A DNA stretch of 62,337 nucleotides, counting the filler, from Rhabdomonas costata (Eukaryota), in the NCBI GenBank assembly GCA_019059605.1. It is 34 parts of 34 records of this genome, joined end to end, with 100 filler letters (N's around TTAATTAATTAA, not from the genome) between each part and the next. Parts side by side here need not be neighbours in the genome. Positions count along the whole stretch, not along the records: positions 25,714 to 27,450 come from JAHMHO010009838.1; 33 more parts are not named here. One strand, 5' to 3'. The position numbers and the translations under genes are program-made. The notes beneath the pieces were generated by a model, which worked only from the letters and a program-made list of their open reading frames with translations, was not told the origin of the DNA and did not search any database. Positions 1 through 62,337 of this stretch are shown here, one piece after another (the stretch's first letter is position 1; the number at the start of each line of letters is the position of its first letter).

Positions 1-497
1 ACAGCTTTTGTTGTCGGAGGACTCGAGGTGTCGTCGGAGCATTTGTCCAGGATAATCTGGCCACGGATAGGGGGCAGTGCCCGGGATTCATGCGCACCAC
101 AGCGGAGAACGAGGAACCGTACGCTAGGCCAAGTTGAAGGCAAACGAGGAAAAGGGGGCACGCACTGGTGTCAGTCGCAGCTGATTGTTGGTGGATGCCC
201 CGGGCAGGAGGGACCAGGACTTGGGTAATCGCGTATGAGCGAAGGCAGCCATACGCTCGGAAAAGAAAGGCTTTGGAACCTTGTACTCAAAGACTGTTGC
301 CATTGATTGCTCAAGTAACAAACAGACCCACAACCCGTGACAAAAGGTCAGCGACAGTTGTGTTTCGGATCGAGCTAGGTTCATGGTGGGAATTTCCTGA
401 CTCAACGAGACCCACAGGGGCCGATCGGCGGATCAAATTAAAGATAAAATATCACGGCAGATCTAATGACAAATCGGGGAAATGGGGTCCAACGCAC

Positions 498-702
498 CAG
501 GCCTTGGCGCAGACTGGCGTAGACTTCGGCCAGCCCTCGGACCTCCCCGCTGAGAGGGGTGGGTTCCCAGATTGCCTCCCAGTGCCGGAGCATCTGCCGC
601 ACTTCCCTGGCCACGCCAGGCCCCGGGGAAGCTCACCGGAAGTGCTGGCAGTGCTGCGCTGGGCTAGCGCTTGCAAGAGGCGGCTTGCCTTGGCAACGTC
701 CT
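498..702 (-). CDS. Possible exon(s) of a hypothetical helical protein, weakly VHS-like
   Basis: GC-rich segment bounded by tag| and |gtgcgt; AREVRQMLRHWEAIWE...GLAEVYASLRQGL resembles the last helices of VHS domains; the frame join is unresolved. Confidence 0.25.
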
Positions 703-1520
703 AAAGGATACGCACAATACACACCTATGGGGCCCACCCACGATATGAGAGATGTCGGGAGCCAGGTTGGGTGGTTGGCAGAAACACAATATCCCGCCTT
801 TCGGTTCCAAGCACACCCCGTATGCCAGGTAGGGGTAACCAGATGACAAAGGCGAAGCTCTAGCAGGATATGTCACACCAATCCCAGACGGCTGCGCATC
901 CAAGAACACGAACTTCCTGGAATTACTCGATTTTGCGCGAAAGTTCCAAGCAGACCAACAAGAAGGGCGACGTAGCGTCCTCTTGTTCTATTGTTTCACA
1001 AAACCTGTATTTGATGGATATCATTTTTCAGATGTCTTTTCAGATTTTTTCCGGCCCTTTTCTGACGCGACGATAGCGATCTCTGCTTCCGCAATAGGCT
1101 GCAGGATGAACACCCAAACAGTCGGCCAGCTAAATAATCAAACAATCTGGATAAAACCAAAACGAAAAGCGCAGTTGTCTGTTTGTTAAGCTGCCTTGCT
1201 GGGTTTCGCATGATGTCCTGCGGTTCAATCCAAGTATTTTCCTGACGCTTGGGCAACAACGGATTGCTTTTTTATTTTTTAGATTCTCCCTTTTGAGATG
1301 AGATGAATGGGCGTCATAAATATCTGCAACCGACCAAGGGAGACGATGGTTTACTGTGCAAATCAAGAAGGAAAATTTTCGGTCTGTATGAGAGGGCTGG
1401 GTTGCCGACCTCCAGGCCGAGGGCCTCAGGAAGGGCAGAGGGGTGGGCTGCGCGGCGCAGCAGCCCCGTGGCTCCACCCACGGGGGTCTCCAGCAGGCTC
1501 TCCACAACCCCACGAAACAC

Positions 1521-1680
1521 CCAGCCTGCTGCGCCAGCCCCTCCAGGGCGGCGTGCGCCTCGGCCATCAGCTGCCCCACTTCCTCCGCGAGCTGGGCCGC
1601 GACCGGAGAGGGGCAAAAGCAGCCCCGGACAGACTGACCTGCAACTTCTCCACAAGGCCTCGGATTGGGGCCTCCTTCGA
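1521..1680 (-). CDS. Two small exons of a hypothetical helical protein (47-nt GT-AG intron 1592-1638)
   Basis: SKEAPIRGLVEKLQ|LAEEVGQLMAEAHAALEGLAQQA; phase-consistent canonical sites, GC3-rich codons. Confidence 0.4.
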
Positions 1681-1738
1681 CTGCTAGGACACGGAAACAC
1701 AGACACCAACATCAACACTGGAAACCGACACAAAAAAC

Positions 1739-1838
1739 NNNNNNNNNNNNNNNNNNNNNNNNNNNNNNNNNNNNNNNNNNNNTTAATTAATTAANNNNNN
1801 NNNNNNNNNNNNNNNNNNNNNNNNNNNNNNNNNNNNNN
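1739..1838. other. Artificial contig spacer (44 N + TTAATTAATTAA + 44 N); 33 such spacers about every 1.84 kb divide the window into 34 contigs
   Basis: Identical linker with stops in all six frames, flanked by N runs and repeated at near-constant spacing; contigs appear length-sorted. Confidence 0.99.
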
Positions 1839-2957
1839 TTGTGTGGGTAAGAGTGGAGGGCCGGGGATGGGGGGTACTGTACAGGATTATTGGCTGAAAA
1901 GGAAATGGATGCAGCTGAAATTGGGAACTCCGCACTTTGCCGTGCACTCCAACTCGACAGACGGAATTTTTCAGACGGACTCGGTGCATCAGCCTCGGAA
2001 CGTGTTTGGTGACTTGGTCGTCGTGCTGATTTCATGGTGATGAGCTCGAATGAACGATCAACCAGGCCCAAGGGTGCTTGCTTTTGACGACGAGAGACCT
2101 GAGTCTAAATTGCTCTGGGTATCGAAAAGCACAACTGCGGCTTCGCCATGCACACCAGCCAGCACGAATCTGCAAAGACGTTGAAGGTTTTCCCGTTTTA
2201 AGCTGCAAGAAGAACCCTACGAGCAATGCGTTCGGGCAGCCCACAATTGCAGAAAATCCGTTGACGTGACAGAATAGTTTAAGGGTGCTTCGGAAAGACC
2301 GGAAAGGGAAACTGACGTTATTTGAGAAAACACCCCTACAGAGGCGTGGACCAAAACCTATAAAATTCTTGAATTTAACCGCGGCAGGAAGGTACCTGAG
2401 CATACCATTTGCGGACAAGACGGCTGCAGAATTGCAGTGCCCACAGTGTGTGGAAACAGCAGCAAAGTGTAAAAGCAGGAACAATCGAAGCTGCAACCGC
2501 AGCCACTTCAACCAGCACAAAGGCAGCAAGAAGGGCGCTGACGCGCGCCCAGAAAAAAAAGCACACGGTGCCAAAAGGGTGAAAATCACCCTCCCCCATC
2601 ATGAACAAACAACTCAAAACGCTGACTTTGAAACTCCCGATGGAAAACAATAAAGACAGAAGGGGAAGACAGCCCTCTTCCCCCAGAAAAAGGTGTGCAA
2701 TTAAGGCAACCCGAAATATCGAAGAACACAGAAAACAAAACATGGGCAAAATTGCCCAATTGCAGGCCGTTAGAGTTGCGAGTTGGGGAGGTGGGGGGCC
2801 AGCACACCACACCCCGAAAGGTAAAGCAGAGTGGGTCCATAGTCAGAACAGGATTTGTGCCGAGAGAAAGATCGGCAAGCCACATCGGACAGGCAATACC
2901 TGGCCCTCTCTCTCTGTCTCTCTCCAAGACCGTCACACCCGCTCGTTGTACAAAAGA

Positions 2958-3197
2958 CTAGCGCTCACCCTCCCGTCGCTCGAACTTCCGCAGCATCCCA
3001 GCCACTGCGGCTGCGTACCGCCGCGGGTCGGCCTGTAGCAGCTGCACATGTTTGGCTCCCTCAAAGATCTCCGCAACCACTCGCGGGCAACTTTTCCGGT
3101 CCCGTGCGGGCGAGTATCCATTTTGTAGAAGGGCGTGAAAGTCCCTTACTGTCGGTGGGGGAGCCACGACGTCCCGCCCTCCAGCAAGAAGAAGGAC
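2958..3197 (-). CDS. C-terminal exon of an alpha/beta-hydrolase-fold protein (TMEM53/DUF829-like end)
   Basis: VLLLAGGRDVVAPP (acid-residue strand) and EIFEGAKHVQLLQADPRRYAAAV (catalytic-His loop and final helix); cag acceptor at 3198-3200. Confidence 0.65.
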   Translation of the reverse strand, partial: VLLLAGGRDVVAPPPTVRDFHALLQNGYSPARDRKSCPRVVAEIFEGAKHVQLLQADPRRYAAAVAGMLRKFERREGER

Positions 3198-5048
3198 CTG
3201 ACAGAGCAAGCCAAAAACAAAGCCGTTGGATTGCTGTTGCTTCGCAAACCCCACCCATTCCAGTCACCTGAGTGGCGCACCGAGGGGTTCTGGCGACATG
3301 TAGTTTGCTGGTTCTGCAGGACCAAGCTCAGCGATGGTAAACAAGATTACTACTCCAGCACTCCATCATACTCGTGGGTAAAGTGTCCTCGGAGTGGTCT
3401 CCCTCCTCCCGCGGACTTCACCACATTTTGTGTCGCGCTGATCCGAACATCGACTTCCAGTCCTTGCGAAAGCTAGGGGCACTTGCATTGTCCTGTTGTA
3501 ACGGAGTGACCAATCAAGCACCACCATAAATAACCACATGCACATCATGATATGATTGGCACTGATAAATATCTTNNNNNNNNNNNNNNNNNNNNNNNNN
3601 NNNNNNNNNNNNNNNNNNNTTAATTAATTAANNNNNNNNNNNNNNNNNNNNNNNNNNNNNNNNNNNNNNNNNNNNGGTGTTTTTTTGGTAGTTGCCCCCA
3701 TGTTTGTGGTGTACCTCCGAAAGGAATCCGGATTTGTCTTCTGTTTTGGATTTGGGGTGCGTTAGAGTGGGACGCGAGTAGCACCCACCGGAAAGCACCA
3801 CGTCCTGTTCGTTTGTATTTTTTAATCTATTTTTCATTGTTGCAATTGATTATTGGTCTTGTACCTTTGCGCGATACCTTTGCATTGTTGCCGTTGGGCG
3901 CGTTCTATTACGACTTCTTCTTATCATTCCGTCGACTTGAATGGTCATCTGCTTGCACCCACTGATGCCCTCCCTGTGTGATCGTATTGATTACCATTTG
4001 ATCATCGCTCGCTCTCACGGTCCCTTTCTATTGAGTGCATTCCCTCCCCCTATTCGTGTGCCATCATCATGTCAGATTCCCTGTTGCAAGAAAACGCCCA
4101 ACGAAAAGGGCTGCCACGGGCGCCCTTCCCTTTTTGCGACCATGCTGAGATTGACAGATACCCCTCAACACTACCCTGCTCTGCACCCCCACAAATCTTG
4201 CACGGTGCACGCCCTATGCAATGTGCTGTTGGCTGGCACGGGAGAAGAGAAGTGTCACGGGGCTGGATTTTCCCCATTCCCCGCGTGAGCCAGATTTTCC
4301 TGGACGCCTTGGAGTTTCAGGAAACTTTGCGCTTGTGCGAACATTGCATGTGAATTTTCTCACTCTGGAGAGAGACAAAAGGTCGCGTTTGATCAAGAGC
4401 AGATCCACAAATGTCACCCTGGCTGACCTTTTGAGTAGTTGCATGCGCATCTTCTGCATCCACATCCTGATCGTATTGATGTGGGTGTGTGTATGCGTTT
4501 GGGGTAAATCTGCCTGCAAGTTGCTTAAAATCCCCCACCCCACCCTGGCTGGAGATTGGAGTGTGAGGCTGGGGGAGAGTGAGTTATGTCGTGGGCGAAA
4601 AAGAATAGCAGTTTGGACAGCACCTTCTTAAAACGTGGTACAAGACGAGGGCGAACAGTTTTGGCTGACTGTGGATTGGAGGGAACAAAAATCCTTATTA
4701 GTTGGTGTGGTGCGGTGATCCTTTCCGGGGATGCGCAATTCCAGGTAAAAATGGGCGGACAACGAGCCATGAAGTGTTTGCGTCCGCCTGCAGTCTGTAG
4801 AGACTGCTTTTTGTCGCCTGCAGTCTGTAGAGACTCTTTCTTCGCCCCACGCCATTCGCCTCCCTTTCATATCCAGCCTACTTGCATGCGCTTATCTTGA
4901 CGTTGACGGGATGCCTATTGCATCCACTTCTTAACGAAGGCCAAGTAGTTGCTTCCTTTGATTTGTAGTCGTCTCCTTCCAACACTTATTTTTCATCGAT
5001 TAGCCCATCGCTACAGAGCTTTCTATACTGTTTTCCCCATAAAAGAGA

Positions 5049-5413
5049 ATGCCGCATGCCTCTCACCGAGTCCCCCTTCCGGTTGAAGGATGGGAATCCG
5101 CTTCCGCAACCATGTCTGGTCCTCGTCTGCCCGCCGAAGGACCGAGCATGGTACTTGAGTCCTCGACCGTCCCAATATCTGGGCGTTACCTGCAGGTTTC
5201 AATGGATGTATCCCCCGTTCCCGCTCTTCCCCGACCTCCCAAGCGCCACTGCGGGGTACCCTTGTTTGTCAGCCTCATTTTGCCGGCTGTGGTCGTCGCC
5301 ATTGTCTTCATGGTGGGCATGTGGCAGACGACCTCTGCAACCACCTTGCACTCCGCCGACTCCATTGCCAGCCGAGTCTTCGACGTGGTGCAGCTACAGC
5401 TCACCACCCCACA
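5049..5413 (+). CDS. N-terminus of a membrane sensor-like protein (TM helix followed by a Cache-type first helix), truncated by the contig end
   Basis: GVPLFVSLILPAVVVAIVFMVGMWQTT...SADSIASRVFDVV resembles N-termini of receptor cyclases and His kinases. Confidence 0.45.
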
Positions 5414-5513
5414 NNNNNNNNNNNNNNNNNNNNNNNNNNNNNNNNNNNNNNNNNNNNTTAATTAATTAANNNNNNNNNNNNNNNNNNNNNNNNNNNNNNN
5501 NNNNNNNNNNNNN

Positions 5514-6200
5514 GGGGTGGTGGGTGCTAGTTTAGGAAGCTGCTGGAGGCGCTGTCACTTCAGTGCCAAAATGTTTCCGTCTCTGCACACTGTGTCCGCG
5601 TGCGGTAGTTCCCGATCCCGAACATTTGGTCAGGTGCTTCCCCTCGGTGTCGCTCTGGACTCCGCAATTGTGGCAGCATGTCCCTTCTTCGATGCCAGGG
5701 AGGCCAAGAAGCCATGCGAGGACTGCGCGGAACTGACTGGGCGCCATAGATACCCAGAGATTAGATCCAGTGAGCCAGCTTGTCGGGCGCGGGAACTGAA
5801 GAGACGGAAGGAGTTCCTGGGCGTCCCTCCCCAGGCTTGCGAAGAATTGTGCTTTGGTTGCCTCGTGGAGCTCCAGTGTCACGACGTGCTGGAAGTGAGG
5901 CCCGGGTTGTGGCAGTGACGGCTTTGTTTTCCCGCACTGCAGCAGTTTCCGCTTTCAGCATGATTGGGTTATTCTGTGCTGAAGAAGGTGCCCGCCGTTG
6001 CTTATGAGCATCGCCAGGCGTGCGATGGACACCGTTACTTTGGGGTCGCTGATGCCCCGTCCGCCGTGTTTCTGCCAGGCTGGCCTGCACGCTGGCTGCG
6101 GGGGTGCGTGGAGCCAGATGATTGTTTTTTTGAAGATCCGAAAGACCCGAAAGGTCTGCCGATTACAAACCGGGTCGGCCAAGGCGGGTCCACGCTCCAC
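5514..6200 (-). mobile_element. Degenerate RLE-type (CRE/SLACS-like) non-LTR retrotransposon fragment: RT thumb plus CCHC zinc knuckle
   Basis: KHGGRGISDP...ARLAML (thumb, GGLGI-like) in one frame; SWL...FRAVLAWLLGLP...CHNCGVQSDTEGKHLTKC...RGHSV in another; frameshifted. Confidence 0.7.
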
Positions 6201-8855
6201 AGCGACCCCGGCGAAGAATGGAGGCCAAGGCCGCGGTGCAAGTCACCTTGGGGCGCAAGAAAACACCGGGAAAACGCAGCGCAGGAGTAGTACCGACAAA
6301 ACCGACCCGGAGCGTGCCCGGCAGAGTCCCTGAACCTAACCCCTGATTCCTTCCGGTGGCCACATTCCGGAAACAGGACGCTCCATAAATGAGCGTCCAA
6401 CGGACAATTGTGAGCGCGGCAATGTAAGATTTACCCCCTGTAATAACAACCGTGCCTTTTCACGATATGCTTTCAAATGATGGCTTTTGGAGTTTGTGCA
6501 GCTTCATTTCGGTGTTCGCGCGGTTCGTTAAAGATGCTCGTTTTGTTTCAGCCAAAAACGAGCAAGAAAAAGAGAAATCAAGAAGTTAAAACAGAAGGCA
6601 AAGCCTGAAGAATTTTTGTCTCAAAATTGGCTGCTCCATTTTTGATGGCCAGACTGTTAAAATTCGAATCTGCGCAGAATGGGTCTTTCGCATAAAGCTT
6701 CTGCGCGCCACGGATTATCCAAATGTTGAATCGAAACCAACCAACCCCTCTACGCTTTCCCGGCTTGGTCGCAGACAACCCACCAGGATGATCCTAACCT
6801 TTGGCCTACCGGCGGCTCTGGTTAGAGGATTTAATTTGACCTAGTTTTTTCTTGTTCTTCGGCTGGGAAACTAAGAAGGGAATATTTGATGTCAATATAG
6901 CTTTCCTATCGACACGCGTGAACTCGTGAAAAACCAAAATATCTAAAATAGGCAAATTAAATCCAAAAAATTTGAAACCTTTGATTCCGCTTTTTTTTTC
7001 TATATTTAATTCTACCAGAAAGTTTGATTTAGGTAGTGAATAGATTTGATAAAGGCGTCGATCTTATCTAATTTCGATTCTAAAATCGTCTCTCCATGAG
7101 GAAAAGCGGTAATGCAGCGGTGCCATTGTGCTCCCACCGTTGACATGTTGACATGTGAAGATTTTGGCAGATCGAATATCCGAAAGAAGCAAAAAATACT
7201 TCTGGGGGTCCCGGTTCGTTCGGATGCATCAAGGTACATGTACATGNNNNNNNNNNNNNNNNNNNNNNNNNNNNNNNNNNNNNNNNNNNNTTAATTAATT
7301 AANNNNNNNNNNNNNNNNNNNNNNNNNNNNNNNNNNNNNNNNNNNNTCCTACGCCAAGCCGGCAGACAGTGGTGGGACCACTTCTTGATCCTACCGCTGG
7401 AGATCATTTTCATGAAGACGCAACAAAAAGAAGTGGCGCACACCCTTGAATTCGTGCAAGAATTCCGGCAGCGGGCCAATCTGAGAGTGGTAAGGTTGCA
7501 GAACGGGCCGTGCCATAAGAGGTGCGAGGTGACCTGACACAACCCTTTGAAACCCACGGACCCCCGCTGATGTACCTTCGCTCTTTTCATTGTCATAATG
7601 AATGGAAAAGTTCCGCAATTAGATGTCCGTCAATCAATGCCATTTGGTTTCATTACAAAGACGCGGATACGGCAAAGCCCGCGTTGTACTCAACCTTTCC
7701 GTGCGGTTTTTTCTTTTCGAAACGACGGAGCTGCCAAGCAACAACCGTTCTGGTGAAACTGAATTGCCGTATGAGACCGAAGGCCCGGCGACCACCCTAA
7801 CAGACACACTTGGCTCAATACCGGAGAAAGGTCTATGCAAAACGTCTGGACACCAAAGTCTCGAACTCAATGTCATCCGCAATATGGTTGAAGAAATGGG
7901 CGTCGGTGCATGGGTGGTGTGTGTGGTGCGGGCGCGTTCCGTGATTTCGATCACATTTAAAGAATGATCAAACTGGCACTATTGGGTCATATATCCTGGT
8001 TTCTAATATCTTGCTGTGGTGGACTGCTTTTTCGGTGGTTTTCGACCGGAGTGCCGGGTTTTAGATTCCAGTTTTCGGGTGGAGCCCCCCTCCCATGACA
8101 CCTAGCCCGCATATTCTATTTTTCGCGTTTTTTTCCCTGGCCCCTTCCGTCACTAACGCGCCTAGACTTCGGTCGGCCCCTCCCCCCTGTGTAAAAGCCA
8201 GTTTGCTCACCTGCTTGTGAATCGTATTTCCCGTTTCTGTGTGCCCTCTCCCGTTGCCTTCGTGCTTTGTTATTTTGCCGCTGCTTTGCGCCGCGGGATT
8301 TCCGGTTGCTTCGTTTCCCTTCCACTTCTTTGCCCTCGCAAGTTGCCATTCGGGTATAGAGCTTTTGCGCCTGCTCCATTTTGAGGCCTTTTTTGTCGTG
8401 CTGTCGTGTGTTGCTATCGTGCTCGCGCCTTGTGACCGTTTCACGTGTCGCGCTATTGATGCCGATCAGTCCTGATGACACGCACCTTTGGTACGCCCAA
8501 GCCCATCGCCAAGCCTCTGCCACGCAACAAAGACTATGACAGAATTCGTTATCAACAGGATTGGCTGGTTTAAATGCCAAGCTGCCAAAATCAATAGCTC
8601 CACAGCCGGCTGATTTTTTTCACTTCCAAGCAAGCCAATAAAGCCAACATATCAACAGCCAAAGACTGGGTGCCGGGAGGCAGGTCGTCACTAGTGTCCC
8701 TTTCACCCCCCCATCTATTTGCAACACACGGAGTCATACTGTTTTGTGAGCATTCCAAATGGGGGCGTGGAGACCCATAGCCCCATAGGCAGGTCACAAA
8801 ACAAGGTCAGGTCCAGCAGATCTGCGCCGGGGGATCCACTCGAGTAGGGGGGGAG

Positions 8856-9063
8856 TTACCCAATGTTGCGCAGCATGAGGGCTTGTGAAGCAAAGCTGAT
8901 GTACACCTCCTGCTCGCACGCCCCGCGGGGCTCCCCGTCGACCTGAGTGGCCAAGGTTAGCCCACGGCTCAGCGCGGCGGGGTTCAGCCGCAATCTGACC
9001 TCGCAGCCCTGCGCCAGCCTCCGCGCCGTACACCCACAAGTCCGCACCAGCCCTTGGTGCGCA
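8856..9063 (-). CDS. Diacylglycerol kinase, accessory-domain C-terminal exon
   Basis: ARRLAQGCEV...QVDGEP...VYISFASQALML matches the DGK accessory motifs; ttttcag acceptor. Confidence 0.8.
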
Positions 9064-9184
9064 CTGAAAAAGCCCCACCCCCCNNNNNNNNNNNNNNNNN
9101 NNNNNNNNNNNNNNNNNNNNNNNNNNNTTAATTAATTAANNNNNNNNNNNNNNNNNNNNNNNNNNNNNNNNNNNNNNNNNNNNT

Positions 9185-9331
9185 GGTGTTGAAAAATAAA
9201 AGGACAGGATACATTGTCCCAGTCACCCAAACCAAAAGAGGATAGACCTTCTACACACATTTGAGGTGGTCTATCCTCTTTTGGTTTGGGTGACTGGGAC
9301 AATGTATCCTGTCCTTTTATTTTTCATCACC
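9185..9331. repeat. Perfect 59-bp inverted repeat (9190-9248 / 9268-9326) at the contig start; probable WGA fold-back
   Basis: Arms are exact reverse complements; pairing breaks only in the G/T primer-like terminal bases. Confidence 0.9.
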
Positions 9332-9807
9332 GCCATTTTAAACGGAAACAGAGGCACTCTTCGTCGTGACGTGGAATCCTCCGGCCAATCACGAAGAACT
9401 TCCGTCACCCACAGAAAAGGGAGTCTCCATATTGGGCACAAATCAGAACTAAGCAAACAAAATTTAATTAGGGCAGGCTGCCGGGATAGGGAGACGGCTC
9501 CCCCCACCCCTCTGCAACCGGCCCTGAAGGAAATCGAGAGAAAGAAGCACCCGTTGGATGAGGAAACCGGATTTTTTTTTGTAACGGGGACAGGGACGGG
9601 GGGATTCTCTTTCTTTCTCTTCCTTCGCGAGTTTGAGACGGATGGGACTGATTTGAGACGTTTTCTTTCTTTATCCGGGAACGAGTTTCTTATTGTAAAC
9701 CGGGGGGGTGGGGTCACCACTTATGTAGTTCTTCCTCTTTGGGCATTTTTGAACCGTTGCTGCGTTTTTATTCCTGTATTGCATGTTCGTGGTGTACACA
9801 TTCGCAG

Positions 9808-9965
9808 AGGAGGCGCGCCAGCTGCAGGAAGAGAACTTGAACTTGAGGGAAGCGCTGACCACACTGAGAAGGCAGATGCTGCAGATGCAGCGGGAGCTGA
9901 CGCTGATCAAGAGCCATATGGGTCTCTCTTCACCGCCTGAGCCCCCTTCACTCCTTTCATTCAGA
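9808..9965 (+). CDS. Coiled-coil exon (HSF HR-A/B- or bZIP-like heptads)
   Basis: EARQLQEENLNLREALTTLRRQMLQMQRELTLIKSHM; cag acceptor and gtaagc donor. Confidence 0.5.
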
Positions 9966-11263
9966 GTAAGCCCACGCCGCCGAAGATGCAACACCTCTGT
10001 CTCCAACTCACACACGCTCTTTCATCTCTCGCTTTGAATCGGTTATCCGGAGAGCAGGTGTGGGCCATCTCTTTTTCGTGTGCGGGGGGGGGGTCATGTA
10101 GGAGTGCCTCCGCCGGAGCCCGTGGATGCGGCTGAGGACGAGGTCGTGCCCCCTTCCCCCTCAACCGTTGCCTCCTCCTCGCCGCCCTCCGCGCCAGCGC
10201 TCAGCCCGCTGTCTCACTACGAGAGCCCCTCCTCGGGATTCCTCCCGGCGTACTACCCAGGTTAGCCTCTACGCCGCCCCACCACACCTGCCGAAAACAA
10301 CAACCGAGCCTCCTTGTTTTGTTGTTTCATTGCGTGTCGTGTAGTGTTACAATTCATGGGTGATTTTGCGGAGAACGATAAGTATTTCAATATTTCCCAG
10401 CGTTGAATGACCATTTTACGCATGAAAAATGGGAGAATGGGGGGTCATCGTCTCATCAGGAATTGTATAGTCTTCAAGTGCCGGCTCATGTTCGTGTGGT
10501 GGTTTCCTTCACCTTGGCAAGCATGGCCAACAAGAAAGCCTCAGTTGGCTGCAGATTCGCATTTGTGGGCTGCTAGGTTCCGTGTTCTTTTGATTTTCAA
10601 GTTGCAATTTCGCCTTCTTCTTTTTCCTCTCTCCATTTATGGGCATTTAGCGTTTTGGCTTGTCCTTTCTTTTAGGTAATAGCAACTTACTTGCTCCTCT
10701 CCCTCCGCTTCCTCGAAGGGAGGTTGTAGCTGGACCGAGCGCCGGCAGTCGAATAGAGCACAGGTCTTTGTATTGCTTTGCTTTTCATTCCGGTGTTCTC
10801 TTTTGTCGAGTTCGCTGACTGACTTTCTGCCGGCTTTTTTTAGCTTTCCAATTTTTCGTTGATGTGCGGATGCGGCTAGCTAGTGACTATGCTTGGAGTT
10901 AAAGTTCGCAAAAAACCCCNNNNNNNNNNNNNNNNNNNNNNNNNNNNNNNNNNNNNNNNNNNNTTAATTAATTAANNNNNNNNNNNNNNNNNNNNNNNNN
11001 NNNNNNNNNNNNNNNNNNNGTGGGGTTGTGGATGCGGTAAGAAATTGAGAGGCAAGATTCTGGTGACATCTCGAAATTCTCTCTCTGTCAACCCGTATGC
11101 CCTCATTCTCCTTGTTCCTCGGCTTTTGGAAAATGCCCTGCCACGAAATGGAGCATGTATTCATGTGCGAGTTGAGGATGAGTCCATCGGTTGCTGTTGA
11201 CCTCAATCGCCAGCGGACCTGTGGGTAGCGGTGAAATGTGTTTTTGCTGTATGGAACCCGCAG

Positions 11264-11992
11264 CAGCAGCAGTTGCACGGACTTGCTGGAGATGCTGTGC
11301 ATGGTCTTCTCCACGGCGGGGCCCGCACTGGACACGGAGCGCGGGACGAAGCACATGGACGCATACTTCCGGCGTCTGGAGGCGCTGACCAAGGGCCCCT
11401 TGGTGCGCGCGATTGAGGGTGAGGGTTAGGTGAAGGGTTGGTGGCCATCATTGGTTGCCACCCAAAAACTCACGGGGCCAGAGGATGCCATTTTCCCAAA
11501 CATAAAAATCACAACGGGTGCCACTGCATCGTGATGATGCTTGAACGCCTATGCCTACTGACCTCATTTTAATGTTATGTCTGCAGGGGAAAACAAAAAC
11601 GCGCTTTCCCTCTGTCCTTTCCCCCGCCAGAAGTCAGAAGAAAAGAGCTCAAAAATTAAACAACTGGTAAGAATGAACAATGACGGCGATCTATGTCACT
11701 TGGATCCCTGAATCGTTTTTAGCACTATCTAGAAGTAAATATTACTGGGCGTTAAACTTCTCAGTCAGGGTGGGGCTTGTTGCAACGCCCGAGGCTTCGT
11801 TGTTCCCAGTGTGTGCGCAAGCATATGTTTTGCACTGCCACCCCCCCTCTCTCATCCGCCAGAATAGCCGCGCAAAATGCCTTGTGATGGACGTGGTGGA
11901 GCTGCGGACCAACGGCTGGACGCAGCGCCGAAGGGTAGCAAAGGCGGTGACGCTGGACGAGATGGAGAGGACTTTTGAGGAGCAGGAGAAGG
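11264..11992 (+). CDS. EIF4G: eIF4G, MIF4G domain C-terminal part (exons ~11264-11402, 11863-11992)
   Basis: LEMLCMVFSTAGPALDTERGTKHMDAYFRRLEALTKGPL|NSRAKCLVMDVVELRTNGWTQRRRVAKAVTLDEM; phase-0 GT-AG intron. Confidence 0.88.
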
Positions 11993-12891
11993 GTACTGTG
12001 CCGAGTACATACGTCCACATATGACCTCTGAGTGAGGGAGTCAGGGAGCGATGTGTGTGTGGATCGAAGAGGTGACTGGATGTGAGCCTAAGCCTTGCCC
12101 AATGCAGCAGTAGCGCAAAGGAAGCTGTGAGTTTGGCAGCCATCGGCTGTCGGTAGGCACAGGCACGGTGGATTCCACGGATACTCCACTTCATTTTTCG
12201 ACGCTCCCGTGGAAGTTACGGGGGGGGGGTCGGCATCATCGAGCGATCGATTGAGTGCCTCGTCCGAAGTCGTCCTCACCTCATTCTTTTCCAGGAGCAC
12301 ACACCCACTTGCCCACTTGTGTTCTCGGGGAAATCTGTGGCCCTGTTCACCATCTTTAAAATTTCCCGGACATCTCGACAAACGATTTGCCCGAATCCCG
12401 CTCCTTTTGCTGAATCTCAGAGGCGTGTCTTCCGGGCTTGGGCGCACGCCCTTGCTCGTTCACGAGCAGCGCAGGTAGCAGAAGTGGGGTGGTGGGGTTG
12501 GAGCCTCTGTGTGTCGCACAGTGAGGGGACAGGGCCTGCTGCCTCAGCAGCTCTCCGCCGCCCCACGAGCCCCATTGGGGCACCTCGCGGCGAATTTCTC
12601 CTCCCCCACGGGCATGGCGGGGTTCTCGCCCGCGGCCTTCCCGGTGTTTTGGCCTCCGGGCCCTGGTGCTGGCAGCCCAGGCACCCCCCCGGAGCCCTTC
12701 CGCTTCCGAGGGAAGGTCGCGACCCCTGTAGGTTCATGTCTCTCTCCCTCACCAACNNNNNNNNNNNNNNNNNNNNNNNNNNNNNNNNNNNNNNNNNNNN
12801 TTAATTAATTAANNNNNNNNNNNNNNNNNNNNNNNNNNNNNNNNNNNNNNNNNNNNTTTGTGTTGTCGCTACTATTGCTCTTATTTCTTAG

Positions 12892-14506
12892 GGAGCACTA
12901 CACAGACCCTCGGTACAGGGACCAGCTGCCGCCCGATGTGGACCCCGAGAACTACGTTGCTGGGGGCCTCGTGGTCATGGACATCGCTTCGGGGCAAGTG
13001 AAGTGGGCCAAACGTGTGCCGCTGTTACCAACTTATCCCCTCCTTTCCCTCAAAACTCCTTTGCAAGTGTTTAAAAAGTAGTTTTTGAGCGAGGACAGGG
13101 TGACGACAGGATTACAAATGGTGGTGACCATCGTGTGATGGTGTGTGGCAGGGGAAAACATGGAAAATGGCTGAAGGCTGCCGACCAGTACTCCTTGAAT
13201 GCACCAGTGATAGTGATGGTTTGAAGTTCTGTCTGCCGGCTCAGCTGCAAGCTGATCGGTTTTATAGGTGTGATCGACTGACCCCAAGGACCGACCACGC
13301 AGCGTTTCTGGAGGCGTGCTCTGCATGCAAAGAACCCAGCCCTTCTTTGGCTTGGCACTCGTGGAGGTTTTCAAATTCTTTCTTCGCATCCCCTTCTCTC
13401 AGACCTTGACCTGACCACGAACAAGGTGAAGTACCGCGCCTTCATATACGCCTCTCCCACGGTGGTCGACCTGGACGGCGACGGTAAGGTGGAGATCATC
13501 CAATCCACCTCACAAGGCTTCATCTACGTCTTTTCCAACACAGGCGCGCCCTCTTCACTCGCGTCCTCAAGACGTCAAGGAGCTCGAAGGGGGAGTGGGG
13601 TGGACAGGAGCATGAGCCAGCCTTTTCGGTGGCTTTCGGTGGTGACCAGTTCGTATTCGTCAAACGTTCGGAAACGTTAGAGAGCTCCCCCCTGCCCGCT
13701 GGAACTCGCACATGCATGTCCAACAAATGAAAGCACCTTGGATCTTAGACATCTTGGAAAGAGTCCCAGGGGACGCGCTCATCGCCTCCTAACCCCCTGC
13801 TAATTCCCATGTTAGAATTCCATGGAACCCGTACATCGCCACCTAACCCCCCTAACCCCCTTCCATAAAATGCGCTAGCGCCGCTCTTGCTTTTTTTTTT
13901 TGCCACTGCGCAGCGATGTCCACAGAGAGTTGTCAGCTGTAGTATTTTTCGGTGTTGGTGGCATCGCGCTTTGACGGAACGTGCGTCAATGTGCGGATAT
14001 CCTCTGCTACCTGTCTTTTTTAGGTGAGCTGCGGAAGGGGTTTCCTAAGTTCATGGCGGAGATCCAGGGCCAAGTCGCCGTGGCTGACGTCGACGAGGAC
14101 GGCCGCCTGGGTATGCTTGAAAGCCTGTTCTGCTTCACTTAAAAAAAGGAAAAACTGTTTGCTGAAGTTTCGGTCTTAATTCCAAAAAGAAACAGTGAAA
14201 AAATGAAAGGCAAAAAAATTAAATGTAATGGGGCATTTCCCGATTCCTCATCTGCTCCCCTGTTTGCTTCGGTACCCTTGCTACTTCACACTAATTGGGT
14301 GTCGAAAAACTGCACGTTCAAAAATCGGGTAACTTAAGGTGAGCTGGATGGACGGGTGGGGTTCCTCTCAGGGGCTATTCATGCTCCCCCTCTGCCCCTA
14401 CTGTTTTCCAGATCTGTGCGCGGCGGACTTTAAATCGAACATCGCGTGCTTCGGCCGCGACGGAGAGGACCTATGGGAAAGGCAGATCTCCGGAGTCTCC
14501 GCCCAG
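12892..14506 (+). CDS. DEX1: DEX1-like FG-GAP repeat protein (exons 12892-13013, 13403-13543, 14024-14110, 14412-14506)
   Basis: The spliced product YVAGGLVVMD...VKWAKHLDLTT...YRAFIYASPTVVDLDGDG...GFPKFMAEIQGQVAVADVDEDG...LWERQI follows plant DEX1 colinearly. Confidence 0.9.
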
Positions 14507-15089
14507 GTCCTCGCTGCGCTGGAAGCATATCAATTCTGCTCCCTCACCGTTCTCTCACCTCGTGGGCTGTACTGCCTGTAGAATGTAGAATGANNNNNNN
14601 NNNNNNNNNNNNNNNNNNNNNNNNNNNNNNNNNNNNNTTAATTAATTAANNNNNNNNNNNNNNNNNNNNNNNNNNNNNNNNNNNNNNNNNNNNCGCCCTT
14701 GAAGTCCTGGATTGACCGTGCCCCAAATCTCGATGGTCCAGCGATTCTTCACAATTTCTCCCGTGAGCGCGGTTTTCTGCTGGTGCGTTGTTTGCTGAGC
14801 GGAGCCCTCCAAGCGCAGCATCTAACGTCGGGCGTTGCCCAAGTCCGCGCACGCTCCAGCGTATGTGGTCCAGGGCATGTGATTCCGAATTTGGGGTTTG
14901 TCGTCCTTTTTCGATGCTGAGTCCAATGCAGTTTTTCGCGTTTAGGTGTCCTGTGATTGGGATTGACAACAGATGTCTGCGTGCATCTTGCATGCATCTC
15001 GAGGTGCCAGAGGAGTGTTTGACGATCTTTGGGAGTCAGGCTCCCAAAAGCTTGTGGGATGCTCGCCAAAACCAAAATTTTCTTCCCAG

Positions 15090-15230
15090 GTTTGACCATC
15101 GCTGCCGCGAAGGGGGAAACCTTCCCTGTGTTCCGGGCCACGGGGCCCAACCAGAGCCTGCTGTTCATTACGGGCGCGGTGGACCTGACTCTGCGCGGGC
15201 TGCACTTCGACGCCGCGGGACAGCCCGGCT
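15090..15230 (+). CDS. Exon of a possible right-handed beta-helix (pectin-lyase-like) surface protein
   Basis: GLTIAAAKGETFPVFRAT...LLFITGAVDLTLRGLHFD; cccag acceptor; 3' end approximate. Confidence 0.45.
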
Positions 15231-15419
15231 GTGTGGGAGTCGAGGCTTGTCCGCACTTACATACATCCCCCACGCGCTTTGCATACAACTTGTTGCGTTC
15301 TTTTTTTCGGAAAGGCAACAAATCCGCCCTTCATTAACTACGGTGCAGTGTCCGCTGTATTCAATTCACAGAAATGAAGGTACTCCTTGTTAAGTTGGGT
15401 TCCGCAAGCGGTCCAATGA

Positions 15420-15846
15420 ATGTTGAGGGGGAGGGTAACAGTCACTGGTGGAAACCGTTACCAGTGTTAACCAGCCACCACTGGTAACCGTTATCACCGG
15501 TAACGGTTACCAATGGTAACAGAAACTGGCTTATGATGTGTTTTGCTATACTAAACTACTAACTACTTACTATGCTAACTAAAAACGGTCGCGTAAAATA
15601 TGCCAGAACTCTCGAAATGTTTTTGAGTTTTTTTTGTGTAACGGGATTAGGTGAGCTATGTCAGTGCCCCTTGATAATCGTTGTTGCGTAGCAGCTGAAA
15701 ATTGCTGCTAAGGGCTCGCCAGTGGCTGGGATATAGGCGGACGAGTAGGACAAAAGTAGTTTAGGGGCGAAGGCCAGCGGTAACGCGACCGGAGTGGCAG
15801 CGGCCTGCCACTGGTACCGGTAACTACTTCCCTTCACCCTCAAACG
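15420..15846. mobile_element. Possible degenerate MITE with imperfect TIRs and GGTAAC/GTTACC subterminal repeats
   Basis: The left end gttgagggggagggtaacagtcactgg resembles the reverse complement of the right end ccggtaactacttcccttcaccctcaaac; motif clusters lie near both ends. Confidence 0.4.
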
Positions 15847-16119
15847 TCCCTGGTGCCACCCCGGAGAAACAGCAATTGTTGAAGCACTATTTGTCACACA
15901 TCAGCTATTCCAAGGCAGATCCACTCTCAAAAGGCAAAAGGGCAGCTAGGAAGCACAAAGCACGTCTGCTTGCACCCGTCCACTTGCATGCGGAGGGGGG
16001 GCGGACCTCAAGAGGAAACAAAAGATCCTGAGGAAGCAAAAGATTGCAGGGGTCCACAGGAAGCAGTAGACTGAGGATGAAAAAACCAATGGAGGGAGAA
16101 CAGGGTGGCTACTTGCTAA

Positions 16120-16250
16120 GCACACCAGAAGAACACGGCCAGACTCGGCTTCCAGGGCACTCTCTGTGGCCATGCGGCGGATCTCGTGCAGCAGCATCGT
16201 CTTCCCCGAACCCTCCTCACCCCGCAGCAGCACCAGCGCGGCATCGGCAC
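16120..16250 (-). CDS. P-loop NTPase exon (AAA_16/STAND-like Walker A)
   Basis: LVLLRGEEGSGKTMLLHEIRR; boundaries approximate. Confidence 0.65.
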
Positions 16251-18439
16251 AACAAACACCTTCATGCCACCCACACACCGGACTCACCTCATCCTGTGTT
16301 CTCAGCCCACCTGTAGGGCCAAACCAACCAACCGCGTTTGCGACTCACCCCGGAAAAACATGGCAACATCCAACTCCTGCAAACCAGCAGCGGACAAAGA
16401 GTAAAATACAAGTTCACTTCAACAACACACNNNNNNNNNNNNNNNNNNNNNNNNNNNNNNNNNNNNNNNNNNNNTTAATTAATTAANNNNNNNNNNNNNN
16501 NNNNNNNNNNNNNNNNNNNNNNNNNNNNNNGAAAAAATTCTTTCTCGGCGGGCAGTGTTACTCACAACGGAGCAAACATCTTAGATTGTGGTGCTGCTTA
16601 GACAAGTAACTTCAGCGACGAGGGCCATAGCGTCAGGACGAGGTGCAAAACTTGCAACATCCCGTTTCTCCAAATTCACTGCAAGTTACTTCAGCACTAC
16701 CAGGGGCGAGCAATCGAGAAATGCCGCAGCCCCGTCAGCGAAACAATGAGCAGCAAGAGCGGGACTACTGCTCCCGCCGTGATCATAGTAGCAAGTCGTT
16801 GTGAGGCGAGAAGAGGGAAAGCACGGTGGGCCATCGCAAATGATGTACAAGACCACTCGTATTTCAGTACGCTATTCGCGTGAGAGTGCTGCACAGAGAG
16901 CGAAATGAAAAAAGAAAGCCAGCAATCTCAGGCCAGAAACGCGCGAAAAGTGTGCCTATGGGGAAGGGAGGGGCTTGATCCTACTGCTACGAAGCACGCA
17001 GGGGAAGGGCGTTGCCCGATGGGAACGGGCAGTGGTCGGGTAGTGACTGGAAACTGGACGACAAAGGAAAAATGGACGAAGGGCGAGTGACACAGAAACC
17101 CGCGCAACAAACCCAATGATTCCAGGAAACAATTCGGTGGAATGACGTCTCTTTCACGGTGTTCCTTCACATGCACCAACACAAGAACGAGTCCCCAGCA
17201 TACCTAGGACCGCCCTTGGAATCTCCCGACCCATTTTCTCTCTCCTTGAGCGAAAGGAGAGGATGGGGTGTTTGGGTGGGCTACGCTAGTCGGAAACCCT
17301 TCCCTAATGGGACAGAGTTGTGCGCGCGAAAAAAGAATACACGAATCAAAGAGAAGCCGGCCCATTAAATCAAACAAAAACCACATCCCCCCTCCCGAAA
17401 CGAGAAGAACATAGAGCCTTCGCTCCCGTGTAAAACGAAGTAAGTCAACAAAAAAATTGGGGCCCAATTATTGGTGATGGCGAGGGCACGACTTCCACTT
17501 TGCCTGGCAGTGGCGACACAGGAAGTAGCCGTGCCCCTGAAAAACCAGAAACCAAAGAGCCACTCAGAGCGCAGAAACCAACCCTCGTAGGATCCGTTTC
17601 CAGAACAGCTGCAGTGGCATCTGAATTCAAGTGTGGAATCTGATAAAGACCAGATGAAAGCAGTACCTGGTGGATGCCATAACAGTGCCGGGGGCCAGGT
17701 GAGAGCTGGATGATCTTCTCTGCGCAATTTTTCTGCCATTCCCTCCCAGCAGAAAAATCATTATTTATCGGATTCCTGCGCAAAGCAATTAAGCAATGAC
17801 ATGCCATTTTCAAGCGGGGTGGCTACGGAGGAAGCAGAATTTCTCCAGTACCGTGCTCTTCTATCCTCAAAACCACTGCTTTCGTTACCTTCCGCAACAG
17901 GGCACACAGAATGAAGGTCGCAGAAGCATCGAACAAATGACTTTGGTAACTTATTTCCGGTAACCAACAGAATAGGGGGGACAGAATGAACGCCAGAACC
18001 TAAATGTCTCCTGAATGTCTCTCTCGCACCTTTCACGTTTCTGAACCTAGAAATGCAAACCCCGTAAAAGCGCTGGCCACATACGAACAAAAAAATCAAA
18101 TTCTGGACGTAAGCATTTAACTGGCAAGGATCTGCGGGTTAGGAATTCCCCCTACTATCCCACAACCACCACGGGAGGTATTTCACACCCGTTTTCCACG
18201 GAGTCTCTTCCATGACCCCGTGTGATTGCACGGCGCATTCCAGGGCTGCCCGTGTTGCACCCACAACNNNNNNNNNNNNNNNNNNNNNNNNNNNNNNNNN
18301 NNNNNNNNNNNTTAATTAATTAANNNNNNNNNNNNNNNNNNNNNNNNNNNNNNNNNNNNNNNNNNNNGGGGGGTTGTTCCGTTGGTCTCTGATGCTCAGG
18401 CAGCAGAGACCAACGGAACAACGCATCACGAAAGTCAAC

Positions 18440-19111
18440 CGTCATGAACAAGGTTTGCAGAAGAGAGTTCATGTAACACGTGGAACCCTGAAATTCAGCA
18501 ACCCAGCCCAGAGCAGAGAGAGATCACAAACCAACGTGAAGGGACACGCACAGAGAGAAAAGTTGTGGGTAATTGCGCACATAACCATTGTTCCCTCAGC
18601 ACCAGCACTAACCAGCTGACACTGCTGTGATTCAAAGGTTATTCACTTTTCCAAACACTCACGCCATTGGATCCAGCGGGCCAGGACACCTCTCTTCACC
18701 ACCCCTTCTTGTAAAACGACTGCATTGTTCACAGTTTGTGGAACCTCTTCACCACCCCCAACCTTCACTGTGTTTGTGATGTGAGTGGGAGACTGCTCGA
18801 ACTGTCCCGCGCTGTGCCTCCTGAACCGCAACCTTGACACTCACCAAAAATTGGGAAATAAAAAGATGGTGCGACTGCAAACATGCAACTACCTGGTTTT
18901 TTAGTCCAACGTAGCCCGTCTCGGACTTCGGAGTAAAGCGATTGATGATCCGCAATCTTTGGGTGTAATGCGCACAAGTTCCTTCATTTTGAGGCCGAGT
19001 TTCGCAGCTTTGAAAGCGAATAGATGCTGCACCGTCCGAGTCCGGAAACAAAGAAGTTAGGTCAACGTCCTCGGCCTCTGTGCACTTCTGAACATCCGCA
19101 ACCTCTTCCAT
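18440..19111 (-). CDS. Ubiquitin-specific protease (C19), USP47/USP7-like Cys box (exons ending 18893 and 18440-18487)
   Basis: KSETGYVGLKNQ|GSTCYMNSLLQTLFMT across a phase-0 GT-AG intron; 5' limit of the first exon uncertain. Confidence 0.92.
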
Positions 19112-19478
19112 TTTTCAAAAGAAAAACCTTCCAAGAAGGGAAACACCAGTCCCTCACAGCTCAACGACAGCGAAAAGAAAAAATTCAGCCCCTGTCCCAT
19201 GAATGTGCACCTAGATATGCAGCGGCCCATTGGGCCCATTTGAGGTTGGGGAGAGTGTAAGTAAGGTGAAAGGGGTGAACGGCCCGGAGGCCTGGAAGCC
19301 TCAAAGCAGCAGCCCTTGTGCATAGTATATCACTGCATCGCGGAAGGCAGGCAGGCTGTTGGTGATCGTTGACGGGCGCACACAGAGGCCTTTGAACATC
19401 ATGGCTTTGGTGTAATTTGTGTGCAAGGAGGTCCACGGCAAAAAAAAACGTTGCGGGCGCCATCTCCATCCTAACAGT

Positions 19479-19579
19479 TTGCTTGCTTGCTTGCTGGCTG
19501 GCTGGCTGGCTGGCTTGCTTGCTGGCTTCCTTGCTTGCTTGCTTGCTCGCTGGCTGGCTTGCTTGCTGGCTTCCTTGCT
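19479..19579. repeat. (GCTT/GCTG)n tetranucleotide microsatellite
   Basis: Directly visible. Confidence 0.95.
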
Positions 19580-22500
19580 ACTGTGTGAAACCTAAATTCT
19601 TCTTTGTAAGTTCATTTAGACTGTCAGATAAACCACCAGGGTGTCCCACTTAACTCTGGGCAGTGAGATAGTGCGCCTAAAATTACTGATGTTGCTCTGA
19701 GACCCGGGAACTATTTACTGTAATGACATGCTGCTTTTTCAGCTGCTGCTTCTAGCTCTACATCAACTTTTCTTTGTATTGAATTTCTTCGCCCTGTAGA
19801 ATGCGGTGGAGTCCGCGCAGCGCGCCCGGGAAGTGGAAGCGGTGTTTACAGAGGGCTCTTGGGGCGCGGCCGAACCACCGTCCTTCGGCTGTTGCGTCGT
19901 GAGCTGGGCTTGTTTCCCTACAAGGTGCAGGTCAGGCAACGCCTGCACGTGGGGATATAGCCAAACGCACAGCGTTTTGCTGATGGCTGATGGGTAAATG
20001 TTTTGGCGGCATTTGCTTGAACCGGGTGTGGTTTCAGCAAGACGGGGCAGCGCCACACAGAACATGTGAGGTGTTGACCCGACATCAGCAACTCTCCCCA
20101 AAAAACNNNNNNNNNNNNNNNNNNNNNNNNNNNNNNNNNNNNNNNNNNNNTTAATTAATTAANNNNNNNNNNNNNNNNNNNNNNNNNNNNNNNNNNNNNN
20201 NNNNNNTTTTTGGGTTTCTTTGCTGTGAAGGTGTGGGTGACGCGAATCCCCGCCTCTTCATCAGGGGTTCAATGTCTGTTCAGATCTGCTTTCCTCACGC
20301 TCACTTCCACCCGCCTTCTCCTCGAACACACAAACAAGCATAGTGAATACTCTCTCAGGTCAATCATGTTGTTCATTGGAATAGCATACGGGATTACATC
20401 ATGCATCTTTCGTGAAATCCAGTGCATCTCGTTCTCGTTGCGGATGTCAGACTCGGCCTTTCTTTCTTTCTTTCTTTCTTTCCTTCCTCCGTCACACACA
20501 CGTTAACTTTTTTTACTTTTGAAAAACAGCCGTCCTCGTGGTTCTCATATGATTCTCACCTGGTTTTCATCAGATGCCTCACCAGGGTTCCTTTCTGAGC
20601 TTCAGATTCAGATTTCCTCGTTCGCACGATCTCCTTGCAGCGGGGTCCGGGGCTGTGAAGTGGCTCTCAGTGGTAGCGGTGGGTGGATGGTTCTCACACT
20701 CTCGGTAACCATCACCCCACCAAAGGGAAGGATTGTGAGGTGGTTCAGTCAGGGCACTCTCTTCCACATTCCTTTTTTTCTCTCTTGGTGTGCGGTTTTT
20801 CCCCGCCCACCACCATTTCACGGGGCCGTTCTTTTCACCTCATTTCCATGTGAGTATTGTCAGGTACACATGGATGCGGGTCAGTTCGCGATAGGCTCGC
20901 GATGGATGCATCCCCCAGGGGTGGCTCACCATGCCAGCTTGTCTGTAGGTATGCGAGCGGACCCCTTCTACCTCCCTTTGTTTTTTTGTTGCTTCCACAC
21001 TGCCGATGGTTTGGAGAGTATTCTTCATTTACGCCTTCGCTCACCGGGCTCTTTTCTTTACGGAAGAAAAGGGGAGAGGGTGGTCTCCGTTTTTATGGCT
21101 AAGCATAGCCTTTCCAGACGCAGCACCTAAAGTCGGATTGTGTTTCCGTGCTTGCAAGTCTGAATATTGACCTGGGTAGCTTTCCTGCAGCAACATAATT
21201 ATTGTCTGAGTTTTTTCTGAGAAGACAACAGAAAAGCATTGTTATATGTGTGGAATGCAAGCAAAAAAGCAGCTATTTGTTTAAGAAAATGTTACCCTTC
21301 AGATTTGCTTTTCGGACCTTGGAAAACGATTCCTTTCGCAGGCAGTTCCCGCCCCTTTTTTTTCCCAACTCCAAAAAGGACTCATTGTTTCCAGCTCACT
21401 TGCACAAAGACGCAAAGCCATTGCGACGTGTGTGTAACGTATGATGAGAGGATGGGGGCGGGTGGAGTACCTGGGGCCCCAATGCCCAATGCGGGCGTGT
21501 ACTTAAAACTCCTTAGTTTGGTGCTATTCTGGGATTTGCTGTAAGAGATAACTTCTCGTGCCAGCGAGCAACGGCTGACCCTCGAAAATAACACCAATGG
21601 AGCTTTGGGTGCTGTTCTGACTGGTGGTGTGCCTCTAGCTACGACTTCTTTCACAATTAGTCAGAGAAGTGCACGAAATATCTTTTGCTGTCGGTGAGCG
21701 AAATCCTTGATGAAATATACCCCCCTTGTTAAGCCAACATACCAGCCATATCATGCCCTTGGGACAGTAAGGCGATTTACAAAAAAGTCATAGTTAACCC
21801 AGATTTCCGTGCTTTTAGAAGGCAAGGCTGCTCGGGAGCATTTCCAGTCAACCTACGAAAGTCTGCATTTCGATTATTCCCCACTACCCACCGCCCCAAA
21901 CGGGCCTCTTCCCCCACCAGAGTCTTTTCTGCCACCACAACCCNNNNNNNNNNNNNNNNNNNNNNNNNNNNNNNNNNNNNNNNNNNNTTAATTAATTAAN
22001 NNNNNNNNNNNNNNNNNNNNNNNNNNNNNNNNNNNNNNNNNNNGTGGGGTTTTCCGATTCGCCGCGCGACGAGACCGCGCAAATGTCCGACCTCCGCCAG
22101 ACCCTGACGGCCTTCGCCACGGCGTATTTTTACCCTCACTTTGTGATCGGGAATGCGCAGTTCTCTCGCCTGGCTCAAGGCTGCCGTCGAAGCGGGTTAC
22201 CTTTGTTTTATTGGGTTGCGCAGTTGTTTGAGCTGTTTCGATTCAAAGTTAGAATAGTGCACCTAACCCCACGCGAGACATTCCGGGCACACATGCATTG
22301 CCACCTAACCACATGCCAGGTCTTCTGTTCTTTTTTCTATCAGGTGGAAGAGATTCACCCTGCAGGGTCCTTAAAATGCACCTTAAATAAGCGGGTGGTC
22401 CCCAAAATGCACCAACGCTGGTTTTGTTGAATGGACATGGGCTTCTGTCTTGGTGGAGCTATGCTGTTACCGCGGAACAGATTCCCTTCCCTTCCCTTTC

Positions 22501-23347
22501 TTGACCTTCCTCACATCTATTCCAGTGTCATTGTAGGGCGCAGGTCTTCCTTGTCCAGTTTGTTATGCGTTCTGTGGAAAATACCGAACTGTTGTGAGTA
22601 TTCTGCTCCGATCGAGAAATGAGAAATGATCGAGATGAGCAGCCCTGCTTGATGATTCCATGCTAGAGCCGATTTCTTTTTTGCTACGACGTCAGTGGAG
22701 AAGCTTCCAGTCTCGCCCCACTCCCCTTCCTTGGAGTTCGAGCTTTCGATGAGATCGGACGCCTAATATTGCGGAAATCTGCTTAGGTTTTTAGGCTTTT
22801 GCTGCTGTTGCATCATCCTCTTTTTTTTTTTCGGTGTTCACTTTTTGTCATGAAAAGTTGGACTACTGGCTTCGACCTGAAGTGACTTTGCAAATTGGTC
22901 ACCTGGAAGTCAGGTGACCTGAGCTGAGCCCCTGCTACCTCCAATGCAAATGTTTTCCCCTTGAACTAAACTCAATCCAATGTTGTAGTTTCTGCCTCTC
23001 AACACTGGATTTTAAGCGCGCCTCCTCTTTATAGGGTACTGTGCTTTTTACCCAGCCAGGTACGAAAGACACACAAAAGTCACGACAGCAGCGGCACGAC
23101 ACATTTTCCTCGTGAGATACTGCAATCTTTAATCCCCCCGCCCTTTTCGATGGTTGCTGTCCTGCTCGGAGAATCGCGAGAGGGGGGGTGCTTTTCCTTC
23201 TCACCTTCAAATCGCCCTACTTCCACTCAGTTCGTATGTCTGTTGTTGTGTGTATGTCTTTTTGTGTTACGAATTCTTCATTTTGTTCTATGCGAGTTGA
23301 GTGGCAGGAGGAGCTGTCCGAGTTCTTTGTTTTTGCATCCCTCTGAT

Positions 23348-23776
23348 ATGAAGTGGATGCTGCCGATCCTGCTTCTTGTGCTGTGCACCCCCATGTCATG
23401 CCGTTCCCTTACGGAACGGAATGCCACTGGTTTCCAACGAGGCTCTCACGCCCTTGACGGGGGACGATTATTTCTGGGTATGAATTTTTCATCGTCTTTA
23501 GGCAATTTTTGCACATTTCTTGCATTTCCTGGGGTACGGCATGTCACAGGTCTTGGAAGTGATAAATCCTAGGAACATAAGCAAAACGAGCTGGAACAAA
23601 TAGGGCAGTGGGCGTTGTGCCGTCTCACCTCCCAGCAACGATGGTATCCTCGCCTGCCTCCTTTCACTACAGGTCCGTCAGCGGCTTCCACTACAACACC
23701 GACGGGAACGAATTCGCCCACAATCACGCCCACTTCCACACCCTCCAGCACGCCCACAGGCACGCCCACACAACAA
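23348..23776 (+). CDS. N-terminus of a secreted Thr/Pro/Ser-rich (mucin-like) protein (exons 23348-23477, 23673-contig end)
   Basis: Signal-peptide-like MKWMLPILLLVLCTPMSC; a phase-1 intron joins it to PSAASTTTPTGTNSPTITPTSTPSSTPTGTPT. Confidence 0.6.
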
Positions 23777-24481
23777 NNNNNNNNNNNNNNNNNNNNNNNN
23801 NNNNNNNNNNNNNNNNNNNNTTAATTAATTAANNNNNNNNNNNNNNNNNNNNNNNNNNNNNNNNNNNNNNNNNNNNGGGGTTGGTGGATCAGGTTATCGT
23901 TTGTGCGTGAGAGGTCATCGAATGTAGCCAGATGCTAGATGCTCTCTGTGTGGCTGCTTTCTGGATGCTTTTCTTTGTCTTTGGCCCTGTGTGATTTGTG
24001 ACAAAGCACTTTCCCCCTTTCGCCAATGTTGACTGTTATGGTCGCCTGGGTGCCCCATTTTAAACAACATTGGGAAGGGGAAGGCGTAGGCTGTGCACAC
24101 AACAGCAACCACAAAAAGGCCCAATTCGGCTTTTTACCTGCTAAAGAGGCCAAAGCAACTTGGATGTACACGCCGACAAGTGGGGTGGTGATGAATAAAT
24201 AAATTACTTGAGGGTAAGGCTCGTCTTCTGGAGGGTAAGAGGAGTTTCAGTGACGGAAAAGCAGAAGGATCTTGAATTATTGACCCCTTTTCCCTTTTTG
24301 CTGTGTAATTGGGCATTTATATAATTGAGCTTTGCCTTGTTCTTAACATTTCTTGCGGTAGTGATGTAGTGTTCACCCTTTGACAACCGGAAGCGTGCAA
24401 TCCTGGTTGGGTTGCTTTGAATGTCTCCGCAATACCTGACGGAAGTGGAATTTTCTTTTTAAGGGCTCGTTTCTTTTCCAG

Positions 24482-25591
24482 GAAAGTGGTTCTGGACTGC
24501 GATGGTTCGGATGTTTCCTCCCCGGTGGCCCGTGAAGTTTGCAGACTTCTTTATTGCGGATCAGCTGACGTCAGCTCCCATGCTCTACGACACTCAGTTC
24601 ATCGCTTGCATTTGGTATACCCGAGTGGGCAAGCTGGCAGTTAAAAGCCCCATGATCTTTCAGCTGATGTTATTCCAATGCTAATAATCGGGATAACTCT
24701 CCAAAGAATATCTTCGGAAGTTTGGGCCGTATGAATTTACTTTTTTGCTTGCGCGGCTGAATGGATAATGGCCGATAACCGAATGTTGAGCATTGAACGA
24801 GCATGTGGATGATGGTTGGCATTGGAAGACACTTGCGCGCATATGAAGTATCGTCAGAAATCCACCTGAGGATCTTGTAAAGCGCTCTGGAGCAGTTTCC
24901 GTGTTCTTGGCAATCACTCGAGGAAAGCAAGCGGTTATCAAGCAACTTTTCCTTAAGTCCTGAATCGCTAGCGCTTGGTTTCAGTTTTTCGTGGTTAACA
25001 CTCCGGTTGACACTTTGGACATACTTCGTCTCCAAAAAAAAATCAAGGAGCTCGGCAAAGCACCTGGACAAAGGCTACTGCTCGCACACCTCCAGCGCCT
25101 CCATCCCAATGCTGACAAGTTTTCCCTCGTTTGCACGGTTTTGCCAATGCCTCCGACGATTTCACGGTCCGTGTTTCCTTTTACTCTTTGCTCTAGTTTT
25201 TGTTTCAACGCTGCTACCTGCCAGCACGCTTTCTGACGCCCGCGGCTTTATGGGCAAGGTGCTGGATAACGTTGGGTGAGTACAGAAGCAGGTCTTTTGT
25301 GTTGCAGCGTTCTTAGTGTTGCGGCCGAACACAGAAACGACGACATGGGACAACCTTCGGAGGACCGTCGCCGAGGAATGCTGGTGTGGGATCGTCAGGC
25401 ACGCCACATCACCATTAGGCATACCAAAGGCATCGCCTTCTGTTTTCAGGGTTTCGGCGGCTAGATATGCTGGGCAGGCTTTGTGCTTTGGTTTCCTCGT
25501 GGTGCAGGAACATGGCATGAGGACCACCAGTTTGTGTACGAGCACCTCTGGAATGCGGGGAAGTACCTGTCCACTATTGTGGCGATCTTTT
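24482..25591 (+). CDS. EXS-domain protein, XPR1/PHO1/SYG1 family (exons ~24482-24624, ~25061-25166, 25508-25591)
   Basis: VKFADFFIADQLTS, PSFARFCQCLRRF and HLWNAGKY family motifs in the correct order. Confidence 0.92.
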
Positions 25592-25989
25592 GTGAGTTTG
25601 TGGCGTTTCAGGTNNNNNNNNNNNNNNNNNNNNNNNNNNNNNNNNNNNNNNNNNNNNTTAATTAATTAANNNNNNNNNNNNNNNNNNNNNNNNNNNNNNN
25701 NNNNNNNNNNNNNGCGCAGCGTTTGGGAGGCCTGCTGATTATACAAAAGACCCCAGGCCTGCTTCGGCTTAGCCCTCTCCGTACGTGGTTCTGTAAAGGG
25801 GGGAGGGGTTACCTTTTTATTTTTGTGAACTTTTGTGACACAGTAGGGCACTGTTGTGCACTGTGAAAAAAATCGATTCGAGGTCTTCGAACTGTCTGTG
25901 AACTGTGGTTCCGTGGGGTTGTCGTTACGAAGCTTTTGTTATCAAGTCTTGAAACACAGCGCAGTTCGCTGCATGCTGCAGGAGGCACT

Positions 25990-27158
25990 CCCAACTCGCG
26001 AAAAAAATCACAGCCAGCACATAACAGAACATATCAGGCCACTTCACACAAAAGGGATGCTTCGACCGAACACGAAAACTGTAAGACTTTCGGCATTTCG
26101 GACTCAAAAGCGCGGATATCAACAAATGAAAACATATTTCCCGCAGGATTTGAGAGGGTTAGAAAACCTTTTTCAGAGGACGAAGCAAAAAGGACTTACC
26201 GCAGTTAGCACGAGCTTTCAGGAAAATGTTCCTTCCTTTGGACCTGCCCTTATCAAATAGGTGGTGGAGATGTCGTTGGTTTCCAAGGTTCTCTTCGCAA
26301 ACGTTTCCCACAAGTGCGGTTGGAGGCAGCTGCAGCCTTCAATTCCGGCCCCTGTTTGTTGCGTAGGAGGGTACAAAAAACGGGGTTTGAATTAATAGAA
26401 TTAATAATAGTAGTAAGCCAAGACCATAAAAATGGTAAACACACCACCCTGCAGCGTGTCCATTCGGCTCAACTGGGAGTATGCTTGTTGTTCCACGCTA
26501 TTCACCATTTCATTGGCCAGCGCAATCAATTCTTCAATTCGGCGACGGCCGCGATTGATCACAAAGTTGAACAGCGAAACATCCCCTTTCTTCTTTCTTT
26601 CCTCTGCCAGAGCCATCAGTTCACTCATGCTGGAGACTTCTTCATCCACAACTATTCGGGCTACCACCACACCAGAGTTTTGCCGCCTCTTCCTCTGCTT
26701 TGGCTGCTTCATTCACTGCACGCTGCGCTACGTGCGAGCTTCTATCCGCAGCTCATCGTTCTGCCGCTCGTCCATGTCTAGTGCGACCTGCATTTGCGGA
26801 GCAGCCAGCTCCGCCGGGTGCCTTTCGCTGTGTACTGGTCGTGTTTTGCAATGTAAGAGTATGCTTCGAAATACCCTCCTTGGCCCGAAGCAACGTTCAC
26901 CTTCAAGCTGCGCTGCACATCAAGGTAAGCTCTGGCCCTCGAGAAACGCTGCGGTCGGGCTATTTTTAGGCTTACGTGAAAGTGAACTCCTCCGTCTTCA
27001 TGACTTTCTTCACATGCAGCCCAAAACTGAACCGAGCGATTTCCATAAAGATTTCGAAAGGCTTCGGCAACTGCTTCGCCGAACTCCTTTTTGTAAAAAC
27101 CTCTTCCCCCAGCTTGCGGAAGGGTAATCAAATAAACACTTTACATAGCGGCTGCCAT
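25990..27158 (-). mobile_element. Decayed rolling-circle Rep gene (HUH endonuclease plus SF3 helicase), CRESS-DNA-like endogenous element, with intron 26352-26447
   Basis: Motif I VYLITLP, motif II HEDGGVHFHVSL, motif III YSYIAKHD; later GRSKGRNIFLKARANCGKSFLLRPL (degenerate SF3 Walker A) and SNPAGNMFSFV; in-frame stops, frameshifts and internal deletions. Confidence 0.85.
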
Positions 27159-30100
27159 GTCTGAATGAAAATGCAAGGAAAACAGCATTCCTTTTGTGCT
27201 CTTTTTTATGCCATCAACCAGTTAAAACCTTCTCAGCGTCACTACTTTTGAGGAGCAGGTTTTTGGAAGAATCTGTCACACGCTACTTTTGGACCGAGTC
27301 AACCTCTTAAATACAGCATGTGTTCCTTGATCACCTGTAATATTTCTTACACAACACATGGAAATATTGCCTGGAAGGTAACGCCTTTTTATACAACACA
27401 AAAAATATGATTTTCATTTAACCCTGCCGTTACTATTCGGGCTACCTCCANNNNNNNNNNNNNNNNNNNNNNNNNNNNNNNNNNNNNNNNNNNNTTAATT
27501 AATTAANNNNNNNNNNNNNNNNNNNNNNNNNNNNNNNNNNNNNNNNNNNNGGTTGTGGGGAAGTCTACGTAGCGAAGGTCGGCGGCATTGTCCGGGGGTT
27601 TGGCCCGGTTGCGACCGGCTCCTTGGCTGCCCTTTCGGGCAGAGTTGGGAGCGGCTCGGCCCCCGGCAGTCCCGAGAATAGCATCCGGAACGGGAGAGCG
27701 CACTTCAACCGCTTGGGAGCCGTTGGGAAGGCCGGGATCAAAGGCAGCAACTCGCGATGATCGACAGCCCATCAAATGCAGTCAAAAATACAACCCACTG
27801 AAACGAAAGCAATGCGGGGGGAGTAAATTTCAAGCGTGCATTTCTTCCCCGACCCATTAATCCCTTAATCCCGCGAGAGAGTACACACTTTTCGAATCAC
27901 GATGCTGCATGTTCACCGAGCCTGCCACCTCCAGCCGGCATCCACCCCTCGACATGTTATTCGTAGGCATAAAAAACTCATCAATATACGCATTACTCAT
28001 GCACTCCGTCTCTTGTCCAAGCGACAAGGTTCGTGCACCTCCTGGTGCAACCGAAGGTCCCGGTGGCGAGGGCCTAAGTCGCTGACAATCGTTGAAAAAC
28101 ACCGAACAGGTCACATAACTCCCATACCATACCATAGAGATTGAAGGACTGGGGGAAATTGGGGGAGGACATTTTGCACTAAACATTCACAACTGCAAAA
28201 GTTTTGGGTTTGGGCGAATTTTTGTTGCCGGGACTTAGCAGACAATGGGACAGGACTACTTAAGGGGAGGAGGCCAGTCCGTGGCAATGTAAATTTTTGG
28301 GCACGGGGGTTGAATAAACCGTGTCAGTTACATACAACATTATATGCGATAAATATGGCCGGGCGTTAGCAGTGAAAAACAGATAATGCCCCCCTCCTCA
28401 TTAGAACCAACCCTAATATAGGTACGGAAACACCAAGGATAGAACGAAAAATAAAATCCTCGCGTCTGTTCGCCCAACGCTTCGTCTGGATCCAAATCAC
28501 AATGCTGGAGACAAGCCTTGGAGACGATGAGGGCCAGTCCGTGCTCTGTTTTTTCTTGGCCCGCTGCCCAGAACCATCACCATTTCGGCCCACACGGGTG
28601 CCAGCGCAATACTCCAGGGCTTTATTCTTGGTTATAAGAGAGACCGCTTCTGCAAAGAAAACAAATGGTTTGTTTTCTTTTGGTTCGGGTGGTTAGGCTG
28701 GTTATGGTCCTTTCGCTTTCACGCACGCACCCAAGAAACACACGCGAGTTACATTACCCACATGACGTCTGATAGTGCAACTCCAGTGTACTCAGAATCC
28801 TGATGTCACAAGGAACAATGGGACCTCAACGAGGCCCGCATTGTCACAGGATGTCACATGAAAGCGAAGATAACACTACTCTACACAAACTGCGACCACC
28901 GGGACTGCTGTGCGGACTCAACACCGTTGAGGTTGTGGTCCCAACGAAAGTCTCTGCCGTCGGCTGCTGTGAAAGCTTTGTCCCCTTTAGAGGCACGGGG
29001 CTCTTGTTTGCACTGCAGCTCACTTCGAACATGAGACCGAAAGCAGTTAGGTGCCTTTCTGGGGCGCTTCGGCGGGGGACCCCGTACAATTTCCGCATCG
29101 GCTCCCTCACTGTCAGGAGAGTCATCTTCAGTGGGCTCAAGGAACCTAAAAGGACAAACATGAAAATTGCGAGGACATCGAATGAGCTGAATCCCGATCC
29201 TGTGTGTCAAGCGATAATCACAGCGAAGAAGTCAGCTTAAATGTAGAACCTACTGAAAGCAATTGGCAAAACTTTCCAGAAAAAATGNNNNNNNNNNNNN
29301 NNNNNNNNNNNNNNNNNNNNNNNNNNNNNNNTTAATTAATTAANNNNNNNNNNNNNNNNNNNNNNNNNNNNNNNNNNNNNNNNNNNNTTTGTTGGTTGAT
29401 AAAAACATGTCACCTTTCTGACCCGAATGACTGAGGGCACCACCGAGGCGCATCCATCGGCGTCTTGCCAGTGTTAACAGGTGATGAAAGGTGAACCAGA
29501 AAAGCGCCCTCAAAACGAGGGTGCGGAGAAATACTAAAACACCCCAGAGTGTGAGCGGACAGAAAGTGTGACTGAATCAAGCAACTGCTTTTCATCATAT
29601 ACAGACATTGACACAAATGAACTTCCAATTACCACGTGGCTAATGTTGTTCCAAAACTAATGCCCAGAACCACTATAATTTTGTTCTGGATCACTTTTGT
29701 CAAAAAATTAATACGCACTGTACATACGTTTCAGAAAATTTGTACAAGATTGTTCACATGGAGTCCTTGTATATTCTCTAATCTTAATGCAAGCATTTCA
29801 TGCAACTGGTGCATATTTAAGCTGAATATCTGCACCACTGTTTGAACAATAAATTAATTTGAATCTCGGAGAATAATAAAGACACTGTGGCACAGGTACA
29901 AACGTTCTGGAATGTGCAAACTAAAAATTAAGCAATTTACAGTAATGAACACAAGAGAATGGGTGAAAGGTACACAAAACAAACAAAGACAATAAATAAC
30001 AGAATGATTCTAAATGCAGAGACTTAAACAGGATAGGAATATGATGGTTACAAAATGGGGTTGGTGGATGATAGTTCAAAACTGCATGTAACGGAACGTA

Positions 30101-33100
30101 AGTAGGTTGCAATAAAATGAATTACTGTGGGTTAATTGGAAGATAAGAAGCTGAAGGAAATGAGAAAAATTGGATGTGAGAGGACTGTATGGAAAGGGGC
30201 GTAAAATATGGCAGTTGGGTCATGCAAATGATTGTGTGGAACCAGTCGCACTGATGTAACCTGTGAAAAAATAAAACAGGCAAAATGTAGGGGTGAATGG
30301 CAGTAGATTTCATTTCAAAATTTGAAAACAAAGCTTTTGTAATTTCCAGTTTTTGTTGCTTCATATTTTTAAGAAGATAACGACAAATGGATGCATCAGA
30401 AGGTTTTAAATGTAGATAATCCTTTTACAGAATGTAGAAGTTTCAAATTAAATTGATGTCGAGTCGTTGCGTTAAGATGTTTACTACAGAGAAATAATCC
30501 ACCGTGCATTCCAATGAGATTCTAGATTTGGTTTATACGCTATAAAAAGACAAGTGCCGTTGTTGAGTATATTAAAGTGATTTACACAGTTGCATATTAT
30601 TAAGGCAAAATGTTGCCGCGGGTGCATTATCATGAACCCAGTTGACGATAAGAGTTTGGTATTTACAGAGACGTAGTGTTTGATTGAGCTAGGCGGAGTG
30701 CCAAAAACCAGGCTCCACCGAGAACCACGTTCGTCATGGCCGCTGCGGGCTTCCTTTCATTCAGGTAGCCTGGTCTGGCTTTTGAATAGGAACTGGAGCA
30801 CGAAGCACTGAGCTTCTACTTCAGTTTTCGCCCATCTGGAAACTAGTATTTGGAACACCTTGATGCCATGACAGTATGCCTTTTAAAGAGGAAAACAACT
30901 TGGTGACATGGACCGTTACATGCCCCAATGCTGGGAAGGAGAACGCAGCAACAGACTGGTTAAGGCCGAACACTCCCTACCATGTATCTTTGTAAAACTG
31001 TGAAAAATCACCCTTGGAAGCTCTTGTTTTGGAACGTATCGGCACCATGTTTCCTTAAACCCACGTTGGAAAACGCATAAATCACACCCCACGCCACAGA
31101 GGGCACATTCGTAAAGTCAAAAATNNNNNNNNNNNNNNNNNNNNNNNNNNNNNNNNNNNNNNNNNNNNTTAATTAATTAANNNNNNNNNNNNNNNNNNNN
31201 NNNNNNNNNNNNNNNNNNNNNNNNGGGGGTTTTTCAGTGTTTACAAAGTTGTCAGGAGCACACGTGCGGTCATCGTCTAACAATGCGTCGATCCAACAGG
31301 CTGTTTGCTTTCTTGCCTGTGTCGCGCCTTGCCACGTTGTCATGTTAGTGTGGTTGAATCGCCCTGATGTCGCTAACCGGCCTGGTGAGTCTGATCAGAT
31401 TGCCCCCATTGACGCCCATCTACTTCATCCCAGACATGATGTACGCCAAAGAAAAGCCCATTCAAAAGCCAAAGGTACAAGGGCTGTTTCCTTGGTTCCG
31501 GACGCCGCAGCTGCAATTACGACGACGGCCTTGGAAGCAGCACAAAGCAGCAGCATAAGTAGAGCTTACAACCCCCAAAGTTCGGATTGATTTGAACCGT
31601 TGTGTACAGAGTCTTTTGTGTTTCTTTTTTTCTTTTTACTTCTTTTCCAATCCAAAATGGAAAATTAATCCAAAAAAAATTGGCATTTTTGTGCTTTGGA
31701 TTTACGATTAGGCAGTGTGTGTGAGTGTTTCATTCTCTTTTATATAACTTAAGAGTTTTGGTATTCTTTTCTCGGTCACTACCTCCACTAAATCATCTAA
31801 TGCTGTGTGCTGTTCACCAGCTGATGTCCACATATTGTCACACCTGGTTTCAGGCAAGTGTTGCGACCTAAGCCTGACACGCTTTGCGTGTGTGAGTGCG
31901 GTTTTCTCAATTTTCTAAGGCAATGCATCGTTTGCCAAGCCGCGGAAGCTGATGAGTCCCATTTGTTTTCCAGGAAAGTAGCGTTTTTCCAAGACCACGA
32001 TGGAACGTATATTGTTTTCGAGGCTTCGTTAGCCTATCCGCGTGGTGTGTGGCCAAGTCGGAATAATTCCCCACAACACCATAACTACAGTGGAATTGCC
32101 ACAGCATTATTTTCACAGGTACGGATTTTGAGACGAGCCTATGGCGATACGTTATCCAGGATGGCTCACCATTGTCTCTTCTTGGTTAGTTGGTGATAAG
32201 CAGCTCGTTGGTTAGCATCCCGTTTGTTAGCTAATTCGTGATAATGTGAGCGTTTCCCCAGTGTACCCCTCAGTGCCCGTTGCGCTGAAGCCTGAATTTT
32301 TGTCAGAGACCATCCGGAAAACAACAGCTGTTCCTTTGCAAGCCGTGAAGCACATGCATGCAGAGCGATATGTTTCACGCTCAGGCGCAGTTTGCCTAGC
32401 GCAGTTTCAAAACTCAACAAGATATGCTTCAGAAAATTGCAACTTAGTCGCAAATGTACCACATCAGCAGGTTGCGGTAAAAAGACTTGCAGTTCCACCA
32501 ATAAGCTGTTAACACTGAGCACTTTCCGCCGTGAAAACGTTTTTCAGGTTCCCGAAGCCGTCGCCATCCAGTATTCCCCCATCGCATTTGGCGAACATGT
32601 CATCTGGATGTTACCGAGTGACCAGAAGTCTTTCTGGAGTCTTTATGCAAGGAGCTCAAGCCCACGTTCCTGCGCCACACCTATTAGTGGCATATGTTGA
32701 TTGAAACTTAATAGTATTAAAGGAAACTGGACAAGTTCCAGTTTCGGTTGTCCATACCTACTAGATGTTTATCCACGCACAGTTAAACCGTGCAATGATA
32801 ATGAACATAATCAAAGCGCCGCAACCCTAACTCCAGAACAATGTGTGGAAAGATACCAAGTCATTCACATTGGAAAATGCAATTTCGCGTGAATTGGAGG
32901 CATTTTGCACAACAAGTGTCGCTTTTTGAGCCTGTTTTGAAGCGGCCGTACACACCAACAANNNNNNNNNNNNNNNNNNNNNNNNNNNNNNNNNNNNNNN
33001 NNNNNTTAATTAATTAANNNNNNNNNNNNNNNNNNNNNNNNNNNNNNNNNNNNNNNNNNNNTTTTGTGTGTACCCCACCGCCAGCCAACTTCCGTGGGCC

Positions 33101-33143
33101 CCTTCCAAATGGTGAGGAAAAATGTCCGTGAGGCAGGTCCTGG

Positions 33144-33365
33144 GTGTCAAGGTGGAGGACTTCCAGGGCCTGGTGCGAAGGCGTGCCGCGCCAAGATTAT
33201 TCCCTGGCGAGTGTCACGGGGTATGTCCAGCTTCCTGCGAACGAGATGGAGCCACTGATGAAGGCCTTGGCCGAGGTTGAGCCCCTATCGGTCAACGTGG
33301 ATGTCACAACGTGGGAAAAATACGTCATGGGGGTCTGGGACAGCTGCAACCAGACCAACCCCTGT
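33144..33365 (+). pseudogene. Papain-family (C1A, cathepsin L-like) cysteine protease exon, apparently degenerate
   Basis: ASVTGYVQLPANEMEPLMKALAEVEPLSVNVDVTTWEKYVMGVWDSCNQTNP; the conserved GP appears as EP, and a frameshift is likely just upstream. Confidence 0.7.
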
Positions 33366-33963
33366 GTGTGCCGCAAATGTGCCCCTGTGTCCTGTGACGC
33401 ATGATGCAAAACACTGAAGTTCACTAGGAGAGGAATGCAAGAGACATGGCAGCAAACCCGAAAATTGTCCCCAACGAACCAGAATTGCACAACACGGATA
33501 GGGAGCACTGCAAAAGCAGCAGATTCCTTTCGTTTTCAACGCCTGGCTTCAAGCCTTGCAAAACACTCCTGGAACGGGAAAAGGATATCCCTCCAAAATG
33601 AGGTGTCGCCACCCACCGCGGAGACCCACAAATTCCAAACCCGACCAGCTGACGCCCGTAGCTGTGCGTCACAATCTTAACCACATGTGGGGGATTTCAG
33701 AATTGTACGCCGTCTTCATTCCTTAAAACTCCACAACTACACATAGTTACCCCTGCCGAACCTGTCGCTATTAGGGGTATACACTTCACTGAAAGGGAAC
33801 ACTCCGCGCTTGATGGCACGGGGAATCACGGGAATGCACTAGCGCACCGCATTCAGCAAGGACAGCACGGGAAGTGCAACGATTACATTCACGTTGCTTT
33901 TTAGCACGGATAGGGGGGCGGGGGCAGCTTACCCAGAACAAGGATGAGGGCTGATACATCCTC

Positions 33964-34798
33964 AGGAAGTTACCCAGCAGCTGGAACTGGGAAAACACTC
34001 CGGTTCGTGTGGTGTTACAGCCCTGGTGGAACTCTTCGAACACCACCGTAGAGAGCTCCCTTCCGTGCTTCTTGCTAACCGCTGCTCGCAGGTCGGCTGC
34101 AACACAAAAAGGACTCGGTCGGGTATCGCATACGGAGAGAGCGATGCCACAACGGTTGTCAGCATTGTGGCATCGCCTCACATAATATAGTTGACTGATT
34201 GGTTTCGCGGGGTGCGCGGTTAAGTGATGGTATGGAATGTGTCAAATGAGCAGCACAGCTCTACGCAAAGTTGGGCTGGGATCATTGGGCATGGACCCAC
34301 GCCTCTCGCGTTATGGTGAAGTGATGAAGCAACGGGCGGTGCAATGTGTGCTAAGGGCGGGCAACGGGGTTGAAGGAAATGAGGCCTACTCATTTCACTT
34401 GGGAATCTCATAGGTAGGTCATTAGGAAGTTACCCAGCAGCTGGAACTGGGAAAACACTCCGGTTCGTGTGGTGTTACAGCCCTGGTGGAACTCTTCGAA
34501 CACCACCGTAGAGAGCTCCCTCCCGTGCTTCTTGCTAACCGCTGCTCGCAGGTCGGCTGCAACACAAAAAGGACTCGGTCGGGTATCGCATGCGGAGAGA
34601 GCGATGCCACAACGGTTGTCAGCATTGTGTCAGCATCGCCTCACATAATATAGTTGACTGATTGGTTTCGTGGGGTGCGCGGTTAAGTGATGGTATGGAA
34701 TGTGTCAAATGAGCAGCACAGCTCTACGCAAAGTTGGGCTGGGATCATTGGGCATGGACCCACGCCTCTCGCGTTATGGTGAAGTGATGAAGCAACGG
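33964..34798. repeat. Near-identical tandem duplication, period 460 bp (33964-34335 / 34424-34798), carrying a candidate 123-nt exon
   Basis: Direct comparison shows about 3 substitutions and one 3-nt indel. Confidence 0.95.
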
Positions 34799-34898
34799 NN
34801 NNNNNNNNNNNNNNNNNNNNNNNNNNNNNNNNNNNNNNNNNNTTAATTAATTAANNNNNNNNNNNNNNNNNNNNNNNNNNNNNNNNNNNNNNNNNNNN

Positions 34899-36160
34899 GT
34901 TTGTGGTTCGATCTAGGGACAAGTCTTATGCGTTGGTTCAGAGTCGGCCTTTTTGATGCGTTGGTTTGTAGAGTTCTGGGTTCGGAGTTGGGTTTCCGTG
35001 TTTTTGCTTTCATTGTTGGATGTCTTGGGGTGAGTTGGTTCTGGAGGAGCGCAAGCGAGTGTTTCTTGGTTCCTGGGTTCATGGTTCTTGCCTTCTGGAG
35101 TTGGGTTACTTGGTTCTGGAGTCGGGGTTTTGAGTTCTGCTGAGGGATTCTTGCGCTGGGGTTCTGTGTCAGTGCTGTCTCTGTGCTACGTCTCTGTCTT
35201 CGGTGTCTGGTTCGGGGCTTGGGTTTGGGGTGAGATTTTGGGGTCAGATGTCAGGGTCTTTGCAAGGTGTCAGTTTTCGAGCTTCAGTTGCTGGTGTGGG
35301 TGTTTACATGCCTTCTGGGTTTTGCTTATCGGTTTTGTGGTTCGGGGTTTGGTCCTTCCGCTTAGGTTGTTTACAATGCTTGCCTGTGTGCACTGGTGTC
35401 GGCATTAGGTGTTGGGTTCAGGTTTTCGCTTTCCTGGTTGCGTGCGTTCCTGAGTTGGGTTTGGGGTTGCGTTGGTGCTGTTGTGGGTCGTTGTTGGTGC
35501 TGAGATGTGTTCTAGGGGTCGGGTTAACGTCTTGGGTTCGGTTCCTTGGTTTGCGGTGCGGGTATGCCTGGGGTTGCGCTTGGGTTTATTCGCTATTATT
35601 TATTACTCCGCGTGTCGTGGGCTCTTTTCTGGATCAGATGGTTGTTCTGTAGGGTGCGTTCATTGGTGGGTTGTGTGCTGCTGTGGTGTAGGTCGCGTGT
35701 TTTTGTATTCGTAGGATTGAGGCGGTGCATTCGTGAGCGTATAATTCGGTGTTGGAGATGTTTTTGACTGTGGTGCCTGTTGCGTTTCTGTGCTTGGGGT
35801 TTGTGCATGGTATGGCGGTGACGGGTGGTGTGGATCTTGCGTCTTTTTGTGGTGAGGTTGCTTCTGTGGTGGGTCATCAGTGATAGTGGGAGCTGAACGG
35901 TGTGGATTCTTGATTGGTGGACAGTGATTCGTTGGGGCAGGGTATGGTGCGTATGGTGCGTATGGTGCTAGTAATCAGCCTTTGTTTGTCGCGTGTGATT
36001 GCTCGGTGTGCCTTGCGGTTTCTAGTGTGCAGGTCATTCATTGCTATTGGGTTGCGGCTCTTGGTGCGAAGGTTGATGTCATTCCTGGCAGGTTTTCGTG
36101 TGTGTGGGTGTGAGTGCGTTGTGTCATGGTTAGTTCTGCGGTTAGTGCGGTATGTCATCT
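34899..36160. other. Strongly G+T-skewed non-coding tract
   Basis: The + strand is markedly A-poor, with short repeats (ttctggag, gtatggtgc x3); composition normalises after about 36160. Confidence 0.85.
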
Positions 36161-38977
36161 TAGCATCCAGTGATGGACATGAACCCACACGGGATGTGCT
36201 AGTATTGCTGGGTACCCAAGGATGACACAAGATCGACCTACAGTGAGCCTGCAAAACTCACTGTAGGGGAAAATACCTCCACTCAACCCACATGAGAGGC
36301 AATTGGATGAGACGGTACAATGACCGGCGGTGGTAGCAACAATGTCACCACAGCTCAAGTTGTATCGTCCGAGTCATGCATTCGGTGGTGGTGGTTGAAG
36401 TGATTAGTGATCTGTAGTGTACGCACATGCTACTCTAATCAACCTACATCACCAGAACCAACCATGCTCCGATGTCATCTCTCATGGTGCTACGATTGTG
36501 GCAGAGTGATGGATAGACACCAGTGGTGGAAGTGACCTTGCGTAGTGGAAGCCAACATGCCACATCCACCACTCACCTCTCACCACAGAAGCCAAGATGC
36601 CACGTTAGCGCAATGAGTGACTCCCCACCACCACANNNNNNNNNNNNNNNNNNNNNNNNNNNNNNNNNNNNNNNNNNNNTTAATTAATTAANNNNNNNNN
36701 NNNNNNNNNNNNNNNNNNNNNNNNNNNNNNNNNNNGGTTTTTCGGCTGATGAAAGGCAAGAATAGACTAGAAGACCCACGCTGCGGACGTTCAGAGATGA
36801 TAAGAAGGTAATAAAATCGAAATTGTAAAATATCGTAATCAGAATGGAGCCAAGAATTTACATTAGATGATAAAGAGTGTGCAGCAAGAAGTCATGTGGA
36901 GTAGCGCTGCGCTCTATTGCCAAGGTGCGCTGTCAGAAAACACAATCGTCTGCCCTACGAGAAGCGCCGTGGAATGAAATGAAATATTGAAATTCAGCTG
37001 ATGAGCAGGAAGAGTGGAGAGAGTTGTTGCTTCAAAATCAGCGATAAATCCTGTTGGTGAACTGAGACTTCCGTTTAAGATTTGATGAGAAGCGAGGTCC
37101 AGAGCTACGACCGCTGTAAAGAGGCTCGGAGGGTAGAAAGGGTGTGACACCCACTCCATGGCCAAACGCTGCCCATACGAGCAAGAATACTCCAGCTACA
37201 TTTTTATACCCGTTTCACCAAGTAGACTTTTTGCGCGCTATCTACGTTGTGTTGGACCATTTCTTTGTACCGGAAACTAATGGCAAAGGAGGATTCCGTT
37301 CCTCACGGAAGCGCCAGTGAGCGAAAAAGCAGTGCGAATGCATGTGCTAACCATCAGCTCCTGGCAGGTGGCACCGCTTTTATACCCCCTTTTTTTAGGC
37401 TTTTTGAAACAGTAATTATTATTACTATTTCGCACCGGACATTTTCTTTTCAAAAACACCAAGTTGGAGACCCCCCACATCCTTTCCACCTTTGCTTGTA
37501 TTTTAGATTCTGTAGCAGTCTCATTATCGGAAGTGGTTGGTAAAAAATTACAGGGGTGGCCACAGATGCTCTGGTTCACTTTATCACTTTCTCCACCTCT
37601 TTACTGGGCGAGTTCCGTAACTTTCTCTTTTTCTTCCACTTTTGTTTCAACACACTGGCAATAGCGAGCTGATATTTCTTGTTTGTATTGCCTTCTTCCG
37701 CCTCCAGTGCGGAAACTTCATCCTCTGGCACGGTCTATTTAGCCACTGATACCACATCCTATTTGTCCACAATTGGCTGGAAAAGATTACGTTTGGTAGC
37801 TCTTCCATCCACTTCTGAGCTTGCCATATGTGGAGCCCTCACCAAAGAAAACTTGGCATGATCGTGTGGCCTGTCGCTGGCCTGTACGCTGTCTCTCCCG
37901 CCTACAACATGCCCGTGGTGATACAAGTGATGCTAAAAACATCTTTAGCTGATAAGACCTGATATACATCCGTCAGCTTCTCCACACTTTAACAAAACGG
38001 CGTCTCCAGTCATTCGGGATCAACAGTAATCGCCGCCTTTACCACTATTGAGTATAAATTTACCGGCACTGCACCCAACATTTCAACGATCCTCAAGAAA
38101 GGAGTCACAGGGAGGCCTTCCACATTGGCCAGTCTCACTGTGAGCTTCTGCTGAAGCGGATTCTGATGTAGCATCAAACGCTGCACCACATCTTAGCGCA
38201 TAAATGAGTACTACGCTCCTGAGCCCAACAGATCTCTCACTTAGATCGTCCCAATCAACAACGGCAGAAACAGTGGCGACTGATTGGTGGAGAGTCGGTG
38301 GAGTTCCGAAGAACCCATCCACTTCCTGGCCATTTTTTGGAAGTGCAGAACAAAAAGCGGTATCGGGAAACTTCCCTTGCCACGGCGGGTGCTACTGACG
38401 GCTACCTCCTGCCGTTCTTCTAACCAATTTTCAGACAAAGCATTCTCAGAAATCTCTTATGTCACACCACAANNNNNNNNNNNNNNNNNNNNNNNNNNNN
38501 NNNNNNNNNNNNNNNNTTAATTAATTAANNNNNNNNNNNNNNNNNNNNNNNNNNNNNNNNNNNNNNNNNNNNGGTGTTGGGGAAGAGTTGTGTTTGGGTG
38601 TGGGGGTTTACGAAAATAAGGCTGCTGGCTATGAGTGTTCGGTACTAACAGTGTGGGAAGCGGCAAGCTACACCTGTTGTGTTGGTGCATTATGATTTCC
38701 CAATGATATGAAAACGTATTATTGCGTAAATGGGATTGCATGAAGGAGAAAGTCAGGCATCATACTGGCTGAGCCACCGGCCACCCTCTGCAGGATCGGG
38801 GTGGTTCCTGCACCTCATGAAGGAGCTGACCACTGACGGCAGCTGTGAAACCAGCGAGGGGCTGGGAAAGCTTATCAGGGCAGAGAGCTTCACCTCAGCC
38901 TGAGAAAGCGCAGGCATTCCGATCTAAAAACAGCAGTAGCTGGCACAAGGTGTGAGAGCGTCTTCCTTCTCAAATCA

Positions 38978-39407
38978 TTACCTGCCATGGCACCGATGCT
39001 TTGTGATGCTGCAGGGTCGACCACATAAAAGTCGATCATATTGATCGGCAAGATGAAAGACATGAGTACTGAGCCGCAAGGTTATGGGTCCACGAGCCCC
39101 ACACATGGCTTCCAAAAGCATGTAACCTACCTGCACTCTTCCAAATATGACCTTGACACCTCTCCATCCCTTGTAATTCAAACGTTTGCCCACCACCCCA
39201 CTGACACTTTTCACACAAGACTACCTGGGGCAGCTTTCGCACTTGGGAAAAATTCGACATCGCCCCCAGCACAGGAATCGACACCGCCGGCTCGGAAGGC
39301 GACAGCCCCTCATCACTGGCACGCTCGGACAGCATGATCCCCAGGGACGCCAACATCAGGAGCATTGCCCATGGCAGCAGGAAGGCCAGCACTCGGGCGC
39401 CCCTCAT
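38978..39407 (-). CDS. Possible 5' exons of a signal-anchor (type II membrane) protein
   Basis: MRGARVLAFLLPWAMLLMLASLGIML; a plausible phase-0 intron follows KLPQ. Confidence 0.35.
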
Positions 39408-40067
39408 CCGGGCCCAGACTCACGCAGCACCACAGCACGGAAGCGGTGGTACAGCAGCCCAGTGGAAGGCACATGGCCAAGGGTCGGCCTCACCCAAAAT
39501 ACAAAAATCAGGCCAGCCAACACAGCACAAACACCTGCTTTCAGAAGGCCTTCAGTCATGAACACAACAAGCGTACCTGAACAAACACCGGTGCCACCAC
39601 CACGTTACGTGGTGGTGCGTGGTGGATCTCAGCGGGCGGACCAGCGCAATCCAGTGTAACACTGCCCACGAGAAAATAAAAAATTGGAGATAGTATGGGT
39701 AATCTTGAGCGTTCGGGCAGAAATTCGAAGCCATGAAGGGACTGTGGGCACTGACCCGGCGAACTGCCACTTTCAGATGCGCGAAAAAGCCAGTTGACAA
39801 AGCTCACAGAAACAAATGGTACACGGGGAAGTCCAAGAGCCACCCCATCGATCATGTGGGAGAGACGATGGAGAAGAAAGTGAAATACACACAGAGGGCG
39901 TTCACCAAAGCTTGGCCCACAAGTGGCGCTGGATGCACCGAACGGGGGGGGGGGCGGCCAAAAGGCTCTCCTCCCCCCCTCCTGTGTGCATACGGTTCCT
40001 TGGACAGCACACCACAGCGGCAAGTTCCGCCAGGGCGCAGCCCAGGGGGGAGGAGGGGCTCACTTCC

Positions 40068-40176
40068 TCACTTGTAGAACTCAAAGTCGTCGTCGTTCTT
40101 CTTGACATTCTTCTTGTACGCCTTGTCGAAGTCACTGGGAAGGATGACATAGCGGTTCTTCCGCACCGCGTTTCCC
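40068..40176 (-). CDS. RPT3: 26S proteasome AAA-ATPase RPT3 (PSMC4), last exon
   Basis: AVRKNRYVILPSDFDKAYKKNVKKNDDDFEFYK* matches the RPT3 C-terminus; too short to appear in the ORF track. Confidence 0.93.
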
Positions 40177-42794
40177 CTGCGAGGCAAACCCATCCCCCTC
40201 GAGAAAAGGTTCCTCAACACATCAGCAAACCAGAAGGGCCCCACTTTTTCACTATCGGCTGCAAAAAGCCCCTAAGCCCCTTCCGTGCTTTCCACAAAAC
40301 ANNNNNNNNNNNNNNNNNNNNNNNNNNNNNNNNNNNNNNNNNNNNTTAATTAATTAANNNNNNNNNNNNNNNNNNNNNNNNNNNNNNNNNNNNNNNNNNN
40401 NCAGGCCATGGGCCGCGAGAAAGTGCAGCCCATACAACACTGGAAAGAAAAGGGACATGGGAGAGAAACCGGTGGGAGGGAGCCCACACCCCTGTACTTT
40501 CGTTCTTCTCCTTTCCAGCCCTGAGCTCTGCGCTAGCGCATAAGGCGTGGAGCCATCAGTTCTGGGGCAAGAGGGAAAATGGACCCACAGGAGACAGAGG
40601 AACACCACGGCCGCGGAGTGAGCAAGGCCCATCCCGGACAAACGGAGGTGAACGCGGAAATGACTGACATACAAAAATACAGAGACCATTCTTAAGAGGC
40701 AGGTGCTTGTGAGTTCCCTATGGCCTCACCCAAACAAAGAGAAGGTTTCCAGTACTCCCGTAACGCAAAGAATCGGGACTGGGGTTAACGGTGCCCACAC
40801 GCCAATCCAAGGTACACTCCACACACTGCGCGTCTGAGAACTAATCGCGTTCTTTCCAACCTCCCAAACCCAAAAGGAGAACGCTCTTCTCACCAGATGT
40901 TCACCAAACGGCCTGTGATTGGCGCCGAGGGTGCATGCGAAGTCTTTATAGTGCTTGTTTTTTTTGTGTTTCGGGGGGGGGGGGAATAAAAGAGTACCCG
41001 AAATCCCGAAGTGCACAGCATTGGAATTCGCACCCCCAAGCCTCCAAGGTCCAGGGTCACCAGTCTCCCAATTTCACGTTCAAGTCGTTTTGCACCTATT
41101 GATACACCCGCTCACAGACTCCCATCAAAACACAAACCCACCCACACTATGATAACTCATCACAAGATCGGTTGACAGCAACCAGGAAGCTGTGCGAAGC
41201 ACAGGTCCCCGGGTGAGCTTATTTGCAGTTGATAGGCTGGCTACAGTGCCACCCACCGTGAAGAAGATAGAATACACAGCAAGTACAAAACACCACATCG
41301 CCTTCGTCCCATGTCTTGTCCCCATGTCATTTCATGTCAAGCCATTTGTTGAACGGTATTCTTAGGCCTCATTCTCCTGCACGGGCTCAAGGGGCGGTGG
41401 TGGGTGCCCGCGCTTTAAGGCGCTCAGTGGGCTGAGCTCCTCGGATGGCCCGTTAGGGAAGGCCTGAGGAGAGTCCTGCAGCGAGGGTGGGGAGGACTCC
41501 GGGCTGCGGTTGGGAGTCTTGTCTGCCGTCGCGCCACTTGTGTCTTCGCCACTTTTTAAAGAGAGGGGTCGGAGCGCAGACCATGCACTGCGTGGCGCAC
41601 AGGGTCGGCATGTCACGATTACACGATATATAAACGAATAATAGCATATGAGGACTGATTGCATACTTCTATGTTCGGGAACCCATGCAAACCACGCCTT
41701 TAATCAGGATCAGTCAGCCAGTTAGTTAGCTAACAATTAACTAAGGGTACTTTAAAGTTGGTTTGGAGGCGCAATTTTCGAGGGAATGTTCGAGGCTGTC
41801 GTATTCATACGGTGCGAGGTCAGGATTTTGTGAGATGCAACACAGCATGGGACATATTGACAACAAAAGCCCCACCAAAACGTTGCAACACCCGTCCTTT
41901 CATCCTGGGCCGGTACTAGTCCCTTGGCAGCTCTGTTTCTGACTTTGTGCCCCTTCTTGCCTCATCCCTGCGGAGGGTAACAACATATATATAATAGGGG
42001 TTAATATATATTATAGGGCGGAGCGGCAGCCACCTCACCAAATCGAAACAGCAAAAGGAAGCACAGAAAGCCGACGCACCTCGGATCGGGACTCAGGCTA
42101 ATTGGGGAGGGGTCGGGCAGCAACGCGGGCGCGGGGGNNNNNNNNNNNNNNNNNNNNNNNNNNNNNNNNNNNNNNNNNNNNTTAATTAATTAANNNNNNN
42201 NNNNNNNNNNNNNNNNNNNNNNNNNNNNNNNNNNNNNGTGAGGGTGGTGCTGAATGATGTCCTTCCGTGCATGTCTGTGCATATGAGTTTAGTCATTCTT
42301 TCTATCACGAGGGTGGGAGAGTGTAGGACTGCTGCCGAGTTGGTGGGTGGGTGGGTTCGAATGTTTGGTTCGTTTGAGGTACTGTGCATAGACACACTGC
42401 CACAGCAGTACTTAAAGCGTTTGAGAATAGCACAAAAAAATGAACAATTTACAAGAAGGAAAGCGGTATAAAGAGTTTGAGCCAATGGATACCCCGGAAG
42501 CATGGCTGCATGGGCGTCTATCACGGAAAACCTGTTCACTCAAATATATTGACACTGGCTTGTGGATCAGTTTCTCACAGAGCGTCCAGTGTCCGGCACA
42601 GAAAAAACAAAAGTAAATACTGTTTACGGAGGTAAAGAAATGGGAGAGGGGGATGCTAGAAGGCAGTGTTGGCCGAGTGCATTGGCACGTAGAAAGGGGC
42701 GCACGGACGCAATTTCGTCAGGAATCATCATGATCTCCTGATCAACGCCCATCAATACTGACGCTCGTTCCCTGTGCATTGTGGACTTGGGTAG

Positions 42795-43088
42795 GAACCC
42801 GCCCCATGGGGTGTTTTGGGGGCGAGGCGGCACTGAACGGCAGCCTGCCCTTCGACGCCACCCCCACGGCTTCCTCTGCGTCGTCCCTCACGCCAGCTCG
42901 CTGCGTGGGGCTGTGCTACTCCGCGGGGTACCTCTACGGTGGACTTCGCAACGGCACGCAGTGCCTGTGCGGCAATGGGGCGCCGCCGGAGGGCGAGCCT
43001 TCCCCTTCGGACTGCACCACACCCTGCGCGAACTCCTCCGCTCTGCCGTGCGGCGGGGAGCGCGCGGTCGGCGTGTACTACGCGGGAG
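42795..43088 (+). CDS. WSC carbohydrate-binding domain exon (phase 1-1)
   Basis: MGCF...LTPARCVGLC...GYLYGGLRNGTQCLCGN...CTTPC...CGGERAVGVY. Confidence 0.92.
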
Positions 43089-44833
43089 GTGCGTTTTTCT
43101 TGCGTGGCTGGTTTTTCAGCACTTCTATATCTCCTTTTGCTATGGGTGCCTGATCCTGGGTTCTGCTCTTCTCATCGCGGTAGTTTTTGTGGTTGGCTGT
43201 TTGTCATGAGCCGTAGCACCAGTGGTTGTGAGGGGGGGGGGGGTTCTTAGGGAAACCGGGAAACCTCAGAGACACGCGTATCACATCAGAAGTAAAGATG
43301 CGTTTGATTTTCGCAATGCGCAGGACCTGATATTTTGTACTTTTCGCTTCTCACATACTCCGCAGAACCGCAAGTCGAATCGATCTGAGCGCGCGGCAAC
43401 AATAGTTTCTTTAGGCAATTATTTTTTGGTAATCTCATTGCTGGGATGCTCCGGCGCTACATCCTTCCCGGTGGATCGACCGGTTTTGGGCGACGAACCG
43501 GCATTTCACGGAATACTGTACCGAATTTCGACGTATTCGCCACAACATCACAACCTCGTCCGCTAGGCAGATCGCCAGTAAGTAAGTAACCTAAAAGGGC
43601 TCTGCCCTTCCTCTGTACCGGATCCCCTGCATATTCGAGGGCATCGCCCTTTAACACCTTTTAACGCACATCAGCAAGACGTAGAGCTTTAGCAAGACCC
43701 ACATCGAAGCAGTGAGGGGGCGTGCTTCGCCCTGTAACCCATCTGAGACTACCCCGCGATGTTATCGCTTCCAACCAGTCGGACTACTGGGCGCCAACCC
43801 AATTACTCGTTGGGCCCATTCGCGGCGGAACCGCCCGAACGGAGGCTGCTCGCCTCATTCTCTTATGTTCAGCATGCAATGATTTGTCAGCGTAGGGGCC
43901 AGTGGTTGTCCTCAAAATCTTGGGTGTCGCATATTCGCCAACCTTTCCCCACACAACCCAAACACACCAACACNNNNNNNNNNNNNNNNNNNNNNNNNNN
44001 NNNNNNNNNNNNNNNNNTTAATTAATTAANNNNNNNNNNNNNNNNNNNNNNNNNNNNNNNNNNNNNNNNNNNNGTTGGTTGGGTCTCGGTGCGAGCTTTT
44101 TAAGGCCAACTCAGCCGAAATCATCCATTGTTTGGAGCCCTCTTTCGGGGTCCACCGATGGCTTTCGAAATAGGGGTTGCCGGGTTGAAATTCGACCTTC
44201 CGAAAATCGACCCGACTTTATTCCAGGGTCGGGATTGAGAAAAGCTCGTTTTTGCGTCAATTGAGCAGTATTTCAGGTGATTGCCAGAGCTTTTTTGGGT
44301 GGTCGAACTTCTCCTTGAAACAGCTGCTGTGGGCATCTTAAAGCACAGGATCATGTGAAAGAAAGTTTTGACCTTCCTAAATTTTACCCGAGTTCAATTT
44401 CGCATGTCAGGAATGCACAAAACGTTAATACGTGATTTTCAGCCGTGTTTAGGCTCGTCTTTGGCTTTTTTTTTTAGGATTTGAAAGCCATGGCGGGAAG
44501 CCGCGCCCAGGGGTACGCGAAGTCCATGGGAAATAACTCGTACACACACATTTCTGATTCTAAAAAGGACGGGGCCCAGAGGCGACCTACCACAGTTGAA
44601 CTTGAAACCAAATTGTAACGATGTTCCCGGTAGAGCCCTTTGCCCCCCATGGGATCCCTTTGCGCTGTCACAGGCTCGCACCGTTGTTTGTCCCCTGGCA
44701 TGATACCTGCTCAACATTTGCCCTGGTTTCTGCATTTTTATGCCTACCGCTTGCTGAAGAAGGCAAATCAGTCATGTACGAGAGGGCTACCCCCTTTCCT
44801 CATTTCTCCCCATTGCTCGCATGCCTCTTCCAG

Positions 44834-44941
44834 GAGGTCTTGTTCGAGTTCAACACCTATTTTAAAGTCAACCGAAAGCTGGGCCCAGCGATGAAGAAGT
44901 TCTTTCAGCAGAAGCTGGGCTACTGCCTGGACCGTGTCGAG
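44834..44941 (+). CDS. Hypothetical protein exon
   Basis: cag|EVLFEFNTYFKVNRKLGPAMKKFFQQKLGYCLDRVE|gt; 108 nt, biased codons. Confidence 0.45.
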
Positions 44942-47900
44942 GTAGCTGGGGGACTGCCCGCGACTGGGACTGCACCTGTATTCACCCATTATGCGTTGTC
45001 TGAAATGTGTGCCATCGAAATGGATTTCATGAAACCTGAAACCAATGGCAAAAGTGCAAAGCATAAAAAGGATGTTACTTTGTGCATATTTACTCTGTCG
45101 GGCTGACAGCAGAACTTCAACGTACAGTGTCTCACCTGAAAAAGTATGCGCTAACTCAAGCCTCAAGCACGAGATCAAAAAGACCCTAATGGCCGAAATC
45201 CGGACTCTCAAGAACGGACTTGTGCATCGGGACCCGCGGCTACCAAAAGGGACGTACACTCACTGGGACACCGCCCAAACTCTTTGGGTGGTGTCCTTGG
45301 GTAGGCCCTATTGTGACCGTAAATTCCCTGCATTTTCGGGCGCTCCCCAATCACAAGTTTCAGATGAGTGGCATTAAGGATGGTAAGACACTGCTCCCGT
45401 TGGAGGGGACGAACTGCGGGCCCGCACAACAGTTGAGCCACCGCACGAGCCAGTGCTCGAGAAATTGTCATCCAGACAGGCTCGGCAGCTTCTTTTTTGG
45501 TTGCTTACGGTGCCTGCGAAGCGATGACCTGACTCGTGTGGCTCTGAAAGCGTTCGCTGTGCGTTGTGATCTTACCTTTCGTTGCTGCATTAACGGAAGC
45601 CACGCCGCTGGTGCTGAGTGTGATGGATGCAACGGGCGTTGGAACGTCGAAGAAAGAAGCCATGAAGGTGTGGGTATGAATCTGTGAAGAACACAGCAAG
45701 ACGAACCCATCAAGCGGAAATCGGCACGATCGTCTCGCGAATGGCGTTGTGCCCTTTATAGCTGTCTTGGCATGCCCCAAACCGCTGCACAGCAGTCCCC
45801 TCACCACCANNNNNNNNNNNNNNNNNNNNNNNNNNNNNNNNNNNNNNNNNNNNTTAATTAATTAANNNNNNNNNNNNNNNNNNNNNNNNNNNNNNNNNNN
45901 NNNNNNNNNGTGCCGGTGCTGTTTTTTGTGGTACGTCATGTCTAACGACACCATTTGGCCGACTTTGTTCCGATCGTCCATCAGACTGGGACTTCCACAA
46001 TAATTCCGTTAATAATTAATATTTTATTAATATTTACATTTCCTGCTAATAAGAAATTTTACCATGTGTATGACACGTTTGCTTCACCACTTGGTCAGTT
46101 CGTGAACATTCATTATGTGTATGAAATTTGCGAAAGACCATAATTGCAGAAGAGCTTCTTAAGTGTAGGTCACGAAGTGATACGTGGTATTCCAATACAG
46201 AGCTGCGCTCCTCGTGCAGCACAGGGCTTGCTCAACTTATTTCTCTCTGCAGGGCGCCATGAACCCTTCCTCTGCTACCATGTGTCACGGAGTGATACGT
46301 GGTACTTCAACTTCGAGGTGCGCTCCACCACACAGTGTCGAATTATTCCACCTCTGCTACCACGTGTCACGGCCCGGCTTGCAACCTCACCGCTTACGTG
46401 TAACCCGGCGTTGGCCGGTGGTTCCACTGGGCTCGGTGTTCAGCAGCCGTATCACGACTATGCTTTCGCAAAGTGGGCGCTGTCCCGGCTTACATTGGTT
46501 GTCCCCAAGAGCGTGACTTTCTTACGAACGGTACGGCTTCGACTTGCGTCAGAAGTCCGGCGTGCGATGAAACCTGAGGTCTCCATCTGTCAGTGGTGAG
46601 AGTGTCCTGTCTGATGCTGCAACGGGGGGAGGCGTGCAAGGCTTTTCGGTCTTTCCTGTGTGCTTGGGTGCGTTATGCAAAGGGGGCGGCGAGGCGATCT
46701 CTCTCTTTAGCTCGGCTTTTCGACCACTCCGGGGTCACTCCGCGAACCAACAGAAGGGGAAGGGAGTACGAGCTTTGCAAGGGGGAACCTGGTGTCTTGA
46801 CTTCTGCGGGATTGCGGCCTCGGGCTCTGCTTATTCACGGGGCGGGCTGGGTGCGACTCTGGCTACCCCTTCTGCCTCTCTCCTCCTTTCAAGCAGGCTG
46901 GGACTTACGCAGCACTTCCGCAGCAACAGTGCAAGTACAGCAGCGTTCACAACCACAACTGCAGCAGCTACGATCCACACACTCTACCTCTCTCTGGGTT
47001 TTGCGCCAGCTCTTTCGCCTCTGCGCTTCTCCATTGCAACCTAATTACAACGCACAACCAAAACAAGCACGAACAACGGAAATCAAAGGCCAAACCCTTC
47101 GATCAGCCTGTTCCCATCCCCTTTCGTCTGTAGCAAAACCCTAATCCAACAAAAGGACCACTCTGACCGAAAAACTCGTCCAGAGAATTCGCAAACAACA
47201 TCATTCAATGCAGTCGAATTTCTTCTTTCGAAGAAGTCCACTTTCATTGAATTCAGCCACTAGGGACATTCTTGTCATAATCTTCGAGCTTTCCCGAATT
47301 CTTCTGTCTTCGATGCAACTCTCTTGTGCAAAAACTTCTTTCCAACACAACTCTGCCGCTCTACTCTTGCAACCCTTCTGTCTCTGGCCTTTGGCCCTCG
47401 GCAATTTCTTACCGAGCTCCTCTTTTCTTTGACTGTCCTCCCTTCTGAACTTCTCTTCTGCCACTGCGCTGCTGCTTGCTGCTCTTCTGCTGCTTCGTCC
47501 CTTGGAATCTCCTCCTCCCTTGTCCTTCTCTCGCTGACTCGCCCGGGCTTTTGCCCCACTCGGCTCTCCGGGTCGGCCTTCTCTCCCTTACTCTTCCCCG
47601 TATATAATTTCTCTGCCTTGACGGCTTTTTCTCTTACTCCGAGGGTCGNNNNNNNNNNNNNNNNNNNNNNNNNNNNNNNNNNNNNNNNNNNNTTAATTAA
47701 TTAANNNNNNNNNNNNNNNNNNNNNNNNNNNNNNNNNNNNNNNNNNNNAGGTCTCTGCGATTCCACTCTCCTTCCTTGGGGGGCTGGGGTCTTTTCTCGC
47801 GGGAACGCCCCTTGGACCTTTTCTTTCGGATGGGTGAACGGGCAGCACCGATGGTGTGTGTGTGTGTGTGTGCGTGTATGGCCGAGGAACCATAGAACGA

Positions 47901-49585
47901 GAAACAGAGAGATGTAATAGAAATGTGGTTGGATTGTCAAAAAAAAAAGCAACCAAAGCGCGCACGTGCATCCCGAGGTACTGTTTTCTAGTTGCACATC
48001 CCTAGTTTTCTAGTTTTCTAGAGGTACTGTTTTCTAGTTGCACATCCCCAAGCACTGCGCAGCAACAGGGCACACGAAAGACGCGAAAACGCGTTACCGA
48101 CAAAATTGCAAAAGCAGAACTCCAGCTCCCCCCCCTCCGCAAAACTTTCAACAAATCGGCAAACTTTGAGCAAATGACCGCTTCACGCAATAGAGTAAAG
48201 AGTAAATATCCTCTTCACTGCTTTCGACATTACTGGGGAGAACCCCCCCCCCCAGTAATGTCCCATATTCCTTTACTTTGCCGAACAATTGGTGGTTGGA
48301 GGTACCTGGCTCCCGAAGTTGCTTGGGCATCGCTGGAACCACGAGCCGACTAGCGTGGGAAAAATCAAAAGAAACGAGTTTTTGAAAATGTTTTTGAAAA
48401 CGGAGCAGCGGAAAAGGCGTTGGAAGTGAGAGGGGAAAACAGTGTCACCGAGATGAGCCTTTTACAGAAGATGAGACAGCCGTTAGGCCATAGTGGAGAC
48501 TATAATGGGGTCGAACAAGATTTCTGCGATAACAGATGAAAAGGTGACATGGAAGAGCGAGACAGTAAAAATAGGACATCAGGCTTACTCAGAGCAGGTA
48601 TGTGTGCGTCTGCGTGTTAAATAAGGCGGTTGCAAATCGGCGTCTCATAGCGACCGACGAACTTGACATGGAACAGCACTGTGGGACAGGACGGTAGGGT
48701 GGTAAAGTTTATCTGAGAAATTGCCCTGTGCCCGCCTCAGCAATGCGTGGTGGGAAGAAAGCGTGAATGCTGATAAGGACGGGATGGCCATGCCAAATTT
48801 AGCAAATTTCGGCAGGGGTCACCTCAAAGTACAGGGCCACCTGTAGCCCCAGAGTCCATGCGTCAGACACTCGAAGCAAACTGCGCAAAAATATTAGAAG
48901 GGGGTGGGCTAGTGGATCGCAATGACGGCAGAGGTTCCATACAAAAAACAAAGTTCCACATGAATGCTGTCTCGCGTTGAACACACAGCGATTTTTATGG
49001 ATGCTCCCCGAGCAACAGCATTCCCTGTGAATTGACTCGAGGAACTAGCCGCCTTGGATAACATTTCACAATTAATTGTTCTCTTTGACAGTGCAAAACT
49101 AGACGTTGACAACTTCTCGGGGGTATCTTCCTGTTAGTAGTGCAGTAGGCTCTACTTTTTCCCTTGAGAGCAAACCATCCAAACTGAATTTATTCTTCAA
49201 ATTAAACTGCCAGGTGCTGGTACCAAGACCTGACAAACTTCTAGCGTGGGTCATGATGTTCCAGGCTACACCGTAAACTGCGAGTTTTTAACCATAACAC
49301 ATCACAGAACAGGATGCTGCGAAGGACCAGCAGAACAAAATACAGGCTCAAAAGACCTCGAAATTTCACGATTAAATTCCCGGGGTAGTACTAGGCATAG
49401 GATGCAAGGTTACTATCGCTGCCTTCGTTCCGGCAGCGAAAATAAATACTTGAAAGCCCGCTCTCTATTGACCTCCACCACCACCNNNNNNNNNNNNNNN
49501 NNNNNNNNNNNNNNNNNNNNNNNNNNNNNTTAATTAATTAANNNNNNNNNNNNNNNNNNNNNNNNNNNNNNNNNNNNNNNNNNNN

Positions 49586-50256
49586 GTTGGCATGTAGAGC
49601 GTTTCTGTGCGCTTTCGTGTGCCATCTTGTTCATTGTTCGTCCTTCTCGCCTTCATCTGTCTTCTGCTTCTTCCTTCCTGATCAGTGCTTTCTCTTCCTA
49701 GATTTACCCTTTCCTTTCTGCACCAGTTCCTCTGCTGAACCCTTGGGTTGGCGTGGGTACTCTGCAACCCCACTATTAACACGCGCCGGACAAGTGCAAG
49801 CGAGCGTTCGTGCGTGTGGGCATACTCTCCGTATTCGACCATCCCCCGGGGCCGAATGTGAATGCAGCCCAGGCTGGTCCCGCTTTGATCGTAGACCGTG
49901 TTCACGATGATTTGCGTGTTCTGGTGCGACACCCCACTGCGGAACCGGACTGTCTCCTTCCTAAGCAGCCAACAAGAGCAGGGCATTGCCATGGCAGAGC
50001 AGACGTACAGCGAGGAAGAATACGTATGGAAGCATACGGCAGAAGCGAATTCAAGTACAACCACTTCCCTTCCAACGGCCCACCATCGCGACCCCCAATG
50101 CGTGCGAAAGTGAAGAATACAGCCTCCGGTGGGTCAGCATATGTCCAAGACAGCCCCCGAAACGGTAAAACCAATGTGAAAAATGAAGACGGAGGAAGGA
50201 CGAACAATGAACAAGATGGCACACGAAAGCGCACAGAAACGCTCTACATGCCAACC
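49586..50256. repeat. 60-bp inverted repeat pair (49586-49645 / ~50197-50256), one arm at the contig start
   Basis: Exact reverse complements about 550 bp apart. Confidence 0.9.
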
Positions 50257-50518
50257 CAGAAACGGGTGAGAGAAAGAAAGACCGAACGGTGACGGTCTGA
50301 CACAGGCGGGCGGCAGTGGCCAGCTCGGCCAGCTGCTTCGCCACGCACCCCACGCAGAAGTACATGTCGCGCTCCCACGGCAGCGGCGACAGCACTACGG
50401 AAAAAGGGAACGCCAGCTGGAACTCCTGCTGCAGCTTCTGTAGGTGCCGCTCATGCGCGCACCGCACCGCGTCCGCCAGATTTACCCCAGGACCGCGCGG
50501 CAGAGAGTGGCACTTCAC
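49826..50518 (-). CDS. Hypothetical protein exons (50288-50518, 49826-49960)
   Basis: Open, GC3-rich segments with canonical splice sites; no family recognised. Confidence 0.45.
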
Positions 50519-51793
50519 CTGAGCGTGCGCAAACCTGGTGGACGTCTTGAGGTGGAGTGCAGTAGACGCCCCAATCACGTTGGTGCAATTCCAATGGGTC
50601 CCATTCAATCGCTGGAACCGGTGGAACCGGACTAATCAATGATCACTGGAACCGGACTAATTCCACCCTTCCGTTAAATCAAATGGTTTAGTGCTCACCC
50701 AATGATCCAAAAGTCCAGGGACACAGTGCTGCAAAGCACAAAGCACAGGGGTCGGGGTCGGGTGTCAGAAACGCTGGCGTTTGCCATGCAATGAGAGTGT
50801 GGACAAAACCAAACTCTGTGTGATTCTCTGGCAGATTGTCCCATGTTCGCGGATCACAGGGGCACATAGAAACGTGGAGCAGAAGCAAATGGGAAAGCGG
50901 AAGGTGTGTTTGGACAACGTCAGGGTGCAATTCAGAACAGCACAGGCGGAAAGACACTCGGTGCAATCTTCAAGGGGTTAAGCTGAAACTCGACCCCCCC
51001 CCGTGAACCACCTACCACTACGGCAATCTCCTGGGAGCCGTTCATCGCCTTCGCTGGCAATGAAGCCCAGAAATATTTCCTTGTATTAGAATCCCAATGG
51101 ACACATGCATCGCCTCCTAACTGAGCTCCGTTTGTGGTTCACGGGGGGAGGGGGGGTCGAGTTTCAGCCTCGCACCATCTTCAAAACGGATGAGCAGTCT
51201 CCAACAAAATTGAAGCGGGAAGAGGAAGAATTCACTCTGTGGGCAGTCAAGAGGAAGAAGGATAGTCACCACCAAGCGAAGCGGCTGCGTACATCCCAGC
51301 ACCGCACAGGCAAACAACAGCNNNNNNNNNNNNNNNNNNNNNNNNNNNNNNNNNNNNNNNNNNNNTTAATTAATTAANNNNNNNNNNNNNNNNNNNNNNN
51401 NNNNNNNNNNNNNNNNNNNNNGGTATGGAGGGTTTGGGGTGAGGAGGGGGGCGGGAAGGTTACGACATGGAAGGAGGAGAAACCGACCCTTGCACTTTGA
51501 CAAGGACCCGTGTGAAGAGAGTGGGCGCGTCTCTCTGGCAGTGGCTCTCAGTCTGCCAGGTTTGACCGGGCTCAGCGGATATCGTCTCCTCGGTGAAAGA
51601 CGCCCACTCTACCCCCTCACCTCCATGGGGTCCAAAGGAGTGGGGTGCGGCGAGAGATAAAAACCGCATACCTGATTCCTTAAGGTTGGTTCATTTTGAC
51701 AACTTCCATTATAACAACTCTAGCGGGCCATAACTCGCCAAAAGTCGCCATGTAGGAAGGATGGCTATCAATGGACGAGCCCTGCCCATCCAC

Positions 51794-52882
51794 CCCCTAG
51801 CCCGATTGGCGGGGTTGATCTTGCCCAAGCCCCCAAACATCCGGTTGAAATGCCAGCCGACGTAGCCCCGAAGGGCGGAGCCGTACAGCCCGCGGATTTT
51901 CCCCAGAGCCTTTCCAAAACCATCCCGCACAAGGGCCTCGGGGTACAGCACGTCCAGCAGGAACTCTACAAACACGGGCCCAGGGACACCCTCCTGGGCA
52001 ATCTGGAAAGCCTGTAGGAAACGGGAAGGGGGGAAGGAAGGAAGGAAGGAAGCCCGAATGGAAAAACGGGTGTGTAGGACAGCGGCTTCTCCACAGGGCC
52101 ATACCTCTTAAATTCTACATGCTGCTGATGTGCAGAGTGCGTGGGGAAAGTACTGGGGGCAGGGGGCTCGAAGGCTGAGAATATCCTAAAGGCAGACTGA
52201 CTTGGGACCAATTGGTGGTGATGAGATGCATCGAAAAATGGTCATAGTTATTCATACTTCATTTTCAGAGCTTGATGCCAAATACCGAGGAGAAGGGCTC
52301 CCAGGAGGAAACCTTCAGCAATCTGTATATAAGCCTGTACACAGGTAATGCCACAGAACTCTTTCTGGCTTCTCCTTTGCGATTTGCCACATTCCCACGC
52401 ACCGAGACACACTCATTTCCAATACATCATGTTCATCTAATTCTTTCTCACGTTTTCCCTTGCACTAAGTCTTTTTTCGAACCTTTTTGCTGGGGCTACG
52501 ATATTAAAAATGGACACAACGCCAAGAGCCGCCACTCCCTAGGGAAGCTAACCTTCCCATCCTTCTCCAAGGACCAACTTACTGCGCGGCAAGCACGCAA
52601 CCGCCAAAAACAGTCCGTTGCGCCTTCCCTCCCTCTTGCGTACAGACCTGAAGCAGCTTGGGGCGGATCTCCGCCGCGGTGCGGACAGTGACGGCCCACT
52701 TGCAGTGAGGCCTGAGCATCGCCAGTTGGTCAATGTCCTGCAGCGAGCCCTTGCCGCGGAACAGCGAGGGCGCGGCGCCCGCGAGCAGCAGCATCGGGGA
52801 TTGCGCCAGCTGGGCGTTCTTCACCGCGGTGACGGTATTGGAGATCCCCGGGCCGGCAGTCACCACGGCCACCCCAACTGTG
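51794..52882 (-). CDS. ILVBL: ILVBL/HACL2-like thiamine-diphosphate enzyme (exons 52648-52882, ~51794-52011)
   Basis: TVGVAVVTAGPGISNTVTAVKNAQLAQSPMLLLAGAA...GSLQDIDQ|AFQIAQEGVPGPVFVEFLLDVLYP. Confidence 0.9.
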
Positions 52883-54210
52883 CTGCACCCACCGTCCCGC
52901 GTCACATTTCCGCACATCCATTGAACTGAACAAGATCTAAAACCTGGCCAGTATTTGTCACGTATCACACCCACAGCGACTCTGATGACGATAATAAAAG
53001 GTGAGCAGAAGGAGCCGAGCTGTTCATCAGCTGTTCATCAGAAAGGTACTCATAAATATCCCAGGGTTGCATTGCCGCACAAATCCTGATATGCGCATGA
53101 AAAGGCAATACACCCCGCATCGAGATCACCGTCATTAAGAAACAGTACCACAACAACNNNNNNNNNNNNNNNNNNNNNNNNNNNNNNNNNNNNNNNNNNN
53201 NTTAATTAATTAANNNNNNNNNNNNNNNNNNNNNNNNNNNNNNNNNNNNNNNNNNNNGGGGGGTGGTGGGCGCCTTGCTGTATCCTCTATTTATGGGAAA
53301 GACAGACTGACTTCGTTCGGAATTCTGCCTTCAACTATGCGTCATGGTATAAAGAATGTCTCGTTGCACTCCTTTTTGGTGTGGTTGTGTATGGACTGCA
53401 AGCTTGTGTCACGAGCGTTGCGAAATTTTGGGACATTTTGAGTAGTGCGGTCGGTGTTGAGTCGCTCCCACTCTTCCTCCTACAATTCTATTCTCTCTTT
53501 CAATTACTGTTCTCACTTACAAAGCGAATCCAACAGGGTCATCCCGCTGTTTATATCTATCGTTGTCTGTGCTATTATCGAAAGATCGAGCGACCGCTTT
53601 TTGTCGGCTTGTCGTTCCTGGAGCTCCCGCCCTTCGGGAGCGTCCTTTTTTGTTCCTGAAGGGTGTCTTTTATGCTTTTTAATGCGAATGCGTGTTTCTT
53701 TTTCCCTGATTGAACTTGTCATGGTTGGACATGCTGCTTCTGTACTGATGTCCAGAGAGAAGCGGAGACATCCAGCCGACATCTTCTTGAGCTCTCTGTG
53801 GAAGTTGCCCGCCGAGCGTGGGAGACCTCTCGGGGGTCCGTTTTGCTTGCCCAGGCATGCCGCATCCCCAAGCACAAAACGCTGCCTTCTTTCGGAATGC
53901 GTCGCAGGAGAGTACCTTCGCTGGCCTACGACCATGCTGCAGCACTACTGTTCTGAGGAAGCGTGAGATGTCAATTCGATTTCTTCTTTCTCCCCTGAAA
54001 GCAATGCTTGCCGACTGAAATTGTAGTTCTGATACGTGGTGGAAATTTCTTGAGGTTAGGTCATGTTAAGTTGAAAGGTTGAAGTTATGAAGGAAGGGTT
54101 ATAAGGAAGTATTAAGGATGATGAACCTGCGGAGAACATGGGGAAATTTTGTGGGGATGGGGAAATTCTTGAAAAAAACAATATTTCAATAAAGTCATTC
54201 ACTTCGAAAG

Positions 54211-54866
54211 GGCAATGCTCTGCGAGCCGAGCTGGGTCGATGCCAGGCCGTCTTGGCCGAAGCTCAGCAGGCTCGAGACTTAGCTGAGGAAACTTTGACT
54301 CAGGTGTGCTTTTAAAACGTTGACGAGTTTCCTTCTTTTCTGTTCATTAAAATCTTCTTGAGTTTCTTTCGGTTCAGGCTTCCAGTTGATTTCGTTTGCT
54401 TTGTAACAGTTCTTTATTGGCGTCTAGCTCTTGTGATCTCAGAGCAGACGGTCGCACTGCTCTGTTTTTGCAGAGGCAGCTCCAGATACCGTGCGGTGAG
54501 GTTCCCTCGGGTACACAGGCTCTTGAACAACCTCCTTACCTCTCCAACCCCTTTATGGACGAGCCGGACCTCGAGCGGCGCTTGCGAGCTGCTGTCGACT
54601 GCGTTCTTCAGCTTCGATCTGAGAGAAGTGACCTACGAAATCTTTTATCTGCCGTTGCGTCCCGAGAGGCAGATCTGGAGCAACAGTTGGTTTCAGCGAA
54701 GTATAGTTTGACGGTCCTGGAGGCTGCGGTGACCACCGCTGTACGAAACCTTTTGGGTGTTGTGGAAGGCAGTGCAGATTCCATTTCTGGACTTCAGCAA
54801 GAGTATACCGCATCCTCTATCTCGAAGTTGGAACAGCTTGTCACTCAAGTGGTGGAGAGGCTAAAG
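54211..54866 (+). CDS. Coiled-coil protein exons (54211-54303, 54474-54866)
   Basis: Phase-0 join; E/L/R/Q heptads. Confidence 0.6.
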
Positions 54867-55102
54867 GTCTGTTCATTTCTTTTGCTCTTGTCATCGCATT
54901 CTCGCACGATCCGAATATTTCCTCAACTCTCCTCCTCTTTTTCTTTAAGTTTGAACAATTCCAAAATTTCTTCCCATAGGGACGCAACCAAAANNNNNNN
55001 NNNNNNNNNNNNNNNNNNNNNNNNNNNNNNNNNNNNNTTAATTAATTAANNNNNNNNNNNNNNNNNNNNNNNNNNNNNNNNNNNNNNNNNNNNGGGGGTG
55101 GG

Positions 55103-55224
55103 GAATGAATTAGGCTTGAATTGGGCCTCCAATGCAATGTTATTGCAACCCGCATGTCAAATGAGTATGAGTTCGTCGTTGCAATAACATTGCATTGGAG
55201 GCCCAATTCAAGCCTAATTCATTC
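55103..55224. repeat. Perfect 47-bp inverted repeat at the contig start; probable WGA fold-back
   Basis: 55103-55149 / 55178-55224; mismatches only in the terminal G/T primer-like bases. Confidence 0.9.
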
Positions 55225-55733
55225 TCCACACCAATACAGGCCCCGAAACTGCTAAAAGGAACTTTTCAGTTAAAACAAGCGTGCACAAGAAGCAATTGTT
55301 GTGTCATGCCTTCTAGCACCTAAGTGTTAAGGCCACTACTCACTTTTTCACGTCTGAATTATCGTGCAGATGATTCAGATGATCTCAAAAGTTGCTTGTC
55401 TCCCAACTTCCTTGTATCCGGGCCAGAGGACTGAGGGCATTCTGAGAACGTTATCGGGCATGACAAGACACCACGCATGCTCTGGTTTGGCTTGACGAGG
55501 TAGCTTTTTCCCACTGCCCCACCTCCTTTCCAGGTGAACCAAGTTTTTATCGTCTCTCTTGCCTTCGCTTTTCTTCCCGTTCCCCTCCCTTTTTCTGGTG
55601 ATGCTTCCGCCTGCGTGCTTATTCTGCTGACAGGCTGCACTGAGGGGCAGCCCCCACGTCCTGCCTCCTGACCTCCCATTTTCCCACCCCACTCCACTTC
55701 TCACTGTCCTGGTGTGGTGAGAGGTCCCTGAAG

Positions 55734-56446
55734 ATGTCAGTCGACACTGCTGCCCGGATGGTGGCGCTTAGTTTTGGGGTGGTGGCGGTTCTGTTTCTAC
55801 TGGCGGTCATGGCCGTCAGCATTGCCAGCTGCGTTGTGAACAACTGGCTGGAGATGACCTCCGCCCCAGCGTCTACACCCACGCAGCTGATTGGGGCGAC
55901 TCAGGGGTTGTGGCAGGTGCCTGCTATGCAAAGCTTTTCTGTTTGCGCCGCACACAGTGTAAGGTGAATAAAATTTCAGTTAAATGGGTCACAAGCACAA
56001 ACACATACGTTCCTCTGTGTTTCGGGGTGTAATTATCCTCATAAGAAATTTCCACCGAAATTGTAAAATAAAACGAGAAGTTCACGGTAGTTCACGGCTT
56101 TTTAGTGTTGGGTTCCTCCAAGGAGAGCTTGGCTCCAGATAATACCGGCCCGAACTCATGCCCAGCCTTTCTGCGACCGGCCCCACTGGAACAACTGGAA
56201 CTGGCACGGTTCGACATGGGCAAACAATCGCCCTGTCCTTCTCCCAAGGCATGCACCTCGGGGACGTGTTTCAGCATCAGCAACGTGCCGTGGGACAGCG
56301 ACTGCATGCCCATGCTGAACGCCGTGCGGGCCTTCACGATTATCACTAGCGGATTGGCCTTCCTGGCGGTTGTCCCGGAGACCGTCTCTCTGTTCTCCAA
56401 GTCCACCCCCTCCGCGGTGTTTGCGATGGGCTGCTCGGTTTTCGCG
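55734..56446 (+). CDS. Claudin/PMP22/amastin-superfamily tetraspan protein (exons 55734-55916, 56249-56446)
   Basis: TM1, then W...GLWQ|ACTSGTC (W-GLW-C-C signature), then DC..MLNAVRAFTIITS. Confidence 0.8.
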
Positions 56447-56600
56447 GTGCGTGTACGTATCTCTGTATGTGGCTGTTTTTGTTCCATCCTAAAACGGGAC
56501 TTACGATACTAATCAGCTTGGAAACCACAGGGCATGACCTCACCGCTCCTGATGTGCGAGAACGGCGAGTTGCTCTCCTTGTAGTCCTTACAATATTTGT

Positions 56601-56829
56601 TGTTTACAAGAATGTTCGCTGAAGAAAAAGCGGTCATGTGGTTCCCCTTTTTGCTTGAATCCAGTGGACACCATGCGCTCACTCATCTCGTCCCGGGCAG
56701 TGAGTGGGCAATGAGTGGACCAACCCGCGTCTATCTTTTCCGAATGTGTACTGCTCATGTGCTCTGTCGGTTCAAGCAAAAAGGGGAACTACATGACCGC
56801 TTTTTCTTCAGCGAACATTCTTGCAAACA
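56601..56829. repeat. 59-bp inverted repeat with 2 mismatches and a 111-nt spacer (MITE-like or fold-back)
   Basis: 56601-56659 / 56771-56829; runs to the contig end. Confidence 0.85.
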
Positions 56830-57765
56830 NNNNNNNNNNNNNNNNNNNNNNNNNNNNNNNNNNNNNNNNNNNNTTAATTAATTAANNNNNNNNNNNNNNN
56901 NNNNNNNNNNNNNNNNNNNNNNNNNNNNNTTTTTTTTTTCGCCGTTTTTTGGTGCTTTTCCGGTTAATTAGGTCAGCACACTTCCTTCACTCAGACATCG
57001 CTTAACGCGCACCAAACGGGGACTTGAGAATCTGAGTCAACTTCTGTGTGTCTAGTGTTTGCTTTCTTGTAGGGGACAGTGTGGCTCGCTTCTTGTCATT
57101 TTTGGTCTTTTGTTCGTTTCCTCTACACGACGAAGAGTTGTGTGCAAGTTCAAGATTTCTGTCCCTGAACATTGGTTTGCTCGTGTGTTGCCGTCGTCTG
57201 CGGATTTTTTTTTACCCTGCAGCATGGATTGTTTTTCAGAGGATATCAGTATTTTCTTGGTTTTTTGTGTTGCTTTTTACCCTTTCTCGTAAATGTGAAG
57301 TTGAAACCAACGCCGGTTTCTGTCCTGCGTCGATTGGACATCCAATTCTACCCGTTACGTTGGACGGCCGTCCGAATACCCAGCGAAAGCAAAGCTCCTT
57401 AACTCTGCTCCGAGGCTTCAGCAATGATGCAAACAATCCAAAACGGAAAGTGCCTTCTTCTGCTTTGTCGCCGAATCAACTTATGGCCACTTGAGGTTCT
57501 ACCACTCTTATTGAAGTACACCTGACGAAACGCGTCAAGATTATTTCCACTACCTGCTGACATCTTGTCCTCGTCTGAATGACCGTTAGGCCATTATGGT
57601 TTGCTCACAGAAGCCTATTCATGCGCTACTGCAACATTTGGCTCGTATAGTCGTTCTTGGGAATTCTACTGCCGTTTTGGTGATTAAATCGTTCTCGCAT
57701 GTCCACCTTCTTGCCGCGAAACAGTGCCCTTTTACTTTACTTTCCTATTTTAATTCTCACCAACA

Positions 57766-58665
57766 ATGCCTACGTGTGGTCTTCTACCTCGCGCTTCCCG
57801 TGCGTTTCATGCCATTGCGACCTTTGCCACAAACTCAAATGTTCTCATGGTAATTTCTCTCGGTATTTTAATGGGAACCTCCTACGCACTGAGCCATGTC
57901 AACTACATGCTCTTTCACATCTTGGTCGAGCTGTTCAGCGTGATTGTTGCCGCCACAACCGCGATTTTGGCCTTCCACACTCGCCAAATCGCAGACAACG
58001 TGGTATTTATGGCCCTGGGGATTTGCTACGGTGTTACCGGGGCCCTTGACCTTGCCCACGTGCTGACCTACAAAGGAATGAACCTAACGGAATTCGATAA
58101 AAACCCCGATGCCGCAGCCCAGCTGTGGATCGCAGCGCGATTTCTGGAGAGCGCTTCGATGGTGGTGATCATTGCCTTCCACTCGCACCTGAAGGGCAGG
58201 AAGTGGGCCTCGAAGTCGTTCCTGGGGTGCATGCTGCTAGGCACGGTGATGGTGTTTGCGTCGATCTTCTGGTGGCGGAGCTTTCCTGTGTGCAACCCCG
58301 GCACGGGGCTGACGCCATTTAAGAAGGGGATGGAGTTTGTGATATGCGCGGTTTGGGTGGTGGTGCTGTGCCTGCTGCTGTACCCGTGGTGGCCTGTGAA
58401 GGTTGGGTATTGGCTCCGGTACGAGCTGCCCAACATGGGGGCTCACAGCCACCGAAGGCTCATTGCTGGGGTGCTGTTCAGCATCGTAGCGGAGGTTCTG
58501 TTTGCGGTGTACGTGGACGTGTACAGCCTAATCAACATCCTGGGCCACTGCTTCAAAGTGGCTGCGTACACATGCTGGTACCTGGCGATTGTGCGGGAGA
58601 TGCTGGAGGACCCGTACACGGTGCTGTTCTCGTCGATCTGCGAGACGAACAAAGAGCTCCTGGAG
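57766..58665 (+). CDS. MASE3 membrane sensor domain protein, intronless, truncated at the contig end
   Basis: NYMLFHILVELFSVIV, LDLAHVLTYKGM, QLWIAARFLES, GLTPFKKGMEFVI, YVDVYSLINILGHCFKV, LEDPY. Confidence 0.92.
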
Positions 58666-59048
58666 NNNNNNNNNNNNNNNNNNNNNNNNNNNNNNNNNNN
58701 NNNNNNNNNTTAATTAATTAANNNNNNNNNNNNNNNNNNNNNNNNNNNNNNNNNNNNNNNNNNNNGTGTTGGGTGTGGTTGGTGTTGTTGGTGGTATGGT
58801 AGCACTGCTGAGATGAGTTGGATGGCCATTTCTCGGCCTCGGAGTCGTTCTCTACACCGAGATATGACCCCTTCAAGGAGCCATTTTGGTCCTTTTGAGG
58901 GCATTTTCGACTTCGAAATTTTTCAAGGGCCAGGAGGTGCACTTTTCGGATCTTTGCGGGCCTGCGTACAGCTTTCACCCCTGTCACCCTCTTACCTCGC
59001 CTACACTCTTTTTGTTCCCTGGTATTAAATCCTAAACAAAAACAAAAG

Positions 59049-59319
59049 CCTGGGCATCCTGTCCTACGTCAGCGGGTACTTCGCGTCGGAGTGGTCCTTC
59101 ACGAGCTTCCGAGGGCCTGCGGTGCCCTCCATAGCGGCGTTCTTGCCCACCTCTCCGGCCTCCGTGGTGGTGCTTGGGGCGGACTGTACCTACCGCAAAC
59201 TCGCCTTGGACACCCACAAGGGGACCCTGGACGTGTGCGAGCTTAAGCACTTCTCCGAAGGCAGCGGCAGTGATGGCGGTGCAGGGAGCGCAACAGGTGG
59301 TGGCGCTGGGGCTTCTTAG
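59049..59319 (+). CDS. ATG18: ATG18/WIPI (PROPPIN) C-terminal exon
   Basis: GYFASEWSFTSFR...SIAAF...VVVLGADCTYRK matches the end of WIPI3/4 and ATG18. Confidence 0.85.
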
Positions 59320-60270
59320 GCGGGCGTCCCCAAACGGGCCCGGCCATGGTTGGCTCGTAATGAGTGTCCGTCCGTCCGTGCTCACCCGTTGTTGGTTAAC
59401 TTCATTTTCGTTATCCTTCCTGTTTTTTTCTTTTTGGGGCAACCGTAGGCTTGTGTGTTCTTCGGCGCTGTCTCCGATTTTCTTTGCGGAATTAGTTCTT
59501 CTCATCTGCTACAAAGGGGCATTGCGCCCCCGCCGTGTTGCTTTGCTGTGTTGGTGGTGTCCTCCGTGTCCGTGCAGCTTTTTGGCTGTGTCGGCCACGG
59601 CGCATTTTGCGGACAACTGTTGAAGAGTGCGGGGTTTTTGTGGAAAGTCCCTTGTCTGTGGGAATACCCGTTCCCTGGTGACACCTTCCTTCTTTGTTGG
59701 AGGATGTGCATTCCTTTCTGGTCCTGTTTTGCTGTGTTACTAGGTACCAGGAACCCTCAAGGAGGTGTGAGGACACCAAGGGCACGGGGATCATGGTACC
59801 ATCAGATGCCTGGCGCGGAAGTATGGCGCGGAAGGGCAGCAAAGACGGGCACAAAAAGCCACGGGGTTCGAAGCACTTCTTTTTGGGGGAGGGGGTTAAG
59901 CAGCATAGCAATGCTGTTATACCGTATATCATCGTTACACATCAAAAATAAAGTGAACCAGTCTTGAGGGCTCCGCCCCCCGATCCCAGAAGCTTAGATG
60001 CCGCGCACTTCGGACGCGCCGGGCGCTGGCCCAAAAATAAAAAGGTCCCACTCCAAAGCGCATCAGACCGGCCACGTAGAATGGCAAAAAAAACGGGCAG
60101 GGGGGCAGTTATGGCGAAACAGAACAGAAACGTGTCCACTTTCGTCCACACTTGCTGCCACACGTGTAGGTACTATAGATGGACAATCCGCGTGCGACTT
60201 CTGTCTTTCTGTGGCACTTCTGACCTCGTCATCATCAGAGGAGAGGGCTGCAGCACAAGCCTTTGATCCC

Positions 60271-60309
60271 ATCACCACCACCACCACCACCACCACCATC
60301 ACCACCACC
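60271..60309. repeat. (ACC)n microsatellite
   Basis: Directly visible. Confidence 0.95.
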
Positions 60310-60658
60310 TCAGGAAGCATGAGAACAGTCCATCGTTCCACTGGCACAGCAGCAAAAACATGGCATAGTAGGTAGGGGCCTGGTCCCGTTCATATGGGGT
60401 GAGACATTAGAGCAACCACCACAGTACAAAAGGGGTGCTGTGTGTATGTCGGTTTTTCTTAGCAAATACTTTGCCGTTGTTAAACACTCCGCTGTATGGG
60501 TNNNNNNNNNNNNNNNNNNNNNNNNNNNNNNNNNNNNNNNNNNNNTTAATTAATTAANNNNNNNNNNNNNNNNNNNNNNNNNNNNNNNNNNNNNNNNNNN
60601 NTGTGTTGGGTGTGGTGGGTAGCGAGTAGTAGAGCGAGGAGGGGGGCGGGATGCACAC

Positions 60659-60810
60659 GTGGCGTTGTGCAAGGTGCCGATGCAGCGCTGGACCACCCTA
60701 AGGTTGATGGAGTCCTGCAGCAGCAGGATTACCCTCGACAGCACCGCTGGGGCACGAGCCAGGGCCTTCTTGCCCTCGTCAGTGCCACACTGTGTCAGTT
60801 GAGAGAGATA
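60659..60810 (-). CDS. Armadillo/HEAT-repeat-like exon
   Basis: DEGKKALARAPAVLSRVILLLQDSINLRVVQRCIGTLHN; canonical splice sites. Confidence 0.7.
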
Positions 60811-61356
60811 CTGGAGTGGAGATAGTGCAGTGGCACAACGGGGCATCGCACCGCATTCATCAAAAGATGACTGCCCCCCATCTACACAATGTCAAGTTTC
60901 ATAAACTCTTCCAATACAATTCAGTTCAGCCAAATTGAGATGAATCTCATCGTCATTCACAGTTCTTCGTGTCAATACGGGACTTGGCAAACTCAACTCC
61001 CAACAATCATAAGTGGAAAGTTGACTAACGGATTCCCTTTTCGTTGGAGGGCGAAGCCGAAGCAGGCCCGGGGTCTTTAGTACCGTACACACAGTGGGCC
61101 TCCCGAAACGCTCCGTGGCCGGTCCTTGCACCCTCAGGCCGGTGCCCACCCCTGCTCCTTGGCGGCTCTTCCTTTTTGATCTTGTGCCGCCACTTTCCCC
61201 AGCGCAGCGGAGGGTTTATCGAGGGCACCCACAATAATGTAGCACATGGCAGTAATATGACAATGAAATACCAAACCTGCACAGTTCGTCCGCCATAGCA
61301 AAAATCGCTCGCAGTGCTAAACCCCACCCCCTCTCAAATGAAGCTGTCTTACGAAC

Positions 61357-62186
61357 CTTGTTGCCCGAGTCATCGGTGTCCTCGTGCGCGTCCAGGGCCT
61401 GCAGCAACACCGCGCTGTTCTCCGTGAGTAGAAACATCCTCTCCACTCCGTTCTCCAGCACCTCCCCGGGGTGCAGAAAGAACGAGCGCTCTCCACACCG
61501 CACCTGAACGGACACAAGGTACTACACAGGAACAAAGCGGTGCATGCAGGCAGAGAGGGCGCGGTCGGCGCTTGGCTGTGTCTGGCGATCACAGAGTTAC
61601 TGAATTTTTTCGTTTACACTAACTAACTTAGGCGTACTGTACAACAGTAAACACAAGGCCCACCAAGTTTCAGGGAGAAGAGGGCGTGTGAGGGGGGAGG
61701 TTTGACAGGGGAAGGAGAGAAAGAGAGAACGAGAAGAGGGAGATGAACAAGAGAGAGAGATAGCGTGCGGAAAGACGAGAGAGGGCGAAAGGACGGGAAA
61801 GTGGAAGGGATGGATATACCAGCGCCTGCATTGTCGGAGCGGTTGGATGCAATTACGAGGTCGGCATATAAAATCGGTCTGCAATCCTTGTGCTCTGGGG
61901 TAAGAAGACGAATGGCGAGAGGGGGGTCAAAATATGTGTGCCTTCATATGCCCTAAACGGCCGCCCACACAATCACCCAGTTTTATCACAGTTTGGTCGA
62001 CAACTTTAAGCTAGGTTGACCTGTCGGCGGCCCAAGACGATGCTCTGGATCTCGGGATCGTAGCAGTTCACGACAACACAAAACTCGTTCGACTTCAGCA
62101 CGGTGACCTCCCGCTTGGCCACGAGCTTCTCCGTGGGTGTAAGCAGGTAGCTTGCACAATCAGCTCGGGTTACCAGCCACCTCGAC
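61357..62186 (-). CDS. MVP: Major vault protein, repeat region (exons 62021-62186, 61357-61503)
   Basis: WLVT...TVLKSNEFCVVVNCYD...LGRRQ|VRCGERSFFLHPGEVLENGVERMFLLTENSAVLLQAL. Confidence 0.9.
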
Positions 62187-62337
62187 CTGAGAGTTTGCAC
62201 GTGTGTGTGGGGGGGGGGATTTCCAGCGAATGTGGGTGACGCAACGAGGCTTTTGCAAAAGGGAGCGACGGACTGTCAACACTACTACAAAAAGGAGCCG
62301 CTCATATCAAAGGAGCGTTAGAAATATCCAAAAAACA

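Follow-up and report, generated by a model that had tools for sequence, protein, structure and literature searches.

A decayed Rep-helicase gene on an unplaced contig of the Rhabdomonas costata assembly, from an apparently undescribed family with HUH and SF3 domains

Results

A full-length but dead Rep gene

The stretch of DNA analysed here (the window; 62,337 bases) consists of 34 unplaced contigs of the Rhabdomonas costata assembly GCA_019059605.1, which are sorted by size (1729-1739 bp each) and joined by 100-nt linkers of the form N..TTAATTAATTAA..N. As the window is a set of separate contigs glued together, neighbouring pieces give no genomic context for the Rep copy described below. This copy lies on a linear fragment of ~1.7 kb. 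When family proteins were searched against the window by tblastn, 206 of 206 matches fell inside 26000-27200, and no further Rep copy was found elsewhere in the window. The features of the contig are listed below, with the gene in its 5' to 3' order.

25714..27450, no strand: unplaced contig bearing the Rep element, which is alone there, with an artificial 100-nt linker on each side
27141..27158, minus strand: two in-frame ATGs (27158, 27146), then directly an in-frame TAA (27143-27141); codon-level reading
26844..27140, minus strand: HUH (Y1) endonuclease domain; profile E 3.4e-34, profile positions 12-130
27137-27117, minus strand: motif I, VYLITLP, in the HUH domain
26984-26967, minus strand: HUH motif, HFHVSL, in the HUH domain
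26861-26844, minus strand: motif III, YSYIAK, in the HUH domain
26675..26843, minus strand: low-complexity linker, with HSERHP at 26832-26815; frameshift-aware alignment to P0001
26448..26674, minus strand: helical, oligomerisation-type domain, including SRMDTLQ; profile E 5.7e-24, positions 118-256
26622-26599, minus strand: ELMALAEE, in the helical domain
26574-26548, minus strand: LFNFVINRG, in the helical domain
26352..26447, minus strand: intron-like insert of 96 nt; GT..AG, in phase, with a pyrimidine tract and two TAA codons
26262..26351, minus strand: conserved Cys-x-Cys...W block at the start of exon 2; CSCLQPHLW at 26334-26308
26162..26260, minus strand: SF3 Walker A segment, GRNIFLKARANCGKS at 26236-26192; profile E 9.6e-14
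26115..26174, minus strand: NPAGNMFSF segment after Walker A, with NPAGNMFSFVDI read down to 26115; alignment to P0155
26053..26114, minus strand: deletion point and downstream remnants; alignment to P0155
25990..26052, minus strand: faint trace of the CxxC tail of the C-terminus, with LLCAGCDFF at 26027-26001; a weak likeness, judged by eye
25824..25966, minus strand: 3' non-coding module with three iteron-like TGTGAACTGT copies in the same orientation (25824, 25855 and 25897, plus strand); comparison with the related locus L003
25715..25777, no strand: short repeat, 69 nt at 78%, with its partner at 61047-61115 on contig 60602-62337; inter-contig comparison
27432..27450, no strand: 19-nt stretch at the contig end that matches the internal gene segment 26651-26669 (18/19, E 0.003); self comparison

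The motifs named in the initial annotation (three rolling-circle motifs, a linker, a CxC..W segment and a Walker A) are all present on the minus strand within 25990-27158, and similarity to Rep-helicases far beyond chance is confirmed. The stops, frameshifts and deletions that it named are likewise real, as seen in alignment to the relatives P0001 and P0155. Damage was mapped by frameshift-aware alignment to the closest relatives together with codon-level reading. Two stops lie in frame, the reading frame changes at least six times, and ~73 codons have been lost from the interior. The HUH domain is open to 26844 apart from the TAA at 27143, while the linker is broken by frame changes near 26834, 26778 and 26674 and by an in-frame TGA at 26755. 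The Walker A segment is 88% identical to P0155 over 33 aa, has a frame change at either end (near 26262 and 26161), and does not conserve the first P-loop glycine. The damage goes beyond the degenerate Walker A of the initial annotation: the helicase core, with Walker B and motif C, is deleted. The ~73 codons of P0155 that are absent from the window copy comprise Walker B (VVLLDDYRY), LLLLDG and motif C, and the family profile detects no Walker B in any frame of the contig. Beyond the deletion we see ESEMPKV from the Arg-finger region (26105-26085), a frame change, and VFVFGRSIP (26079-26053), which is identical to P0155 at 9 of 9 positions (E 0.01) and colinear with it. These colinear matches past the gap rule out a simple 3' truncation, and the SF3 motifs left are Walker A and the Arg-finger region only.

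A variant genetic code was also considered, and is ruled out by in-frame stops that include both TAA and TGA, with TAG nearby. Nor can every break be an intron, as only the 96-nt insert has GT..AG ends, lies in phase and restores colinearity; the remaining breaks are frame changes inside conserved sequence, and so are not introns. The initial annotation had treated all of the breaks as damage, which holds for most of them (frame changes and stops) but not for this one insert. In sum, the window copy is full length in extent yet dead, a decayed fossil without present function, as had been proposed on first reading. It cannot carry out the replication mechanism discussed below for its relatives, as its reading frame is stopped early and shifted several times and its helicase core is gone.

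An intron-like insert shared with an intact relative

The GC content of the 96-nt insert is 35%, compared with 51% in exon 1. Its removal gives a 13-residue spacing from SR.D.L to CSC, as in the uninterrupted relative P0016. The ORFs of P0001, which is encoded on a 3781-bp contig, and of P0151 end at the point of the insert, and their short tails resemble the window insert in another frame. P0155 is a separate intact ORF that encodes the helicase half of the same lineage, and P0151 and P0155 each come from a 2291-bp contig; we infer that they are the two exons of one intact gene on a single such contig. To judge from these sequence features, the insert appears to behave as a spliceosomal-type intron, apparently also in the closest intact relative. 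A family-wide intron position was considered and is unsupported, as just 5 predictions out of 162 stop at profile positions 257-259; the Rep genes of the related loci L001 and L002 are uninterrupted.

Setting of the contig in the assembly

One reading to be weighed is that the contig is foreign to the sequenced organism and derives from another eukaryote, present as a contaminant or an associate, or from an episome of that eukaryote. The contig is unplaced and only 1.7 kb long, and close relatives of the gene come from environmental assemblies, both of which fit this reading. So does an uninterrupted MASE3 sensor ORF (E 2e-56) on another contig of the window; of 34 long ORFs from the window, only 2 had any Pfam match. 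MASE3 is mainly a bacterial domain, and its presence among the unplaced contigs suggests that the contig bin may be mixed and foreign DNA possible. Against a foreign source, the dinucleotide signature of the Rep contig resembles that of the other 33 contigs, with nine of ten dinucleotides within 1.4 SD and GC as the exception at +2.65 SD. This test is weak, since the MASE3 contig has a similar signature too. The Rep contig also shares with another contig the short repeat at 25715..25777 and 61047-61115, which is the sole inter-contig similarity among the 34. On balance we consider a foreign origin quite unlikely, and the endogenous origin in a protist genome named in the initial annotation is putative. 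A search of the window with Rfam gave no match.

A broad family that escapes most curated profiles

With the 120-aa HUH piece of the window copy as a query, an exhaustive phmmer search of 1.84 billion cluster representatives recovered at least 406 of them at E<=1e-3; 38 of these reached 1e-10 or better and 2 reached 1e-30 or better. The best match is P0001 (68% identical, E 6.8e-40). Full-length family members are ~450 aa long, and most of the proteins among the matches listed are fragments. A profile of 459 positions, built from 16 long members, matches three frames of the contig, with E-values down to that of the HUH domain, and together these matches span profile positions 12-347. Invariant in the alignment are the HUH motif, a single Tyr within YxxK (Y100/K103), C249 and W257; further motifs are Walker A GxxNCGK[ST], Walker B EVIxLNDFRW, FATS, MMxxRW and a C-terminal PCxxCF. 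The SF3 helicase of intact relatives has Walker A, Walker B, motif C and the Arg finger.

Curated profiles capture little of this. Six of eight window pieces gave no Pfam match and a seventh gave nothing beyond weak and unrelated matches, while the HUH piece matched PF23343 (E 1e-3) and Gemini_AL1 (E 2e-3), both below threshold. For PF23343 (REP_ORF2-G2P) the window piece scored 19.8 bits against a gathering cut-off of 27.8; 13 of 20 relatives match it at E<=0.01, and only P0001 (29.2 bits) lies above the cut-off. The Gemini_AL1 cut-off is reached by neither the window pieces nor the 20 relatives, and Viral_Rep (PF02407) matches none of them. On the helicase side, PPV_E1_C matches 6 of the 20 relatives, with one passing the cut-off, and Parvo_NS1 (PF01057) matches three, with one passing (P0102, 24.6 bits against 20); eight of the 20 match one or other of these profiles. 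Parvo_NS1 has no match among the window pieces, and the PF00910 helicase is matched by one of the 20 relatives, below threshold. A sequence-profile search of the PDB gave weak matches to the Rep 9pqq (E 3e-3) and to SIRV1 ORF119 (E 5e-3).

Searches of 72,556 plasmid and 50,697 phage records and of a prokaryote genome collection brought up no relatives, and NCBIfam gave a trivial P-loop match only, so a prokaryotic, plasmid or phage source was set aside. Four pattern-based scans of 2.9 million viral contigs, which reach fairly close relatives only, also found none; with this reach, a capsid-bearing virus could have been missed. No description of this Rep family was found in the main texts of open-access papers, and the Rep-helicase family is apparently undescribed so far.

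Predicted fold: a CRESS-like nickase with an NS1/E1-like helicase

The structure of P0016 was predicted with AlphaFold on the family alignment, giving a confident model (mean pLDDT 81, pTM 0.52) in which helices H168-H246 are the counterpart of the helical domain of the window copy. In Foldseek searches of the PDB, the whole chain matched AAV2 Rep68 (E 6e-11), the C-terminal half matched papillomavirus E1 (4e-8), AAV Rep40 and SV40 LTag, and the N-terminal domain matched the Rep endonuclease of Vientovirus, a redondovirus (TM 0.70, 21% identity). Among predicted viral structures, the top matches were HHV-6 U94 together with many parvovirus NS1 proteins (6e-13 to 1e-10 for these) and E1, and the first annotated CRESS Rep appeared at rank 26. 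By language-model features, the neighbours of full-length P0016 are mostly eukaryotic clusters followed by parvovirus NS1 clusters, and the N-terminal half (P0001) has clusters of CRESS Reps as its neighbours.

The family protein is thus predicted to combine an HUH nickase of CRESS-like type with an SF3 helicase of NS1/E1-like type, and the whole protein is by modelled fold nearer to parvovirus NS1 than to CRESS Reps. Both the profile and the fold bear out, for the family, the HUH plus SF3 architecture that was first proposed. The label of a CRESS-like Rep needs to be narrowed, as it suits the endonuclease domain but not the whole fold, which is nearest to NS1, Rep68, U94 and E1, nor the lack of a PF02407 match. 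The nearest cluster to P0016 is 83% Eukaryota with Cnidaria commonest, which agrees with the resemblance to uncharacterised Rep-SF3 proteins of invertebrates noted in the initial annotation; in another cluster Perkinsozoa are commonest.

These results bear on the main rival to a capsid-less element, namely an endogenous viral element. On this view an ssDNA virus of no established class, parvovirus-like or CRESS-like, left its rep gene in the genome by chance and the gene then decayed, while the capsid gene is located elsewhere or never became integrated. Its nearest fold relatives being viral NS1 and Rep proteins, and its HUH domain being CRESS Rep-like by language-model features, both speak for a virus. 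Spliced rep genes, which exist in some ssDNA viruses, are a further point in its favour. Against a virus stand the mostly eukaryotic records in the nearest atlas clusters and, within the reach given above, the lack of any match in the viral contigs.

A second decayed copy and a conserved 3' module

A metagenome locus, L003, is 71% identical in nucleotides to the HUH region of the window copy, and its Rep copy carries a stop and frame changes of its own. The two also have a non-coding block in common (25966-25889 in the window; score 57, where shuffles reached 27 at most), while no similarity was detected between their 5' flanks (score 21 against a shuffle maximum of 28). In L003 the common block belongs to a hairpin, of which it forms the left arm; the ~40-bp stem is built of ACAGTTCACA/TGTGAACTGT repeats, and the hairpin is far more stable than expected (z -7.5, 0 of 200 shuffles as stable). 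In the window, three of the five TGTGAACTGT-type matches lie within 83 bp, where 4.4 would be expected by chance window-wide, and the iteron region has only a weak fold (z -2.1; 6 shuffles out of 200 were as stable). That a 3' non-coding module has been kept in two separately decayed copies argues against the chance integration of a viral gene.

Differences between the two HUH regions fall on codon positions 1/2/3 as 15/21/47 of ~100 sites (chi-square p 3e-5), with 22 synonymous and 38 non-synonymous codon differences. The excess at third positions indicates that most of the divergence took place under protein selection, before both copies died, and the two copies died independently. This signature of purifying selection is one argument for a further alternative, in which a Rep-helicase was co-opted as a host gene, gained an intron and came under selection, the window copy being a dead paralogue. 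The spliceosomal-type intron common to the window copy and its closest intact relative would fit such a gene, and conserved, expressed Rep-like host genes are reported in the sections of Liu et al. (2011, PMC3198968) that treat them. However, decayed copies occur in at least two sources (the window and L003), fragments prevail among the matches listed, as is typical of repeats, and in relatives the Rep gene is adjoined by iteron hairpins and cyclic or tandem units. We regard a domesticated gene as very unlikely.

Hairpins and a DDE transposase beside Rep in distant relatives

Loci L001 and L002 encode an intact Rep of 454 aa that is 85% identical to P0016. The gene is followed by a hairpin with 25-nt arms, in which ACGTAGCCC repeats surround an AT-rich loop (z -7.2), and beyond this lie pieces of a Tc1/mariner-type DDE_3 transposase (E 9e-11). 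A repeat period of ~3855 bp is also seen in L002, where the repeated parts are 96-99% identical and offset by one base. The imperfect repeat and the offset favour a tandem or multicopy unit over an exact overlap left by the assembler.

In L004 and L005 the HUH domains are ~35% identical to the query. The two loci overlap head to tail, giving a unit of ~2.4 kb in which a 371-aa transposase is intact but only the first ~89 Rep residues are present. The unit also has an inverted repeat of 36 nt; in L005 this inverted repeat adjoins Rep, and paired iterons can be read in its sequence. The transposases of the L001/L002 and L004/L005 lineages are 33% identical (E 2e-46), and these related DDE_3 genes adjoin Rep in two lineages that share only ~35-40% identity in their HUH domains. 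A marginal transposase-like trace lies upstream of Rep in L003 (E 0.03), and within the window no transposase match is significant (best E 0.12).

No capsid-like ORF was seen in any of the five related loci, L001-L005, which accords with the capsid-less alternative suggested at the outset. By eye, a canonical nonanucleotide loop was not recognised. Both the missing capsid and the recurrence of a DDE transposase as the neighbour of Rep count against an endogenous virus, although Rep-only integrations are common, as reported in the relevant part of Liu et al. (2011, PMC3198968). Taking the evidence from fold, databases and loci together, we judge an endogenous virus to be somewhat unlikely.

Discussion

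We favour the reading that the window copy is a fossil Rep element without a capsid, from an apparently undescribed family that lives in eukaryotic DNA, and give this about an even chance of being right. Such an element would comprise a two-exon gene followed by 3' iterons; the encoded protein would begin with a single-tyrosine HUH nickase at its N-terminus and continue with a helical domain for oligomerisation, a Cys block and an SF3 helicase. In intact relatives, Rep would bind the paired iterons that form a long hairpin beside its own gene, the Tyr of YxxK would nick single-stranded DNA, and an SF3 hexamer of Rep would unwind the DNA. Rolling-circle or rolling-hairpin synthesis could then copy the unit, giving circles or tandem arrays, and a co-resident Tc1/mariner-type DDE transposase may supply chromosomal insertion. 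We infer each of these mechanistic steps from sequence.

Several observations weigh against a capsid-less element of this kind. The hairpins may not be Rep origins but terminal repeats of the transposase's own transposon that abut each other, or nested MITEs, and the adjacency of Rep and transposase may merely reflect the abundance of Tc1/mariner elements in the hosts. In L004/L005 Rep is cut to ~89 aa. The window itself holds only one copy, with a weakly folding iteron region and no detectable transposase. The viral-contig scans could have let a capsid-bearing virus escape, and a bacterial-type MASE3 gene on at least one unplaced contig makes foreign DNA possible.

A bolder extension is that these elements form a third kind of eukaryotic HUH mobile element: a capsid-less Y1 Rep-SF3 replicon of ~2-4 kb, with a hairpin of lineage-specific iterons, which forms circles or tandems and is inserted by a dedicated clade of Tc1/mariner-type DDE transposases. 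We hold this proposal to be rather unlikely as it stands. If true, it would place a hybrid of replicon and cut-and-paste transposon alongside Helitrons and Replitrons.

Among known systems, the family protein resembles parvovirus NS1, AAV Rep68-78 and HHV-6 U94 in that a single polypeptide carries an N-terminal HUH nickase, a helical region for oligomerisation and an SF3 helicase, and these proteins are the best whole-chain fold matches of the family model. As in parvoviruses, a long imperfect hairpin adjoins the Rep gene in relatives. Unlike in these systems, sequence identity is 11-16% only and a single relative of 20 passes the Parvo_NS1 cut-off. In the relatives each repeating unit has a single hairpin in place of two telomeres, the units assemble as cycles or tandems, and no VP capsid gene was seen. 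The gene's spliceosomal-type intron and the DDE transposase neighbour of the relatives are further differences from parvoviruses. Reps encoded by CRESS-DNA viruses (Cressdnaviricota; redondovirus, PCV2) share with the family a Y1 HUH domain with motifs I-III and the same domain order, but the family has no PF02407 match, its helicase half is nearer to E1 and NS1, and no capsid was seen. Parvovirus and CRESS Reps are themselves only loosely linked, according to the part of Kazlauskas et al. (2019, PMC6668415) that compares them.

The nearest precedents, compared by their description alone, are the elements in the relevant passages of Liu et al. (2011, PMC3198968). These include a geminivirus-like Rep ORF in truffle (Tuber) with transposase ORFs and TIRs, and integrated elements with an NS1/E1 helicase in Hydra (DENSOV_HM), planaria (PIVE) and acorn worm, of which DENSOV_HM carries a helicase of the PPV_E1_C type. 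They share with the family described here that a Rep/NS1-like gene occurs in eukaryotic genomes repeatedly and in decayed form. The Rep of the Tuber element, again by its description there, differs in being geminivirus-like, whereas our family lies below the Gemini_AL1 cut-off.

According to PMC10288648, the Rep of Helitrons has two tyrosines and is fused to an SF1B helicase, and that of Replitrons comes with no helicase. As described there, both are eukaryotic, capsid-less and based on an HUH Rep, with hairpins or short repeats near their ends, and in this they resemble our family. Unlike Helitrons, the family has one catalytic Tyr (in YxxK) and an SF3 helicase fold; unlike Replitrons, it has a fused helicase, which is partly kept in the window copy.

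Rep-derived sequences in eukaryotic genomes are already well known. The present family, however, lies below nearly all curated Rep profile cut-offs; in it, a CRESS-like nickase is predicted to be joined to a helicase of parvovirus/papillomavirus type, with a putative spliceosomal-type intron, and relatives have an iteron hairpin and a DDE transposase in place of a capsid. If the association of Rep and transposase is real, it bears on the exchange of modules between ssDNA replicons and transposons, and on the origin of parvovirus-type replication proteins.

As a minor observation, the Rep-adjacent iteron hairpin and the DDE transposase of the relatives lay outside the sequence from which the initial annotation was made.

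Transposases and inverted repeats adjoining Rep

Among metagenome loci carrying relatives of the window Rep, Tc1/mariner-type transposases with a DDE_3 domain adjoin Rep in two lineages that stand very far apart within the family, one represented by L001 and L002 and the other by L004 and L005. In L003, which belongs to the window copy's own lineage, the DNA upstream of the decayed Rep shows a marginal match to the L001 transposase, in its NPIEN region. Each lineage also has an inverted repeat beside Rep.

Features adjoining Rep in metagenome relatives
L001, 2094-3484: DDE_3 transposase
L002, both ends: DDE_3 transposase
L004, 403-1521: DDE_3 transposase
L005, 144-1259: DDE_3 transposase
L003, 54-140, minus strand: marginal transposase-like match (E 0.03, 48% over 29 aa)
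L001, 1845-1943: inverted repeat
L003, 1240-1330: inverted repeat
L005, 1713-1908: inverted repeat

The DDE_3 transposases of the two lineages are related to each other (33% identical, E 2e-46), and the units that carry Rep and transposase come out of assembly cyclic or in tandem, at lengths of about 3.85 kb and 2.4 kb. The Rep of L004 and L005 is shortened to about 89 aa. In L001, L003 and L005, the inverted-repeat arms each consist of two tandem copies of a lineage-specific iteron of 9-13 nt, and flank an AT-rich loop. These structures could be Rep origins, or else paired transposon ends.

Make-up of the window and other genes

The window (1-62337) was put together artificially from 34 contigs sorted by size, each about 1737 bp, joined by 100-nt linkers (N..TTAATTAATTAA..N), so any reading that rests on neighbour genes across a linker is invalid. 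Similarity between contigs is limited to a single 69-nt repeat, which the Rep contig has in common with one other. A 19-nt repeat at the end of the Rep contig, matching a segment inside the Rep gene, may be what is left of a further truncated copy, or an artefact of assembly.

Repeats and domain matches in the window
25715-25777 and 61047-61115, opposite orientation: 69-nt repeat, 78% identical
27432-27450 and 26651-26669: 19-nt repeat, 18/19 identical
57754-58665, plus strand: uninterrupted 304-aa ORF, MASE3 membrane sensor domain (E 1.9e-56)
52582-53034, minus strand: ORF piece, thiamine-pyrophosphate enzyme N-terminal domain (E 1e-12)

The MASE3 domain is chiefly bacterial, which suggests that its contig (56930-58665) is a bacterial contaminant within the unplaced bin, or carries a transferred gene. 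Of the 34 long ORFs from across the window that were tested, only two gave Pfam matches, and the thiamine-pyrophosphate enzyme piece is one of them.
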